DNA of 64,000 nucleotides from a bacterium (GCA_032250835.1 JAVVEA010000010.1:32001-96000), one strand, 5' to 3'; shown: positions 1 through 64,000, counted from the stretch's first letter. A program made the numbers and translations. The notes: generated by a model from the letters alone, not told the origin.

Positions 1-1
1 C

Positions 2-622
2 CAAGCCGCTGCCTTTGCTGCCAGCCGCCCGGATGCCCAATCTAGCGGACTAGGGGACGTTGAATTGTACAGTTGGTTGCGCCATTGGCATAACGACTAC
101 AACCTTTTTGAGACCGGCTTCTTTTACCGGCACAACACCGGCGCTGCCCACTACGATGACGCTAGCCAGTTAGCTTTGGGTTATGGTCTGCCGCAGGTTG
201 GCGCACGTTTAGCCTGGGATGCGTATCTTGGCGGGTCCCGGATCATGTTCCGCACCCGAATCCAAATGGGTTATTATATTTCCCAAAAGACTCAAAATGA
301 AGCGGGCCAAGAGGTGACCGCCGCCAAGGCCAACCAAAACTGGGTCAAATCGGGAATCAACCAACAATGGGGTCCTACCCATTGGGGCTTAGAAATGCAG
401 TATGACGAAGTCTCTGAAACCAGCTTAGATAACATAGGCTTGGGTGATAACCGCCACGGGGCCAGCCTACGGTTTTATCTTGGCGCGGGTAGTTTGAGGG
501 CCCTTGAAAGTGACCCCTCGACCTTCCCTTGGATGGTTGAGGCCGGGGTGACCCAAGCCTATTGGGGCACTAACCTGCCGATGGGCAACCAGCTGGATTT
601 CTCAATGGTGCTCTACTTCTAG
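2..622 (+). CDS. 5'-truncated outer-membrane beta-barrel/transporter-like protein
   Basis: Frame is open back to the window edge (QAAAFAASRPDAQSSGLGDVELYSW...). It has a GLGD motif, aromatic/Gly-rich amphipathic strands and a C-terminal Phe. Confidence 0.55.
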   Translation, partial: QAAAFAASRPDAQSSGLGDVELYSWLRHWHNDYNLFETGFFYRHNTGAAHYDDASQLALGYGLPQVGARLAWDAYLGGSRIMFRTRIQMGYYISQKTQNEAGQEVTAAKANQNWVKSGINQQWGPTHWGLEMQYDEVSETSLDNIGLGDNRHGASLRFYLGAGSLRALESDPSTFPWMVEAGVTQAYWGTNLPMGNQLDFSMVLYF

Positions 623-1263
623 GGGCACTTGACCTCTGCCCCTGTGGCATCGTCAAAGCCCCGGTAGGCCATCAAAATGGCCTGCCACTTGATCCGGCCG
701 TCAGGCCGTCGGCGCAGCACCATGTTACACCAATAACTTTGTTCTTGGCCGTTGGCGGTTCTGAGGATAACCAACCGGTGGCGCAGCCTCCCTTCGCCCG
801 CCTCAGGGTTCCATTGCTCCAGCAGCTCAAGCAATAGGGCCTCTCGGTCCAAAGGGTCCGGCCAAAACCGCACCGGCAAAACCGGTTCTGACAATAAGAC
901 CTCCAAGGGTTCGCCTAGGTGGCGGTTGCTACTGTCCGAGAGCATCTCGGGGTGTGCCCGCTTTAGACTGGCGAGGTCGACTTTTTTTAAAAAAGACAAC
1001 AGGATCAAGGGCTCTGCATCGGAGATGAAGTCGTGTTCGGCGCGGCGTTGGTTGATGCGTTTGGCGATGCGGGTGATGAAAAAGGGCGGAATAAAGGGCA
1101 CCAACCAACTGAGCCAGCCAAAGCGCGGGTCATATTGGCGCAACGCCCCGATCAACTGCAACAGCGCCAGGATGCTAGCGCCCACCGTTAGCGTCGCCAA
1201 GGGGGGCCGAGAGACAATATATTCTAAGAGAGCCGTTAAAGCAGGGGGTCTTCGCCGGGTCAT
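619..1263 (-). CDS. Membrane protein with two N-terminal TM helices and a C-terminal PAS/PAC-like domain
   Basis: Two hydrophobic segments, followed by FWPDPLDREALL and LRTANGQEQSYWCNMVLRRRPDGRIKWQAIL, which resemble a PAS core and PAC motif. GGAG precedes the start. Confidence 0.55.
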   Translation of the reverse strand: MTRRRPPALTALLEYIVSRPPLATLTVGASILALLQLIGALRQYDPRFGWLSWLVPFIPPFFITRIAKRINQRRAEHDFISDAEPLILLSFLKKVDLASLKRAHPEMLSDSSNRHLGEPLEVLLSEPVLPVRFWPDPLDREALLLELLEQWNPEAGEGRLRHRLVILRTANGQEQSYWCNMVLRRRPDGRIKWQAILMAYRGFDDATGAEVKCP

Positions 1264-1433
1264 GAAAACTCCTTTAGCTCAGTAGAATCCAGTGTTTTTT
1301 CTTTAAGAATACCAGAAATCTCAAATTATAGCATATAAGTTATTGAAATCCAAGAACGAAAATATTTCTGGCGGCGGACCGCAAGCCGCGTTATAGTGAG
1401 CGATTGATATAAACACTTGTTCCTTCGAGTCCC

Positions 1434-3257
1434 ATGATCAACGAAAAAATTCGCAGTATCGCCATCATCGCCCACGTAGACCACGGCAAGACCACTTTGG
1501 TAGACCAACTCTTTCGCCAGTGCGGCCTGTTCCGCGAAGGGCAAGATGTGGACGACCGGATCATGGATAGCATGGATCTGGAGCGCGAACGTGGCATCAC
1601 CATCGCCGCCAAGAACTGCGCCATCGAATACGACGGCGTCAAGATCAACATCATCGACACTCCGGGCCACGCCGACTTCGGCGGCGAGGTGGAACGCAGT
1701 TTGAGCATGGCCGATGGGGCCATTCTTCTGGTGGACTCCTCTGAAGGCCCGCTGCCCCAAACCCGCTTCGTTTTAGAAAAGACCCTGAACCTGGGGCTTA
1801 AGGTGATGGTGGTGATCAACAAGATCGACCGGGCGGACTCACGCATCGAAGAAATCACCAACGAGATCTACGACCTCTTCATCGACCTCGGTGCCGATGA
1901 TACCCAATTGGAATTCCCGCTGCTTTACGCCATTGGCCGTGACGGGATCGCTAAGTTGGCTTTGGAAGACGAAGGCGTCAACCTGCGGCCCCTTTTGGAC
2001 ACGGTGCTTAAGACCGTGGACCCGCCGAAGTGCGACGACGCCAAACCGGCCCAAATGTTGGTTTCGGATTTGGGCTACTCTGATTATTTAGGCCGTTTGG
2101 CGATCGGCAAGATCCACAACGGCAAGATCAGCGCTACCGACAAGCTAGTTTGCATCGGTGAAAACGGCCAGCCCCGCCCCTTGAAAATCACCAAACTTCA
2201 GGTTTACAAGGGCCTGGGCTTTGAAGAAGTCAAATCAGCCGAAGGCGGTGAGATTGTGGTGCTTTCGGGTATCGAAGAAGTCAAGATCGGTGACACCATC
2301 ACCTTGGCTGAAAACCCCAAAGCGCTCAAGCGGATCACCGTGGATGAGCCCACCGTGGCCATGCGTTTCGGCATCAACTCCGGCCCGCTCTCGGGTAAAG
2401 AAGGCAAGTTGGTCCAGTCTTCGAAGATCAAAGAACGGCTCGACAAAGAATGCCTTTCGAACGTGGCGCTTAAAGTTGAGCAGGGCGACGACCGCGACAG
2501 CTTCTTGGTCAAAGGCCGCGGTGAGTTCCAGATGGCGATCCTGATCGAGCAGATGCGCCGTGAGGGTTTTGAACTCTGCGTTGGCCGCCCTGAGGTGATC
2601 TACAAGCGCGACGAAAACAATAAGCTGTTGGAGCCTATCGAACACTTGTTTGTGGACTGCGAAGAGGCTTATGTGGGCGTGGTGACCGAAAAACTGTCGC
2701 TGCGCAAAGGGAAGATGATCAACCTGACCAACCACAACACCGGTCGGGTCCGCGTTGAGTTCAGCCTGCCCAGCCGCTCGTTGATCGGTTACCGTGACGA
2801 ATTTTTGACGGACACCAAGGGCACGGGCTTGATGAACAGTTATCTGGCCGGTTACGAGCCCCACCGCGGTGAGTTCCCGGTGCGCCATACCGGCAGTTTG
2901 GTGTCGGACCGCTCCGGCAATGCGGTGGCCTATGCGCTCTTTAACTTAGAACCCCGTGGTACTTTGTTTGTGAAGCCCGGCGACCCGATTTACGAAGGGA
3001 TGGTGATCGGCGAACACAACCGCGATGGTGATTTGGACGTCAACCCGGCTAAAGAAAAGAAGCTGTCTAACGTCCGTGCTTCGGGCAAAGACGACGCGGT
3101 GACTCTGTCACCGGTGCGGCCGATGACTTTAGAAGCTGCGATCAACTTCCTCAACGATGATGAGCAAGTTGAAGCAACGCCCAAATCGGTCCGCATCCGC
3201 AAGATCTACCTGTCCCACCAAGAACGCGCTATTGCCGCAAAACGCAAGAAACAGTAA
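1434..3257 (+). CDS. typA: Translational GTPase TypA/BipA
   Basis: [38 protein letters not shown] and [18 protein letters not shown] motifs; 607 aa. Confidence 0.98.
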
Positions 3258-3276
3258 GGGCTAGCCCCTAAAGCTT

Positions 3277-3304
3277 CTACCGGAGCCTATTGGGCCTCCG
3301 GTAG
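3277..3304 (+). terminator. Hairpin after typA (possible intrinsic terminator)
   Basis: 9-bp stem CTACCGGAG/CTCCGGTAG about 20 nt after the stop. The T-tract lies ~30 nt further on rather than directly adjacent. Confidence 0.5.
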
Positions 3305-3430
3305 GGCGACTGCATCGGTTAGAACTACTAGTCTTTTTTTTTCTTCTCTCTCCTGTTACGCTCGGGCGAACGGTAAAGGGACCTACCCAAAGGGGTGGGT
3401 TTTTTGCTGCCGCATCGCTTGAGGGGGCCT

Positions 3431-3847
3431 ATGCACGACACCATGATTCATTGGGGCTCAGAGTACGAGCTAGGGATTAGCCAGATAGACCAGCAGCACC
3501 GCCAACTGGCTATGCTGATCAATGGGCTGCGCGCTGCTATGTCTTACGGCGATGCCCGGCCTATTTTGGGGGGGATGTTAGAAAAACTAATCCGCCACGC
3601 CACCCTGCACTTCCAAATCGAACAGCGCTTACTCAAGGAAGTAGATTACCCTGAACTAGAGGATCACCTCTCCCAGCATGCCGAGTTGGTCGGGCGGGTC
3701 CATGATTTACACAACCGCTTCAAGGAAAAACCCGACTTTTTGATCTGCGTGGAAATCCACCAGTTGTTGAAAAACTGGTTGCTTGACCATGACCTCAAGG
3801 AAGACCGAAGATTTGTGCAATTCTTGAAGTCACGTCCCGAAACCTGA
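3431..3847 (+). CDS. Single-domain bacteriohemerythrin
   Basis: W-x4-ELGISQIDQQH, HFQIEQ, YPELEDHLSQH and WLLDHDLKED di-iron ligand motifs. ATG at 3431 follows GAGGGGG. Confidence 0.92.
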   Translation: MHDTMIHWGSEYELGISQIDQQHRQLAMLINGLRAAMSYGDARPILGGMLEKLIRHATLHFQIEQRLLKEVDYPELEDHLSQHAELVGRVHDLHNRFKEKPDFLICVEIHQLLKNWLLDHDLKEDRRFVQFLKSRPET

Positions 3848-3859
3848 CGGAGCGGCGTC

Positions 3860-4438
3860 TCAGCCCTTCGTTAAACTTCCCAGCAAAGCCATCAATATTT
3901 TAGCCTCGAGCCGCTGCGCGTCCGTTGCCTGTGCCTGGATCGCCACCCCGGCGGTGTCACTTAAAAGAGCGCAATAGAAGGCTCGGTAGTCGTCGGTACG
4001 GTTAGCGCTGGCCCAATAAACATCAAGGCCCTGTGGGTTGGTTTTCCAGCCCGCTAGGCCCAGTTCGAAGTCCTGGTCGCGGGCCAACAAGGCGACCTGA
4101 TACCGGCAGGCCGTATCGGCTCGGCCCAGGCTCTTGGCGGCGGTCACCTGGAGCGCGCCAGACTCGGCACTTAAGATCACCCGCAAGCCGTCGCTGGCGT
4201 CGGAGGCCTGATAAAGGGGGGTGAATTGCTGGCTATCGTATTCAAAATGGCCGACCGTCTTGCCTAGGCTGTCGGTTACGGTGACTTGGGTGACTTGCGA
4301 GCTAACGTCGGTTCCGTAGCTACCGGTGCCTAAGGCGGACTTGGGTTGCTCTTCCGGTCCGCTCACCGCTCCGCACCCAGCCAAAACCCAAAGGGCAGAG
4401 GCTGCGAGCCACCAGGATAAGATCGTTTTAGAAGGCAT
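3860..4438 (-). CDS. Lipoprotein of unknown function
   Basis: Lipobox LAGC after a hydrophobic signal; overlaps the end of the upstream Omp85-like gene. Confidence 0.75.
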   Translation of the reverse strand: MPSKTILSWWLAASALWVLAGCGAVSGPEEQPKSALGTGSYGTDVSSQVTQVTVTDSLGKTVGHFEYDSQQFTPLYQASDASDGLRVILSAESGALQVTAAKSLGRADTACRYQVALLARDQDFELGLAGWKTNPQGLDVYWASANRTDDYRAFYCALLSDTAGVAIQAQATDAQRLEAKILMALLGSLTKG

Positions 4439-5570
4439 GGTCGATGGTTAAATGGGTTTGGGGCCCCTCTTCACTAAAGCCCAAGTCCAGCCGCAACACG
4501 ATGGCGTCGATCAAAGCCCGTACCCCGGCACCGTAGGAGCGGTGGATATCTTGTGTGAGTCGCTCATCATCCTGTGGCGAGACCTGTCCTTCTTCATAAA
4601 ATCCGGCCAGTTGCAGTCCCTCTAACTTGCCGTGAACCAGTAGCCAGTCCATGTCCAGGTTGGTGGGGATACTGTAGCGCAGTTCGGCGATTTTGGTTTG
4701 AGCGAACCGATCAGACCACCGCCCGCCAGGGTAGCCGCGCAGGCGCAAAAATCCACAGGTGATCACCTGATCGCTCTCTTCTAACCCTTGGGCGCTACAC
4801 CATTCCCGATACAAGGCTAAGGTAGTTTGTTCGCCCCAGGGAAGGTAAAGCCCCAGGTTGTATTGATGGGTCTTGACCTGTTCCGAGCGGGGGTCCTCTT
4901 CGGTATTGGAAGTGCCTAGGATGGACTTTTTGGGTGCCCGGAGGTTCGTGCTGTAGGTCATCCTCAGCCCTTTGTGCGGGTCTACCCAGTCGTCGGTAAA
5001 GTCCAACTTAATTTGTCCCGAGGCGGCGTGGGAGGCCTGGAGCACTTCTTGGCCCGCGCTGTTGATCTCATATCCTTTAAAGAACACCAGGTTGTAGCTG
5101 AGTTCAAAACGGCGCTCCCAAAGCCGGTAGGAGGGGCGCAAGAAATAGTAATTGAACTCTCCGGTATAAGGGATCAAGTAGTTGGGTGAATCCCGACCGG
5201 GCAGATAGCTGTAATAGTCGTTGAATTTGATGTCGCCAAACCAATATTCGAAGGTTAAGCCCGGAATTAGCAGCGGAACTTCCCGCAGGGCGTAGGCGCG
5301 GATATGGATGTCCGATCCGGTCCCGTCTGAGTTACCCACCGTTTGGGCCTCGGTTACGGCGGCGTCGACACCGCTACCCCAAAGGTTTGAAAAACTGCCC
5401 AGCACACCGACAAATACCCCCACACCGGGCATCGAAGCCAGCGCTGGAATCACCATGTAGACATTTTCGTCGCGGTCTTCGTAAAGTCTTCTTCGGTCGG
5501 GGATCCATGCGGAGGCATCGTTGATGAAAAGGGTGAGGGCCAAGAGGCTTAAGAGTAATTTTTTGGACAT
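4428..5570 (-). CDS. Omp85/BamA-TamA-like outer-membrane beta-barrel lacking POTRA domains
   Basis: Signal peptide MSKKLLLSLLALTLFINDASA, LRGY loop motif, ELRY, SYGAGVR..LRLDLGF and a terminal Phe. Confidence 0.75.
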   Translation of the reverse strand: MSKKLLLSLLALTLFINDASAWIPDRRRLYEDRDENVYMVIPALASMPGVGVFVGVLGSFSNLWGSGVDAAVTEAQTVGNSDGTGSDIHIRAYALREVPLLIPGLTFEYWFGDIKFNDYYSYLPGRDSPNYLIPYTGEFNYYFLRPSYRLWERRFELSYNLVFFKGYEINSAGQEVLQASHAASGQIKLDFTDDWVDPHKGLRMTYSTNLRAPKKSILGTSNTEEDPRSEQVKTHQYNLGLYLPWGEQTTLALYREWCSAQGLEESDQVITCGFLRLRGYPGGRWSDRFAQTKIAELRYSIPTNLDMDWLLVHGKLEGLQLAGFYEEGQVSPQDDERLTQDIHRSYGAGVRALIDAIVLRLDLGFSEEGPQTHLTIDHAF

Positions 5571-5753
5571 CATAAGCAATGAGAGTTGGGTAGCTGCGAT
5601 AAAATTATATCTTGGTGGGGTTTCTGCCAACCTGCGAATGCTCAATCTTTATAGAAAAATCAAGGCTTTACTTCGGTGAACTGGGGCTGCCGTTGCCAGT
5701 TGGCCCCAAAGCGGCTAGCCTAACCCAGAACCCCTTAGCTTTAGGTGCCGCCC

Positions 5754-6449
5754 ATGTTTTTGGAGTCTCATTCGCTCTACCTGCCCGGCCTTGAACCTGG
5801 GCAATCCTTGTCTGATTGGGGCGGCCCGGTAGACGATGCGGGTCCTCTCTTGGCGTTTTTAGAGGCCAAACAGCGCAGGCGGCTTTCTAAGCTAGACCGG
5901 TTGGTGCTTCAGGTGGCCCACCAGATCGGCCCCCCCGAAGTTTTGGCCGAGCGGGTGATCCTTTTTGCCAGTCGCCACGGAGAAATCGGCACCACCCTAA
6001 AACTTTTGCACCAATGGACCCAGGGTGAATCCTTGAGCCCCGCCGGGTTTAGCCACTCGGTCCACAATGCCCCGGCGGGGCGGCTCTCTATTTTAACGCA
6101 CAACCACCAACCAGCCAGCACCGTTTCCATGGGTTGTGACAGCCTGCAAGCGGGACTGATTGAGGCCGCCTCGCTCTTGGCCCGATACCCGGAGCGCCGG
6201 GTTTTGCTGCTTTTGGCCGACGAGCCTTTGGCCGCACCTCTGGACCTTTTAGGGATTGAGCCCATCTGGCCTAGCGCTTTAGCCTTGGACTTGAGTGCTC
6301 GGGTTGGCTGGCGGCTTAAGGTGCTACCGGGGACGGGAGCTGAGCCCGAGTCTGCCATGCTCCGTTTGGTTCGGTGGATTGAGCAAGGGGGCAGCGAACT
6401 GAAGCTAGAGGGCGAGCAGTTGGGCCTGCTGCTGCAAAAGGCGAACTAA
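5754..6449 (+). CDS. Beta-ketoacyl synthase chain-length factor (Ketoacyl-synt_2, ApeC-like)
   Basis: RRRLS, FASRHGE and LSPAGFSHSVHNAPAG are hallmarks of the short KS-like CLF in aryl polyene clusters. Confidence 0.88.
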   Translation: MFLESHSLYLPGLEPGQSLSDWGGPVDDAGPLLAFLEAKQRRRLSKLDRLVLQVAHQIGPPEVLAERVILFASRHGEIGTTLKLLHQWTQGESLSPAGFSHSVHNAPAGRLSILTHNHQPASTVSMGCDSLQAGLIEAASLLARYPERRVLLLLADEPLAAPLDLLGIEPIWPSALALDLSARVGWRLKVLPGTGAEPESAMLRLVRWIEQGGSELKLEGEQLGLLLQKAN

Positions 6450-6552
6450 GGGTTGCCTAAATAGCGCAAAACAGCGAAAATCGGCCCTATTTGTCTTAGG
6501 TGGCCTTTGTCCCCTTTGTTGACCACCAGCCAACCTTCCCTTGCGCTTGCTG

Positions 6553-6822
6553 ATGAATGCCTTCACTGAACTGGAATTGGAGCTGAAACGATTGATCATC
6601 CAAACCTTGGATTTGGAGGATCTCAGCCCCGAAGATATTGATAGCCAGGAATCTTTGTTCGGAGAGGGCCTTGGGTTAGACAGCATCGATGCGCTGGAAC
6701 TGGGCATTGCCCTACAAAAGTCTTATGGCCTGAAGCTTTCGGGTGACTCTGAAGAAAACCGCCGCCACTTCTTCTCGATTTCTAGTCTTGCCCAGTTGGT
6801 GGCGGCCCACCAGACTAGCTGA
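6553..6822 (+). CDS. Acyl carrier protein (ApeE-like)
   Basis: LFGEGLGLDSIDALELG phosphopantetheinylation motif. Confidence 0.93.
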   Translation: MNAFTELELELKRLIIQTLDLEDLSPEDIDSQESLFGEGLGLDSIDALELGIALQKSYGLKLSGDSEENRRHFFSISSLAQLVAAHQTS

Positions 6823-8534
6823 TGCCTCGCTCCGGCTGGATTCGCTTAGAGCGCTTGCTGAATGAACCGCTCGCCGGGCGTTGCCTTTGTTTTTGGAAAG
6901 ACCAATCGATCCACTCTGAACAACTAGCCCCGCTGCTGGGTCCTTTGGTCGAAAAGCTGCGGGACTCCGCTCCGGGCGGTTGGCTACTCTTCGCCCAAGA
7001 TAGCTGGCACTTCACCTTAGGCCTACTGGCGCTTTGGGCTGATGGCCGGCCAGCGCTGTTGCCGCCGAATGACCAGCCCGAAACACTAGCTTTGTGGGCC
7101 TCTGAAGCGGTTGGATTTTTGGGCGAAAGGGACCCAGGCTTGGGTTTGCCTTGGATTGACTTAGGGAGCTGCAAGCCCGGACCGGCCTTGAGTCCCCGCT
7201 TGCTGGACCCCCAGAGGCTGGCCCTGCGCCTCTTCACTTCGGGCACCACCGGCGAGCCCAAAGGGGTGGATAAAAAGCTGAGCCAACTAGCCGACGAGGT
7301 CGCCGCCCAGGAATCAGTTTTTGGGGACCAAGGAGGCAACGGCGCGGTTTTTTCGACCGTCTCCCACCAGCATATTTACGGCTTGCTCTTTCGTCTGCTT
7401 TGGCCGCTCTGCGCCGGTCGGCCTTTTGCCCGAAAGGCTCATTTTTACCCCGAAGAACTGATCGCTGATTTAAGCCCCGGTGCTCTGTTAATCAGCGGTC
7501 CGGCCCACCTCAAGCGCATCCCGCAGCTAATTGAATGGTCGGACTTGGCGGCGGTTGATCCGTTGATCTTTAGCAGCGGCGGGCCCCTACCGAGCGAAAG
7601 GGCCGAACAGTATCGGTCTAAATTAGGGCGCGCGCCCATTGAAATGTTCGGCAGTACCGAAACGGGCGGCGTCGCTTGGCGTCAAGTCCAAGCTGAAGAC
7701 CCAGAACCACTCTGGACCCCTCTGCCGCAGGTGGAGACTCAGTTGGATTCGGCCGGGATGTTAGTGGTTCGGTCGCCCTATGTTAGCTTAGAACCGGGGC
7801 AAACATGGTTGGTTATGGGTGACCGCGCCGAAATCACCCCTATGGGCTTACGTCTCTTGGGCCGAGGGGACCGGATCGTCAAAATTGAAGAAAAGCGTTT
7901 GAGTCTGCCGGAGATGGAAGCGCGGCTCGAAGCTTGTGTTTGGGTGGAACGGGCTTGGCTGGTCCCCCTTGAAGGCTCCCGCCTGCGTTTGGGCGCGGCT
8001 CTGGTCGCCAGTGAAGCCGCCGCAAAACGCTTGGCGGCAGGTGAAGAGAAAGCCCTCATTGGGGAGTTAAAAGAATATCTGGCTGGTTACTATGAGGCGA
8101 TTCTGAGGCCCCGCACTTGGATTTGGCTGGAGCAATTCCCGCTAGACCCGCAGGGCAAAATCGACCGCTTGGCTTTGTTGGGGCACTTCAATCAGCCCCA
8201 GATGCCCGTTGAACACCAACGCTTGGCCCAGGCGGACCGTTTGCGTCTGCGTTTGGAGGTGCCCGCTCAATTGCGCTGGTGCCAGGGGCATTTTGAGGGG
8301 GACCCCTTGGTCCCCGGCGTGGCCTCACTGGATTGGGCCCAACGATACCTAGAAGAACACTTGGGCGAGCCCGCAGCGCTCAAGGAAGCCCAAAAAATCA
8401 AATTTGGGGCCCCGCTGAAACCGGGTCAGGTCTTTTGGTTGGAGCTAAGACGTCAAGGTGAACAGAGCTGGGCTTTTAGCTTAACCGAAGGGGGCCTGTC
8501 CTTTGGTTCGGGCCTTTTGGTGGTGGAGGCCTGA
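6822..8534 (+). CDS. AMP-dependent acyl-ACP/CoA ligase fused to a FabA-like hotdog dehydratase (ApeH-ApeI-like)
   Basis: FTSGTTGEPK, HQHIYGLLF, FGSTETGG and GRGDRIVKIEEKR; C-terminal GHFEGDPLVPGV. Confidence 0.9.
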   Translation: MPRSGWIRLERLLNEPLAGRCLCFWKDQSIHSEQLAPLLGPLVEKLRDSAPGGWLLFAQDSWHFTLGLLALWADGRPALLPPNDQPETLALWASEAVGFLGERDPGLGLPWIDLGSCKPGPALSPRLLDPQRLALRLFTSGTTGEPKGVDKKLSQLADEVAAQESVFGDQGGNGAVFSTVSHQHIYGLLFRLLWPLCAGRPFARKAHFYPEELIADLSPGALLISGPAHLKRIPQLIEWSDLAAVDPLIFSSGGPLPSERAEQYRSKLGRAPIEMFGSTETGGVAWRQVQAEDPEPLWTPLPQVETQLDSAGMLVVRSPYVSLEPGQTWLVMGDRAEITPMGLRLLGRGDRIVKIEEKRLSLPEMEARLEACVWVERAWLVPLEGSRLRLGAALVASEAAAKRLAAGEEKALIGELKEYLAGYYEAILRPRTWIWLEQFPLDPQGKIDRLALLGHFNQPQMPVEHQRLAQADRLRLRLEVPAQLRWCQGHFEGDPLVPGVASLDWAQRYLEEHLGEPAALKEAQKIKFGAPLKPGQVFWLELRRQGEQSWAFSLTEGGLSFGSGLLVVEA

Positions 8535-10204
8535 TGCGTTTTTGTGTCGTTATCCCCAACCACAACCACAAAGACCCTATCCGGGGGGTGATCGAAGCGC
8601 TTAAGCCCTTTGGCTTCCCGGTGGTGTTGGTGGATGATGGGTCCGATGCGGCGAGCAAAGAGGTCTTCGCACAGATTGTTCAAGATCACCCCGAGGTTAC
8701 GTTGGTTACTCGGTCCGAAAACGGCGGCAAGGGGGCGGCGGTCAAGGATGGCTTGCGCAAAGCCCGCCAATTGGGCTTTACCCACGCCGTCCAGGTGGAC
8801 GCAGACGGGCAACATGACTTAGCCGATTTCCCCAAATTTATCGAAGCCGCCCGGGCCAACCCCCGTGCTGTGATTCTGGGCCAGCCGGTCTTTGACCATA
8901 CCGCCCCGAAAGCCCGGCTCTTCGGGCGTAAGGTGACCCGTTCCGTGATCTGGCTGCAATGCCTCTCCAGGGCGATCAAAGATGGGCTTTGCGGTTACCG
9001 TTGTTATCCCCTAGGCCCTACGGTGCGGGTTTTAGAACGCCGCCACGCAGGCAACCGGATGGACTTTGACCCCGAAATTGCGGTCTTTTTGTTTTGGGAA
9101 GGCCTCAAGGTGGTCAATATCCCCACTAAGGTTCGATACATCGAAGGCAACCTGTCTAATTACCGCTATTGGGCCGACAACTTATTGGTAGCTCGTTCCC
9201 ATACCTTGTTGGGCTTGCGGTCCTTGGCGCTGGCTCCTTATACCTTGCTTAAACGGCTCTTTGGCCCCAAGGGTGGGCCGGACTGGTATGAGCGCCAGGA
9301 GCGCACCAACGATTTTTGGATTAACCTGGCACTGATTCTGTTGACCAACGTCGGCTCAGGCTTGACCCGGTTGATGATGTATCCGGTGATCCTCTATTTT
9401 TATCTCTCCGACCGACGCGGGCGCGACGCCATCACAGAGTTTTTGAGCCAAGTCCAGTTGGACCCGCGTGCCGCCGAGAAGTTGCCTAAAAAGCCCGGAG
9501 CCTGGGCGAGCTACCTGCAATACTGGCATTTTGGGGATCTTCTGCTGGAGCGCTTTGAGATTTGGCGGCATAAAGGCGGCGATTATCAGGTGGAAATCGA
9601 AGGGCAAAAATGGGTCGATGAGATTGACCAGAACCCTAAAGGGGCTCTGTTCATCAGCGGGCACTTTGGCGGGCCGGACCTACTCAAAGCGCTGAGCTTG
9701 AGTCAAGGACAGCGGCCAGTGCACAGCATCATGTTTAATAAAAACGCCCAATCGGTGATGAACCTCTTAAAAAAAATCGACCCCGACTCTAACGATCATA
9801 TTGTCGAGCTATCGCGCATCGATCCGGGGTCCATCTTTGAATTGCAGGCGGCTTTGGAGCGTGGCGAGTTGGTGGGGGTGCTGGCCGACCGCCTGACCTA
9901 CGGCGCTGAATCCCGCTATAGCCTGCGCCCCTTTTTCGGACGTCCCGCCCCGATGCCCCACGGTCCCTGGATTTTGGCCAGCCTGTTGGAATGTCCGGTC
10001 TATGTGGTGTTTGCCGTAAAAGAGGGCCGCCGCCAGTTCCGTTTCCGGTTCGTCAAGTTGGCCGATCAAGTCCATTTAGACCGCAAAAGACGGGTCGAGC
10101 AGATCGACCAACTGATCGACCGCTATCTGGCCGAATACGAAGCCATGATCTGCCGTTATCCACAGCAATGGACCAACTTCTATCCCTTCTGGGAGGAGCC
10201 GTGA
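8534..10204 (+). CDS. GT2 glycosyltransferase fused to an LpxL-like acyltransferase (ApeJ-like)
   Basis: VDDGS, NGGKGAA, QVDADGQH and MDFDPE; C-terminal half has GHFG, LADR and YPQQWTNFYPFW. Confidence 0.9.
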   Translation: MRFCVVIPNHNHKDPIRGVIEALKPFGFPVVLVDDGSDAASKEVFAQIVQDHPEVTLVTRSENGGKGAAVKDGLRKARQLGFTHAVQVDADGQHDLADFPKFIEAARANPRAVILGQPVFDHTAPKARLFGRKVTRSVIWLQCLSRAIKDGLCGYRCYPLGPTVRVLERRHAGNRMDFDPEIAVFLFWEGLKVVNIPTKVRYIEGNLSNYRYWADNLLVARSHTLLGLRSLALAPYTLLKRLFGPKGGPDWYERQERTNDFWINLALILLTNVGSGLTRLMMYPVILYFYLSDRRGRDAITEFLSQVQLDPRAAEKLPKKPGAWASYLQYWHFGDLLLERFEIWRHKGGDYQVEIEGQKWVDEIDQNPKGALFISGHFGGPDLLKALSLSQGQRPVHSIMFNKNAQSVMNLLKKIDPDSNDHIVELSRIDPGSIFELQAALERGELVGVLADRLTYGAESRYSLRPFFGRPAPMPHGPWILASLLECPVYVVFAVKEGRRQFRFRFVKLADQVHLDRKRRVEQIDQLIDRYLAEYEAMICRYPQQWTNFYPFWEEP

Positions 10205-10953
10205 AGCCCTTTGAGTTGAGTTGGCGGATATTCTTGGGGGGCGAGGTGTTGGCTTTGGCTTTCCGCAATCTGGCTTGGTACCCCTGGGTGGCCGGTCTCT
10301 TGGCTGGTTGGTTTGCGCTGGTGTTTGTACGGGGTCTTTTTGATCCTAGGGCAAAGTTTTTTATCGATATTTTTAATGGCGGCGGCAGCGAGCCCGTGCT
10401 TTATCTGACCTTTGATGACGGCCCCGATCCCGACGAAACGCCCGCCCTGCTCGAATGGTTGGCTCAAGAAGGAATTAGGGCCGGTTTTTTTGTGACCGGC
10501 GAGCGCGCCGAAGCCTACCCGCAGTTGTTGGCTCAAATCGCCGAAGCAGGCCACCAGATTGGCAACCACAGCTTCAGCCACGCAAAGAGCGTGGCTTTTT
10601 CCAGCGCCAAGGCCTGGCGGCTTGAGCTAGAGCGAACGGACCGGGCCATTGAAGCGGCGACGGGTAAAAAACCCCGGCTCTTCCGCCCGCCGGTGGGGAT
10701 CACCACGCCTTCGTTAGCCTCGGCTATAGAAGACAGTGGGCGCGTGGTGGTGGGTTGGAGCCTGCGGAGCTTAGATTGGTTCACGCCCGACCCCAACCGG
10801 GTGGCCCAGCGGATCTTGGACCGGTTAGAGCCAGGGGCCCTCTTTTTGTTGCATGACGTGCCCCATCCTGGGGCTTCGGCCTTGGAGGTTTTGGCCCAGG
10901 TAGTGCCCCAGGCCAGGGAGCGGGGCTACCGATTCGCCTTGTTGCCATTCTAG
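10201..10953 (+). CDS. Polysaccharide deacetylase (NodB/CE4) with N-terminal membrane segment
   Basis: LTFDDGP, GNHSFSH, FRPPVG, SLDW and LLHD motifs. GTG start overlaps the previous stop (GTGA). Confidence 0.9.
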   Translation: MKPFELSWRIFLGGEVLALAFRNLAWYPWVAGLLAGWFALVFVRGLFDPRAKFFIDIFNGGGSEPVLYLTFDDGPDPDETPALLEWLAQEGIRAGFFVTGERAEAYPQLLAQIAEAGHQIGNHSFSHAKSVAFSSAKAWRLELERTDRAIEAATGKKPRLFRPPVGITTPSLASAIEDSGRVVVGWSLRSLDWFTPDPNRVAQRILDRLEPGALFLLHDVPHPGASALEVLAQVVPQARERGYRFALLPF

Positions 10954-10992
10954 GGAGCATCGCCTAGGATGGGCCATTGAACCTATCTTAGA

Positions 10993-12555
10993 GTGCCGAT
11001 GAACCACGCGCCCACCCGACTTCTGTTGACCGAACATCCGGTCAGCCTCCTTGAGTTTCTTGCGGCCTTACAGCCCAAGGGCCAAGTGGGTCTATCACCA
11101 GACCCTACTTACCGAGGCAAACTAGAAAAATCAGCCCAGTTTGTGGCCGATTCGTGGAAGCAAAACCGCGAGATATACGGGGTGACCACAGGCTACGGGG
11201 CCAGTGTGGGACGGGCGGTGGACCCGGCGTTGATCGAGGAATTACCGCTGCACCTGACCCGCTTTCATGGCTGCGGTACTGGGCGTTACTTTGAGGAGCT
11301 ACCGGCCCGGGCGATCGTTCTGGCCCGCTTGATCAGTCTGGCCAAGGGCTGGTCTGGGGTGCGGGTGGAGTTGTTGGAGCGGCTAGCGGAGCTGTTCAAC
11401 CGCAATCTCTTACCGCGCATCCCCGAAGAAGGGTCTGTGGGCGCGAGCGGCGATTTGACCCCCCTGTCTTATCTGGCCGCTCTGTTACTGGGTGAGCGTG
11501 AAGCGCTGGTGGAAGGTCAGGTGGTGAGTGCGGCCGAAGCCCTGGCCCAGGCGGGCTTGACTCCGCTCAAGCTGGTGCCTAAAGAGGCCCTTTCGATGAT
11601 GAATGGCACCTCGGTGATGACCGCTTTGACGGCTTTGGCATGGGAGCGGGCCGAACGGTTGCAGCGCGTCGCCTGCCGCATTACGGCCATGAATGTGATC
11701 GCCTATCGGGGGAACCCGGCCCACTTCGACGCCCGCATCTTTGAGGCCAAACCCCACCCAGGCCAAGCCCGCGCCGCCGCCTGGATCGCCCAAGACTTGG
11801 ATTACCATCAAGGTGAGCCTTTAAGCGGGCCCAAGCGTCTGCAAGACCCCTATTCGCTACGTTGTGCGCCCCATGTGATCGGCGTCTTGGGGGATGCCTT
11901 AGATCAGTTTGTCTCTTGGATTGAGGTAGAGATCAATAGCGCCAACGACAACCCTTTGGTGGATGCCGAGGCGGGTGAGTTTTTGCATGGCGGTAACTTT
12001 TACGGGGGCCATATGGCCTTTGTGGCCGATGGCCTGAAAAACGCAGTGGCCAACTTGGCTGATTTGTTAGACCGGCAAATGGCCCTGCTGGTTGACGAAC
12101 GATTCAACCACGGCCTACCGGCCAATCTCTCGGGCGCAACGCCCGAGCGGGCGAGCATCAACCACGGCTTTAAGGCGCTACAAATCGCCGTCTCTGCCTG
12201 GACCGCCGAAGCCCTCAAATTGACCATGCCCGCTTCGGTCTTCTCGCGCAGCACCGAATGCCACAACCAAGACAAGGTCAGCATGGGCACCATCGCCGCC
12301 CGGGATTGCCTACGCATTCTAGAATTGACCGAACAGGTCGCCGCGGCAGTGATGATGGCCGCCCAGCAGGGCCTACGGCTACGCCAGCGGGCCGGAGACC
12401 TAGGGGACGGTGAGCTAGGGGCCTTAAGCCGCTTTATGGACCAATTGAGCCCCTGTACCGCCTTTGTGGACGAAGACCGCCCCTTAGAAGCCGAAATCCG
12501 CTGTCTCACGGCCGCGTTGGCCGATGGGACCATCGACCCCTACCGGGAGGATTAA
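10993..12555 (+). CDS. MIO-dependent aromatic amino acid ammonia-lyase (HAL/PAL/TAL family)
   Basis: YGVTTGYG, GSVGASGDLTPLSY (ASG forms MIO), QDPYSLRC, NDNP, HGGNFYG and HNQDKVSMG. Confidence 0.95.
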   Translation: MPMNHAPTRLLLTEHPVSLLEFLAALQPKGQVGLSPDPTYRGKLEKSAQFVADSWKQNREIYGVTTGYGASVGRAVDPALIEELPLHLTRFHGCGTGRYFEELPARAIVLARLISLAKGWSGVRVELLERLAELFNRNLLPRIPEEGSVGASGDLTPLSYLAALLLGEREALVEGQVVSAAEALAQAGLTPLKLVPKEALSMMNGTSVMTALTALAWERAERLQRVACRITAMNVIAYRGNPAHFDARIFEAKPHPGQARAAAWIAQDLDYHQGEPLSGPKRLQDPYSLRCAPHVIGVLGDALDQFVSWIEVEINSANDNPLVDAEAGEFLHGGNFYGGHMAFVADGLKNAVANLADLLDRQMALLVDERFNHGLPANLSGATPERASINHGFKALQIAVSAWTAEALKLTMPASVFSRSTECHNQDKVSMGTIAARDCLRILELTEQVAAAVMMAAQQGLRLRQRAGDLGDGELGALSRFMDQLSPCTAFVDEDRPLEAEIRCLTAALADGTIDPYRED

Positions 12556-12960
12556 ATGGTGGGCTGGCAGGCTGGTGTCACCGGCGAGGTGCCCTTCCAT
12601 GACGTGGACTCGATGTCCATCGTCTGGCATGGGCATTATTTTAAGTACTTTGAATTGGCCCGCACGGCCTTGATGCGCCAACTAAATTACGACACCCCCG
12701 AAATGATTGCCTCCGGCTATAGCTGGCCAGTGGTGGAAAGCCATTGCCAATACCGCCATCCCCTCCGCCTGGGCCAATCCTTTGAGGTCCGTGCCGAAGT
12801 CTCGGGCTATGAGAGCCGCCTGGAAATCAGCTACCAAATCCATTCAGCAGGCCAGTTGGTGGCCAAGGGTTTTACCGCCCAAGCCGCCGTGGCCATGCCC
12901 GCTGCCGAACTTTGTTTGGTTACACCCGAGGTGTTGCGCCGTGCCCTTGGGGTGTTGTGA
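12556..12960 (+). CDS. 4HBT/YbgC-type thioesterase (ApeK-like)
   Basis: VPFHDVDSMSIVWHGHYFKYFELAR motif. Confidence 0.9.
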   Translation: MVGWQAGVTGEVPFHDVDSMSIVWHGHYFKYFELARTALMRQLNYDTPEMIASGYSWPVVESHCQYRHPLRLGQSFEVRAEVSGYESRLEISYQIHSAGQLVAKGFTAQAAVAMPAAELCLVTPEVLRRALGVL

Positions 12961-13622
12961 AGGGCTGGTACCTCCTAGCGGGGTTGCTTTGGTTCACCCC
13001 CTTGGCCTGGGCCGAACTCCCCCCACCGGTGGATTTTGAGGTCAAGCCGATCACCGCTGGGGAACTGCCCAAGGAACTCCGCGAAGTGGTGGGCCTGATG
13101 TCGCCGGAAAATGCCTTCCGGGCCAACTTCTTGATGTCTACCTACTCGAAGGGGAGCACCCGCCCGGTCAACCAAAAGGGCCGCTTCACCTTCGACAATG
13201 CGCAGGGGATGTTGGTCCAAACCATCGAGCCTGAAAAAGAGGCTTTGCTGATCAGCCAAGAAGGCGTCTTTTCGTTAGATACCCAGGGCAAACACCATCT
13301 GGCCGAAGACCCGGGCATCTTCCCGAAGCTACGCGAGTTTTTTGAGGGGCGTTTTGAACAGCTGGCCTCTGAGGCGAAACTGCGCTTCGGCACCCAGGAT
13401 TACCAATGGGAATTGATCATCGAACCCGAGAGCGGCACCTTAGCGGGCCGGGTTACACAGATGCGGCTGCGGGGCGAACGGGGTGCCTTGTTGTGGGTGC
13501 GTATCGCCGAAAAGGACCTAACCGTTACTTCGATCAGGCTTTACAGTTTCCAACGATTTAAACACCCGCTGGGCGAAACGGAGTTTTTTTATCTTGCACC
13601 GGTTCAAGACTTTATCCCTTAG
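12957..13622 (+). CDS. LolA-like periplasmic lipid carrier (ApeL-like)
   Basis: Signal peptide ending AWA; FRANF...QKGRFTF...GMLVQTIEP pattern; located between the thioesterase and MMPL genes. Confidence 0.7.
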   Translation: MKGWYLLAGLLWFTPLAWAELPPPVDFEVKPITAGELPKELREVVGLMSPENAFRANFLMSTYSKGSTRPVNQKGRFTFDNAQGMLVQTIEPEKEALLISQEGVFSLDTQGKHHLAEDPGIFPKLREFFEGRFEQLASEAKLRFGTQDYQWELIIEPESGTLAGRVTQMRLRGERGALLWVRIAEKDLTVTSIRLYSFQRFKHPLGETEFFYLAPVQDFIP

Positions 13623-15798
13623 CCTTTTGCTGCTCTTAGCCGCCTTTTACCTGTCCTGGCGGGTAGTCGGTGGAGATTTCTTAGAAACCCGCCTGGGGGC
13701 TTTGATGCCCTTGGAGGCCGGTGGCGCTGAGTTGTCGCAGCTGTTAGAACAGTTTGGAGAACAATCAGGTAGCCGCCTTTTTTTTCTGCTAGAAGGCCCG
13801 AACCCGACCGAACTGGTGACTGCGGGGCAAGCACTACACCGCGCATTGTTGGACAGTGGACGCTTTGAGCCGGCGCCGCAACCGGCAGATTGGCTGGATT
13901 TTTTAACCCAGTCGCCTTGGACGCACCTGCCCCAAGCCCACCAACAAGCCTTAAACTCGCCCGATCCGGTGGCCGCCTTGACTTCGCTGGGTGAGGCGGC
14001 TTTGGCTTCACCCTTCGGCCCCTTGGGCGACCCTGCCCAGGACCCTTTTTTGACGATTCCGGCCCGTGCCGCCCAGTGGTCTCAGGCAATACCGCCCGGT
14101 GAGGTCTTGGGGCCCTTGCGTTTACTGCCCGGTCCGGCGCTGGTCTTTGAGCTCAGCATAACCCATTCCGCCTTTGATTACGCCGCCACCCGTCTTGATG
14201 CCCAGGTGATCGAGAAGCAGCTGGCAAAACTGCAATCCCAAGCTTCGGGGCTGAGCTTGCGTTGGATTGGCCTGTCTCGCTACGCTGATCGCTCAGCAGC
14301 GCTGGCGCGCTCGGAAATGAACTGGATCGGTGGTTTTTCGTTGCTGGGGATCTTGGCCTTAGTTTATGGGTCCTTCGGCTCTTTGAGGTTGTTGGGTTTG
14401 GCCCTATTGGCCTTGGGTAGTGGCCTGTTGTTGGCTTTGGCCGGTTCGCTTTGGGTTTTTGGCAGCTTGCATGTGATCACCCTGGTCTTCGGGGCCAGTT
14501 TGACTGGGGTGGCCATCGACTATGCCTTCCATAGCTTCACCCAGAGCCAAGTGGAGCCCAGGGGGACCTTGCGGGGCATCCGCTCGGCGTTGTTGCTGGG
14601 GATGGGCTCTAGCGTGCTGGCCTATTTGGCCTTGGGGTTGGCTCCCTTTGCGGGCCTGCGCCAGGTGGCGCTGTTTTCGGCTTTAGGCCTGTTGGGGTCG
14701 ATGGCCGCCGTCTTTTGGCTGTTACCGGGCTTGATGCCGCAATCTCCAGGGTTGGTCGACCCGCTCCCCCAGCGTTTGGGGCGGTGGTGGTTGGCTCGAT
14801 TTGAAGGTTGGCGGCCTCGTTGGGTCGCCGCGGCGATCTTGCTGCTCGCTGCCCCTGGCTGGCTGATGCTGCAAAGCAACGACGATGTGGCCCTCTTGGC
14901 CCCGAGACCTGCCGACTTGGTGGCTGATGAGGCCGCAATGGCGCAGAAGATCCCGCAACTCCACTTAGGTTCCTTCTTTATGGTCCAGGCCCCAGACCCC
15001 CAAAGTCTTTCGGACCGGTTAGGAGCCCTGCAGGCAAAAGTGCCGGGGCGTTCGCTGCATGATTTTTGGTTAGGGCCCCAAAGGCAAGAAGGGGATTTGC
15101 GGCGGTTGCGCAGTGCCTGGAATAGCGGTTACCGTGCCCAACTAGCCCATTGGGGTTGGGAGCCTGAACTTTTAGAGCGCTACCAACAGCACTTGGCCCA
15201 GGCCCAACCGGTAGGCTTGGACCAGCTGCCGCAAAAGGGCCTGTGGATCAAATTTAAAGGACAATTTTACGCCCCGCTGCTCCCTAGCCAGCCCCCTACA
15301 GACGAAGATTTGGCAGCGGTACGGCAGCTAGCGGGGGTGAATTGGGTAGATCAGCGGGGCCAAGCCAGCCGCCTGCTCCAACGTTACCGCGAAGAGGGGA
15401 CATGGTTGTTGTTGGGGGCCTATAGCCTGATTGCTGGATTGCTGGTGGTTCGTTATGGTTGGCGTCGTGGTCTTTGGGTCATCATGCCCCCCTTGGTCGC
15501 TGCGGGGAGTCTCTTGGGCTTGATGGGTTGGCTGGGATTTCCCCTAAATTTGTTCCACCTTTTGGGCTTGGTTTTGGTCTTAGGTGTGGGGATCGACCAC
15601 AGCCTCTTTTTTGCCGAGGCACAAGAGCAGCCAGAAAAGGTTTGGATGGCCGTGATGTTGTCTGCGGCAACCAGCCTGCTGGCCTTTGGTTTGCTCTCTT
15701 TTAGTCAGACCGGTGCTCTGTCTGCCTTGGGCTTGGTGACCGGTTGGGGCGTCGCCTTGGCGCTGATTTTTTCTCCCCTTGCTGGGCAAAGGAGTTGA
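13594..15798 (+). CDS. MMPL/RND-family exporter (ApeM-like)
   Basis: Two TM bundles with FGASLTGVAIDYAFH and LVLGVGIDHSLF. Confidence 0.88.
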   Translation: MHRFKTLSLSLLLLLAAFYLSWRVVGGDFLETRLGALMPLEAGGAELSQLLEQFGEQSGSRLFFLLEGPNPTELVTAGQALHRALLDSGRFEPAPQPADWLDFLTQSPWTHLPQAHQQALNSPDPVAALTSLGEAALASPFGPLGDPAQDPFLTIPARAAQWSQAIPPGEVLGPLRLLPGPALVFELSITHSAFDYAATRLDAQVIEKQLAKLQSQASGLSLRWIGLSRYADRSAALARSEMNWIGGFSLLGILALVYGSFGSLRLLGLALLALGSGLLLALAGSLWVFGSLHVITLVFGASLTGVAIDYAFHSFTQSQVEPRGTLRGIRSALLLGMGSSVLAYLALGLAPFAGLRQVALFSALGLLGSMAAVFWLLPGLMPQSPGLVDPLPQRLGRWWLARFEGWRPRWVAAAILLLAAPGWLMLQSNDDVALLAPRPADLVADEAAMAQKIPQLHLGSFFMVQAPDPQSLSDRLGALQAKVPGRSLHDFWLGPQRQEGDLRRLRSAWNSGYRAQLAHWGWEPELLERYQQHLAQAQPVGLDQLPQKGLWIKFKGQFYAPLLPSQPPTDEDLAAVRQLAGVNWVDQRGQASRLLQRYREEGTWLLLGAYSLIAGLLVVRYGWRRGLWVIMPPLVAAGSLLGLMGWLGFPLNLFHLLGLVLVLGVGIDHSLFFAEAQEQPEKVWMAVMLSAATSLLAFGLLSFSQTGALSALGLVTGWGVALALIFSPLAGQRS

Positions 15799-15864
15799 AA
15801 ATATGTATATGTTCGCATATACTTTCCCCAAATAAACTCTTGGTTCCAACCCCTCTTTGGAGAC

Positions 15865-16458
15865 GTGATGAAAAGCCTGTGGATTCCCTTATTGATCAGC
15901 TTTGCCGCCGCTTGCACGCCTGCGGCCCAAGAACCTGCCCAGAAGGCCCCGGTACAGATAGACCAAGCCGCTCAGGTTGGTGAAGCGCGCATGAAGATCA
16001 AAGAATTTGCCACCGCATTGGGCGGCCACATGAAAAAAGGCATGATGGAAGGCGGCCCCACAGCGGCCATTGGCGTTTGCAACGAAAAGGCTCCCGAAGT
16101 TGCCGTTCAGGTCTCCGAGGGCCCTTGGAACGTCGGTCGAACGGCGCTGAAATACCGCAACGCGGCCAATAAACCCGACGCTTGGGAAGAAAAAGTGTTG
16201 ATGGATTTTGAAGCCCAGAAGGCCGCCGGAACGCCTATTGCCGACTTGGATTATAGCGAGGTGGTGGTCGTCAATGGCCAGCAGACCTTCCGCTACATGA
16301 AAGCCATCCCGACCCAGGCGATGTGTTTGAAATGCCATGCTACCGACCTAGACCCCGCCATCGAAGCGAAGCTCAAGGAGTTATACCCCGATGACCGCGC
16401 CCGTGGCTTTGTCGAAGGGGACATCCGCGGCGCTTTTACCTTATCGAAGCCCCTCTAA
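15865..16458 (+). CDS. DUF3365/Tll0287-like c-type heme lipoprotein
   Basis: Lipobox AAAC, GGPTAAIGVC, RNAANKPDAWE, FRYMKAI, CLKCH and GDIRGAF. Confidence 0.88.
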   Translation: MMKSLWIPLLISFAAACTPAAQEPAQKAPVQIDQAAQVGEARMKIKEFATALGGHMKKGMMEGGPTAAIGVCNEKAPEVAVQVSEGPWNVGRTALKYRNAANKPDAWEEKVLMDFEAQKAAGTPIADLDYSEVVVVNGQQTFRYMKAIPTQAMCLKCHATDLDPAIEAKLKELYPDDRARGFVEGDIRGAFTLSKPL

Positions 16459-16561
16459 AAGGATTGTCCAGGGGCCGGCAAAATGAACAAAACTTCACTG
16501 GTCCCGCCCCTGTGCTTCCCGTTATATAGGGTTATAACTTAGACCCTATGAGGGAGGTAAC

Positions 16562-17119
16562 ATGATTTATCTTTTGGTGATGATGGGCGTCGTCGGGTTT
16601 CTTTTCACCACCGACGGCGGCCAAAATATTGAAGTGCTGGTCACCCCGCCCCAGGCTCAGGTGGTCACCCTGGATGCGGACCAAGGACTCCAAAAAGCCA
16701 GCTGGTTGGCTAGCCCGGAAGACCCGGATTTGGGGGTCTTTCGGGTGGCTTTGCAAGATGGCCGACAATGCCTCTTAAGCCGCACCAAACAGGCCCTGGC
16801 CTGCTCCGCTGGGCCCGTGTCCGGTTGGAGTGAGAAGATGACCTCTTTTGTTCAAGAAGCGGCCGAGCCCCCGGCTCCTCGGATTTACCATCTCCAGCTA
16901 GAAGACGGCCTGGAATGCATCGGCAACCGTGCCTACACGGCGCTTGCTTGCCGTTGGGAGGCGAAGTCTAAGCCCAAGGTGTTAGATCGCATCGTCGCGC
17001 TCGGCGGGAGTGAAAAGGATGCGCAGGCATTGCGCCTTTACCGGGTTGACTTCACCGACGGAACCCGCTGCTATCTACCCCACGCAAAGAACTCGATTCA
17101 ATGCAACTGGGCCCCCTAG
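16562..17119 (+). CDS. Exported protein with three DG-x2-C-x10-C repeats
   Basis: GGGAGG RBS, hydrophobic N-terminus and three internal Cys-paired repeats. Confidence 0.7.
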   Translation: MIYLLVMMGVVGFLFTTDGGQNIEVLVTPPQAQVVTLDADQGLQKASWLASPEDPDLGVFRVALQDGRQCLLSRTKQALACSAGPVSGWSEKMTSFVQEAAEPPAPRIYHLQLEDGLECIGNRAYTALACRWEAKSKPKVLDRIVALGGSEKDAQALRLYRVDFTDGTRCYLPHAKNSIQCNWAP

Positions 17120-17173
17120 CCTTTTTGGTCCGGAACCCTTAGGCTGGAGCTAAATCCTTCAGCCTAAAGGTCT

Positions 17174-17434
17174 ATGGAACCCTATTTGCCCCTTTTAGAC
17201 AATATATCTCAGACGTTCATCTTGGTGGTCGGTGCCGCTGCAATTTGGCTGGTCGGGCGTCGTGAAGCTTGGAAGCGGTGGGGTTATATTTTCGGCATGA
17301 TCACCCAGCCTTTTTGGTTTTACACCACCATCCGGGCCGAACAATGGGGATTGTTCGCCCTTAGTCTGTGGTATACCTATTCTTGGGGGCAGGGGATCTA
17401 TAACTACTGGTTCAAGGCGCAACCAGAAGACTAG
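17174..17434 (+). CDS. Small 3-TM membrane protein (PnuC/SemiSWEET-like half transporter?)
   Basis: Three hydrophobic Trp-rich helices; WGYIFGMITQPFW...QWGLF. Confidence 0.6.
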   Translation: MEPYLPLLDNISQTFILVVGAAAIWLVGRREAWKRWGYIFGMITQPFWFYTTIRAEQWGLFALSLWYTYSWGQGIYNYWFKAQPED

Positions 17435-18690
17435 AAGCCGAACTCGGCCAGCATCTTGTCGATGTCCGCCTGTTTCTTGAGGTCTTCGGGGTTGTTGTCC
17501 TGGGGGCCTTCGAGCATCAAGCCATCGCGTTCGGTGCCCCGGAGCGGGGTGTTGTGGTCTTCTTCGGCTGAAGCCGAGGCAGCCGGAGCGGGGGCCGGGG
17601 TAGGCGCTCCACTGGCAGGCATCTTGCCGCTGTACTTTTGGATGATGCTGAGCAGGTTGAATTCCAACTGCTCGATGAAGGAAATGATCTTCTTGAGTGT
17701 TTGGCCTGTTAAGTCCTGGAAGGACTGGTTGCCAATGATCTCAAAATAGATGGCCTCATTTTCGCTGTATACCTTTTCGGTACCCAACAATTCTTCTTTA
17801 ACGCCGTTGTGTAACTTCTCGCTCAGCCCGTGCAGCTGATCGGCCAAGGCCGGATTGGCTTCGGCTAGGGCCAGAAGCTCTTCTTCGACCCCACCGCAGA
17901 CCTCTAACATCTTAGCCGTCTTGTCGCGGTTTGCGGCGTTGTTGTCGAGCAAGCTTTCGGCTTGGTCTAAGGTCGAGTTGGCCGCCGATTCCATCCGCTG
18001 GATCACCAAGTTTAACTTGTCGATGGCGTCGGGCATGTCGTCCATCAAGCTGGGGTCCAGCTTGTCGGTGGGCACTCCTTCGGAGAAGTCTTGGAGGCTG
18101 TTGTGGATGCCGCGCACCATCCGCCCGATCTCGTTGATCAAGAAGAAGCTTTCGCGGTTTGCCGTAAGGTGGTGCAGGTGGTTTAGGCTGGTTTCGATGT
18201 CCTCAAAATCCTTGCGGACCACTGCTTTGAAGAAGCTGGCGATGGCCTTTAAGATCAGGCGCAGCTTTTCAATGTTTTTGGGCGGTAAGAGGCGGGTGAT
18301 GTAAAAGATCTTTTCTTGGATCTCCCCTAAATCCGCTTCGACTTCTTCGATGCGGTTGGACAATTCCGCATAGCCATCGTTGGTCTTAAAGTAGTCGTCG
18401 TCGGGGTCTTGGGGGAGGTAGAAGTTGAGCTTTTCGCCCTGGTAATGGTCGAGCGTAGAGCGCAGATAAGCGCCCAACATCTCCATGGCGCGGACGTTGA
18501 GTCCGGCGAACTGCATTCCGTTGATGCGTTCTTGCAAGGCCGCCTGAACCCTGTTGGGGTCCAGGCGGTCTTGACCTGAGAATTCGGTAAGCAGCCCCTC
18601 GTAATCCTTGATCGCGTGGTAAAGCTGAACGAAGGATTCGAGGAATTCCTCTTTGCTGACCGAGCAGCGGTTGTTGCTGTCTACGAACAT
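17431..18690 (-). CDS. cheZ: CheZ-family CheY-P phosphatase with N-terminal extension
   Basis: DAIDKLNLVIQRMESAANSTLD, catalytic FQDLTGQ (DxxxQ) and C-terminal QADIDKMLAEFGF. Confidence 0.88.
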   Translation of the reverse strand: MFVDSNNRCSVSKEEFLESFVQLYHAIKDYEGLLTEFSGQDRLDPNRVQAALQERINGMQFAGLNVRAMEMLGAYLRSTLDHYQGEKLNFYLPQDPDDDYFKTNDGYAELSNRIEEVEADLGEIQEKIFYITRLLPPKNIEKLRLILKAIASFFKAVVRKDFEDIETSLNHLHHLTANRESFFLINEIGRMVRGIHNSLQDFSEGVPTDKLDPSLMDDMPDAIDKLNLVIQRMESAANSTLDQAESLLDNNAANRDKTAKMLEVCGGVEEELLALAEANPALADQLHGLSEKLHNGVKEELLGTEKVYSENEAIYFEIIGNQSFQDLTGQTLKKIISFIEQLEFNLLSIIQKYSGKMPASGAPTPAPAPAASASAEEDHNTPLRGTERDGLMLEGPQDNNPEDLKKQADIDKMLAEFGF

Positions 18691-18702
18691 GCGCCCATGT
18701 TG

Positions 18703-20196
18703 TTATTCCTGTGCGGCAATCAGTTTTTCTCGCAGTTGCTCGATAGACTTCAAGACGTCAGGACTGCCGGTGAAGGTTTCTGCTCGATCCAATTGGTCGA
18801 GCAGTGTCTTGGCACTGGAGCCGCCAAAGTTGGGCTGCTTCAATCGACCTTCGATGAGTTCCATCGTAAGGGTGATGACATTTTCCCGTAGTTGGTTGCG
18901 TTTCGTCAAGGCGTTGTACAGCTGTGCGTCCGATTCTGCGTAAAGCGCGGACTCTTCGAACTGGCGGATCGCCTCGAGCATCTTCTCGATGCGGGCCTGT
19001 TCGTCTTTGATGGTTAACGCCATCTTTTGGGTTTCTAAACCGGCAATGAAGGCCCGACCATAATCGGAGTCGGACTTGATGGCCTTTTGAACCCGAATGG
19101 TGCGGTAGGTCTTGCGCTCTTCGGACTCACGCTCTTTTTCTTCGAGCAACATACCCCGGCTGATCACCGTTTGGTCGATTAAAGCGAAGAAGTTGACGTA
19201 AACGCTGGTGTCGGAGTTCTTATAGACCACCGGCGGGATGTCCAATACCTTGGGGTTAAAGGAAGCCCGCAGGAAGGTCCGCTTTGGATACTTGCTGTTG
19301 TTGACCACTTCAATGTTGTTTAGGTACTCCAAGCTGGGCACCGGGCGGATCAGATTGGTTTTCTCCGAGTTGGGGATGGTGATGTCCATCACAAACTCTT
19401 TGGTGTATTGTTTGGTCCGCTTGTTATACAACTTGCGCTCGTAAATCTCGATGGGGAAGTTCTCCCCTTGTAGTGCAATGTTTTGGTCAAATTGGATCTC
19501 CACGCCGAACTGAGCAACGCCGTCTTCAACCATCCCTTTGGGGTTGGCGACGATTTTGTTGACGCCATAAGCCCGGCCCATCACGTCCTCGCCTAATTCC
19601 TTCGAAGCCAAGAGATGGTTGCTTTTGAGCAGCTTGTAAGCCGTTTCATAGGTAACCAATTCACTGGTGCCGTTCATCAGGTCGATGATGTAGCGGAACT
19701 TAGAGCCCGTCTCGTCGCGCCCGAAGGCCGTTTCGTGGGGGCTGATCAAGTTAAAGGACTTGATCTGGTACTTAAAGTTCTGCCCTTCCAAGGGATCGGC
19801 AGGGCCATATTCTTTGATGTACACGTTGGCCTGAAGCGCCTGGCGGTGGAAGACGTTTTTGTCGAGCACCACAAAACGGGTATCCATAGGGTCTAAAAAC
19901 AACAGGCTGCGGTTGTCTGAAAGCAACAGCATGTCGTCTCTGGTCCACTTATAGATCTGGTCCATATACCATTTGTGAGAACTTCCGTCCGAGAGGATTA
20001 CCGAAATAAAGTAATCCTTTGGAGAGGCATTCTGCACGTAGGTAGAGGCCACGGTGTAGCGCCCTAAAGTACCTTTGTCCAAGACCCGGGCGAGGGCCAT
20101 GGCATTTTCCTTATCGGTGTACTTAGGCATACCCAAGGCTTGGGTGATGCTTAAGGCCAACAGGGCGATAGTGGTTAACCAGGTTTTCGGCTTCAT
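18703..20196 (-). CDS. Secreted hypothetical protein
   Basis: GAAAGGA RBS, signal peptide MKPKTWLTTIALLALSITQALG, long ORF in line with cheZ. Confidence 0.8.
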   Translation of the reverse strand: MKPKTWLTTIALLALSITQALGMPKYTDKENAMALARVLDKGTLGRYTVASTYVQNASPKDYFISVILSDGSSHKWYMDQIYKWTRDDMLLLSDNRSLLFLDPMDTRFVVLDKNVFHRQALQANVYIKEYGPADPLEGQNFKYQIKSFNLISPHETAFGRDETGSKFRYIIDLMNGTSELVTYETAYKLLKSNHLLASKELGEDVMGRAYGVNKIVANPKGMVEDGVAQFGVEIQFDQNIALQGENFPIEIYERKLYNKRTKQYTKEFVMDITIPNSEKTNLIRPVPSLEYLNNIEVVNNSKYPKRTFLRASFNPKVLDIPPVVYKNSDTSVYVNFFALIDQTVISRGMLLEEKERESEERKTYRTIRVQKAIKSDSDYGRAFIAGLETQKMALTIKDEQARIEKMLEAIRQFEESALYAESDAQLYNALTKRNQLRENVITLTMELIEGRLKQPNFGGSSAKTLLDQLDRAETFTGSPDVLKSIEQLREKLIAAQE

Positions 20197-20235
20197 GGCT
20201 GATCCTTTCATTGGGGGGGGAGTCCCGCTTAAAAC

Positions 20236-21183
20236 TTACTTGTAGTCCTTGCCGAGGTAGATCTCAATATCTACGCCGACCCGTTCGGTCTGATCCAGCA
20301 TCGGGACAACCCTTTGCTCACCGTCGATCAGTGTGGCCAGGGTCAACGCTGATTTGAGGTAATTTTCCCGGTAATAGATGGTGGTATCAACGGGGCGCTC
20401 ACTCGGAGCGTTGGAGATATTGACAATATCCAACTTCATGCCCAAGGCTTCTTCAATATTGCGTTTCTGCAAGTTGCCTAAGAACACGCTTAGCTGGTAG
20501 GCCCGCTTTGAGTAGCCGGTGCCGTTGAGCAGCGAGATTTGCATGACCGTGGGTTTGCGGTATTGCTTGATGATCTCGCGGGCGTCTTTTTGTAATTTTT
20601 CCGAAGAAGCCTGCTTTTGGGCTTCTAGTTCCTTTAGGCGCTCTTTGGTGAAGCGCTCTTGGCGGCGGCGGTTGCGGGCCGAGTCGGGCGAGGCTTTTTG
20701 TTGTAACTCAGCCATGACCTTCTCATAGTCGCGTAATAAGACACGTACCAAGGTTTCGCTGATCGGCTTTTGGACTTCCGGCTTTAAAGATTTTTTGCCT
20801 TCCACCACCAAGTCGAGGTTAAAGGATACGTCGGATTCGCCGACTTCCTCTACCGTTTCAACGAGCTTGATGTTTTCTACCGGAACTTCTTCGCCGAAGG
20901 TGATGAAGCCCGAGGGCATTTGCTCGGGGTCCACCAAAGTGGCGGGTAGTTCTAGCGTCAATTTGTTGCTGTTGGGCTTCTGGCGCACCCGGATATTCTC
21001 TAATTCGGCGACATTTAAGATGCCCCGGATTTGGAGGATATAGTCTTCGCCCTGAGGGGTGAGGGTGATGGACTTGATGATGCTGCCTTTATCTACCTGG
21101 GCAAAAGCCGGGGCAGGCAGGGCAAAGGCCAGGGCGATGGCCAGCCAGATCCAGTTTTGGCCGATCCGTTTTAAATGAGTCAT
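20236..21183 (-). CDS. Secreted protein with AMIN-like N-terminus, coiled coil and LytR_C domain
   Basis: Signal peptide ending AFA; LLNGTG..., TTIYY and VDIEIYLGKDY match the LytR C-terminal pattern. Confidence 0.75.
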   Translation of the reverse strand: MTHLKRIGQNWIWLAIALAFALPAPAFAQVDKGSIIKSITLTPQGEDYILQIRGILNVAELENIRVRQKPNSNKLTLELPATLVDPEQMPSGFITFGEEVPVENIKLVETVEEVGESDVSFNLDLVVEGKKSLKPEVQKPISETLVRVLLRDYEKVMAELQQKASPDSARNRRRQERFTKERLKELEAQKQASSEKLQKDAREIIKQYRKPTVMQISLLNGTGYSKRAYQLSVFLGNLQKRNIEEALGMKLDIVNISNAPSERPVDTTIYYRENYLKSALTLATLIDGEQRVVPMLDQTERVGVDIEIYLGKDYK

Positions 21184-21472
21184 GTCGCCACTCCAAGGGA
21201 GGTCCGAGTGTTTTTAGTTGAGCCAAAAGCTCTTTTCGTGACCTCCTCAATGCAGGAACGGGGCCTTTTTTTTTAGGCCCCATTTTTTGTTCCATTTTCG
21301 GTGCTTTCTCTATAGGCGTATCAGCCTGTTAGGCTTGGGAGCAACCTATTTTACCCAGAAGTACCGGGCAATGAAGGGAAAAATCAATCGGCAATTGATT
21401 TTGTTGCCCGGCTCCGGTAATGCTTGCCTAAGGGGATGATTCCCGAGGGATTCCAACGGCTCAAGCGGATTT

Positions 21473-22744
21473 ATGCAAGCAACTTGCGAACATTGTGGTA
21501 AGAACATCAAAGTTGACGAGGCCTCATTAGCTGGCGGCTCGGGCTTTGTGCGCTGTCCCCATTGCGCTAAGGTGACCGCTACCGAAGGGGCCAGCGGGGC
21601 TCAAGAGGTGAGCTGCGACTCCTGCGGCACCCACTACGCCATTGCCAAAGAAAAATTTTCCGCCCCTAGGATTAGCGTCAAGTGCGCCAAGTGCGGTAAC
21701 CACTTCGAAGTGACCGCCGCCGGGGCCTCGGCGGACTCCGACTTGGCCCAAGACCCCTTGGACTTAGACGACTCTGAGTTAGGTGACGCCGAATTGAGCG
21801 AAGATTTTGGCGACGATCTGGGCGACGACGCCATGGACCTGAACGGGGACGGGCTATCGGACTTAGACGAAGAAGACGACTTCGCCAGCTTGGACGACGA
21901 CTTCACCGGCGGCATAGAACCGGAGGGTGAGGCCGAACCCGAAGATGACTTCGCTTCTTTAGACGCCGGGCTAGACGACAGCGACATGGCTGAGCCCAGC
22001 GCTGACTTTGATTTAGGCGAAGACGAACCAGATTTTGACTCAGGCCTACCCGACGAGCCGGATTTAGAAGGGCTTGAAGAAGCCGAGGAATTTGGCGAGA
22101 TGGAAGACGAGATCACCGCCGAAGAACGCAATCTCTTTTTAGGCAGTGAACTGGCCGAAACGGGCCCGGCGCTTTCCAGTAAAAAAACGAAAAGAAAAAA
22201 AGGCAGCCGCGCGCCTTTTTGGTCTTTTATGGGCCTCTTGATGGTGGTGGGCTTGGTGGCCGGCGGGCTGTATTTAAACAAAAACCCGCAATTTCTTCTT
22301 GAGCAAGACTGGGTCCAAATACCCCAAGGCCTGCTAGAATCTAAACCTCAGGTAATGCTTAGCCTCCAAACGCCCTTGAAGGGTCGTTGGGTTGAGAACC
22401 GACAGGTTGGGCGGATTTTTGTTTTAGAAGGCCAGATCAAGAATTATTACCCGGCGGACCGGCCGGTCCATTGGATTCAGATCACGGGCATGTTGCAGGG
22501 GGTCGATGGGGAGCCGATGGCCAAGGCCCACAACCTAGCTGGTCGGGCCTTAAAGGATATTCGGCTGAGCCAGTGGAACCGCGTGAAACTAGAGGCCTAC
22601 GCCAAGCTAGACCCTACGGCGGCACCGAGCTTGAACACCGAGGCGTTGATCCCCTTCCAGATCCTTTTCTTCGACGTAAACGCACCAATCGGCCAGTTGG
22701 TCGCTGAGATCAGCGGGCTTTCGGCTGGTGACGAAGCGCATTAA
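21473..22744 (+). CDS. Double MJ0042-type zinc-ribbon, acidic linker, TM and DUF3426-like protein
   Basis: CEHC..CPHC and CDSC..CAKC, Asp/Glu-rich linker, KKTKRKK then a TM helix, periplasmic IFVLEGQIKN...IPFQILF. Confidence 0.82.
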   Translation: MQATCEHCGKNIKVDEASLAGGSGFVRCPHCAKVTATEGASGAQEVSCDSCGTHYAIAKEKFSAPRISVKCAKCGNHFEVTAAGASADSDLAQDPLDLDDSELGDAELSEDFGDDLGDDAMDLNGDGLSDLDEEDDFASLDDDFTGGIEPEGEAEPEDDFASLDAGLDDSDMAEPSADFDLGEDEPDFDSGLPDEPDLEGLEEAEEFGEMEDEITAEERNLFLGSELAETGPALSSKKTKRKKGSRAPFWSFMGLLMVVGLVAGGLYLNKNPQFLLEQDWVQIPQGLLESKPQVMLSLQTPLKGRWVENRQVGRIFVLEGQIKNYYPADRPVHWIQITGMLQGVDGEPMAKAHNLAGRALKDIRLSQWNRVKLEAYAKLDPTAAPSLNTEALIPFQILFFDVNAPIGQLVAEISGLSAGDEAH

Positions 22745-24765
22745 TAGCCGCGGTTGGCGGCTAGGTTAAGGTGCCGCTCAATGGTCTGGCGCAGGTCATC
22801 GCTACGGGCCGGTTTGCTGAGGTAATCGTCCATCCCCACCGAAAGACAGTATTCCCGATCCTCGCTTAAAGCCCGCGCCGTCAGGGCTACAATCGGCAGA
22901 TGCCGGCCTTTGGCCAGGCCGCGGATTGCGCGGGTCGCCGTATAGCCATCCATTTGAGGCATTAGGCAATCCATTAAGACCAAATCAAAGTCCTCATTCT
23001 CTATGCGAGCCAAGGCCTGCAATCCGTCCGAGGCAATCTGGACCCGGTAGCCCATTTTTTCTAGCAACTTGGAAGTAACCAACTGGTTGATCTCTTCGTC
23101 TTCAACCAGCAGGATATTGGCGTTGTTTTTCCGGGCTGCTGGGTTGGGCCTTTGCGGCTGAGCCGGGCTTAAGGCCGCAGGGGCAACCGGTAATTCTAAT
23201 TCGAACCAGAATCGGCTTCCTTTACCGGGGGTGCTTTCGAGAGAAAGTTCACCCCCCATCAAGCGCACTAACCGCTGGGCAATCGAAAGACCCAATCCCG
23301 CGCCGCCAAAGTCTCGGGTGCTGCTGCTATCGGCTTGAGTGAAGGGCTCGAAGATCTCTGCCTGTTTGTCTTGGTCAATACCGATGCCGGTGTCGGCGAT
23401 CTCAAAACGAAGCTTCTGGGCGGTGCCTTGGTCCTCAACCAGCGAAAGGTTTAATTCCACCGCGCCTTGAGCGGTGAATTTGATGGCGTTGCCCATTAAG
23501 TTAGAAAGGGTTTCCTCAATTAGGCGGGCGTCGCCCAGCAGGCTATCGCTCAGTCCACCTTGGATGTGGTTGTGCAGCTTGAGGCCTTTGATTGTCGCTG
23601 CACCGCTAAAGAGGCGGGTCACCCGCCGCACCATTTCGCTGGGCGAGAAGACTTGAGGTTGGGGCTTGATCTTGCTGGCCTCGATCCTCGAGATGTCCAG
23701 CACTTCGTTGAGTACCTGTAAGAGTGCGGTGCTCGAATGACTGACCATCTGTAACAACTCCCGCTTTTCCTCATCTTTTTCTTGGGACAGCAACAATTCG
23801 GTTAAGCCCAAAATCCCGTTCATCGGGGTGCGGAGTTCGTGACTCATGGTCGCGAGGAAGTTGCTTTTCGCGAGGTTGGCCCGTTCGGCCAATTCGCGCG
23901 CGGCGATCAATTCGCCCTCAAAACGCTTGTGCTCGGTCACATCCTGCACGGTACCGTCAAATTCAACGGCTTCGCCCTGGGCGTCGAAGATAACCTGGCC
24001 CTGTTCGTGAACCGTCCGGACTTCTCCATGGGGCAGGATAATGCGGTGGTCCACCTTATACTCCTCAAGCTTTTTGATTGCCCGGCTCACTCCCTCGGAC
24101 ACCAGATGCCGGTCTTCGGGATGGACCCGGTCTAAGAACGCTTGGTAGGTCGCTTTAAAGGCCTGGGGCTCTAAGCCGAAGATCCGGTATATTTGGTTAG
24201 ACCAAGTTAATGCCCCGGTGCGGATGTCCCAGTGCCAATGGCCGAGTTGACCAATTTCCTGGGCCTTTTCCAGGCGGCTTTCGCTCTGCCGCAGGGCGAT
24301 TTCGCGTTGTTCTTGTTCGGTAATATCTGAAATGAAGGCCGCCACCTGAGCATAGGGGACCCCGTGGTCTGGTAAGACCGACCAGTGAACATCCACGTAG
24401 CGGGTGATGCCGTCAAAGCCTAGCACTTCGGAGCGGAAGCGGTCTTGTTTTTTGCCTTCAAAGACAATCTGTAGCTCCCTGCGGAAGGCGGGCAGCCGCT
24501 CAGGGCAGGGAAAGGCCCGAAAACGTTGGATCAGTTGCTCTGGGTCTTGGGCGCCGAAGAGTTTTAGGGCCGGTGGGTTTAATTGCAAGATCCGGGGGAG
24601 GCCCACCAACCGTTCTAGTTGGTCGGGATGTTGGTCTAGATAGCGATCTAAATCAACCACGCCCGCCTGTTTGAGTTGGGTCAACTCTAGCTGGACTGTT
24701 GAAAAATCTTGAATGAACACCGCCAAAGGGGCGAATTCAATCAAAGAAAGATTGGGCGTGGTCAT
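22741..24765 (-). CDS. PAS-PAS hybrid sensor histidine kinase/response regulator
   Basis: [39 protein letters not shown] and receiver [10 protein letters not shown]. Confidence 0.95.
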
Positions 24766-24842
24766 AGAGCCGTCCTATTTAATCAGCGCGTCGTTAGGTT
24801 AATGATAACCTATCCGACGCCCTCAAACAATAGGGGGGTTTT

Positions 24843-25154
24843 CTAGGGGTACAATAAAGGGATCACCTCAATGGCCGGGCTTTGGTAGGGATGGTTGGCG
24901 CAGATTAACTCAACCATTTCGGGCCAACGTTCGTCGGGGCATTGGAATTCTAGGCGGCGGTTGGCCACCTGGGTGCGTTGGCCGATGACCCCCTCGTGGG
25001 GCTCGGCTCCGGGGAGGGGGCGGAAGGTCTCGGTCACCGGCGAGGCTAGAGACCAGGAGTCATAAACCCCCAACTGACCCAGGCCCGCCTCGGCCAGGAC
25101 CGATAAAAGCTGTTCCTGGGCCTCGGGCGGACAAATGACGATCAACTTGACCAA
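24843..25154 (-). CDS. Stand-alone NIF3/YqfO insertion (PII/CutA-like) domain protein
   Basis: AGLGQLGVYD, FRPLPGAEPHEG and HPYQSPAIEV motifs. TTG start lies 3 nt after the secG stop. Confidence 0.8.
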   Translation of the reverse strand: MVKLIVICPPEAQEQLLSVLAEAGLGQLGVYDSWSLASPVTETFRPLPGAEPHEGVIGQRTQVANRRLEFQCPDERWPEMVELICANHPYQSPAIEVIPLLYP

Positions 25155-25157
25155 AGC

Positions 25158-25529
25158 TTACTGCGCCGCCGGGGCCGGCTCGCTGGTCGGTGCGGGGGGA
25201 GTCGCTGCCGGTGCTTCTGGGGCCGCTGGTTCAGCTGACATGGGCTGGGTCATCGGGGCGATCGGCTGGTTCTGTTCGATTTGATCGATCACGCTGGACT
25301 GTTTGCCCGCACTGGTTTGCCAAGTCAAAAAGGCGCTGGTCAGCATAAAGAGGATGGCCATCACGGTGGTGAACTTAGCCATCACCGTTTGCTGGCTTCG
25401 GGCCGACTGAGATTGGCCCATGCTGCCGAAGGCGGCACCAAGTTCCGCACCCTTGCCGACTTGCAATAGCACCGCGAAGATGATGAAAAAACAGGTGAGG
25501 ATGTGGATGGCGATCAAAAAACCGTTCAT
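25158..25529 (-). CDS. secG: Preprotein translocase subunit SecG
   Basis: VLLQVGKGAELGAAFG, two TM helices, directly after tpiA. Confidence 0.95.
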   Translation of the reverse strand: MNGFLIAIHILTCFFIIFAVLLQVGKGAELGAAFGSMGQSQSARSQQTVMAKFTTVMAILFMLTSAFLTWQTSAGKQSSVIDQIEQNQPIAPMTQPMSAEPAAPEAPAATPPAPTSEPAPAAQ

Positions 25530-25540
25530 ATACGAGACTC

Positions 25541-26299
25541 CTAGTATGCTTGGATAATCGAGATAAATTCGTCGGCCTTGAGGCTCGCGCCGCCGACCAA
25601 CAGGCCGTCAATGTCCGTTTGGCCCAAGATGTCGGCCGCGTTGGCCCCCTTGACGCTGCCACCGTATAAGATGGGCGTGGCTTGGGACATCTGGATGCCT
25701 TGGATTTCCTCTAGCAGGTTGCGGATCATTTTGTGGATCTCTTCAGCCTGTTCGGGGGAAGCGGTTTTGCCGGTGCCGATGGCCCAGATGGGCTCATAGG
25801 CCAAGACGATCTCTCCCCAAAGGGAAGGCTCGACGGCTGTGTAGACCGCTTTGATTTGGTTTTGGATCTTTTCGATATGTTGACCCGACTCGCGCTCGGC
25901 CAAGGTCTCGCCGACGCAAACGATGGAGCGCATGCCCGCTTCGATTTGGGCCTTTGCCTGGGCGGCTACTTCCGCGTCGCTTTCGTGGTGGTCTTGGCGG
26001 CGCTCCGAATGGCCCGCTAGAGCGTAGCGGCAGCCTAAGGCCTGCAAAAGTTCCGGCGACAGGTCCCCGGTGTGGGCTCCTTCGCGGTGGCCCGAGCTGG
26101 TCTGGGCCCCAAAGGTTAGGCCGCTTTCGGCGGTCCATTCGGCTAAGAAGGTCAACAGAGGCGCTTGGGGTAGTAAGACCACCTCCAAACCGGGCTTCAT
26201 TTTGAGTTCGTGCTTGAGCTCGTCTACTAAGTCAAAGGCTTGATCGGGCAATAGGTTCATTTTCCAGTTGCCCGCGATGATGCATTTACGTCCCATCAC
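25541..26299 (-). CDS. tpiA: Triosephosphate isomerase
   Basis: [29 protein letters not shown] and LVGGASL. Confidence 0.98.
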
Positions 26300-27480
26300 T
26301 TCTTCTCCGCCAAAGCCTCTACCCCAGGCAAACGGTTCCCTTGCATGAATTCCAAGGAAGCGCCGCCGCCGGTCGAGATGTGAGAAATCTTGTCGGCCAA
26401 TCCGGCCATGTTGATCGCGGTGACCGAATCGCCCCCTCCGATCACCGTAACTCCGGGATTATTGGCCACCACGTCGGCGATAGCCATGGTCCCGGTCTTA
26501 AATGTTTCCCATTCGAAGACGCCCATCGGCCCGTTCCAGAACAGACTGCCCGCTTCAGCGGCGATTTTGGAAAACTGCGTGATCGTTTGGGGGCCAATGT
26601 CGAGGCCCATCCAACCGGCGTCAATGTCTCCGGTGAAACTCTTAGGGGCGCTGTCTTCGGCAAATTCTTGGGCGCAGATGTGGTCCACCGGAAGGTGGAT
26701 GCCCTTGCCTAGCTTTTCGGCCTTGGCGAGGATACGCTCGGCGAGGTCCAACTTATCTTTTTCGACCCGAGAGCTACCGACCTGGACGCCCTTAACCTTC
26801 AAGAAGCTGTAGGCCATGGCCCCGCCAATTAAGATATGGTCGGCCAGATCCAGCAGGTTGTTGAGCAGTTCTACTTTGTCGGAAACCTTAGAACCGCCGG
26901 TGATGGTCACAAAAGGCCGTTTTGGGTTGGTCAATAATTGGCCCAGGTATTCTAATTCCCGCTGCATCAGGTAGCCGCAGGCAGCGTCCGGGAAGTGTTT
27001 GGCCACGCCGAAGGTGCTGGCGTGGGCCCGGTGGCAGGTACCGAAGGCGTCCATCACAAACTGGTCGGCCAAGCTGGCCAACTCGCGAGCAAACTGGGGG
27101 TCGTTGTCGGTTTCTTCGGGGTAAAAACGCAGGTTTTCCAGCAGGATGCAGTGGCCTTCTTTAAGGCAGTCAATCGCACTTTCGGCGACTGCACCGAGCA
27201 GGTCTGGCGAGAAGGAGACGGGCTTGCCTAAGAGGCGCTCTAAATCAGCGGCAACGGGGCGCAGGCTGTATTCTTCGGCCCGTTGTCCCTTAGGACGGCC
27301 CAGATGACTGACTAGGATCAGGCGCGCACCATGGTCTAGTAGATACCGGATGGTGGGCAAGGCGGCTTTGATGCGGGTGTCATCGGCAACTTTGCCGTCC
27401 TTTAGCGGCACGTTGAAGTCAACGCGCAGCAACACCTTTTTGCCTTTAACCTCTAGATCCTCAATGGTCAGCTTATTCAT
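26296..27480 (-). CDS. pgk: Phosphoglycerate kinase
   Basis: [29 protein letters not shown] and [11 protein letters not shown]. Confidence 0.98.
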
Positions 27481-27697
27481 GGCTCCCCGTCCAAATGATT
27501 TGCAAAAGAGTCCAATTTTGTCTGGCTTAGGGGCATGCTGTCAAGGCTTCTTCGAGGGGGGCTAGAAGCCGATAAATTGAGGGCTGCGACCATATTGTCG
27601 AGTCAACTTCCAAGAGGGGGCTGAAGTCGCCGAAATGGTCGATTTTTAGCTGGGGGTATAATAGGTTACTATGTTGTAATCTAATATAAAACTGCTT

Positions 27698-27713
27698 GGG
27701 CATAGCCTATGCA
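27698..27713 (+). promoter_or_regulatory. Candidate sigma54 -24/-12 promoter
   Basis: GGGCATAGCCTATGCA is GG-N10-GC, ~55 nt upstream of the small ORF at 27768. Confidence 0.4.
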
Positions 27714-27767
27714 GTAGCATCCCCAGATTAATTCAAACCTGTTCGTCTTGACTTGAAGGAGGGAGAG

Positions 27768-27986
27768 ATGAGAACGCGAATCAACCGCCGCAGAAAGAAC
27801 GCAAAAAACTTCAACCCTGGGCACGCCGAATTAGCTAGCGCCGTTCAGGAATTCATGAACCACGGCGGGCAGATCCACAAGATCGCTGCCACCGATGACA
27901 ACCTCAACGTCTTTTTAGAGAAAAAGGACGAACGTGCCGTCGACGAATTTTTGCTTGGCGGTGTGGTAGAGTCTTCTCGCTGGTAG
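27768..27986 (+). CDS. Small SutA-like protein
   Basis: AGGAGG RBS. ELASAVQEFMNHGGQIHKI resembles the SutA core (LARAMEEFLARGGKVQEI). Confidence 0.55.
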   Translation: MRTRINRRRKNAKNFNPGHAELASAVQEFMNHGGQIHKIAATDDNLNVFLEKKDERAVDEFLLGGVVESSRW

Positions 27987-28115
27987 GCCTAGGCTTACCC
28001 TCTTTGGTGCAGACGGATACAAGTGGGGGCAACGGGCCGCTGGTCGATAGGTGCTAGGCGCTCGCTGCATACATGCCTTGGGCCCTTAGGGGCCTCAAGC
28101 CCCAGTCTGGGCCCA

Positions 28116-28463
28116 CTAGGCATCCGCTTTAGCGGCAAAAAACACGTCGCTCAACCGGGTCGCTAAGGCCAGTTCCCCACGAACCTTCAGCTTGCCGCTC
28201 AAGACCGCCTTGTAGCCCGGCAAAATCCCCTTGAACATTTTCAGCAGATCCCGGTCGCGCACTTCTAAGATGCAGTCTGCCGGTTTTTCTTCAAAACTCA
28301 CCCCTGGTTGGTCTTTAAGGTCTAAGTGGAAGAATCCGCCTTGGGGCCCGGAGACTTTAAAGAGAAATACGGCGTTGATTTGGGCTACCTTTTGGGGGTC
28401 CCGCTCGATCCCACGGGCCACCTTTTCAAAGAGCTCGCGGATCGTTAGTTCAGCTTCGCTCAT
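28116..28463 (-). CDS. SCP2 sterol/lipid-binding domain protein
   Basis: FKVSGPQGGFFHLD, ADCIL and AVLSGKLKVRGELALA. Confidence 0.88.
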   Translation of the reverse strand: MSEAELTIRELFEKVARGIERDPQKVAQINAVFLFKVSGPQGGFFHLDLKDQPGVSFEEKPADCILEVRDRDLLKMFKGILPGYKAVLSGKLKVRGELALATRLSDVFFAAKADA

Positions 28464-28467
28464 CGCC

Positions 28468-29079
28468 CTACCCTAGCCAAGAAAGGTCTCCCGCCCCTTC
28501 ACGGATCACTTGCGGCGGGTCAACCGAAAAGTCGATCATCGTTGATTCCTGGATCAACAGATCTCCACCATCGACGATCAGATCCACCTGATTGCCGTAT
28601 TCTTCTTCAATCGACCAAGGGTAAAAATGGGTCTGGTCGGGCTCACGGGGCAAACTGCTGGTGACGATCGGGCGGTTCATGGCTTCGGCTAACGCCAAGG
28701 CAATGGGGGCCTTGGGTAACTTGACGCCGATGGTCGAGCGCTTGGTCCAAAGCACTTTAGGGATCAGCTTAGAGGCCTCAAAAATAAAGCAATAGGGGCC
28801 GGGGACCAGGGATTTAATCTGGCGGTAGAGCGGCGTGGGGATGCCTTTGGTGTATTGGGCAAATTGGCCGGGATCAGAACAGACGAAGGTGAAGGGCTTG
28901 GTCCGGTCGATTTGTTTGATCATTTCGATCCGTTTCATCGCCTTTTTTGATTCAATGGCGCAGCCAAAAACATAGGCCGAGGCGGTCGGGAAGATCACCA
29001 AACCATCATTTTCCATCGCCTCGGCGACCTGCGCGATCAGGCGCGGCTGAGGGGATTGGGGGTGGATCGTTAACATCAT
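28468..29079 (-). CDS. Sua5/YciO/YrdC family protein (YciO-like)
   Basis: IHPQSPQPRLI, IFPTASAY, PGPYCFIF, KRSTIG and STMID. ATGA overlap with trmL. Confidence 0.9.
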   Translation of the reverse strand: MMLTIHPQSPQPRLIAQVAEAMENDGLVIFPTASAYVFGCAIESKKAMKRIEMIKQIDRTKPFTFVCSDPGQFAQYTKGIPTPLYRQIKSLVPGPYCFIFEASKLIPKVLWTKRSTIGVKLPKAPIALALAEAMNRPIVTSSLPREPDQTHFYPWSIEEEYGNQVDLIVDGGDLLIQESTMIDFSVDPPQVIREGAGDLSWLG

Positions 29080-29549
29080 GGGGACTCGTCCAGTTTTCCG
29101 GTTTGTCGGAGCGCCTCGTATAATACCAGAGCGCAACAGTTACTCAAATTCAGGCTCCGCACCTTTGGGTTAAACTGCGGTATTCTTAGGCTTTTAAAGC
29201 GTGAGAGGTAAGCCTGCGGCAGCCCCCGGGTCTCGGGACCAAAAACCAGCCAGTCACCGGGCTTAAATTGGGCCTGATGATAGGGGACTGGGGCCTTAGT
29301 GCTCAAGAGAAAGACCCGCTCGGGGTCAAGTTCGTCCATATAGGCGGCGCTTTCTTCAAAGCGGCGCAGATTGACCTGATCCCAATAGTCCAAACCAGCC
29401 CGGCGTACCGCTTTGTCGGAGATGTCAAAACCCAAAGGGCCGACGAGGTCCAGGCGGGTGCCGGTGGCGGCGCAAAGCCGGGCGATATTGCCGGTGTTCG
29501 GCGGGATTTCGGGCTCAATCAGCGCGATGGTAAAGGCTTTAGAATCCAT
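29076..29549 (-). CDS. trmL: tRNA (cytidine/uridine-34-2'-O)-methyltransferase
   Basis: EPEIPPNTGNIARLC, RRAGLDYW, FGPETRGL and RSLNLSN. Confidence 0.96.
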   Translation of the reverse strand: MDSKAFTIALIEPEIPPNTGNIARLCAATGTRLDLVGPLGFDISDKAVRRAGLDYWDQVNLRRFEESAAYMDELDPERVFLLSTKAPVPYHQAQFKPGDWLVFGPETRGLPQAYLSRFKSLRIPQFNPKVRSLNLSNCCALVLYEALRQTGKLDESP

Positions 29550-30294
29550 GTTGTTGCGCCGCGACTAAGGCTTTGTACTCCAACCCATTACCCCCAAAGA
29601 GGTCCAGAGCGCTACCGACGGTAAAGTCAATGTTCCCTGCGCCGGCTTCTTTGATTAGGGCCAGGTCTTCAAAGTTGCGCACCCCTCCGGCGTAGGTCAT
29701 CGGGTGCCCGGCCCAGCGGCCTAAGATCTCCAAAAGTCCCTGGTCGATGCCCAGTCCCTTGCCCTCTACATCCACCGCATGGATCAAAAATTCCGCGCAA
29801 GATTGGGCCAATAGGTCTAACTGGAAGGGCTCAATCGCCACCTCGGTAAAGTTTCTCCAAAGGTCCGTGACCACCCAATAAGTTCCACCTTTCTGGCGGC
29901 AGCTTAAATCCAAAACCAAGCGCTCGCGGCCCACGGCCTTTACTAGCTCCTTGAGGCGGTCTTGGTCTAACTTACCGTCTCGGAAGACATAAGAAGTGAC
30001 GATTACCGACTCAGCCCCGGCGTCTATCCATTGGCCCGCATTCGCCGCAGTCACCCCACCGCCGAGCTGCATCCCGCCGGGCCAAGCCTTTAGCGCTTCT
30101 TCGGCGGCGGCTTGGTTGCCCGGCCCTAGTTGGATCACGTGACCGCCGGTCAATCCGTCTTCTCGGTAGAGGGCGGCGTACCAAGCTGGGGGGTGTTGGG
30201 CTTCAAAATTGGTGACCAACTGGTCAGCAAAACTGGAACCAACCACTTGCTTCACTTGGCCTTGATGTAAATCAATACAAGGGCGAAAACGCAT
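29539..30294 (-). CDS. hisA: ProFAR isomerase, eukaryotic His6-type HisA
   Basis: FRPCIDLHQGQVKQVVG, GGHVIQLG, LVLDLSCR, EFLIHAVDVEG and TVGSALDLFGG. Confidence 0.93.
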   Translation of the reverse strand: MRFRPCIDLHQGQVKQVVGSSFADQLVTNFEAQHPPAWYAALYREDGLTGGHVIQLGPGNQAAAEEALKAWPGGMQLGGGVTAANAGQWIDAGAESVIVTSYVFRDGKLDQDRLKELVKAVGRERLVLDLSCRQKGGTYWVVTDLWRNFTEVAIEPFQLDLLAQSCAEFLIHAVDVEGKGLGIDQGLLEILGRWAGHPMTYAGGVRNFEDLALIKEAGAGNIDFTVGSALDLFGGNGLEYKALVAAQQHGF

Positions 30295-30414
30295 GGGGCT
30301 TTTCAGAGCAATTTAAAAGGCGTTAGATTATCTGATCTTCCAGCCAGCCTAGCGGCTTTGTGATGCCAGATAAAGCCGCAATTCTAAATGCTGGGCTAAA
30401 TTGTTGGAACTATT

Positions 30415-32298
30415 ATGTTTGTTCGGCTATTAGGGCTCCAGCCTCTCGGGTTTGTGGTGGCCGCTTTTTTGGTTTTTGGCGGCGCGTTGCAGCACGGGCT
30501 GATCCTTGGGTTGTTAGGATTCGATCAGCGTAATTGGGAACAACTCAAGCTGGGACTGGGGTACGACCTTATGCATGGTTGTATGCTCGCCGGGCTCACC
30601 ATGCTCTTGTTGCCCTGGGTGACCCGCAGCCCCCGCGGGGTCCGGCGCGTCCTCTGGGTTTGGCTGGGCTCGTTCTATTTTTTCCTCTTTGTTGACTATA
30701 CCTACGTCACCCAATTCGGCACCCACCTGCCCTATTCGACGATCGAATACTTAGATCAATTGGGCGAGTTTGGTAGTACCATGAACGCCGCCTTTGGTGG
30801 GGCTGGGTTTTGGCTTTTGTTCTTACTGCCTCTTGGGCTTTGGAGCGCATACCTCTTCTTCCTGCGCCAGACTTGGCCCCAATGGTACCTGCTCCATGCC
30901 AGTTGGCGGGACTTCGTTTTTTGGATGTTTTTAGGGGCATTAGCGGGGATCGCGCCCAACTCCAGGGTGGACAAAAACCTCAACGAGCCCTTGACCTCAA
31001 ACAGTTTGGTCTATTTTTACTGGTCTCGGAATTTTGAACGAGATGCACAGATCGCCAAACCCGAAGCGGCCCTTCTGACCGTTGCCCAATCCTTGAGTGG
31101 AACGGCCCCCAAAGAGCCGGGCTTTGAAGATTATCCTCTGGTGCGCGACCACCTTGCGCGCGGTTGCCGCGAGCAAACCCGACTCGCCTGGGCGCTTTGC
31201 GGCAAGCGGCAGCCAAACATATTGTTTGTTTTGATGGAGTCCTACCGCGCCGCAGACAACACTAGCTTCGGAAGCCCCTTGAATTTGACACCGGGCTTCG
31301 AAAAGTTACGACGCGAGGGGGTTTTATTCCGCAACTTTTTTGCCAACGGCTTCCAGACGAGGCATGGGCAGGTGGCTACCTTCTGTTCTCTGGTGCCCAA
31401 CTATGGTGCTCCGGTGATGAAAAATTACCTGAGCAACCATTATCTTTGTCTACCAGAGATGCTCAACCAAGCAGGCTACCAGACCTCGATCCTCTTCGGC
31501 ACGAGTGCTTCTTTTGACAACCAAGCCCGCTTTTTACCGGTCATGGGCTTTAACCAGGTTTTAGATTCCTTGGAATTTAATGAGCGGACCGAGATGTTAG
31601 GTTGGGGCGCTTCGGATCGTTCGGTCTTTAACCGGTGGCTGGACCATTTGAGCCAAGCCCAGGAGCCCTTCTTTTCGGCTATGATGAGTATCACCAACCA
31701 CCACCCCTTTGAGGTGCCGGAATCCTTTCGGGTATACGGCGCAAAGGACGGGCAGAGCCGATATTTTGAGGCCCTCCGTTACAGCGACCAGATGTTGTAT
31801 GAATTTGTGCAGAAGGCCAAAACCCAGTCTTGGTGGGATAATACCTTGATCTTCGTACTCGCTGACACTTCAAACTACCAACCTGCCCAAATCGAACCCA
31901 AAGATTTTCCTGAGTTTGTGCGGCTGCGTTCGCAAATCCCGCTGCTGATTTTGGGCGGAGCCCTGCGCGGGGGGTCTTATGAAGAAAGGGCTTACCATGA
32001 CCAAATCGACTTGGCCCCGACGGTGTTGGACCTATTGCGTACGCCCTACCGGGCCGCCTTCGCCGGGGAAAGCCTGATGTCTTTGCGCCCCGGCATAGCC
32101 CAAACCAACCGACCTGGTAATTATTGGGCCGTGATGAGCGAAGAGGGAGCGGTTTATTGGGAAAATGGCCGCTATCCCCATGTGTCGGAAAACATGCCGC
32201 CAAGCCTAGCCGAAGACTACAACCAATTGGGGAGGTCATGGAATCTAGCCCAACAGTGGATGTTGCAAGAAGATAAAATCTGGAAGGAGTTTCCATGA
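30415..32298 (+). CDS. LTA synthase/OpgB-like membrane sulfatase-fold phosphotransferase
   Basis: About five N-terminal TMs; PNILFVLMES, ANGFQT, NHHPF and QIDLAPTVL. Confidence 0.88.
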   Translation: MFVRLLGLQPLGFVVAAFLVFGGALQHGLILGLLGFDQRNWEQLKLGLGYDLMHGCMLAGLTMLLLPWVTRSPRGVRRVLWVWLGSFYFFLFVDYTYVTQFGTHLPYSTIEYLDQLGEFGSTMNAAFGGAGFWLLFLLPLGLWSAYLFFLRQTWPQWYLLHASWRDFVFWMFLGALAGIAPNSRVDKNLNEPLTSNSLVYFYWSRNFERDAQIAKPEAALLTVAQSLSGTAPKEPGFEDYPLVRDHLARGCREQTRLAWALCGKRQPNILFVLMESYRAADNTSFGSPLNLTPGFEKLRREGVLFRNFFANGFQTRHGQVATFCSLVPNYGAPVMKNYLSNHYLCLPEMLNQAGYQTSILFGTSASFDNQARFLPVMGFNQVLDSLEFNERTEMLGWGASDRSVFNRWLDHLSQAQEPFFSAMMSITNHHPFEVPESFRVYGAKDGQSRYFEALRYSDQMLYEFVQKAKTQSWWDNTLIFVLADTSNYQPAQIEPKDFPEFVRLRSQIPLLILGGALRGGSYEERAYHDQIDLAPTVLDLLRTPYRAAFAGESLMSLRPGIAQTNRPGNYWAVMSEEGAVYWENGRYPHVSENMPPSLAEDYNQLGRSWNLAQQWMLQEDKIWKEFP

Positions 32299-34145
32299 AA
32301 CGGCTCGCCATCAGTTTTCTGCTGCTCTGGTTGCCCTTTGGCCTAGCGCGCTGGGCCCTGTTGCTGATCTATCCCCAGTCCTTTGATGCCATGGGATTTG
32401 ACCAGCTAACCGGAGCCTTTTTGCGGGGGTTAGTTTTTGATTTCTCCAGCATTGCCGTTTTCGGCGCGGTGCCCTTTTTGGCCTATTTTCTCCCCGGTTT
32501 GTCGCGGTACAAATCCTGGAGCGCCCTGTGGCACCTGGTCTTGGCCGCGGGCTCGGTGGCTCTTTGGGCCCTATTGGTGATCGATTTGGTTTATTTTGGG
32601 CGGGTGCAGCGCCACTTGACCTTTGAACTGGGCTTACTTGAAGGAGACTGGGGGTTGATGGCCCGGATGGTCGGTCAGGGCTTCAGGTTACAGGCCCTCT
32701 TTTTTGCTCTGCTCGTCGCCAGTTGGCTTTATGCTTGGTGGCGGCTTTGGCAGGTTCCCTTGCGTCCCTTTGGTTGGAAGCGCTGGGGCGCCCTGCTGTT
32801 GCTCCTTATCTTTTTGGGCCGGGGCGGATGGGGGAGCAAGCCCTTGGCGGTGATCGACGCCTACCAGGGAGGCGACTCCCAGTCGGCCAATCTGGTTTTA
32901 AACGGTCTATTCACCACCAGTCATGCGTTGCTGATGGCTTCTGAGGCGAACCATAATCATTTTGAGCCCGCCCAAGCCTTTGCCCAAGCCTTTCCTGAGG
33001 CAGACCGCCAAGCGAAATTCCCGCTGCTCCGGCAGGGGCAGGGGCCCCGCAAAGGCCTCAACTTGGTTTTTATCTTGGTCGAGAGCTTAAGCTCTTATTA
33101 CATCGACGCCCTTGGGGAGCCGCAATTTGGGGTCACCCCTTTCTTGGACGACTTAATCTCACGCTCCTTGGTTTATACCGAGTTTTACGCTTCCGGGCAG
33201 CGCAGCTTGGAGGGGATCCAAATTTCCTTGACCGGCGTGCCTAGCCTGGAAGGGCAGCCCAATATTGGGCAGGGATTCCAGACCCGTTTCCAGGGGCTAG
33301 GTCATTTGGCTAAAATCAACGGCTACCAAACGCTCTATGTTCAGGCCATGATGCGCCAAAGCTTCCGGGGTGAAAGCATTGCTGGGGCGACGGGTTTTGA
33401 ACATTATTACGGGCAAGAGGACATCCCCCTGCTGCTCGATTACCCTGACCCTAGTGGGGCCCCTTTCGGCTGGGATTATGAGACCCTACAATTCTCTTTA
33501 GAGAAGATGAAGGACCTGCAAAAGCCCTTTGCCGCCTATTTGGTCACTTCCACCACCCACGAGCCCTACCCAAGGCTACAGAAGCGGTTCGAGAAATACC
33601 CGCCCAGCAGCAATGAAGAGTCGGGCTTCTTAAACAGTTTGGCTTATGCCGATTGGTCTTTAAAGCGTTTCTTTGAGGAAGCTTCCAAAGAGCCCTGGTA
33701 CGGAAATACGCTGTTTGTGATCACCGCCGACCACGGCTTGGCGCTTTACAACAACAAGCAGTTTTTAGAATATTTCAGGACCCCGTTGATCCTTTTCCAG
33801 CCCGGCGTGACGCAGCCCGAGCGGCGCACCAATTTGGGTTCCCAGCTGGACCTGATCCCCACTTTGGTGGAGGCGATGGGTTGGACGGGCCCCTACGCCA
33901 CCATGGGCCAAAGCTTACTAGGTCCCGGTCCGGGGTACGCGATGGCCAAGATGGGGGATATGATGGTGCTGATCAACAAAGAAGGTTATATCCGCCATAA
34001 CCTTGACCGGGTGGTCGAGTCAAGCGCTAGGCCCGAAGGTTCGGCTCCATTGGCCTTAGAGACCCAGGCGGCCATGGAGACCCAGTTGCTGTCCTTAGAC
34101 CAGACGGTTTTTGATCTTTTGCAAGAAAACCGCTGGTTTCCATGA
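32295..34145 (+). CDS. LTA synthase/OpgB-like membrane sulfatase-fold phosphotransferase (second paralog)
   Basis: TM region; NLVFILVES, SGQRS, THEPY, ITADHG and SQLDLIPT. ATGA overlap with the first paralog. Confidence 0.9.
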   Translation: MKRLAISFLLLWLPFGLARWALLLIYPQSFDAMGFDQLTGAFLRGLVFDFSSIAVFGAVPFLAYFLPGLSRYKSWSALWHLVLAAGSVALWALLVIDLVYFGRVQRHLTFELGLLEGDWGLMARMVGQGFRLQALFFALLVASWLYAWWRLWQVPLRPFGWKRWGALLLLLIFLGRGGWGSKPLAVIDAYQGGDSQSANLVLNGLFTTSHALLMASEANHNHFEPAQAFAQAFPEADRQAKFPLLRQGQGPRKGLNLVFILVESLSSYYIDALGEPQFGVTPFLDDLISRSLVYTEFYASGQRSLEGIQISLTGVPSLEGQPNIGQGFQTRFQGLGHLAKINGYQTLYVQAMMRQSFRGESIAGATGFEHYYGQEDIPLLLDYPDPSGAPFGWDYETLQFSLEKMKDLQKPFAAYLVTSTTHEPYPRLQKRFEKYPPSSNEESGFLNSLAYADWSLKRFFEEASKEPWYGNTLFVITADHGLALYNNKQFLEYFRTPLILFQPGVTQPERRTNLGSQLDLIPTLVEAMGWTGPYATMGQSLLGPGPGYAMAKMGDMMVLINKEGYIRHNLDRVVESSARPEGSAPLALETQAAMETQLLSLDQTVFDLLQENRWFP

Positions 34146-34173
34146 GGCCAGCCAACCTGCGCCTCAAAAAGGA

Positions 34174-35256
34174 TTAGCTCTCGATCAGACTTTCGGCGAA
34201 GAGGTGTGCGTCAAAGGCTTGCAGGTCCGCAACCCGCTCACCAACACCAATGAAATAAACGGGCAGTTCAAATTCGTTGACGATCCCGATCACCACTCCG
34301 CCCTTGGCCGTGCCGTCCAGTTTGGTGACGATCAAACCATCGAGTTCCACGACCGCCGTAAATTCCTTGGTTTGGACAATGGCATTTTGCCCCGTGTTGG
34401 CATCGATGACCAACAAAGAGGCATGGGGAGCGGTGGGTAGGACCTTTTGCAGGCTGCGCTTCATCTTGCCTAACTCGTCCATCAAGTGCTTTTTGTTGTG
34501 CAAACGCCCGGAGGTGTCGCAGAGCAAAACGTCGTAGCCTTCCTCTTTGGCGCGTACGGCGGCCTCGTACATGGTGGCCGAAGGGTCTGAGTTTTGGTCT
34601 TTGGCGATGTAATCCACGCCGACCTGCTCACACCAATGCACCAATTGTTCGATGGCCGCGGCGCGGAAGGTGTCCCCAGCGGCGACCAGCACCTTTTTCC
34701 CCTGCTCCTTGAGTTGGGCGGCGAGCTTGCCGATGCTGGTGGTTTTGCCCACCCCGTTGACGCCCACAAAGAGATACACTGTGGGCCCGGCCTGGGCCTG
34801 GGGCAACTCTTTGGTGCCGATGTCCATGATCTGGGTGATCACTTGCTTAACCTGGGCGATGGCTTCGGATTGGCTGCGCGCTTTGCCTGCGTCCACCTGG
34901 GCTTGGACAAACTCCACGATCTTCATGGCCGTCGCGACGCCGAGGTCCGCTGAGAGCAGCCGTTCTTCTAGTTCCTCTAAAAACTCCTCGTCCACCGCCT
35001 CGTCGCTGGCCATGGCCAAGATCGAGCCGTTGAAGATGCTGCGGGTCTTCGCTAGGCCCTTTTTCAGGCCCGCCATAAAGCCTTGCTGGGGGGCCTCGAC
35101 GCCGCGCAATCCCTTGGTCAGCAGGCCTTCTTCGGCACGGCGTTGGGCCTCGGCCTCGCTGATCTGCTGGCCCAATTCCCGGGCTTTCGCCTGTTCGGCC
35201 TGGACTTCTTCCTTGAGGCGTTTCTTGGCCTCCCGCTTTTGTTTGTTGAACAGCAT
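34174..35256 (-). CDS. ftsY: Signal recognition particle receptor FtsY
   Basis: GVNGVGKTTSIGKLA, DTFRAAA, DTSGR and TKLDGTAKGG. Confidence 0.97.
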   Translation of the reverse strand: MLFNKQKREAKKRLKEEVQAEQAKARELGQQISEAEAQRRAEEGLLTKGLRGVEAPQQGFMAGLKKGLAKTRSIFNGSILAMASDEAVDEEFLEELEERLLSADLGVATAMKIVEFVQAQVDAGKARSQSEAIAQVKQVITQIMDIGTKELPQAQAGPTVYLFVGVNGVGKTTSIGKLAAQLKEQGKKVLVAAGDTFRAAAIEQLVHWCEQVGVDYIAKDQNSDPSATMYEAAVRAKEEGYDVLLCDTSGRLHNKKHLMDELGKMKRSLQKVLPTAPHASLLVIDANTGQNAIVQTKEFTAVVELDGLIVTKLDGTAKGGVVIGIVNEFELPVYFIGVGERVADLQAFDAHLFAESLIES

Positions 35257-35386
35257 GGTTCCTCATATGGGTTTAATAGTTCCTAGCCTATTGGAGCCCA
35301 ATGGATCAAGGGCCGGGTGCACTTGACAAAATTGACAAACCCTCGATAGGGTGAGGGCGGTTGGACAACGGACTTTTAAGGAGCAC

Positions 35387-36898
35387 ATGTCATTAGATTT
35401 ATTTAATCAGATCAGTAAAGTACTTAATTCGAACTCTGATTTGATCCGCAGTGTCAACGTGGTTTTGATGCTGCTTCAGGATTATCTCGCCGTACGAAAC
35501 CCCTGTCTGCTGATCCGCGACAACGTGATCAACAAGTTCTTCATCGACATAGCACCCGAAATCGATGAACTGGATAAAAATCGCTGGAACCAGCGGATTG
35601 CGTCTGGATTGGGTGTTTTACAGGGCCTTAAATTACAGCACGAAAGCCTGCTCTATCCAGGCGACCAAGATTTTCTGGACCTACCTATGCCCGAAGACTT
35701 GGTCGGCAAGCCGGTGGTGCATTTGATCCAGCCGGTGATCTACCGCCAGCAAAACCTACCTCTGGGCCTGTTGAGCGCGTACATCACCGAGTTTGATCAG
35801 GTCAACTTGGTCCAAAAGACCTTTAAGTTTTTATCCGACTTTTTGGCGTTATCGATGGTCGCCAAAGGCTTTCCGGTGCCTGAGATCACCGACGCCGAAC
35901 CGGAGCGCGAAAAAATCCCCACCATTTTAGAAGGGATCGTCGGGCAATCGGATTCCTTAAAAGAAGTGGCCATGATCGTCAAAAAAGTGGCGGCCTCCAA
36001 GGCCACCGTGTTGATCCGAGGCGAATCGGGCACCGGTAAAGAACTATTTGCCCAAGCGATCCATAACTACAGCCTGCACAAAAAGGCTCCCTTTGTGGGC
36101 GTTAACTGCGCGGCCCTTTCAGATTCGCTTTTAGAGTCCGAACTCTTTGGGCATGAAAAGGGTGCCTTTACCGGTGCCACCCAAACCCGGAAAGGGCGCT
36201 TTGAATTAGCCGACGGCGGCACCCTGTTTTTAGACGAGATCGGCGACACCAGCTTGGGCTTCCAGGCAAAAATCTTAAGGGTGCTTCAAGAAGGCCAGTT
36301 TGAACGGCTTGGCGGTACCAAGACCCTACATGTAGATGTGCGGATTCTCTGCGCCACGAACGTCGATCTTGAAGCGGTTATCGCCGAGGGGACCTTCCGT
36401 GAAGACCTCTATTACCGCCTCAACGTGATCACGCTGGATATCCCCCCGCTGCGTGAACGGCGCGACGATGTGCAGCTACTGGTGCAGTTTTTCTTAGACC
36501 GCTTCAACCGGCGCGATGGCACCCATGTCCGCATCCGCGAAGAAGACATGTTGTACCTTTGTGGCCTAGACTGGCCTGGGAACGTGCGGGAGTTAGAAAA
36601 CCTGGTTCAGTCCGGCTTTTTGATGGAAAAAAACGGTTGGTTCAACCTCCCCAGCTCTAAACGCCCTAAGGCCCCACGACCTCGCGCACCGGCCTTTGCG
36701 CCGCTGAGTGCCAACCACGCGGTGGTCGAAGGCCCGCGTAATGGGGTGGTCAAAGAAGAGATTGTGGCTATAGAAGACGCGCTGCGTGCCGCTCGTGGCG
36801 TGCAGGTCAAGGCCGCCAAGACGCTGGGCATCTCTCTGCGTCAGTTGAGGTATCGAATCCAGAAATACAACCTGACGGTACGAAAGATCCACCTTTAA
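35387..36898 (+). CDS. Sigma54-dependent enhancer-binding protein with degenerate GAF-like N-terminus (NifA/FhlA-like architecture)
   Basis: [38 protein letters not shown] and a Fis-type HTH. AAGGAG RBS before ATG 35387. Confidence 0.93.
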
Positions 36899-36939
36899 CC
36901 GGCGACGACCCCGAGGTTGTCAGTTTTCTTAAAGAGTCC

Positions 36940-37440
36940 ATGTATTTTAACTCACCCTTGTTTTGGGTCTTGATGGGTTTGGTGGTGGTCGTGATGGCGC
37001 TACGCAACCGCTCCAAAGCCCGCCCGGTTGAAAAGCCCGACCCAGGTGTTAGTATGGAAGCGGTCCAGCTTTTTTCCCCCTTGAATCGGCAAACTCCGCT
37101 GGCTTGTTTGATGTCCGATGGCGTGAAATACGGCGTGCTTTTTGAAGAAAAAGAACCGCCGGACTTGCCGCACGCCCCTGGCTGCCAATGCATCAGCGTC
37201 CCCTTTAAGGCCACTTTAAATGCTCTATACCGGGGCAAGGGCCCGGACGAAACGCCCTCCATCAGCGAGCTAGGCGAATTGAGCGGTAGCCCAAAACGTT
37301 ACTACAAATGCCGTCTGATCGCTCGCCACCCAGACGCAAGCCCCGCCCAAAGGGCCGAATATTCGCAACTGGCCCTAGAAATGCGGGTCGCAGAAGATTT
37401 TAGAACCCAAGTGGACCAACTATTCGAAGGAGAGACATGA
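36940..37440 (+). CDS. Membrane-anchored protein with a MuF-like Cys/His motif
   Basis: N-terminal TM; RQTPLACLMSDG...PPDLPHAPGCQC. Translationally coupled to rfaD. Confidence 0.6.
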   Translation: MYFNSPLFWVLMGLVVVVMALRNRSKARPVEKPDPGVSMEAVQLFSPLNRQTPLACLMSDGVKYGVLFEEKEPPDLPHAPGCQCISVPFKATLNALYRGKGPDETPSISELGELSGSPKRYYKCRLIARHPDASPAQRAEYSQLALEMRVAEDFRTQVDQLFEGET

Positions 37441-38396
37441 TTGTTGTTACCGGCGGCGCGGGCTTTATTGGCAGCCGCATCATCAACGGATTAAACCAGC
37501 GGGGCATCACCGATATTTTGGTGGTCGACCATATGGGCACCCAAGACAAATACAAAAACTTGATTGGCCTGCGCTACGCCGACTATCTGGAAAAAGACCG
37601 GTTCTTGGATTTGATTGAATATGAAGAGTTCCACGCCCCCGTCTCGGCCATCATCCACATGGGTGCTTGTTCGGCGACCACCGAATTAGACGGAAGTTTT
37701 CTGATGGAAAACAACCTCCGTTATAGCCAAGTATTGGCGCGTTTCTGCCGGGAACAGGGGGCTAGGTTTATCTATGCTTCGAGTGCGGCCACCTATGGCG
37801 ACGGGGACCAGGGCTACTCGGATCAATCGGACCTGTTGGGCTTTAAGCCTTTAAACCCCTACGGCTTTTCTAAGTACGCCTTTGACCTCTGGGCAGAGCG
37901 CGAAGGCCTGTTGGATCAGATCGTGGGGTTGAAGTTCTTTAATGTCTACGGCCCCAACGAACGCCACAAAGGCGATATGCGTAGCGTGGTCAGCAAGGCC
38001 TTCGACCAGATCCAAGAAACGGGCTTGGTTAAGCTGTTTAAGTCCCACCGCCCGGACTTTGAAGACGGACAACAATTACGCGATTTTGTTTACGTCGAAG
38101 ATGCCGTCAAGATGGTACTCTTCTTTCTGGAACACCCCGCAGTGGGCGGCGTCTTTAACGTCGGCACCGGCGAGGCCCGCAGCTTTAAGGATCTGGTCAG
38201 CGCCACTTTCCGTGCCTTGGGCAAGGAGCCAAACATAGAGTTCATCCCCATGCCCGAGCACTTGCGCGAGCGCTACCAGTACTACACCCAAGCGGCCATG
38301 GACAAAGCGCGGGCCGCTGGCTACCAAGAGCCCATGACCTCCTTGGAAGTTGGGGTGAGCGACTATGTACAAAACTACTTGTTGAAAGGCAATTAG
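37437..38396 (+). CDS. rfaD: ADP-L-glycero-D-manno-heptose 6-epimerase
   Basis: IVVTGGAGFIGS, HMGACSAT, YASSAATYG, PLNPYGFSK, FFNVYGPNE and YQYYTQA. Confidence 0.96.
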   Translation: MIVVTGGAGFIGSRIINGLNQRGITDILVVDHMGTQDKYKNLIGLRYADYLEKDRFLDLIEYEEFHAPVSAIIHMGACSATTELDGSFLMENNLRYSQVLARFCREQGARFIYASSAATYGDGDQGYSDQSDLLGFKPLNPYGFSKYAFDLWAEREGLLDQIVGLKFFNVYGPNERHKGDMRSVVSKAFDQIQETGLVKLFKSHRPDFEDGQQLRDFVYVEDAVKMVLFFLEHPAVGGVFNVGTGEARSFKDLVSATFRALGKEPNIEFIPMPEHLRERYQYYTQAAMDKARAAGYQEPMTSLEVGVSDYVQNYLLKGN

Positions 38397-38410
38397 CCAT
38401 AGGAGAGCCT

Positions 38411-38722
38411 ATGTCGGTCTTGATGGAATTTTCTATGACCCCTTTAGATCAAGGGGAAAGCGTCTCCAAATATGTGGCCCGCAGCTTAGACATCATCGAT
38501 GCCTCGGGCCTGCCCTACCGCCTGGGCCCCATGGGCACCACCGTCGAGGGGGAGTGGGATGAGGTGATGGCACTGGCCAAGGCTTGTTACCTGCGCATGT
38601 CCGCCGATTGCGCGCGCATCACCTGCAGCATCAAGATCGACGCCCGCCAAGGTTCGGGCGGCCGCCTAAACTCCAAGACCGACAAGCTACAAGCAGTATT
38701 GGGAAGGGAATTAAAACAGTAA
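38411..38722 (+). CDS. MTH1187/YkoF-family thiamine-binding protein
   Basis: SVSKYVA, GPMGTTVEGEWDEV and KIDAR. Confidence 0.9.
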   Translation: MSVLMEFSMTPLDQGESVSKYVARSLDIIDASGLPYRLGPMGTTVEGEWDEVMALAKACYLRMSADCARITCSIKIDARQGSGGRLNSKTDKLQAVLGRELKQ

Positions 38723-38747
38723 AACCAGATGCCAAGCGGCGAGCGGC

Positions 38748-39620
38748 CTAAACAGACCGGCGGACCCGCTGGATCAGGCCGTTTTTGTTGCCCTTCCAAG
38801 AGACCCCTTGATTGCACCAGGAAATCAAGCGGGCGAAGAGGTCGGACTCAAAGCCGCAGAGGTCGGACAGCTCTTTTAACATGGTCTGTTCGCTGTAGCT
38901 GATTGATTCGTCGGCGCTAACGATTTGGATCACGTTGACGAAAATCAAGATCAACAGGTCTCTGGGGAAATCGGGCGGGGAGCTCAGGGGAGGCGACATC
39001 TTATTTTTGACGTAGCCCATCAGCTTCATCTTCAGCGGCTTTTCTTGGACAAAACCCACCGCCATCTTCATAAACTGCAACTCCATTTCATCTAGACGCC
39101 CATCGAGCATGATGGTGGAAATCAGCAGTTGGGCATACCAGTAGCGCTGCTCTGAGGAAAACTGGTCAATCGGCACCTGACCGATGGTGAATCCCGACGA
39201 AGGGGGTAACAACTCGCTCTGGGCTCGCTTCCAGCGTAGGCCGTCTTCGAGCCAATTCATCAGCATCTTCAAGTACGCCGGGGTAAAAGACATCACCCCC
39301 GCCACTTCCTCTAAAAAAGTGCGCTCTTCGACGGCAAAATCCACGTCGGCGATACAGATTAAGATCAACTCGGTAAAGATAGCCGCTAAAATTTGGTCGG
39401 GGATGGCACTAGGAGGCTCGTGGACTGGTGGGGGCTGCTTGGCTTCGATGTGGGCCAGTAGCGCTTGGCGGGCAACCGGTTCTTTGACCACGCCGATCAC
39501 GCCGCGTAAAAATTCCACTTCCGAGGCGTCAATCTCGCCGTCCGCCAAGATGGCGGCAACCACCAATTGGGCATACCAGAATCGCTGGTCCGGTTTGAGT
39601 AGATTGACAGGAACGGACAT
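38748..39620 (-). CDS. Tandem TerB-like domain protein
   Basis: Two homologous halves (QRFWYAQL..ADGEIDASE and QRYWYAQL..LDGRLDEME), each with a second AD-x6-E motif. Confidence 0.78.
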   Translation of the reverse strand: MSVPVNLLKPDQRFWYAQLVVAAILADGEIDASEVEFLRGVIGVVKEPVARQALLAHIEAKQPPPVHEPPSAIPDQILAAIFTELILICIADVDFAVEERTFLEEVAGVMSFTPAYLKMLMNWLEDGLRWKRAQSELLPPSSGFTIGQVPIDQFSSEQRYWYAQLLISTIMLDGRLDEMELQFMKMAVGFVQEKPLKMKLMGYVKNKMSPPLSSPPDFPRDLLILIFVNVIQIVSADESISYSEQTMLKELSDLCGFESDLFARLISWCNQGVSWKGNKNGLIQRVRRSV

Positions 39621-39623
39621 AAG

Positions 39624-40277
39624 TTACGCCAACTTTCTTGCGACCAGCAATCCGTCGCCTAGAGCCAAGAATTGAGCCCTAAATCCAGGATGTTCCAAAA
39701 TATTGGCGTTGAAGGCTTTCATCGCCGCCACATTGGCGCTGTATTTTTTGGTGAGCTCTTGCGGAGGCTGGAGGACCTTGCCGGAATAAAAGACATTATC
39801 CACCACCAGCAAACCGTCGATAGCTAGGGCTTTATAGCAGGATGCCAAAAGATTTGCATAGTCCTTTTTAGTGGAGTCCATGAAGATAAAGTCAAAGCTC
39901 TCAGCGATTTGAGCCCCTTGTCGGTCAAAATATTCTTCAATCCATTGTTCGCGCAACTCAACCTGCGCCAAGAAGCCAGAGCCCGCCAAAAAAGCGCGGC
40001 TCAACACCACCCGGTCAGCGTTGCAGTCTAAGGCGACCAAATGGGCGCTCGGTGCTCCTAAGAGCATCCAATGGGTTGAATAGCTGATCCCGCTGCCTAA
40101 CTCCAAGATCCGCTTGGGTGTCTTGAGCGAGGTGAGCAATTGCAGGAAGGCACCCACCTCATCACTGACAATAGGCACCCGCTCACTTAAGCCATACTCT
40201 TTGATTTGCATCAAGTAGTCGGGCAGGGCGGGCTCTAGGCTTTCTAGGTAGCGGGTCGATTCGGGATGCAGGCTCAT
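39624..40277 (-). CDS. Class I SAM O-methyltransferase (Methyltransf_3, YrrM/TrmR-like)
   Basis: VPIV, ILELGSGISYS, FDFIFMD, LLVVDNV and GDGL. Confidence 0.88.
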   Translation of the reverse strand: MSLHPESTRYLESLEPALPDYLMQIKEYGLSERVPIVSDEVGAFLQLLTSLKTPKRILELGSGISYSTHWMLLGAPSAHLVALDCNADRVVLSRAFLAGSGFLAQVELREQWIEEYFDRQGAQIAESFDFIFMDSTKKDYANLLASCYKALAIDGLLVVDNVFYSGKVLQPPQELTKKYSANVAAMKAFNANILEHPGFRAQFLALGDGLLVARKLA

Positions 40278-40280
40278 GGA

Positions 40281-43200
40281 TCAGGCGGCACCTGAAGTGG
40301 CCGAGGATTCAGCCGCAGGGTTCTCTGGGGCCACCTGGCCTAATAGGTTGACCAGCTTACTCGGGAGTGAATAATCCTCAAGGTTGCTGTTGATCGGTGC
40401 GGCGTACTTGCGCAGCGTGTTTAGGTTTTCGATCAACTCGGGCGTGGTTTCGGCCGGGCTCGGGTAGGGGATGAAGAAGAGAATGCAAGACTCGGGGCTG
40501 AGTCCGCGCAAACGTTTGGCTAGTTCCTTAAAACTAGACAGGTTGGATTTAGTGTCGTCGCCTAAAATCATCAATAAATGGGGCCGCTTGCCCTGCTCGG
40601 CAATTTCGGCTTCCATGCGGCCCATGCCCAACTCTTCATATTTAACGGTCGTACCGAAGTATGACTTGATGGCCGGTTCAAAGGCCTTTTGTAGTTCCAT
40701 GGTGTCCAACATCCCGTCACCACTCACCACAATGTGCTTGATCGCCTTCTTGCCGCCCTTGACCCGAGCCAACTTATCCAACTCAGCGATGATCTGGTTT
40801 TGGGCGGTGGTGGAGATCACCTCGACGCTGTCTTTAACATTTTTGACGACCATCAATTGCGCAAGTTCCTTGTTGATTTCGTCCAAGGTGTTTGAAAGCC
40901 CCGCAGCCATCTCTTTGGCTTGGGCGGTGATGGTCTCGGTGGTCGATTTACCGGCGCTGATCGCTTCGGTGATCGCCGATTTGGCGGATTTAAACTTCCC
41001 GTCCACCAAGGCAAACTTCTCGTCTAATGTTTCCTTTTCGGTTTTTAAAAAGGCCAGTTTTTGTTGGTCTTCGGTGAGCGTCTTTTGGAACTTTTTTCGG
41101 TCTGAAACGGTTCGTTGGAGGGCTTCCTTTTTCTTTTTTAAGCTAGTCGCCATCAGCTTAAGCTTGGTCCCTTCGGTTTCCAAGAAACGCTTCAGCTTTT
41201 CTTTATATTCCGTATAGCGGATCAGGTTGGTGCGGATCTTGGCCTTTTGCGACTCATTTTGCAGCAAGGAGTTGTAAAAATCGTCGTCCGCGAAGGCCAC
41301 GGTGTACTGGGGCTTGATGACCGTACTGAAGTCATATTCTTCTAGATCATTGCCGATGAAGAGTAGGTCAGGGTCGTCGGGCAGGTCGTCGAGGTTGGTG
41401 ATCTGGAACAAAGTGTTGTCCAGTTTATCGATCTGCATGCAGGTGACGATAAAGCGGCGCAGCATGGCGTCTTCGGTGGCGAAAACGACCTTGCGCTTGG
41501 CAATGCGCTTGAGCTCGTCATCGGTGAATTTAAAGATCAGCCGGTGCTTGGGTGCCTGTTCGGCCAAAAAAGTCTGCTTGACCGTGTCCACCACCCGCGC
41601 GAGTGGGGCGGGCAGCGTGTGCAGCTTGCTGAGCATCAAGGGGCGGATGATCTCAAAAAAGCGCTGGCTTAGCTGTTGCTGGGTCCGGGCAACCTTTAAT
41701 TTTAGCTGGTTGTAGGTGTTTAATTTGGTTTGGGCATCTTGGAACTTGGCCATGTTCGTTTGCAGGCCCTTGAGCTTTTCGTTGATCTGGTCGCCGAAGA
41801 GCTCTAGGTTGTTGTTGTCTGCTGCAAGCTTGGCTTCCATCTGCGGCAGCTTGGCCTTGAGTTGCTCGACCCGTTGGTCCAACTCCACCACCCGGTTTTC
41901 CACATTTTTCATGACCTCTTCTTTGACCTTGCCCCGCTCGTCGAGTTGCTCAAGCATCTTCGAGTCAAGCTGGCCCTTGAGTGCCGCCGAAGCCATGTTC
42001 ATCATGATCATCATGGTTTCGAGCAGGTAACCCCCGACAGGGTCGTCAGCACCCTGCTCGCGCAGCTTTTTCTTGAGTTCCTCTAGCTTTTTTTCAACCT
42101 GCTTGTAATGGGAGGCATAGTCCTTCAGGTTCACCTTGCCCGCAGAAAACATCTCCAAAAGCGAGGTGTCGACGATGTCTTCGACAATCGTCAAGGTGGC
42201 GTCTTTTAAGGCATCGTTGGCGGTCAGTTGCTCGACAAAGTCTCGGCGGCAAATCAGTGCGTCATAGCCCACATTCAGCGCATCAATCTGGGCCGTCAAC
42301 TTGGCAAAAATCGGCGCTCCGCGCTCCGAAGAAAGCAGCTCGCTGATCCCTTGGACCCGGTGGGCCTTTAATTTAGGGTTGCCGGTGATTTTTTTAAACA
42401 GACCGGTCTTGGACTCGACCTTGTTAAACTGCTTGAGGTGTAAAAAGAGGGTCTGTCCAAAAGCCAAGCCGTCACCAGATTTGACGAGCCCTAAGAGGTG
42501 GGTTAGGTCCAGCTTGATCATCTGGAACAGTTCGGCCTTGGCTCCTTTAAGGATCGCCCGCTTGTGTTCGGGTTTGAGCTTCGCGTTGATCTGCGCTTCA
42601 CCCTTTTTGCCGACCTGATTCCAAATGATCTTGCGGAAGGCGGGGTCCAGCTGATTAAAAAAGCTTTCCGGAAAAAGCGAGATAAAGGAGGTCAAAACCA
42701 GGTCACGCTCTTCATCAGTGAAGACGGTGGCCCATTCGGCGTAAGAGAGCAGCTTGTCTTTGAGCCCTTCAGAAAAAATCTCCATGCGCAGCTTGATGCC
42801 CGCCTCGTCCAACTTCCCAAATTGCTTGGCCGAGTCGTAAGCCGCATCTTGGTTGAAGTTGACGTCCTGGAACTTGGCTTTAAAGAGCTTGGTGTTGGTC
42901 AGCATGATCGAGGCCATCACCTCAACGCTCTGCGCGTTTAACACCTCTTTTTGACCCTTCGGACCGATCACGCGCCAAGCCTCCACGGCCATGGTCTTGT
43001 CGCGCAAGAACTCAACGATCAATGGTTCACGGATGTCGGGTGGGATGCGGGCCAAAAAGCTGGCTTGGGATTCGGCGGCAAGTTTGGCGGTGAGGCGCTC
43101 TAAGACCTTAGGCTCCATTGATTCGATCAACTCGGTGATCTCTTCGTCTTTAAGGTGCTTGAGGTGTTCGCCAGAGGCCTTCATCTCGTTTTCGAGATAT

Positions 43201-44210
43201 TCCGGCAGCAACTGCCGCCCAAGGGCCGAGACCAACATCAACTCTCGCTCAGTGGCGTCTAATACCTTGTTGACCGCGTCGTAACCGGCCGTTTCTAGGT
43301 AGTCCGCCACGCCGGTGGATTTGGTTTCTTCGATGGCTTTGAGCGCCTGTTCGGGCGTTTCCCATTCAAAGACCTGTTCCATCTGGTCGAATTTAAGGCG
43401 CTGGTGCACCACCTTGGCCAGGGCTTTTTCCATCACCAAAACCATGCGCTTGGTGCGCACGAAGGCCATCTTTTCTTCCTTGACCGCCTCTTTGATCAAG
43501 TCACCCTTTTCCGAGTCGAGGGCCAACATCTTCTTCACCGAATCGTCAACGGTGAAGTCTTTGATGTAGAAGTGCCCCGCCTCTTCTTCCATGTTGACCA
43601 CGCCATCAAAGGTGATGTCGCCGATGGTCAGCTGGCTGATGTTGCTGATGTCGATTTGTCCCTTTTCAGGGAAGCCACCAATCTTGGGGAGTTGGGCACT
43701 GGACTTGATCTGAACTGGCTCAAAGGCGGACTCGCGTTCGGCATCGGCAAAGAGCAGTGCCTGGACCTCAAAGCCCAGTTTGATGAAATCGCGGATGCGC
43801 TGGTTTAAGTCGCCTACAAAGATCATGCGGCGCATCTTAAAGCTGCCGCGGTTGATCATTTTGTTGAGCTCGATATAAGCACCTAAGCGCAACGTTGGAT
43901 CGATCACCAACCCTTTTGAGTTGGTTTCGTCCACCATGGCGTCGTCTTTGGCGCTGTCAAAACCCTCGACTTTTCGGGTGGCGTTGAAGCCCGTTAAGAC
44001 GACATCCGCCTTGGGGTTGGCGGTGAGCACTGCGTGCAGGGGCCGGTTGTCTTGGTTGGAGATGAAGACCATCTCCCGCTCTTTGGAGGGGTCCTCATTG
44101 TTCAGCCGCGTGAGCTGGTCGCTGATCTGTTCTTTAAGAACATTCTGGCGCTCCACAGCCAAATCGGCACAGACGACCTGGATGCGGATATGTTCTTTCA
44201 GTACAGCCAT
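40281..44210 (-). CDS. Large cytoplasmic coiled-coil protein (1309 aa) of unknown function
   Basis: Long ORF with host-like codon use. Contains heptad-rich stretches, MgtE-N/FliG-like helical repeats and receiver-like alpha/beta segments. Confidence 0.8.
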   Translation of the reverse strand: MAVLKEHIRIQVVCADLAVERQNVLKEQISDQLTRLNNEDPSKEREMVFISNQDNRPLHAVLTANPKADVVLTGFNATRKVEGFDSAKDDAMVDETNSKGLVIDPTLRLGAYIELNKMINRGSFKMRRMIFVGDLNQRIRDFIKLGFEVQALLFADAERESAFEPVQIKSSAQLPKIGGFPEKGQIDISNISQLTIGDITFDGVVNMEEEAGHFYIKDFTVDDSVKKMLALDSEKGDLIKEAVKEEKMAFVRTKRMVLVMEKALAKVVHQRLKFDQMEQVFEWETPEQALKAIEETKSTGVADYLETAGYDAVNKVLDATERELMLVSALGRQLLPEYLENEMKASGEHLKHLKDEEITELIESMEPKVLERLTAKLAAESQASFLARIPPDIREPLIVEFLRDKTMAVEAWRVIGPKGQKEVLNAQSVEVMASIMLTNTKLFKAKFQDVNFNQDAAYDSAKQFGKLDEAGIKLRMEIFSEGLKDKLLSYAEWATVFTDEERDLVLTSFISLFPESFFNQLDPAFRKIIWNQVGKKGEAQINAKLKPEHKRAILKGAKAELFQMIKLDLTHLLGLVKSGDGLAFGQTLFLHLKQFNKVESKTGLFKKITGNPKLKAHRVQGISELLSSERGAPIFAKLTAQIDALNVGYDALICRRDFVEQLTANDALKDATLTIVEDIVDTSLLEMFSAGKVNLKDYASHYKQVEKKLEELKKKLREQGADDPVGGYLLETMMIMMNMASAALKGQLDSKMLEQLDERGKVKEEVMKNVENRVVELDQRVEQLKAKLPQMEAKLAADNNNLELFGDQINEKLKGLQTNMAKFQDAQTKLNTYNQLKLKVARTQQQLSQRFFEIIRPLMLSKLHTLPAPLARVVDTVKQTFLAEQAPKHRLIFKFTDDELKRIAKRKVVFATEDAMLRRFIVTCMQIDKLDNTLFQITNLDDLPDDPDLLFIGNDLEEYDFSTVIKPQYTVAFADDDFYNSLLQNESQKAKIRTNLIRYTEYKEKLKRFLETEGTKLKLMATSLKKKKEALQRTVSDRKKFQKTLTEDQQKLAFLKTEKETLDEKFALVDGKFKSAKSAITEAISAGKSTTETITAQAKEMAAGLSNTLDEINKELAQLMVVKNVKDSVEVISTTAQNQIIAELDKLARVKGGKKAIKHIVVSGDGMLDTMELQKAFEPAIKSYFGTTVKYEELGMGRMEAEIAEQGKRPHLLMILGDDTKSNLSSFKELAKRLRGLSPESCILFFIPYPSPAETTPELIENLNTLRKYAAPINSNLEDYSLPSKLVNLLGQVAPENPAAESSATSGAA

Positions 44211-44302
44211 ATAGGGGTATTCCTAGAACGGAACGACTTGAAGTTGGATAAGGGCATTTTGAGCGCCCTGAAGGCCTTAAGTCAACCGCAAAACTACGCA
44301 AG

Positions 44303-44334
44303 AAAAAGCCCCTGGGCCTTTGGGCCGAGGGGCT
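44303..44334 (-). terminator. Intrinsic terminator after motB
   Basis: Minus strand AGCCCCTCGGCCCAAAGGCCCAGGGGCT followed by a T-run, just after the motB stop. Confidence 0.75.
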
Positions 44335-44341
44335 AATGCGG

Positions 44342-44989
44342 TTAATAACCGTCAGGTTTGACTAAGATGTCGATGCGCCGGTTCAAACGCCGCAAACTGG
44401 CGGTTTCGTTGGCTACCTTGGGGCGGGTGTCGGCGTAACCGGCGACCTCCAACCGGTTCTTTTGTATGCCGAACTCCTGTAAGAGCCGGGCCACCGAGCC
44501 AGCCCTAGCCGAAGACAGTTCCCAATTGCTCGGGAAGGTTTCGCTTTGGGTGGGGAGGTCGTCTGTGTGTCCTTCAACCACCATGGCGTTGGGGATGGCG
44601 TGCATGATGCGGCTGAATTTTTCGATCACTTCGGCTCCGCCCGGACTGATCTGGGCAGTACCGCGCTCAAAAAAGACGGCTTCAGAGAAGCTAACGGTGA
44701 TGCCCCGGTCGTCTACGGTGATGTCGGCCACCTCGGCAATGGGGCTTTTAGACATCGCCGCTTCTAGGCTTTCCATAAAGGTAGGCATGCCCGCAAATTG
44801 GAAGGGCGAACCCGGTGGGCCCCCTTTAAAGCTCGCTGAAATGGCCTTGAAGAGTTCCTCTTCGGATTTTGACATAGCAAAGAGCAGGATGAAAAAACAC
44901 ATCAATAGCGTTACCATGTCGCCGTAGGTGTAAATCCATTCTTCGCGTTCGGCAACGTCAGGACAGGTGCATTCCTCTTCAACGGCCAT
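44342..44989 (-). CDS. motB: Flagellar stator subunit MotB/PomB
   Basis: WIYTYGDMVTLLMCFF TM motif; OmpA-like EGHTD, NWELSSARA and NRRIDI. Confidence 0.93.
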   Translation of the reverse strand: MAVEEECTCPDVAEREEWIYTYGDMVTLLMCFFILLFAMSKSEEELFKAISASFKGGPPGSPFQFAGMPTFMESLEAAMSKSPIAEVADITVDDRGITVSFSEAVFFERGTAQISPGGAEVIEKFSRIMHAIPNAMVVEGHTDDLPTQSETFPSNWELSSARAGSVARLLQEFGIQKNRLEVAGYADTRPKVANETASLRRLNRRIDILVKPDGY

Positions 44990-45798
44990 TAGCTGCCTCC
45001 TTTGTCGGCGCTGAATTTCAGCTCTTCATATTTGGCTTTTAGGCTGGGCGTGAGGTAGTTCATTAAGTCTTGCTCAATGAACTCGGCCCGTTCGTTCTTC
45101 TCGATAAAGAGTACGCCATCGCGGATCATCTCGTACAGAACCGTCTCGGAACCAATGGCGTTTTTTAAGGTAGTGGCCCAAGGCATAAAGAAGCCGTTGG
45201 AGAACAACGCGCCGTAAAGCGTGGTGATCAACGCCACGGACATCTTCGGGCCGATGGTGCTGATGTCGTCCAGGGACTGGAGCATCAATACCAGACCAAT
45301 CAAGGTCCCGATCATCCCAAAGGCCGGGGCGTAGGTCGCCATGATCTTGACCATCTCCGCGTCGTTTTCTTTTTTCTTGATGGCATATTTCATCTCGCTG
45401 ACCATGATCTCAGTGATCAACTCCCGGTCAACCCGGTCCACGACCAACCGCAACCCGTTGCGCAAGTATTCGTTTTCGATCGAAGGCAGGCTGTCTTCGA
45501 TGGCCAATACGTTTTTGCGAGCCACCTTGGCTACGTCCACAATGATCACCAGCGTCTCGATCAAGGGTACGTTTTTGCCTTTGAAGACCGCACCGATCAC
45601 CCGACCCAGGGACGCAATCATTTCCATCGGGAAGGAGCCGACGGTAGCAACGATGGTACCGAAGAATACGATGATCAAGCTCGGGGCGTTCCACATGAAC
45701 ATGAGGTATTCCGGGTGGATTCCTCCGTTCTCGTAACTGGAACCAAAAACAAAGACTACCAAGACGCCGATGGCCCCTAGGGTTGCTGCTAAATCCAT
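44989..45798 (-). CDS. motA: Flagellar stator subunit MotA/PomA
   Basis: APAFGMIGTLIGLV, IGPKMSVALITTLYG; 4 TMs. Confidence 0.93.
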   Translation of the reverse strand: MDLAATLGAIGVLVVFVFGSSYENGGIHPEYLMFMWNAPSLIIVFFGTIVATVGSFPMEMIASLGRVIGAVFKGKNVPLIETLVIIVDVAKVARKNVLAIEDSLPSIENEYLRNGLRLVVDRVDRELITEIMVSEMKYAIKKKENDAEMVKIMATYAPAFGMIGTLIGLVLMLQSLDDISTIGPKMSVALITTLYGALFSNGFFMPWATTLKNAIGSETVLYEMIRDGVLFIEKNERAEFIEQDLMNYLTPSLKAKYEELKFSADKGGS

Positions 45799-45888
45799 AC
45801 TTTAACCCTTCTGGTTGGGTTGAAATCCGTTACAAAGGTTGCTGTATCAGCCTCTAAAGGTGATGAAAGCCATTGCGGGCAATGTAAA

Positions 45889-45904
45889 TGCAAAAGCCAA
45901 GCCT
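45889..45904 (-). promoter_or_regulatory. Candidate sigma54 promoter for motAB
   Basis: Minus strand AGGCTTGGCTTTTGCA is GG-N10-GC with a TTGCA -12 box, ~90 nt upstream of motA. Confidence 0.4.
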
Positions 45905-46096
45905 AAGCAAAAAAAAAGTTTTGGGGCCAAAGGTTCAGTCTTTGCTTAGATCTTTTTAAAAGTCCAAAAACGTTTTTTAATGGTTTGCTAGGTTAGATAT
46001 TCGGGGCAGCTGCGCCGGAGGTTCGGTTGTTGCATTTACAGGTAAAGGAACCGGGCATAAGCCCCCCAAGTCCCAACCCTATTGACTTGATCGGTT

Positions 46097-46513
46097 ATGA
46101 AGAAGCTTTTGATCTTATTGCTCTTTGCCATGGCTATGGGCGCTTGCAGTATGGGCGGTGATGATATGCCCCGCCAACAGGTCCGCCAAGCCTGCGCCGA
46201 GCCACGTCTAGCCTCAAGCTTCAAATTCCATGACCGCGCCCTGGACTACCTTCGCACTTACTTTAAAACCCGCAAAGAAACAGACCTCTTCTTTGCTTGG
46301 TACGCTTCGGAAGACTCTTTGTATATGGCCCGCACCATCAACCGCTGCTATGACAAGCGCAACAAACACTTCCATGCGGTACGTAACGTGATCCAGAAAA
46401 ATGAGGTGTTGCGCAAGCTGATCGTGCAAAACATGCGCACCGATTCGCAAGCCGAAGTCTCCGAATTATTCCTGGACGAATACCGTAAAATATTTGTCCG
46501 CGACATCCAATAG
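46097..46513 (+). CDS. Lipoprotein of unknown function
   Basis: MKKLLILLLFAMAMGAC lipobox. Confidence 0.78.
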   Translation: MKKLLILLLFAMAMGACSMGGDDMPRQQVRQACAEPRLASSFKFHDRALDYLRTYFKTRKETDLFFAWYASEDSLYMARTINRCYDKRNKHFHAVRNVIQKNEVLRKLIVQNMRTDSQAEVSELFLDEYRKIFVRDIQ

Positions 46514-46520
46514 ATTCCCC

Positions 46521-47888
46521 ATGTCCCGCTTCGAAGACACCATCGTAGGTCCGGCTACCGCGCCGGGTGAAGCCGGGGTAGGTATTTTGCGCCTCTCGGG
46601 GCCGCGTGCTCTGGCGGTGGCGACGGCCATCTTCCGCCCCAAAGGCCAATTTCCCCCGCAAAGTTGGCGGTTTTATTTCGGTTGGGTCTTCGACCAAGAC
46701 CGCGAGATAGACGAAGCCCTAATGGTTTATATGCAGGGCCCTAAAAGCTACACAGCCGAAGATGTGGTGGAAATCCACTGCCACGGCGGCGGGGTGATCT
46801 TAAAAAAAATCATCCAATTGACCCTCAATCAGGGAGCCCGGTTGGCGAGCCCCGGCGAGTTCACCCAACGGGCCTTTGTGAACGGGCGGATCGACCTGAC
46901 CCAGGCCGAAGCGGTGGGCGACATGGTGCGCGCAAAAACCGAGCGGGCCCTAAACATGGTGGTCAATCAGCTCAAAGGCGCGCTTTACCGCCGCATCAAC
47001 GAACTCAAAGAAGAGGTCGCCTGGGTGTTGGCTTTAGTCAACGCCGGCATTGATTTTCCCGAAGAAGACGTGGTCTTTAGCCACCAAGAAGAGATCACCG
47101 CTAAGTTACAGCGCGTTGAATCGGCTTTGGCCACCTTGGTGGCCAGCGCCGAAGGGGCTATGGCTTTAAAAGAAGGATTCCGGTTGGTCTTGGTCGGTAG
47201 GCCTAATGTGGGCAAGTCCAGCTTGATGAACGCCCTGTTGCAGGAAGCCCGCGCCATCGTGACCGACATCCCCGGCACCACCCGCGACAGCATCGCCGAG
47301 TCTTTGCAGATTGAAGGGGTGCCGATCCGCTTGGTGGATACCGCCGGATTGCGCGAAACCCAAGACCGGATTGAGATTGAGGGGATCGAACGCAGCTGGG
47401 CCGAGATGGAAGCGGCCGATTTGGTCCTTTGGGTGGTCGATGCCTCGGACCCCGACTTTACCCTGAGCCTGCCCGAAGCCGAACTGAGCCGGGAGATCCC
47501 TAAGCTGTTGGTGTTTAATAAAATGGACCGGGCCGCTACAGCCCCGGCGGTGCCCGCCGAGTGGGCGGCGCTAGAACGAATCGAGATGTCGGCCAAAGAA
47601 GCCGAAGATGTCGAGCGTCTGCGTGAGCGCATTTATTGTTACATCACCGGGCGCTATGGTGAATTGGCCGAAGACGCCTTATTGACCAACCTGCGCCAAC
47701 AAGAAGCGGCCGCCAAGGCCGAAGCCGCCGTGGGGCATGCTTTAGAAAATGTTAGCAGCGGGACCGGCGAAGAGGTCTTAAGCCTGGATTTGGCCGAGGC
47801 CTTAGACGCCTTAGGCGAGATTGTGGGCGAAACCACGCCCGACGACATGATGAACCGAATCTTTGAAAACTTCTGCATCGGGAAGTAG
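46521..47888 (+). CDS. mnmE: tRNA modification GTPase MnmE/TrmE
   Basis: SYTAEDVVEIHCHGG, GRPNVGKSSL, PGTTRD, DTAG, NKMD and C-terminal FCIGK. Confidence 0.98.
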   Translation: MSRFEDTIVGPATAPGEAGVGILRLSGPRALAVATAIFRPKGQFPPQSWRFYFGWVFDQDREIDEALMVYMQGPKSYTAEDVVEIHCHGGGVILKKIIQLTLNQGARLASPGEFTQRAFVNGRIDLTQAEAVGDMVRAKTERALNMVVNQLKGALYRRINELKEEVAWVLALVNAGIDFPEEDVVFSHQEEITAKLQRVESALATLVASAEGAMALKEGFRLVLVGRPNVGKSSLMNALLQEARAIVTDIPGTTRDSIAESLQIEGVPIRLVDTAGLRETQDRIEIEGIERSWAEMEAADLVLWVVDASDPDFTLSLPEAELSREIPKLLVFNKMDRAATAPAVPAEWAALERIEMSAKEAEDVERLRERIYCYITGRYGELAEDALLTNLRQQEAAAKAEAAVGHALENVSSGTGEEVLSLDLAEALDALGEIVGETTPDDMMNRIFENFCIGK

Positions 47889-47890
47889 CC

Positions 47891-48343
47891 ATGAAAGATC
47901 GAATCTTAAAAGACCTAAGCCAAAAAAAGCTGGACCTGCTGCGCCAGATGGCGCGCCAGACCCGGTACCTGATTTTAGGCAGCGGGGAAAACCCCCTGAG
48001 CGCCAAGGCCCAATTGCTTGAATGGTTGGAGATCAACGACCGGGCTTTGGAAGCCCGCGAGCGCGAGGTGGGTTTTCTTGCCAAAGAACAAGAAAAAGAG
48101 TTATATATAGAAATCAAAGATCAACTCTTGGCGTTACATGAGATGACCCAGGAGGCTCAAGCGCGCGCCGCTGCTGATCAGATGGCGCTAGAGCAAGAAA
48201 AGATAGATCTGGAGGCGAGTACCCGCGTCTCGGGATATGTGCGCGGCCAAAGCGCCTATACGGACAACCGACGCATCAAAGGACAGACCAAGCGGCGCGG
48301 CTGGCAGCCTAGCTACCGCTACGCCGAGGCGCAACGCCCCTAA
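47891..48343 (+). CDS. Helical protein, possibly a FlgN/FliT-like flagellar chaperone
   Basis: All-helical, charged 150-aa protein next to a FlaG-like gene; similarity is weak. Confidence 0.45.
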   Translation: MKDRILKDLSQKKLDLLRQMARQTRYLILGSGENPLSAKAQLLEWLEINDRALEAREREVGFLAKEQEKELYIEIKDQLLALHEMTQEAQARAAADQMALEQEKIDLEASTRVSGYVRGQSAYTDNRRIKGQTKRRGWQPSYRYAEAQRP

Positions 48344-48352
48344 AGGAGGCCC

Positions 48353-48739
48353 ATGAAAAGCCGGGAACTTTCCAGACAACTGATTTCCCCTTTCCCCGAA
48401 CGCCACGGCGGCCCAAAGGAAAAGAAAAGCTTTGAGGAAAAGCGCATCGAAGACGAGCGCGACACCCGCGAGGCCGTCGCCCGCATGATCCGCGAACAGA
48501 TCAAAAAAGAAGAAAACATTTCCATGGCCGTGCGCGAAGTGATCGCAGAGATCGAAGAGCGCAACCTGATGTGGCGCAACCTACGCTTTGACCGTCTCAA
48601 GAAAGACGGCAACGATTATGTAGAGATTGTGGACCGTTTGACCGGAGATGTCTTGAAGGTGCTGCCCCAGCCGGACTACAACCAGCTAGCCAACCACTTC
48701 AAGAAACACCCCGGCTTGACCCTAGACATCAACGCCTGA
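48353..48739 (+). CDS. FlaG-like flagellar protein
   Basis: VEIVDRLTGDVLKVLP...PGLTLDINA matches the FlaG C-terminal pattern; AGGAGG RBS. Confidence 0.65.
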   Translation: MKSRELSRQLISPFPERHGGPKEKKSFEEKRIEDERDTREAVARMIREQIKKEENISMAVREVIAEIEERNLMWRNLRFDRLKKDGNDYVEIVDRLTGDVLKVLPQPDYNQLANHFKKHPGLTLDINA

Positions 48740-49038
48740 TGAGTGACTACCGCACCGAAAAGGCGCTGCGGCGCTTGGTTCTGGTCGAGCAGAACCCCGA
48801 ACCCCTCAAAGTGACCATCAGCCCCTTAGCCAAGCAAAAGGCCAACGGGAAAGAGGCGATCAGCGTTATCCGCGAATCACCCGAAGAGGAAAAAGCCCGC
48901 CTGGGCGAAGAACGAACCCGCCTCCGCGCCGAGCGCCTAGAGCAAGACGCCAACCGCCTGCTCTACAAAAAAGGCATCACCAGCCGCCCCCTATCCAAAC
49001 CCAACCAAAAGGTGATGAAGCTGGTGGATGAGGACTAG
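48739..49038 (+). CDS. Hypothetical charged protein
   Basis: TGATG coupling to the previous gene; host-like codon usage. Confidence 0.65.
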   Translation: MSDYRTEKALRRLVLVEQNPEPLKVTISPLAKQKANGKEAISVIRESPEEEKARLGEERTRLRAERLEQDANRLLYKKGITSRPLSKPNQKVMKLVDED

Positions 49039-49039
49039 G

Positions 49040-49609
49040 TCACACGTTTTCTTCACACCAAGCTAGATAGCGGCTCCTCTGAACTGTTTGGGCTGTTCTG
49101 GGTGCCGTTTCCCAGCCCCAACAAGCAATTTCATAATGAGGCCCCGCGTCAATAAAGCTGGCATCCAGTGAGCTGAGCAGCTCCTGATAATCTTCGTTGA
49201 TGCTTTCTTTCCTATAGATCACCACCGCAAAGACAGCCCGGAGATCCCATTGGGCCTGCTTGATGTGGGTGAAGCCCCATAGATCGACAGAAGCTTGATT
49301 AACGGCTTTAACCTGATCGGCATTTTGTTTGAGTTCAATACCAACCCATGACTTTTTAGTGGAATTGTCTAGACGAAAGGCAAGATCAATGGAGTTGATT
49401 TTGCGGATAGTTTTTTTCTGGTGCCGGTCATACCGTTTCTCTAAGATTACTTTGCCTGAGTGGCTTAAAAAACTGGCCAATTCGACTTGAAACCATATTT
49501 CCCACTGGGTAATGCCGCCATCATAGATTGATTTTAGACGTTTTTTAACTGCTTTATCGCTAGCAAACTTTTTAAGAAGTTTGGTCAGTTGATTTTGTTG
49601 GGTTCCCAT
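49040..49609 (-). CDS. Putative PD-(D/E)XK-fold nuclease-like protein
   Basis: WEIWFQVEL, IDLAF and GIELK form an E...D...ExK arrangement; AT-rich. Confidence 0.55.
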   Translation of the reverse strand: MGTQQNQLTKLLKKFASDKAVKKRLKSIYDGGITQWEIWFQVELASFLSHSGKVILEKRYDRHQKKTIRKINSIDLAFRLDNSTKKSWVGIELKQNADQVKAVNQASVDLWGFTHIKQAQWDLRAVFAVVIYRKESINEDYQELLSSLDASFIDAGPHYEIACWGWETAPRTAQTVQRSRYLAWCEENV

Positions 49610-49792
49610 GCTCGCTCTTGGTTCGGGTGAAGTTCCCCCATACCAGCAAAGAAATCAGGCTTTACCCAGGACAAAAATAGGACATTCGGGGGCAAGGTAA
49701 CGGGAGGCAACACACAGTTCACTCTTAGCGACCCGCTAGGGGGTTGGTGGTGGCTTCATCGCCCAAGAAAATGATTTGAAAAATAGCTAGTA

Positions 49793-49907
49793 AGCCACCG
49801 CCGCCGCCATCGGAACAGTCGTGCACCGAAGCCACTAAACCTTGGCTTAAGGTTTGGTGCAGGCTGCGATAGCGGGCCATGGTGCTGGCGGCGTCCACTT
49901 TGGGCAC
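49793..49907 (-). pseudogene. purL: Diverged duplicate fragment of purL
   Basis: 49803-49907 aligns to 52610-52714 with 13 mismatches in 105 nt and encodes VPKVDAASTMARYRSLHQTLSQGLVASVHDCSDGG. A further 10 nt match follows a 2-bp deletion. Confidence 0.93.
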
Positions 49908-49918
49908 TATGCCGTAAA

Positions 49919-49941
49919 TCAGGGGACAGTAAACTAATTTT
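49919..49941 (+). repeat. Island boundary motif copy R1
   Basis: TCAGGGGACAGTAAACTAATTTT; 18/23 identical to R2 in inverted orientation. Confidence 0.65.
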
Positions 49942-50025
49942 CTCGGGATATCGGTGAAACCGGGGGATAAATTGGGTCTGAAATCTGGATTGCCGTTGAT
50001 CTAAGAGGAGTGCTCTATCCGGTCG

Positions 50026-50082
50026 GTCGACGAGGACTCCAAGACCGTCCATGTTCTTCGCATGTGGACCCACTATGAGTAG
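50026..50082 (+). pseudogene. C-terminal remnant of a Txe/YoeB-family toxin
   Basis: Reads VDEDSKTVHVLRMWTHYE-stop, the typical YoeB/Txe C-terminus. An in-frame TAA lies at 50002 and there is no N-terminal part. Confidence 0.75.
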
Positions 50083-50401
50083 CCGCATCCCCGTTTCAGG
50101 TCATAAACGGATTAGTCCAAACCTACTTGCTAAGATCAAGGGGCAGTAGTTTGTTTCAAGTCGGGCGTACAAAGAAGTTGGGGATTGTAAATTTCGTCAA
50201 GGTGTTGGCTAGCTTCCATGAAGGTTTTGACAGCCGAGGACCCGAACGGGAGCCCATATTTTGAGCAAGAACTATTCGGTGCCAGCCAGCGTGCTTTTGG
50301 GCGCGAAGCTCTTGGCCGAAAAGGGCAACTGGGCTGGGTGGCATAAGTTTTGACCTTTCTGTTATTGAGGGGTAGAATTTAGGGCGAGTAAACCCAGTTA
50401 T

Positions 50402-50641
50402 ATGAGAACCTCCATGAACCAGACCGTGAATATCCCGCTGACCTTTGCCGACGATACGTCAGAGGAAGAGAAAGAGGCGATAATCGGGGAGGTAAAGCGT
50501 TTTGTGGCCCGGATACGGTTGTCCCAGGGATTGCGCAAAACCCCTGATTCAGCGATTTCATTTGAAAAACAAATGGAAATCATCAACGTCGAAAAAAAGG
50601 CGGCTAGACTTGAATCGACGGGCCATGCGCCTGGTCGTTGA
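50402..50641 (+). CDS. Small protein, probable antitoxin partner of the PIN toxin
   Basis: 79-aa ORF overlapping the start of the PIN gene, the typical type II TA layout. Confidence 0.55.
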   Translation: MRTSMNQTVNIPLTFADDTSEEEKEAIIGEVKRFVARIRLSQGLRKTPDSAISFEKQMEIINVEKKAARLESTGHAPGR

Positions 50642-51037
50642 TACCAATATTCTGGTCAGTGCGTTGGTGTTTGGTGCCAGTGCCAAAGCCTGCCTAGACC
50701 TCATCGCCCACAACCCCAATATTACCCTACTGGTAAGTGCTCCGGTGGCGCGCGAATACCTCGCCGTACTCCAGAAAAATTTGTACAGTTTCAGCCATTG
50801 GCTGTGTTAAACCAACGTCTAGATGACTACCTCGAAGGTTGTGTCTTAGTAGAGCCCCAGGTCAAGATCAAGAAATGCCGCGATCCCCATGATGACATGT
50901 TTTTGGAGCTGGCGGTCGCAGGGAATGCCCAGGTTATTTTGTCGGGAGATCAAGACCTACTAGCACTCCATTTTTTCGAGGGAATAGAAATCTTAAGCTT
51001 GTTAGCTTTTGAGGCAAAATACCAAAGACTTGGCTGA
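50625..51037 (+). pseudogene. PIN-domain (VapC/PIN_3) toxin, frameshifted at an A5 run (50775-50779)
   Basis: MRLVVDTNILVSAL..EY in one frame and CRDPHDDMFLELAVAGNAQVILSGDQDLL in another. Adding one A joins them. Confidence 0.88.
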
Positions 51038-51104
51038 TGTCCAATAGGTTACGGTCAGGAGCTTATCCACTGCCCTTTGGCCGCTCTAATTTTCCCAGGT
51101 AAAA

Positions 51105-51127
51105 AAAATAGGTATTCCGTCCCCTGA
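51105..51127 (-). repeat. Island boundary motif copy R2
   Basis: Minus strand TCAGGGGACGGAATACCTATTTT. Confidence 0.65.
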
Positions 51128-51139
51128 CTTCTTGTTCTT

Positions 51140-51158
51140 AAATTGTTTGGGGTCCCCT
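51140..51158 (-). repeat. Island boundary motif copy R3
   Basis: Minus strand AGGGGACCCCAAACAATTT; 16/19 identical to R4. Confidence 0.65.
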
Positions 51159-51169
51159 TCCACTACAGG

Positions 51170-51610
51170 CTAGTGGGATTTTTTGTTGATCGTTAGTTGG
51201 GGCTTTTCGGCGAATTGGATTTCTAGAGCTTCGGCAATCAATTGGATGTTGTTGAAGCTGGCCGATTGATAGCCTTCGGCCTCCCAACGCTGAACTTGCT
51301 GTTCTGCTTTGTGGATTTTTTGGCCCAGTTGCTTTTGGGTCAAATGAGCCGCAATACGCGCTTTGATCAAAGCAGCCGGAAGGTCGGCCAGCGAGTTGAT
51401 CTCGATGACTGCTTCTTGCTCGTTGGCCAGCGCCTCGTATTCTCGGACTTCGGCTTCCATTTGGCTTAACTGATCGGCGATATCATCGAACCGAGCCTGC
51501 CAAAGTATCGGGTCCACCTGGTCTGGTCTTTCTTCAGGTTGTTCCAACGCTTTTTTGAAGGCGACAATCTGCGCTTTGGTTGCGCCTAGTTGTTTTTGGT
51601 TCTTGATCAT
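51170..51610 (-). CDS. XRE-family HTH protein (putative antitoxin)
   Basis: MIKNQKQL N-terminal helix; LIKARIAAHLTQKQLGQKI..EQQVQRWEAEGYQSAS HTH. Confidence 0.88.
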   Translation of the reverse strand: MIKNQKQLGATKAQIVAFKKALEQPEERPDQVDPILWQARFDDIADQLSQMEAEVREYEALANEQEAVIEINSLADLPAALIKARIAAHLTQKQLGQKIHKAEQQVQRWEAEGYQSASFNNIQLIAEALEIQFAEKPQLTINKKSH

Positions 51611-52038
51611 CTTTGCTCCTTTAGGCGGATCACCAGAATTCCTTTGGGGTTCCCGTCTCTATCTAATTGGAAAAACTCCTCGAAAGGCTTGCCTGAGCCT
51701 CCTTCAATTTGATTCGCAAAGATGTCACCCCTATATATTTCTTTACGTTCGCTTCGTTTGGAGCCGAGAAAAAGCCGGTCATCTATTTTGGCTAAATCCA
51801 CGCCGTAGATATCCCAGCAAAGGTCATAGTCTCCCGGTGTCTCTTTGCTGGTCACGAAGCTACCGTCAAGCCAAACTTGGAGGCAATCTCCCTTTTTCAA
51901 TTCCTCAAGCAACCTAGCGAGCCCTTCTAAAAGCCAAATCCGGCGAGCATTGCCGCCAAATCGATCTTTGACTTCTTCGAAAGTCGCCAAATGTTTGCCT
52001 GGAGGAAGATTACCGGAGGCTTCAAAATTTGGTATCAT
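51607..52038 (-). CDS. DUF6932-like nucleotidyltransferase-fold protein (putative toxin)
   Basis: GNLPPGKH, WLDGSFVTSKETPGDYD (GS...DxD) and DRDGNPKGI. ATGA overlap with the HTH gene. Confidence 0.82.
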   Translation of the reverse strand: MIPNFEASGNLPPGKHLATFEEVKDRFGGNARRIWLLEGLARLLEELKKGDCLQVWLDGSFVTSKETPGDYDLCWDIYGVDLAKIDDRLFLGSKRSERKEIYRGDIFANQIEGGSGKPFEEFFQLDRDGNPKGILVIRLKEQR

Positions 52039-52108
52039 GCATTTATGTTAGAAGAATTTTACTGAGCCCATAAGCTTTTGGTTTATTCTAGCAAGAGATG
52101 AGTGAGTT

Positions 52109-52126
52109 CACAACATATTAGTTGTG
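52109..52126. promoter_or_regulatory. Palindromic operator candidate upstream of the NTase-HTH operon
   Basis: CACAAC-ATATTA-GTTGTG, ~70 nt upstream of the start at 52038. Confidence 0.5.
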
Positions 52127-52174
52127 TTGAAGCTGCGGCTTAAAATGGGGGTACAGAGGCTCGAAAGGAACTCA

Positions 52175-52193
52175 GGGGGACCACAATCAATTT
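52175..52193 (+). repeat. Island boundary motif copy R4
   Basis: GGGGGACCACAATCAATTT; inverted partner of R3. Confidence 0.65.
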
Positions 52194-52294
52194 TTTGATA
52201 AGCGGGCCTATTTAACGTCAAGCGCTAGGCTACAAAAGCCAGAGGGGTGTGTGGAGGAGGCAGCGGGGAACCAGGAGGCCCCCGCTGCTAACGC

Positions 52295-55282
52295 CTAGAA
52301 ACGCTCTAGGTAGCTTTGCCAGCTGTCCTTTAAGGCGTAGATCGAAGCTTGCAAAAGCTTCTCGTTGCCGTTTTTGAAGGCTAGGTTGGGCTCCTGGGTC
52401 ACTTCGCCCAAGAACGTACAGGCCTGACCGGCAAAGAGGGCCTCAAAGGCTGCGGTTTGCTCGGGCGCAACGGAGACCACCAAACGGCTGGCGGACTCGC
52501 TAAAGAGCAGCTCGTCGGGGCGTAGGTTTGAGGCCGCCAAGAGCGGACCCAAATCCAAAGCCAGACCCAACCGCCCGCCAATGGCCTTTTCGGCCAGAGC
52601 CACCGCCAAGCCGCCATCAGAACAATCATGCACCGAAGCCACCAGACCTTGGGTCAGGGCTTGGTGCAGGCTGCGGTAGCGGGCCATGGCGCTGGCGGCG
52701 TCTACCTTGGGCACCAAGCCGCCGGTAAGCCCCAGCTGGGCCATATACTCGCTGCCGCCCAACTCGCGCTGGGTGGTGCCGAGGAGATAAACCCGGTCGC
52801 CAGCCTGCTTGAGGTCGTGGGTAGCGCAGTCGCTTAAGCTGTCCACTACGCCCAAGGCGCTAAAGAGCAGCGTGGGCAAGATGCTGATCTTTTTGCCATC
52901 TAAGTTGGCGTCGTTTTTCATGCTGTCTTTACCGGAGATGCAGGGCACCCCGTAGGCAAGGCAGTAATCATAAATCGCCTGACAGGCCCGCACCAATTGG
53001 GCGGCCTTAAATTCGCCGTCCGGCGTCTTGGCCGATTGGACCGGATCGGGCCAACAGAAGTTGTCCAAACCGGCAATCCGGTCGGGGTTCGCGCCCACGG
53101 CCACCAAGTTACGGATCGACTCGTCGATGGCGTTAGCCGCCATATGGTAGGTGTCGATGGCTGAATATTTGGGGCAGATGCCATTGGAAAGGGCCACCGC
53201 TTGGTCCAAGCCCAATACGGGGCGCAACACGCCGCCGTCGTTGGGGCCGTCGTTGGCGGCACCGCCCATGGGCTTGATGGCCGAAGCGCCGCCGACCTCG
53301 TGGTCGTATTGGCGGACCACCTTTTCTTTCGAGCAGACGTTGGGCCGCGCCAAAACTTGGGCCAGCATTTGGCCTAGGTCCTCTGGCTCGGCAAAGTCCG
53401 GGTGCGACTCGTTGGGCGCTTGCCACTGGGCCTTGATCTTCATGGGCGGAAGGCCGTCGTGCAGGAATTCCATGCTCAGGCTGGCCACCAATTGGCCTTC
53501 ATAGAAACATTCCAAGTAACCCGAATCGGTGAATTCGCCCAGGTCGCTAGACTCCACCAACATTTCGTTGGAAAGCTCAAGGAAACGGGCCACCTTCTCG
53601 GGCGGTACCGCCAAGGTCATGCGCTCTTGGGCCTCAGAGATCAGGATTTCCCAGGGCTGCAGCCCGGCATACTTGAGCGGAGCCCGGTCCAAATGCAACC
53701 GGCAACCGCCTGAGTCCTCAGACATCTCACCAATCGAACTAGAGAGCCCACCGGCCCCGTTGTCGGTGATGCAGCTGAAGAGGTTTTCGGCTTTGGCGCG
53801 CCAGAGGAAATCAAACATCCGCTTCTGGGTGATCGGGTCGCCGATCTGCACGGCCGAAACGGGGCTGGTTTCTTCTAAGGCCAAGCTAGAGAAGGTGGCC
53901 CCGTGGATTCCGTCTTTGCCGATCCGTCCGCCAACCATCAAAATATGGTCGCCAGGGCGGGCTTTTTTCTCTTCACTGGGGCGGCCTTCGTGCTGGGCGG
54001 GCATGACCGAAAGGGTCCCACAGAAAACCAAGGGCTTGCCTACGAAGGTATCGTCGAAGACCAAAGCGCCGTTAACCGTCGGGATGCCCGACTGGTTGCC
54101 GCCATGCTCAACGCCCAGCCTGACACCCTGATAGATGCGGCTGGGGTGCATCAGCTTTTTGGGTAGCGGTTGGTCATAGTCCAAGGGCCCGAAGCAGAAT
54201 ACATCGGTGTTGGCGATCAACTGCGCGCCCATGCCGGTGCCGAAGCTGTCGCGGTTCACCCCCACAATCCCGGTCAGCGCACCGCCGTAGGGATCTAAGG
54301 CCGAAGGGCTGTTGTGGGTTTCTACCTTAAAAGCCAAGGACCAATCGTCGGTGAACTTGACCACTCCGGCGTTGTCTTTAAAGACCGACAGGAGCCAATC
54401 TTTCTCGCCCAAGCGGCGGCGGATTTCTTTGGTGCTCGCTTGGATGAAGCTCTTGTAGAGCGACTTGATTTCTTGGGGCTGGCCGCTCTCGTCGCGGTAG
54501 TCGATCCAAGCATTAAAGATCTTGTGTTTGCAGTGCTCCGACCAAGTCTGGGCGATGCATTCTAATTCCACGTCCGTCGGGGTCGCGCCGATGCCGCGCT
54601 GTTCGCGTTCCGCCTGGACTTTGGGGTCTTGGTAATAGCGGGCGATCACCTCGGCTTCTTCAGCCGAAAGGGCCAGCAAGCGTTCCTCAGAAAGCTTAAG
54701 CACCGCTTCGCTGCTAGAACAATCCAGGCGTTCGGTGCTGACCTGGGCCATCACTTCGGCTTCGGGGAAGTAAGTCAGCTCGCCTTTGCGGGCCTCCCAT
54801 TGGGCTTTGGAGATGACAATTTTCTTCTCGATCAGGCCGTTGAGCAATAGCTGATCTGCGGCAGCGTTCACTTGTTCTGCCGTAAAGTCGCCTTGCAGCA
54901 AGAAGGCCTTGGCGCTGGCCACGTCTTCACCGGGGCCAAAGGGCGGCAAGAGGAGGTTGAGGTTCTCTTTGGCCACATGCGCGGCGTTGTCGGTCACGCC
55001 GGGCTTGAAGCTGATCTCTACCCACCAGTCGAAGGGGGCGTGATCGCCCCAGAGCCCGTCGGGCGTTAGCTGATGGACCACCGGGTCCAAAAAGAGCTTT
55101 TGGTTTAAGTCGTTGAGATGATCTCGGTCCTTGATCTGACCGTTTTTGATCAAATAGACCTCAAGGTGACGCAGGCTCTTGATTTGCCCGAAACCGTGGG
55201 CGGCAAATTCTTTGGCCAGTTTGTTGCCGATGGGGTCTTCCATCTGGGGCTTAAGCCCCACCTCTAGGCGGTAGAGGGTCAT
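52295..55282 (-). CDS. purL: Phosphoribosylformylglycinamidine synthase PurL with PurS-like N-terminus and no glutaminase domain
   Basis: QTWSEHCKHKIF, KVETHNSPSALDPYGGALTG, DNGAGG, SEAQERM, ISGKDS and HDCSDGG. Start is ATG 55282 or TTG 55309. Confidence 0.96.
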   Translation of the reverse strand: MTLYRLEVGLKPQMEDPIGNKLAKEFAAHGFGQIKSLRHLEVYLIKNGQIKDRDHLNDLNQKLFLDPVVHQLTPDGLWGDHAPFDWWVEISFKPGVTDNAAHVAKENLNLLLPPFGPGEDVASAKAFLLQGDFTAEQVNAAADQLLLNGLIEKKIVISKAQWEARKGELTYFPEAEVMAQVSTERLDCSSSEAVLKLSEERLLALSAEEAEVIARYYQDPKVQAEREQRGIGATPTDVELECIAQTWSEHCKHKIFNAWIDYRDESGQPQEIKSLYKSFIQASTKEIRRRLGEKDWLLSVFKDNAGVVKFTDDWSLAFKVETHNSPSALDPYGGALTGIVGVNRDSFGTGMGAQLIANTDVFCFGPLDYDQPLPKKLMHPSRIYQGVRLGVEHGGNQSGIPTVNGALVFDDTFVGKPLVFCGTLSVMPAQHEGRPSEEKKARPGDHILMVGGRIGKDGIHGATFSSLALEETSPVSAVQIGDPITQKRMFDFLWRAKAENLFSCITDNGAGGLSSSIGEMSEDSGGCRLHLDRAPLKYAGLQPWEILISEAQERMTLAVPPEKVARFLELSNEMLVESSDLGEFTDSGYLECFYEGQLVASLSMEFLHDGLPPMKIKAQWQAPNESHPDFAEPEDLGQMLAQVLARPNVCSKEKVVRQYDHEVGGASAIKPMGGAANDGPNDGGVLRPVLGLDQAVALSNGICPKYSAIDTYHMAANAIDESIRNLVAVGANPDRIAGLDNFCWPDPVQSAKTPDGEFKAAQLVRACQAIYDYCLAYGVPCISGKDSMKNDANLDGKKISILPTLLFSALGVVDSLSDCATHDLKQAGDRVYLLGTTQRELGGSEYMAQLGLTGGLVPKVDAASAMARYRSLHQALTQGLVASVHDCSDGGLAVALAEKAIGGRLGLALDLGPLLAASNLRPDELLFSESASRLVVSVAPEQTAAFEALFAGQACTFLGEVTQEPNLAFKNGNEKLLQASIYALKDSWQSYLERF

Positions 55283-55306
55283 GGTCGCAATTGGGGAGGG
55301 GAGGGA

Positions 55307-55358
55307 CAAAATGGGGGGAGCGTAAGCTCCCCCCAGCGCTTAGGGGAAAGCTTACGCT
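55307..55358 (-). terminator. Overlapping hairpins between acnB and purL
   Basis: 9-bp stem GGGGGGAGC-TTAC-GCTCCCCCC followed by ATTTTG on the minus strand. A competing 10-bp stem AGCGTAAGCT/AGCTTACGCT shares the same bases. Confidence 0.65.
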
Positions 55359-57886
55359 TAGGCAGCGTATTCGTCCAGCTTGGAGAAGTCGAGATAGACG
55401 TAGATGTCTTTCTCCTTGCCTGCCAAGTTCTTCTGGTAGAGCTGCAAGTACTCTTCTTTGGTCGGCAAACGACCCAAGAGAGCGCACATAGCGGCCAACT
55501 CAGCGCTGGACAGGTAGACCTGAGCACCCTTGCCCAGTCGGTTGTCAAAGTTCCGCGTCGAGGTAGACACGACGGTGGCCCCGTCGGCTACGCGGGCTTG
55601 GTTACCCATGCAGAGCGAACAACCCGGCACTTCCATGCGGGCACCAGCAGTGCCAAAGAGGCTGTAATAGCCTTCTTCGATCAGCTTATCTTGGTCCATC
55701 CGGGTCGGCGGGCAAACCCACAGACGGGCCGCAGACTGGCCTTCGCCGCGCAACATTTCAGCTGCGGCGCGGAAGTGGCCGATGTTGGTCATGCAGCTGC
55801 CGATAAAGACTTCGTCCACCTTAGAACCACCAATCTCGCTGAGCGACTTAACGTCGTCCGGGTCGTTGGGGCAGGCCAAGATCGGCTCGGTGATGGCGTC
55901 TAAGTCGATTTCTACCACCGCTGCATATTCAGCGTTGGCATCGGCCTTCAGCAATTCGGGCTTGGCCAACCATTTTTCCATCTCGTTGATGCGGTTTTGG
56001 ATCGTTTCGGCATGGCCGTATCCGTCGCGTAACATGGATTTGAGTAGGGCCGCGTTGCTGCGGGTAAACTCAACCACCGTCTTTTCGCCCAAGGCAATGG
56101 CGCAGGCCGCTGCACTCCGCTCGGCGGAAGCATCGGTCAGTTCAAAGGCCTGTTCGATGGTTAGGTCGGGCAGACCTTCGATCTCCAGGATGCGGCCGTT
56201 GAAGATGTTCTTCTTGCCCTTTTTTTCTACGGTCAACAGGCCCTGCTTGATCGCCTGGTAGGGGATCGCGTTGACCACATCGCGCAGGGTGATGCCGGGC
56301 TGCAATTTGCCTTTAAAACGCACCAAAACCGATTCGGGCATATCCAAAGGCATCTTGCCGGTCGCTGCCGCAAAGGCCACCAAGCCGGAACCTGCCGGGA
56401 AGCTGATGCCGATGGGGAAGCGGGTGTGTGAATCGCCCCCGGTGCCGACCGTGTCGGGCAGCAACATGCGGTTTAACCAAGAGTGGATCACGCCGTCACC
56501 GGGGCGTAGGCTGACGCCCTTGCGGTCGGTGATGAACTTAGGCAAGGTGCGGTGGGTTTTGATGTCCGCAGGCTTGGGGTACGCGGCGGTGTGGCAGAAG
56601 GACTGCAACACTAGGTCCGCCTGGAAGCCCAAGCAAGCCAGTTCCATCATCTCGTCGCGGGTCATGGGGCCGGTGGTGTCCTGGCTACCGACGGTGGTCA
56701 TCTTAGGCAGCAACTTCTGGCCAGGTAAAACGCCGGGCAGTTCGCAGGCCTTGCCGACCATCTTCTGGGCCAAGCTGTAGCCGCCCTTGTGCTCCGGTGC
56801 CGCTTCGTCGGGCAGGAAGACGGGGCTAGCTCCTAGGCCGAGGGCCTTGCGGGCGCGCTCGGTCAATTCCTTGCCGATGATCAGGTTGACCCGACCGCCA
56901 GCGCGGACTTCTTCGAGCAAGCTCGGGGTGATGTCGCCGTCGGCCAATTTGTTGCCCTGAGCGTCTTTGATTTGGTTGGCCTTGATGTCCACCACAATCT
57001 CTTTGCCGGTGGTCAGTTCGCTTACGTCGCAGCGGATCGGCAAAGCGCCGGAGTCTTCGGCGGTGTTGTAAAAGATCGGGGCAATGGCGCTGCCGATCAC
57101 CACGCCGCCGCGGCGCTTATTGGGGACAAAGGCGATGTCTTCGCCGGTGTACCAGATCACGCTGTTCGCCGCCGACTTGCGCGAAGAACCGGTGCCGACC
57201 ACGTCACCGACATAGATCACGTTCTTGCCTTCGGCGCGCCAGCCTTCAATCATGGCGATGCCGCCGGGGAAGCGCGACTGACCCATGGACTTAGCATGCA
57301 TGGGGATGTCCGGGCGGCTCCAGGCCTCAGAGGCCGGAGAGAGGTCGTCGGTGTTGGTTTCGCCGTCTACCTTGTAGACCACGCCGCTGACCGTAGCGGG
57401 AACCTCGGGCTTGTTGGTGTACCATTCGGCATCGGCCCAGGATTGCAATACGCCTTTGGCGTGGGCGTTGCCGCCGTCGGCCATGGCTTTGACTTCCGCA
57501 AAGGCGTCGGCGACCAAGATGCTGTTTTTTAACTGCTCTGCTGCCTCCGCGCCCAACTCAGCGTCCTTGAGCAGGTCCACCAGGGGCTTGATGTTATAGC
57601 CGCCCACCATGGTGCCCAGCAGGAAGACTGCCTTTTTCTTGTCAATCAGCGGGGAACTTTTTTCGCCCAGGGCCAGTTCGGTCAAAAACCCGGCCTTGAC
57701 CATAGCCGCAGGGTCCACACCGGGGGACACGCGGTTGCTGATCAGGTCGAGCAAGAATTCTTCCTTGCCAGCAGGGGGGTTGACCAACAGGCCGCAAAGT
57801 TCTTCGGTCTGCTTCGGGTCTAAGGGCAGCGCGGGCACGCCCTGCTCTTCCCGTTCCTTTTGGTGTGCGAGGTAAGCTTCAATCAT
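55358..57886 (-). CDS. acnB: Aconitate hydratase B
   Basis: GETNTDDLSPA, GTGSSRKSA, SQDTTGPMTRDE, QSFCHT, GDSHTRFP, GSCMTNIG and PGCSLCMGNQ. Confidence 0.98.
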   Translation of the reverse strand: MIEAYLAHQKEREEQGVPALPLDPKQTEELCGLLVNPPAGKEEFLLDLISNRVSPGVDPAAMVKAGFLTELALGEKSSPLIDKKKAVFLLGTMVGGYNIKPLVDLLKDAELGAEAAEQLKNSILVADAFAEVKAMADGGNAHAKGVLQSWADAEWYTNKPEVPATVSGVVYKVDGETNTDDLSPASEAWSRPDIPMHAKSMGQSRFPGGIAMIEGWRAEGKNVIYVGDVVGTGSSRKSAANSVIWYTGEDIAFVPNKRRGGVVIGSAIAPIFYNTAEDSGALPIRCDVSELTTGKEIVVDIKANQIKDAQGNKLADGDITPSLLEEVRAGGRVNLIIGKELTERARKALGLGASPVFLPDEAAPEHKGGYSLAQKMVGKACELPGVLPGQKLLPKMTTVGSQDTTGPMTRDEMMELACLGFQADLVLQSFCHTAAYPKPADIKTHRTLPKFITDRKGVSLRPGDGVIHSWLNRMLLPDTVGTGGDSHTRFPIGISFPAGSGLVAFAAATGKMPLDMPESVLVRFKGKLQPGITLRDVVNAIPYQAIKQGLLTVEKKGKKNIFNGRILEIEGLPDLTIEQAFELTDASAERSAAACAIALGEKTVVEFTRSNAALLKSMLRDGYGHAETIQNRINEMEKWLAKPELLKADANAEYAAVVEIDLDAITEPILACPNDPDDVKSLSEIGGSKVDEVFIGSCMTNIGHFRAAAEMLRGEGQSAARLWVCPPTRMDQDKLIEEGYYSLFGTAGARMEVPGCSLCMGNQARVADGATVVSTSTRNFDNRLGKGAQVYLSSAELAAMCALLGRLPTKEEYLQLYQKNLAGKEKDIYVYLDFSKLDEYAA

Positions 57887-58112
57887 GTCGCTTTAGTCGT
57901 AATAAAGGGTTGAATCTAAAAGCTCCCGCAGCCGATAGCCCAGCAGGGCCCAAGGTCTGCGCGAAAAAAGTCCAGTCAAAAAACCTCGATTATTCTAACG
58001 AATCCCATCAGGTTTAGTCAATCAATGAAGGGGCAAGAAAGCGCCTTTTAAGGTGTTGTAGATTACCAAAAAAGCCGCCTTTATTTTTGGGCGCTTGGGA
58101 GCGAGCCGGAAA

Positions 58113-59615
58113 TTAGCTTTCTTTGCTGGTGCCCAGGCCGGTGGAGCGGTAGCGGGCCATGCGGCGTTTTAAGAAGCCTAAGCGGTTGACGGAGCCTTTG
58201 GCGAAGGAGCGCAGCCGGGGGTAGGCGGCGATTACTTGCCAAGCGGTCATCAGGCCCAACTGGACCGGGTCGATTTGGCCCTTAAAGATTTGGGCCTGGA
58301 AGGTGACGTATTCGCGGAAGATGCGGCGCTTGCTAAAACCCGGCAACTTGAGGTAAACCCGGCTCCGCTCGGCGGTGGCCCCTAGGTTCTTGGGGTCCAA
58401 AAGACCCATATCCACCGAAAGCTGGTGCAGGTCCGTGCCCGGATAGGGGTAGAAGATGTTTAAGTAAGCGCGGGTGGGGTTGCAGGCTCGGGTGACGGCT
58501 TTGGTTTCGTTGAATTCCAAGGGCGTTTCGGTGGGCAGGCCAACCAAAACAAAGAGGTTCTTTTCGATGCCGTACTCGTCGGCCCAGCTAGAGAAGCGGA
58601 TGATCTCTTCGTTGGTATACTTGGGGCGGCGCAGGATTTCGGCGCGGATGCGTTCGGAGCCCGACTCCAAACCGAAGTTCACAAACCGGAAGTTAGCCCG
58701 CTGCATGGACGCCAACATAGCCCGGCAGGCCTCCTCGTTGCGCACCAAGTTGCTGGTCACCGTCATGTTGATGCCGAAGCTCAGCGGCACCTCGCGCTTT
58801 AAATTAAACTGATAGAGCGCCTCGCAAAGTTCGTGGATATAATCCAAGAAGATACTGACCGTTTCAATCTCGAAATAAATATTGTCCAGCTCTGGCGTGG
58901 TGGCCACAATCTGCTCTAACTCCACCATCACGTTGGAAACGTCGCGCTTGCGTACATACTTGCCCTTGGCCAGATTTTTGAGCGCATGGTTCGAGCAATA
59001 GGTGCAGCGGTAAGGACAACCCCGACCTAACAAAATCACCGCCGAGCCCGAAGCATTGGTGATCCAAGGGGCCCAGTGGGCGCGGTTGATGAAGGGCAAG
59101 CGGTTGACGTCGTCGATGAAGCGGCTGGTGTCGTTTTTCTCCCAACCCCCGTCTGCTTGGCGAATCCAGAAGTTCGCCACCCCGCTGGGTTTTTGGGTCG
59201 CCTCGTATTGCTTGAAATACTCAGTCGCCGCTTCGTCGCCTTCGCCGATGCAAAGCGCGTCCAGGGCGCTGCACTTCATTGCGTCTTGAGGAGCCAAGGA
59301 GGCATGGTGCCCGCCCAATACCACCGGCAGTTTGGGGGCGGCGGCCTTAAAGGCCTGGGCCATTTCGCAGGCCTGAGGGAATTGGGAAGAGACGGCGGTC
59401 AGGCAGAGCGCCTCGGCCCCGAAGTCGCCCAACATCTCTTCTAACAGGTGGGGCAGGTGGGTTTCGGGGGTTTTTACCCAGGTGCGGATCTGGTGTCCTG
59501 CTGCTTCTAAACTAGCCGCCACCATGGCGATGCCAAAGGGGACCTCGGGCCAAGCGCTGAGCGGTGTGGCGACGGTAACATAATGCTCGACAGTATAAAC
59601 GCAGGCGATGCGCAT
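58113..59615 (-). CDS. Cobalamin-binding radical SAM enzyme
   Basis: N-terminal B12-binding fold (VVLGGHHAS, CIGEGD), RGCPYRCTYC, FGLESGS, VGLPTET and PYPGT. Confidence 0.92.
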   Translation of the reverse strand: MRIACVYTVEHYVTVATPLSAWPEVPFGIAMVAASLEAAGHQIRTWVKTPETHLPHLLEEMLGDFGAEALCLTAVSSQFPQACEMAQAFKAAAPKLPVVLGGHHASLAPQDAMKCSALDALCIGEGDEAATEYFKQYEATQKPSGVANFWIRQADGGWEKNDTSRFIDDVNRLPFINRAHWAPWITNASGSAVILLGRGCPYRCTYCSNHALKNLAKGKYVRKRDVSNVMVELEQIVATTPELDNIYFEIETVSIFLDYIHELCEALYQFNLKREVPLSFGINMTVTSNLVRNEEACRAMLASMQRANFRFVNFGLESGSERIRAEILRRPKYTNEEIIRFSSWADEYGIEKNLFVLVGLPTETPLEFNETKAVTRACNPTRAYLNIFYPYPGTDLHQLSVDMGLLDPKNLGATAERSRVYLKLPGFSKRRIFREYVTFQAQIFKGQIDPVQLGLMTAWQVIAAYPRLRSFAKGSVNRLGFLKRRMARYRSTGLGTSKES

Positions 59616-59709
59616 CGGAGGCCTCGGGGGAATGGCTTGGTTGGGGCTCTAGGATGCTCTTTTTTTGGACTTCTTGTCAAATAGAGAGCCGCAGAGGCTA
59701 GGCTTCAGC

Positions 59710-60234
59710 CTAATCTTCAGGCAAGGCCTCAAAAAAAACTGTATTGGGCATAACCTGAAAGTTCTTTTCGATGAAGCGGTGGATTCCCTCGACGGGCCAC
59801 TTGCTGTCGCGGGCAAAGGCCTGGGCGATTTGGCGGTTGAAACGGGTGACAAATTGGTTGTATAGCTGCGGGCTGCTGCCGGCCAATTTGACGTACATGC
59901 CCATCACCGAAGCAAAAGCAAAGACCGAAGAGGCCCGTTGTAGGCTCCCTAAACGCTCCGGCGGTAGCTTGGCTTGGATCATGGGCTTGGAGTTATACAA
60001 CACCGCCACCAAGACAGCGGCCAACTCGCTACGTTTGCAGTAGGGGTTCACCCAGTTGTTGGTCCAGGTGTGGTAAAGCTCAGTGGCTTTAGAGGCCAGT
60101 GATTTGACGCCCGGGCCAAAGGCCCTGGCTTCCAATTTGCCGCCCGTGGCCTCGACCAACCCCTCGGCAATCGCTTCGGCCAGCCCTTGCAGGTACAGGG
60201 TTAGGTTCTCTTCGATCAGTGTCTGATTATTCAC
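59710..60234 (-). CDS. Hypothetical protein
   Basis: GTGA coupling to the upstream gene; 174 aa, helical. Confidence 0.7.
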   Translation of the reverse strand: MNNQTLIEENLTLYLQGLAEAIAEGLVEATGGKLEARAFGPGVKSLASKATELYHTWTNNWVNPYCKRSELAAVLVAVLYNSKPMIQAKLPPERLGSLQRASSVFAFASVMGMYVKLAGSSPQLYNQFVTRFNRQIAQAFARDSKWPVEGIHRFIEKNFQVMPNTVFFEALPED

Positions 60235-60668
60235 CGGGCCCCCCGCAAGAGATTGACCACCGCCTGACGGACCAATTGGCGCACCTGCGGTGCGGCGAAG
60301 TAGTCTCGGTCAAAGGTCTGGCGGGTGTCGGAGCGGTCAAATAATTTGGCGAAAATCGAGTCGATATGTTCTAAAAAGTGGTTGAGTTCCTTGGTCAGTT
60401 GGCGGTCCACCACGGGGCCTTCCTTCTCGGAGCGTTTGCTTTCGAGCAGAGCAAAAAAGGCGCGGAACTCGGCGGCCAAGCGTAATTCTTCGTTGTCGCC
60501 CAAGGCGTGGTCGGCATTTTTGTTGGCTGGGTAGAACTTGAGCACGTCGGCGAGCAAGCCGCCGACGGTCATGGTCTGGAAGTCGTTAAAATAGATTTCG
60601 GCACGTGCCAAACCACTGGATTCTAACTCCTGCAAATATCCCTCGATGGTTTCATTAAATTTGGGCAT
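60231..60668 (-). CDS. Hypothetical protein
   Basis: Starts 19 nt after the regulator stop; 145 aa. Confidence 0.7.
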   Translation of the reverse strand: MPKFNETIEGYLQELESSGLARAEIYFNDFQTMTVGGLLADVLKFYPANKNADHALGDNEELRLAAEFRAFFALLESKRSEKEGPVVDRQLTKELNHFLEHIDSIFAKLFDRSDTRQTFDRDYFAAPQVRQLVRQAVVNLLRGAR

Positions 60669-60687
60669 GCGAGGATCAGCGGTTGGG

Positions 60688-62094
60688 TTATTCTTCGGCC
60701 TTAATGTCCTTGGTCTTGATCTTGTACCTTAAGGCCCGCTCACTGACACCTAACTCTTTAGCGGCCCGGGTTTGGACGCCGTTGTGTTTTTTTAGGGCCA
60801 TTTCGATCAAGCGCTTTTCGGCTTCTTCTAAGGTCATCAACTCTAGGTAGGCTTCGCCAGATTCCGCATTGGGCTCGGACTCTTTGTGTTGGTTGTTAAC
60901 GCCTACCGGAAGGTCTTTGACGCTGATCACGTCATCACGAGCGATTACGATAGCCCGCTCGATGATGTTTTCTAGCTCCCGGATGTTACCGGGATAGTCG
61001 TATTTGACCAAGATCGACTGCGCTTCTTGGGTCATACCTTGGATGTGGCGGCCATTCTCGTCGGCATATTTTTTAATGAAGTGGTCCACCAAGGGCATGA
61101 TGTCTTCACGTCGGCTGCGAAGTGCCGGGATGTAAATGGGCACCACACTGAGGCGGTAAAAGAGATCCTCGCGCATCGTCTTCGACTCGACCGCTTCTTC
61201 TAAGTTGCGGTTGGTCGCGGCGATGATGCGCACGTCCACTTTGATGGTCTGGTTGCTGCCCACGCGTTCAAACTCACGCTCTTGCAAGACGCGCAGGAGC
61301 TTGGTCTGGGTGGTTAGGCTGATTTCACCGATTTCGTCTAAGAAGATGGTGCCTTTGTGGGCCTCTTCAAATTTCCCTTTGCGGTCGGCGATGGCCCCGG
61401 TGAAGGAGCCTTTGATGTGGCCGAATAACTCGGACTCAAGCAGCGTCTCGGGTAGGGCCGCGCAGTTGACCTTAATGAAGGGCTGGTCTTTACGGCTGCT
61501 GGCGAAGTGCAGCGCCTTGGCGACTAATTCCTTACCGGTGCCCGACTCGCCCCGGATCATCACCGTGGCGTTGGAGTTGGCCACCCGCTGGACCATGCTC
61601 ATCACCTCGGCGAGCGCCGAAGAGCTGCCTATGATGTTTTCGAAGCGGAATTTTTCTTGGAGGATTTCTTTAAGTTGGCGGTTTTCGACAATCAACCGCT
61701 TGGTGTCGACGTTGCGGTCGATTAGGATCAACAACTCTTTAAGGTCGATGGGCTTGGTTAGGTAGTCGTTGGCCCCGGATTTGATTACCTCAACGGCCGT
61801 TTCGATGCTGCCGTAGGCGGAGATCATCACAATGGCAATGGCCGGGTCCACCTCGCGTACCGCTTTGATCAGCTCCAAGCCGTTCATCTTGGGCATGCGG
61901 TAATCGGCGATCATTAGGTCGAATTCACGTGACCGAACCAACTGTAGGCCCTCGGAGGGGTCGTTGGTGGTGGTGACGTGGAACCCTTTTTTGGTTAAAA
62001 AGCCGCTCAGCAGTTCGGTCTGGCTGGCTTCGTCATCGACAATCAGGATCTTGGCGTTCATGCCCAAACCTTGGGTTGGAATTGGATCAGTCAT
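60688..62094 (-). CDS. NtrC/AtoC/ZraR-family sigma54 response regulator
   Basis: Receiver (ILIVDDE, DYRMP, KP), AAA+ ([22 protein letters not shown]) and Fis HTH. Alternative start at 62061. Confidence 0.95.
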   Translation of the reverse strand: MTDPIPTQGLGMNAKILIVDDEASQTELLSGFLTKKGFHVTTTNDPSEGLQLVRSREFDLMIADYRMPKMNGLELIKAVREVDPAIAIVMISAYGSIETAVEVIKSGANDYLTKPIDLKELLILIDRNVDTKRLIVENRQLKEILQEKFRFENIIGSSSALAEVMSMVQRVANSNATVMIRGESGTGKELVAKALHFASSRKDQPFIKVNCAALPETLLESELFGHIKGSFTGAIADRKGKFEEAHKGTIFLDEIGEISLTTQTKLLRVLQEREFERVGSNQTIKVDVRIIAATNRNLEEAVESKTMREDLFYRLSVVPIYIPALRSRREDIMPLVDHFIKKYADENGRHIQGMTQEAQSILVKYDYPGNIRELENIIERAIVIARDDVISVKDLPVGVNNQHKESEPNAESGEAYLELMTLEEAEKRLIEMALKKHNGVQTRAAKELGVSERALRYKIKTKDIKAEE

Positions 62095-62098
62095 AGCT

Positions 62099-63697
62099 TT
62101 AGCCCAAAGCCTGTCGCTTTGGCAAGATGACCAAAGCCATAGTTCCGCGTTCGTTCAGGGGTTTTAGGTCGATTTGCCCCTGGTGGGCCTGGATGATTTT
62201 GCGGCAAATAAAGAGCCCAAGCCCGGTCCCGGTTGCTTTGGTGGTGTAATAGATGTCGAAGATTTGTTTGAGCTTTTCTTTGGGGATGCCCGGCCCTTGA
62301 TCGATCACTTCAATGCGCCATTGATCGCCCACAAAGCGACTACGGACCCGGATTTCCCCTCCCTCGGGGCTGACGTCCAGGGCGTTTTTGAGCAGGTTGA
62401 GCAAAACCTGGGTTAGTTTTTCTTTATCCACCGAAACCTGATCGTCCCGCTCGGGCGGCTCAAATAGGACCTGAACCCCCTGCTCTTCGGCTGACTGGCG
62501 GAACAGGACGACACATTGTTGGATCGTTTCGAAGGCGGAATGGTTTTGGAACTTGGGGTCATAGGGTTTAGAAAAGCCCAAGAAATCAGTAACGATGTTG
62601 TTGATCCGTTTGACCTCTTGTTGCATCAAATCGGTCAAAAAGTTCATTTCTTCGGCATCTGCGTCTAAAACCTGCCCTTCTTCGGGCATATGCTCCAGTT
62701 GCAGGCGTTGTAGGGTAATAGAAATGCTGTTGAGCGGATTGCGGATCTCATGGGCCACCCCGGCGGCGAGGTTGCCTAAGGAAACCAATTTTTCGGACTC
62801 CGCCACCTGGGCCTGCATGGACTCAATCTTCTGGGTATAGCCCCAATGCAAACGCCAAGCGAGTGCGGCGGCGAGACTGGCAAGCAGCATCACCCAGGCC
62901 GAGAAGAGTGCGGTGTTTTCAAAGACATCGTCGTAAATTTGTTCAAATTCTTTGCTGTCTAGGCCGATCAACAGCGCCCCAAACTGGCCGTTGCCCAAAG
63001 GGAAGGGGTGTACCGCTTCGTAGAGATCGTCTTTGCGGTAATAATAGGTGGTTTGGTCCTTGAGGCTCGCTTCGATCCCTTCGTTGGATTCGATCAACCC
63101 CCGCTGGGTCGGGTCGGTGTGCGCCAAGATGCGGCGGTTGGGTCCGATGAAGGCGACATAGTCGGCAACCTTCTTTTCGCGCAGCGAATCGGCTAGCTTC
63201 TGTAGGGAGCTTTGGATTTGCAGCTCTTCTAACTTCTCTGGCCCTAAAGCCAACATCAACACCCCGCCGTGCGAGGTCCTCGGCCAAGCGACTATCGGTC
63301 CATCGGGCGGCGAGCCGCCACGGGGGCTAAAGGCCAGCGTGCGGCCTTGGTCGTCAATCAACCACAGCGCCGCTAGTTCTTCTTGCATCCGGTAAGCGTC
63401 CAGTTGGGCGAAGGCGGTGGCGCTTAAAGGTAGGTCCGGTCGGTCTAAGCTTTTGGCCAAGTCCTTTAAGTAGTCGTTGATTTCTGGGGTGGAGAGGTGG
63501 CGCGAATCCACCGCTTGGGTCGCCGATAGCGAGATGAATTCGGCGGTTTCCCCATTTTGACGCCAGAACATCTTGATGAAGTCTTTTTTGGTCTGGCGGC
63601 TGATGAAAAACATGTTCGCCACCAGGATCAACAAGATGGTGCCCAGAAAGGCCCCGCCGTATAAGACGTAGACGATGCGCTTAGAGCTGGGCAGCAT
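62099..63697 (-). CDS. Membrane sensor histidine kinase (ZraS/AtoS-like)
   Basis: Two TMs; AAGVAHEIRNPLN, NLLKNA, DQGPGI and GTGLGL. Confidence 0.94.
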   Translation of the reverse strand: MLPSSKRIVYVLYGGAFLGTILLILVANMFFISRQTKKDFIKMFWRQNGETAEFISLSATQAVDSRHLSTPEINDYLKDLAKSLDRPDLPLSATAFAQLDAYRMQEELAALWLIDDQGRTLAFSPRGGSPPDGPIVAWPRTSHGGVLMLALGPEKLEELQIQSSLQKLADSLREKKVADYVAFIGPNRRILAHTDPTQRGLIESNEGIEASLKDQTTYYYRKDDLYEAVHPFPLGNGQFGALLIGLDSKEFEQIYDDVFENTALFSAWVMLLASLAAALAWRLHWGYTQKIESMQAQVAESEKLVSLGNLAAGVAHEIRNPLNSISITLQRLQLEHMPEEGQVLDADAEEMNFLTDLMQQEVKRINNIVTDFLGFSKPYDPKFQNHSAFETIQQCVVLFRQSAEEQGVQVLFEPPERDDQVSVDKEKLTQVLLNLLKNALDVSPEGGEIRVRSRFVGDQWRIEVIDQGPGIPKEKLKQIFDIYYTTKATGTGLGLFICRKIIQAHQGQIDLKPLNERGTMALVILPKRQALG

Positions 63698-63706
63698 GAG
63701 GTCCTT

Positions 63707-64000
63707 TTAGGGTTTGGTGGGTAAAGCTAAAAAGATCGGTTGGCCGTCGCGCTGCACCAACAGGCGTAACTTGCCGCGGGACTGTTCAATCGCTCGGTTG
63801 AGGTCGGTATGTTTGTTTAAGGGAATCCCGTCGGCCTCAGTTAAAATATCGCCTCGGCGCAGTCCCTTCTCGTAAGCTACCGCATTAGGGTCTACAGCGA
63901 CCACCAAAAGGCCCGCGTGGTCTTCGATCTTCCACTGGCGGCGCACCTCGGCGTCGATCTCGACCGCCCGGAAGCCTAGCTCGTTGAGCTGGTCGTTGAG
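63707..64000 (-). CDS. C-terminal PDZ domain of an HtrA/DegQ-like protease (5'-truncated by the window)
   Basis: GLLVVAVDPNAVAYEKGLRRGDILTEADG..LRLLVQRDG; frame is open to the window edge. Confidence 0.75.
   Translation of the reverse strand, partial: LNDQLNELGFRAVEIDAEVRRQWKIEDHAGLLVVAVDPNAVAYEKGLRRGDILTEADGIPLNKHTDLNRAIEQSRGKLRLLVQRDGQPIFLALPTKP

Follow-up and report, generated by a model that had tools for sequence, protein, structure and literature searches.

The closest described relatives of the repeats reported here are the TIRtrons with their TIRYT transposases (Di Nocera, De Gregorio and Rocco, 2013; PMC3733652), which, according to the available parts of the papers concerned, correspond to TnpA-Y1 subclass 2.1 (Quentin, 2018; PMC6006769) and to RAYT group 1 (Bertels, 2017; PMC5581495). 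As far as the available text goes, a TIRtron has a Y1/HUH gene between non-hairpin terminal inverted repeats (TIRs) with a GGGGWSAS-like core, and a moderately abundant family of such repeats occurs as singles, dimers and groups. Roughly one bacterial species in four carries a RAYT-type transposase (PMC6006769); why hosts keep them is an open question, and our literature search found no described activity for the TIR-flanked subclass. The E. coli REPtron, in the accessible portions of two papers, works by HUH chemistry with a 5′-phosphotyrosine that is resolved by an attacking 3′-OH, and its authors propose that distant cleavage lets the TnpA-REP/BIME unit sequester genes or gene fragments (Ton-Hoang, 2012, PMC3333891; Corneloup, 2021, PMC8266576). 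How chromosomal toxin–antitoxin (TA) modules arrive is unsettled, and the same source, in its available part, speaks against a general link between TA modules and peel-and-paste enzymes (PMC13617665).

The DNA analysed here (the window) is a stretch of 64 000 nucleotides from a bacterial genome (G000) and contains an island at 49040–52290 with a G+C content of 48%, against 57–59% in its flanks. The initial annotation had described four copies of the pattern GGGGAC-N3-A-W-W-C-N-W-W-TT, all intergenic, as the inverted ends of TA cassettes mobilized by an enzyme acting in trans. The features of the island and its borders are as follows.

48739–49038, + strand: 99-aa gene following flaG, conserved; native flank on the left; syntenic in G007 and L072–L074
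49040–49609, − strand: 189-aa orphan, outside the repeat-bounded part; Atlas leads 0.96–0.97 by features, TM 0.72 to a PD-(D/E)XK cluster
49667–49687, + strand: 21-mer, a separate small repeat; exact copy at C40:62150, 18-nt match at C38:397
49688–49740, − strand: may be a degenerate copy of the sequence around the purL stop, a hint only; weak local alignment (score 32.5) to 52259–52310
49793–49914, − strand: displaced purL piece ending exactly at the R1 head; 86% identical to 52598–52721
49915–49941, + strand: R1, TIR-family motif, 40 bits; head (49915) joined to the purL piece
50017–50082, + strand: YoeB toxin C-terminal remnant, 22 codons; protein 91% identical to the YoeB/ParE gene at C40:30363–30428
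50350–50378, + strand: promoter-like site, sigma-70 match 10/12
50402–50641, + strand: 79-aa putative antitoxin, role judged from position
50625–50810 and 50798–51037, + strand: PIN_3 toxin gene split between two frames (domain positions 1–59 and 81–114)
51105–51131, − strand: R2, TIR-family motif, 31 bits; PIN gene on the tail side
51138–51164, − strand: R3, variant repeat in tandem with R2, −9.8 bits
51170–51610, − strand: HTH_3 (XRE-type) putative antitoxin (PF01381, E 4.8e-9)
51607–52038, − strand: DUF6932 protein, candidate defence gene (PF22014, E 7.9e-35), the "NTase" of the initial annotation
52085–52113, − strand: promoter-like site of the DUF6932–HTH operon, 9/12 with TG extension
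52169–52195, + strand: R4, variant repeat, 5.9 bits; head to the operon, tail to purL
52295–55309, − strand: intact purL with AIRS and FGAR-AT domains; 52598–52721 is the counterpart of the displaced piece

The island is lineage-specific, since in the metagenome relative L072 the 99-aa gene lies about 130 nt from a purL 3′ end with no island between, and G007 carries an unrelated gene at this position. A metagenome scan for an empty site of the same species returned three loci, all at 61–64% identity. The 189-aa orphan has no match in Pfam, NCBIfam or PADLOC and, judging from the structural comparison, probably has a PD-(D/E)XK nuclease fold. The YoeB remnant of the initial annotation is a C-terminal piece. 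In its antitoxin–PIN pair the PIN_3 gene is split between two frames (a pseudogene or a sequence error), and the 79-aa partner belongs to no Pfam or NCBIfam family. The DUF6932 protein also matches PADLOC PDC-M63A (E 1.8e-15) and has one weak partial match among the 87 other genomes of the phylum; a search for homologous DUF6932 modules with their flanks found none. No recombinase was seen among the ORFs at 40–62 kb of the window, as had been noted earlier.

All four repeats lie where they had been reported, as exact matches to the pattern (49922+, 51124−, 51157− and 52176+), with the identities given before (R1/R2 18/23, R3/R4 16/19). Chance matches averaged 0.34 and four were reached in 0 of 100 shuffles, a test that understates chance because the pattern was derived from R1–R4 themselves. 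R1 and R2 point inward and enclose remnants, R3 and R4 point outward and enclose a complete operon with its promoter, and the 5′ side of R3 overlaps a terminator-like hairpin (51158–51178). R2 and R3, on the same strand and 33 nt apart, resemble short tandem pairs elsewhere in the genome (30–41 nt). The supposed partial relative of the R2 flank at about 49662–49690 proved to be the different 21-mer, scoring below 8 bits in the motif matrix.

An iterated matrix seeded with R1–R4 converged on a 27-nt consensus, DAAATCAGG(T/G)GACAGYATACYWATTTT, and the bit scores of the four repeats are given against this genome-wide matrix, that of R1 being inflated because the seed included all four copies. At a score of at least 20 bits the genome holds 58 copies, against none in the block-shuffled genome (68 at 17 bits or more), arranged in 30 clusters; only 3 of the 58 strong copies fall inside long ORFs, although these make up 81% of the genome, and many stand at gene 3′ ends. 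The core is mostly GGTGACAG rather than the GGGGWSAS of the TIRtrons, with T at position 3 in 66% (family 66% GGTG, 28% GGGG); R1 fits the GGGGWSAS core, and R2, R3 and R4 are each one base off. The motif shares with the TIRtrons a moderately abundant family of singles, dimers and groups, and its non-autonomous copies are singles, tandems and 55–150-nt hairpin doublets. One such doublet, in G015, folds at z −10.8, whereas none of six single copies improved on shuffled sequence (z −0.19 to 1.04), on which ground a hairpin (REP) nature of single copies was rejected. E. coli REPs, by comparison, are GTAG-tagged hairpins, and GTAG is absent from the motif consensus. Targeting of tRNA genes was also rejected: among the 68 motifs, one has a tRNA within 2 kb. 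Viral contigs yielded the motif in one contig, within an ORF, and plasmid records gave no match to a motif doublet.

R1 and R2 are members of this family, and R3 and R4 lie outside it. The R3/R4 form has no other copy in the genome under three looser patterns and 0 matches in viral contigs. An exact search of GTDB genomes returned 25 single matches, which is not above a rough chance estimate of some tens, and none had a RAYT within 1.5 kb (tblastn, four queries); a known repeat family was therefore rejected for R3/R4. They may have come in with the operon as the ends of a different RAYT lineage, or they may be copies that have decayed; no tie of this variant pair to the RAYT of the genome was found.

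The genome has a single Y1_Tnp match (G000:C43:2516–3175), on contig C43, encoding a 219-aa protein with intact HUH (HIH) and Y---NP (YVERNP) motifs, which exceeds the PF01797 cut-off (42.9 bits) and scores 63 bits against NF047646 (cut-off 80). An inward motif pair flanks this gene, one copy about 50 nt before the start (2447+) and the other overlapping the stop (3187−), giving the TIRtron arrangement of a Y1/HUH gene between non-hairpin TIRs. A C-terminal HTH is said to mark subclass 2.1 in the available part of the literature; no HTH family matched either this protein or four close homologues with E values up to 1, and a distant 327-aa homologue has Bac_DnaA_C. No sequence match to the RAYT was found in the PDB and no RAYT in viral contigs, and the 24 RAYT records on plasmids are all less than 40% identical. 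Each of the ten homologues checked at 45–63% identity, which belong to nine further genomes in two families, has at least one flanking repeat with a GG(G/T)GACA core that faces into the gene; the TIRs of most are of the GGGGACA type, and the repeat sequence varies in step with the protein. Among loci with homologues at 40% identity or less, 0 of 18 reach 10 bits. Across 88 genomes of the phylum (those besides G000 all from other genera), the exact motif occurs in seven, and a close RAYT in 5 of these 7 against 5 of the other 81, kin not being independent; G016 and G014 have the motif and no close RAYT match. The motif is thus the TIR of a single-copy TIRYT/RAYT-type HUH-Y1 transposase, by anatomy and by co-variation, and the trans-acting Y1/HUH RAYT enzyme proposed in the initial annotation is borne out by the inward pair around the only Y1 gene and by the co-varying repeats. 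Of the matrix scans it suggested near Y1/RAYT and tyrosine-recombinase genes, the former found the motif and the latter did not: the six tyrosine recombinases, which like the Y1 gene lie on contigs other than that of the island, have 0 of 6 within 5 kb of a motif.

The pairs formed by neighbouring motifs (n = 38) comprise 12 inward, 12 outward and 14 tandem. Core spacing in the inward pairs is 47–138 nt in nine, 305 nt in one, 740 nt around the RAYT gene and 1202 nt for R1–R2. What these pairs contain is mostly a short spacer or the RAYT gene, which gives no support to the discrete cassettes first proposed. Outward pairs span 467–2790 nt, frequently around a complete TA operon or an individual gene, and cargo lies mostly between outward heads or beside lone copies. 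Because inward pairs are mostly short doublets and outward pairs enclose cargo, the geometry of R1–R2 is atypical and that of R3–R4 typical.

A feature missed in the initial annotation is that a 122-nt copy of part of purL (86% identical to the intact gene) ends at 49914, immediately before the R1 head at 49915. The two differ at 11 synonymous and 4 non-synonymous positions (p 0.011), the null being one copy decaying after local duplication. The same layout of intact gene, cargo, repeat head and copied tail recurs on C14, where the tail of a rhodanese–rubrerythrin gene shows 15 synonymous differences against 8 (p 0.0015), and on C5, where the tail of an orphan gene shows 2 against 4, with no synonymous excess and no significance. 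A fourth displaced tail, of a hydrogenase gene on C43, has no motif at its joint (4 of 7 differences synonymous, not significant); such scars therefore form without the motif, or lose it. In three of the four the tail starts within 3 nt of a head, and those three have the same polarity. As the differences at purL and C14 are mostly synonymous, beyond the local-duplication null, both copies are probably alleles of two lineages, the comparison marking the purL piece as probably a second allele, and hence the footprint of homology-facilitated illegitimate recombination. In the available part of the work on Vibrio T6SS arrays (PMC5361080), such recombination, with tip displacement, likewise combines a homologous anchor, a non-homologous joint and a displaced 3′ end; it is described there as rare and non-enzymatic, whereas the joint here falls at a transposase end repeat in three of four cases, suggesting that an enzyme makes it. 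An origin by one insertion that duplicated a long target was rejected: it fits C5 and does not account for the synonymous excess at purL and C14. Separately, among low-depth contigs of a relative from sequencing run X1 (11% of words, depth about 3), one joins 49794 to 52424 with a short side of 27 nt. It might represent the purL duplicate in an extended version, but it is too weak to carry weight, as are the coverage holes of that run.

Motif-free homologues of the flanking DNA were sought in six genomes, G000 being covered whole and the other five as pieces; the set comprised 145 heads and 61 tails. Such a counterpart was found for 23 of the 145 heads, and in 15 the homology stops 2–14 nt before the core; 13 of these junctions stand, two having been dropped as the counterpart holds a decayed motif. 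The partners are cut in purL, the rhodanese–rubrerythrin gene, the orphan gene, a CopG-type antitoxin, a signal-peptide gene, a nuclease-like gene (in two copies), tRNA-Gly(CCC), of which the 3′ part is present, an attC-like site and intergenic repeats. Clean insertions number 0 of 13, the partner never resuming beyond the repeat within 1.5 kb. In G000, head junctions occur at 8 of 53 heads against 62 of 1500 random positions near motifs (p 0.002), and with low-copy flanks at 7 of 53 against 20 of 1500 (p 2e-5). Counterparts were found for 12 of the 61 tails, five of them within 8 nt of the tail and all five in one multi-copy hairpin repeat. The motif is therefore polar, its 5′ head being the junction side, joined to truncated genes at one fixed repeat end, a further difference from E. 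coli REPs. Discrete cassettes between inverted pairs, as had been proposed, do not account for junctions that are one-ended and fall anywhere in partner DNA. The head joints scatter over about 12 nt. Many single motifs have their tail side towards host genes, which a head model alone leaves unexplained.

The enrichment at accessory genes anticipated in the initial annotation was found on a genome scan: of the 11 TA loci, 8 have a motif no more than 1 kb away, a zone covering 2.2% of the genome, the loci being matches over Pfam cut-offs in families picked after the ORFs near motifs were known. In this count BrnA was merged with BrnT, the two PIN halves with each other, and ParE with YoeB at C40; three BrnT matches under cut-off (none near a motif) were left out, HTH_3 was not counted (eight matches, three within 1 kb of a motif), and 3 of the 11 loci have no nearby motif. 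A second repeat family, taken where no motif stands beside it (1.4% of the genome), is near 0 of the 11, with a chance expectation well under 1. The 47 further ORFs scanned near motifs include several HigB, TumE, CopG-antitoxin, Fic or TIR-domain proteins and one CARF-model match. G+C is lower on the head side than on the tail side (0.485 versus 0.523; n = 58, p 0.003). In G015, with 70 motif matches, doublets punctuate arrays of small co-oriented genes among which attC-like sites were recognized by eye.

We consider it moderately probable that the RAYT-end motif acts as a one-ended ligation adaptor that completes the homology-anchored capture of TA and defence genes. The enzyme would most likely cut just 5′ of the (D)AAATC head and, by analogy with E. 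coli TnpA-REP, whose HUH chemistry it would share, stay on the motif as a 5′-phosphotyrosine; any free 3′-OH would release it and join the head to arbitrary DNA, so that non-autonomous copies would serve as one-ended ligation adaptors. An enzyme joining the head to any 3′ end would thereby seal, at its other end, incoming DNA that is anchored at one end. The footprint at purL is observed; the most likely route to it is that the island came from a related lineage as a piece made up of the purL 3′ end, cargo and R1, that one end would have been anchored by homologous recombination in purL, and that the R1 head would have been joined to a host strand inside purL, stranding the host's purL tail beside R1. 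Repeated events would accumulate TA and defence genes beside repeats. The process would resemble homology-facilitated illegitimate recombination with an enzyme-made second joint, unlike an integron.

The main rival, which we regard as rather unlikely, is adjacent deletion beside hopping repeats, and it predicts identical junctions: selfish REPIN/MITE-like TIR copies would hop into tolerant accessory DNA, and the RAYT would then delete one-sidedly from the head, so that the motif trims islands and does not bring them, the cargo having come earlier via ordinary homology-facilitated illegitimate recombination, integrons or other elements. This would explain head junctions without clean insertions, the truncated remnants, the motif-free C43 scar and the doublets inside the attC-like arrays of G015; according to the accessible parts of the sources, gene ends can be displaced with no transposase involved (PMC5361080), and for IS elements adjacent deletions often explain missing target duplications (PMC11708052). 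It requires, however, the erasure of every clean insertion (0 of 13 remain) and has to accommodate a head within 3 nt of the tail start in three of four displaced tails; the second repeat family, which would also be expected in tolerant DNA, is near 0 of 11 TA loci where no motif adjoins, a weak point given a chance expectation well under 1.

It is very improbable that inverted pairs define cassettes which a trans-acting enzyme excises and inserts precisely in the manner of an integron. The 12 outward pairs around whole TA operons or single genes, the complete operon and promoter between R3 and R4, and the G015 arrays, in which repeats stand between small accessory genes and TA modules, do recall integrons, but the cuts in partner DNA fall inside genes, a tRNA and an attC-like site, the pair geometry is mixed, flank and self comparisons revealed no identical cassette at two loci, and R1–R2 holds remnants. 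Nor is there an integrase near the repeats or any site-to-site joint; in G015 the repeats cut into the attC-like sites, and in G000 none of 15 regex matches to such sites (a crude scan) lies at a motif cluster. That the motif is instead a site for another protein, either an Xer/dif-like or other tyrosine recombinase or a transcription factor with operators at stress genes, has hardly any likelihood: its 27-nt length and weak internal symmetry would suit such a site, and pdif modules are associated with TA modules, but it brackets RAYT genes and co-varies with RAYTs across genomes, none of the six tyrosine recombinases has a copy within 5 kb, many copies stand at gene 3′ ends, and its consensus is not known to resemble dif sites.

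Repeat and enzyme are of a known kind. The literature searched, mostly outside the subscription journals, yielded no account of the polarity of the heads, of their coincidence with displaced alleles or of the TA enrichment, and none of head-polar junctions or TA capture by TIRYT repeats; polarity, truncated-gene junctions and TA/defence cargo do not appear in the available text of PMC3733652. A prochlorosin-associated TnpA-REP of the same subclass 2.1 was likewise proposed to diversify accessory genes (bioRxiv 10.1101/2020.03.09.984088), but no inverted repeats were found in that study and its causal claim was withdrawn, whereas both repeats and junction footprints are present here. Because this genome supplies natural junctions, a polarity and a predicted position for the cut, a single small enzyme and one 27-nt oligonucleotide bring both RAYT retention and TA arrival within reach of tests. 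An enzyme that attaches a short tag of DNA to any 3′ end could also serve as a tool. Our results suggest that the enzyme helps the bacterium to add TA and defence genes of its relatives to its chromosome. More tentatively, and with somewhat more doubt than conviction, TIR-associated RAYTs in general may be domesticated gene-capture enzymes, with the activated head as a universal ligation adaptor that would complete horizontal transfer anchored by homology and so build TA and defence islets at core-gene 3′ ends with neither an integrase nor a target site.

Two similarly built units adjoin at C14:5330-10358 of the genome under study (locus L103), each running in the order doublet (a short inward pair of the 27-nt motifs), cargo, motif, hairpin repeat and gene tail. 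The units differ in their cargo, a TIR-domain gene in one and HigBA in the other, and they resemble two alleles of a single locus that are fused at a motif head (the 5′ end of the motif). Duplication of a gene end was seen at C5:40201-46227 (L104), where a 5.6-kb insert has a doublet at either end and a 228-nt repeat of a gene end, its copies 97% identical, lies outside the insert; a head forms the start of one copy and a run of partial heads the end of the other. At C43:52142-53699 (L105), HicAB is flanked on one side by a NiFe-hydrogenase gene and on the other by a displaced copy of that gene's 3′ end, the joint of which carries no motif. A motif head at C22:347700-348030 (L118) is joined to the 3′ part of a tRNA-Gly(CCC) plus its downstream flank, a piece that matches C14:42087-42194 at 83% with its flank included and is distant from every intact tRNA.

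A second repeat family, GC-rich and multi-hairpin, occupies 36 loci in this genome (e.g. C38:150500-150830 and C39:77000-77500), 12 of which have a TIR motif at ≤150 nt; in most of these, the second repeat is joined to the tail of the TIR motif. Adjoining the RAYT gene, C43:1100-2362 (L001:7-1269) holds a remnant that, judged by eye, is probably integrase-like, followed by a cold-shock-like gene; an 87-nt tandem repeat lies within the remnant, as does a doublet. An identical 77 nt is found at several contig ends (C40:1-77, C43:1-77 and the ends of C13) and probably represents a multi-copy IS at which the assembly was broken, and motif clusters located there may not be complete.

Within the window, a 21-mer near gene starts (49667-49687), which recurs exactly at C40:62150 and in part at C38:397, is possibly a regulator's site or the end of another element. 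The stretch of ~250 nt that separates the YoeB remnant from the TA promoter (50090-50345) had no match in the rest of the genome.

Two other genomes of the phylum set carry gene arrays. In G015, C84:119000-181000 (L050-L052) contains small co-oriented genes in long arrays with attC-like sites among them, one family of which is cut in two copies, at almost the same point, by 55-nt doublets; no tyrosine recombinase matches were found on this contig. At C56:3700-7500 (L060) of the same genome, paralogous genes of ~120 aa each stand in a row, interspersed with 155-nt TIR-bounded mini-elements. On C78 and C46 of G004 (L063 and L064), arrayed secreted-looking genes of 110-125 aa are separated by a composite repeat in which a GAAGGGGWCAG unit precedes the TIR motif, with a decayed partner after it.
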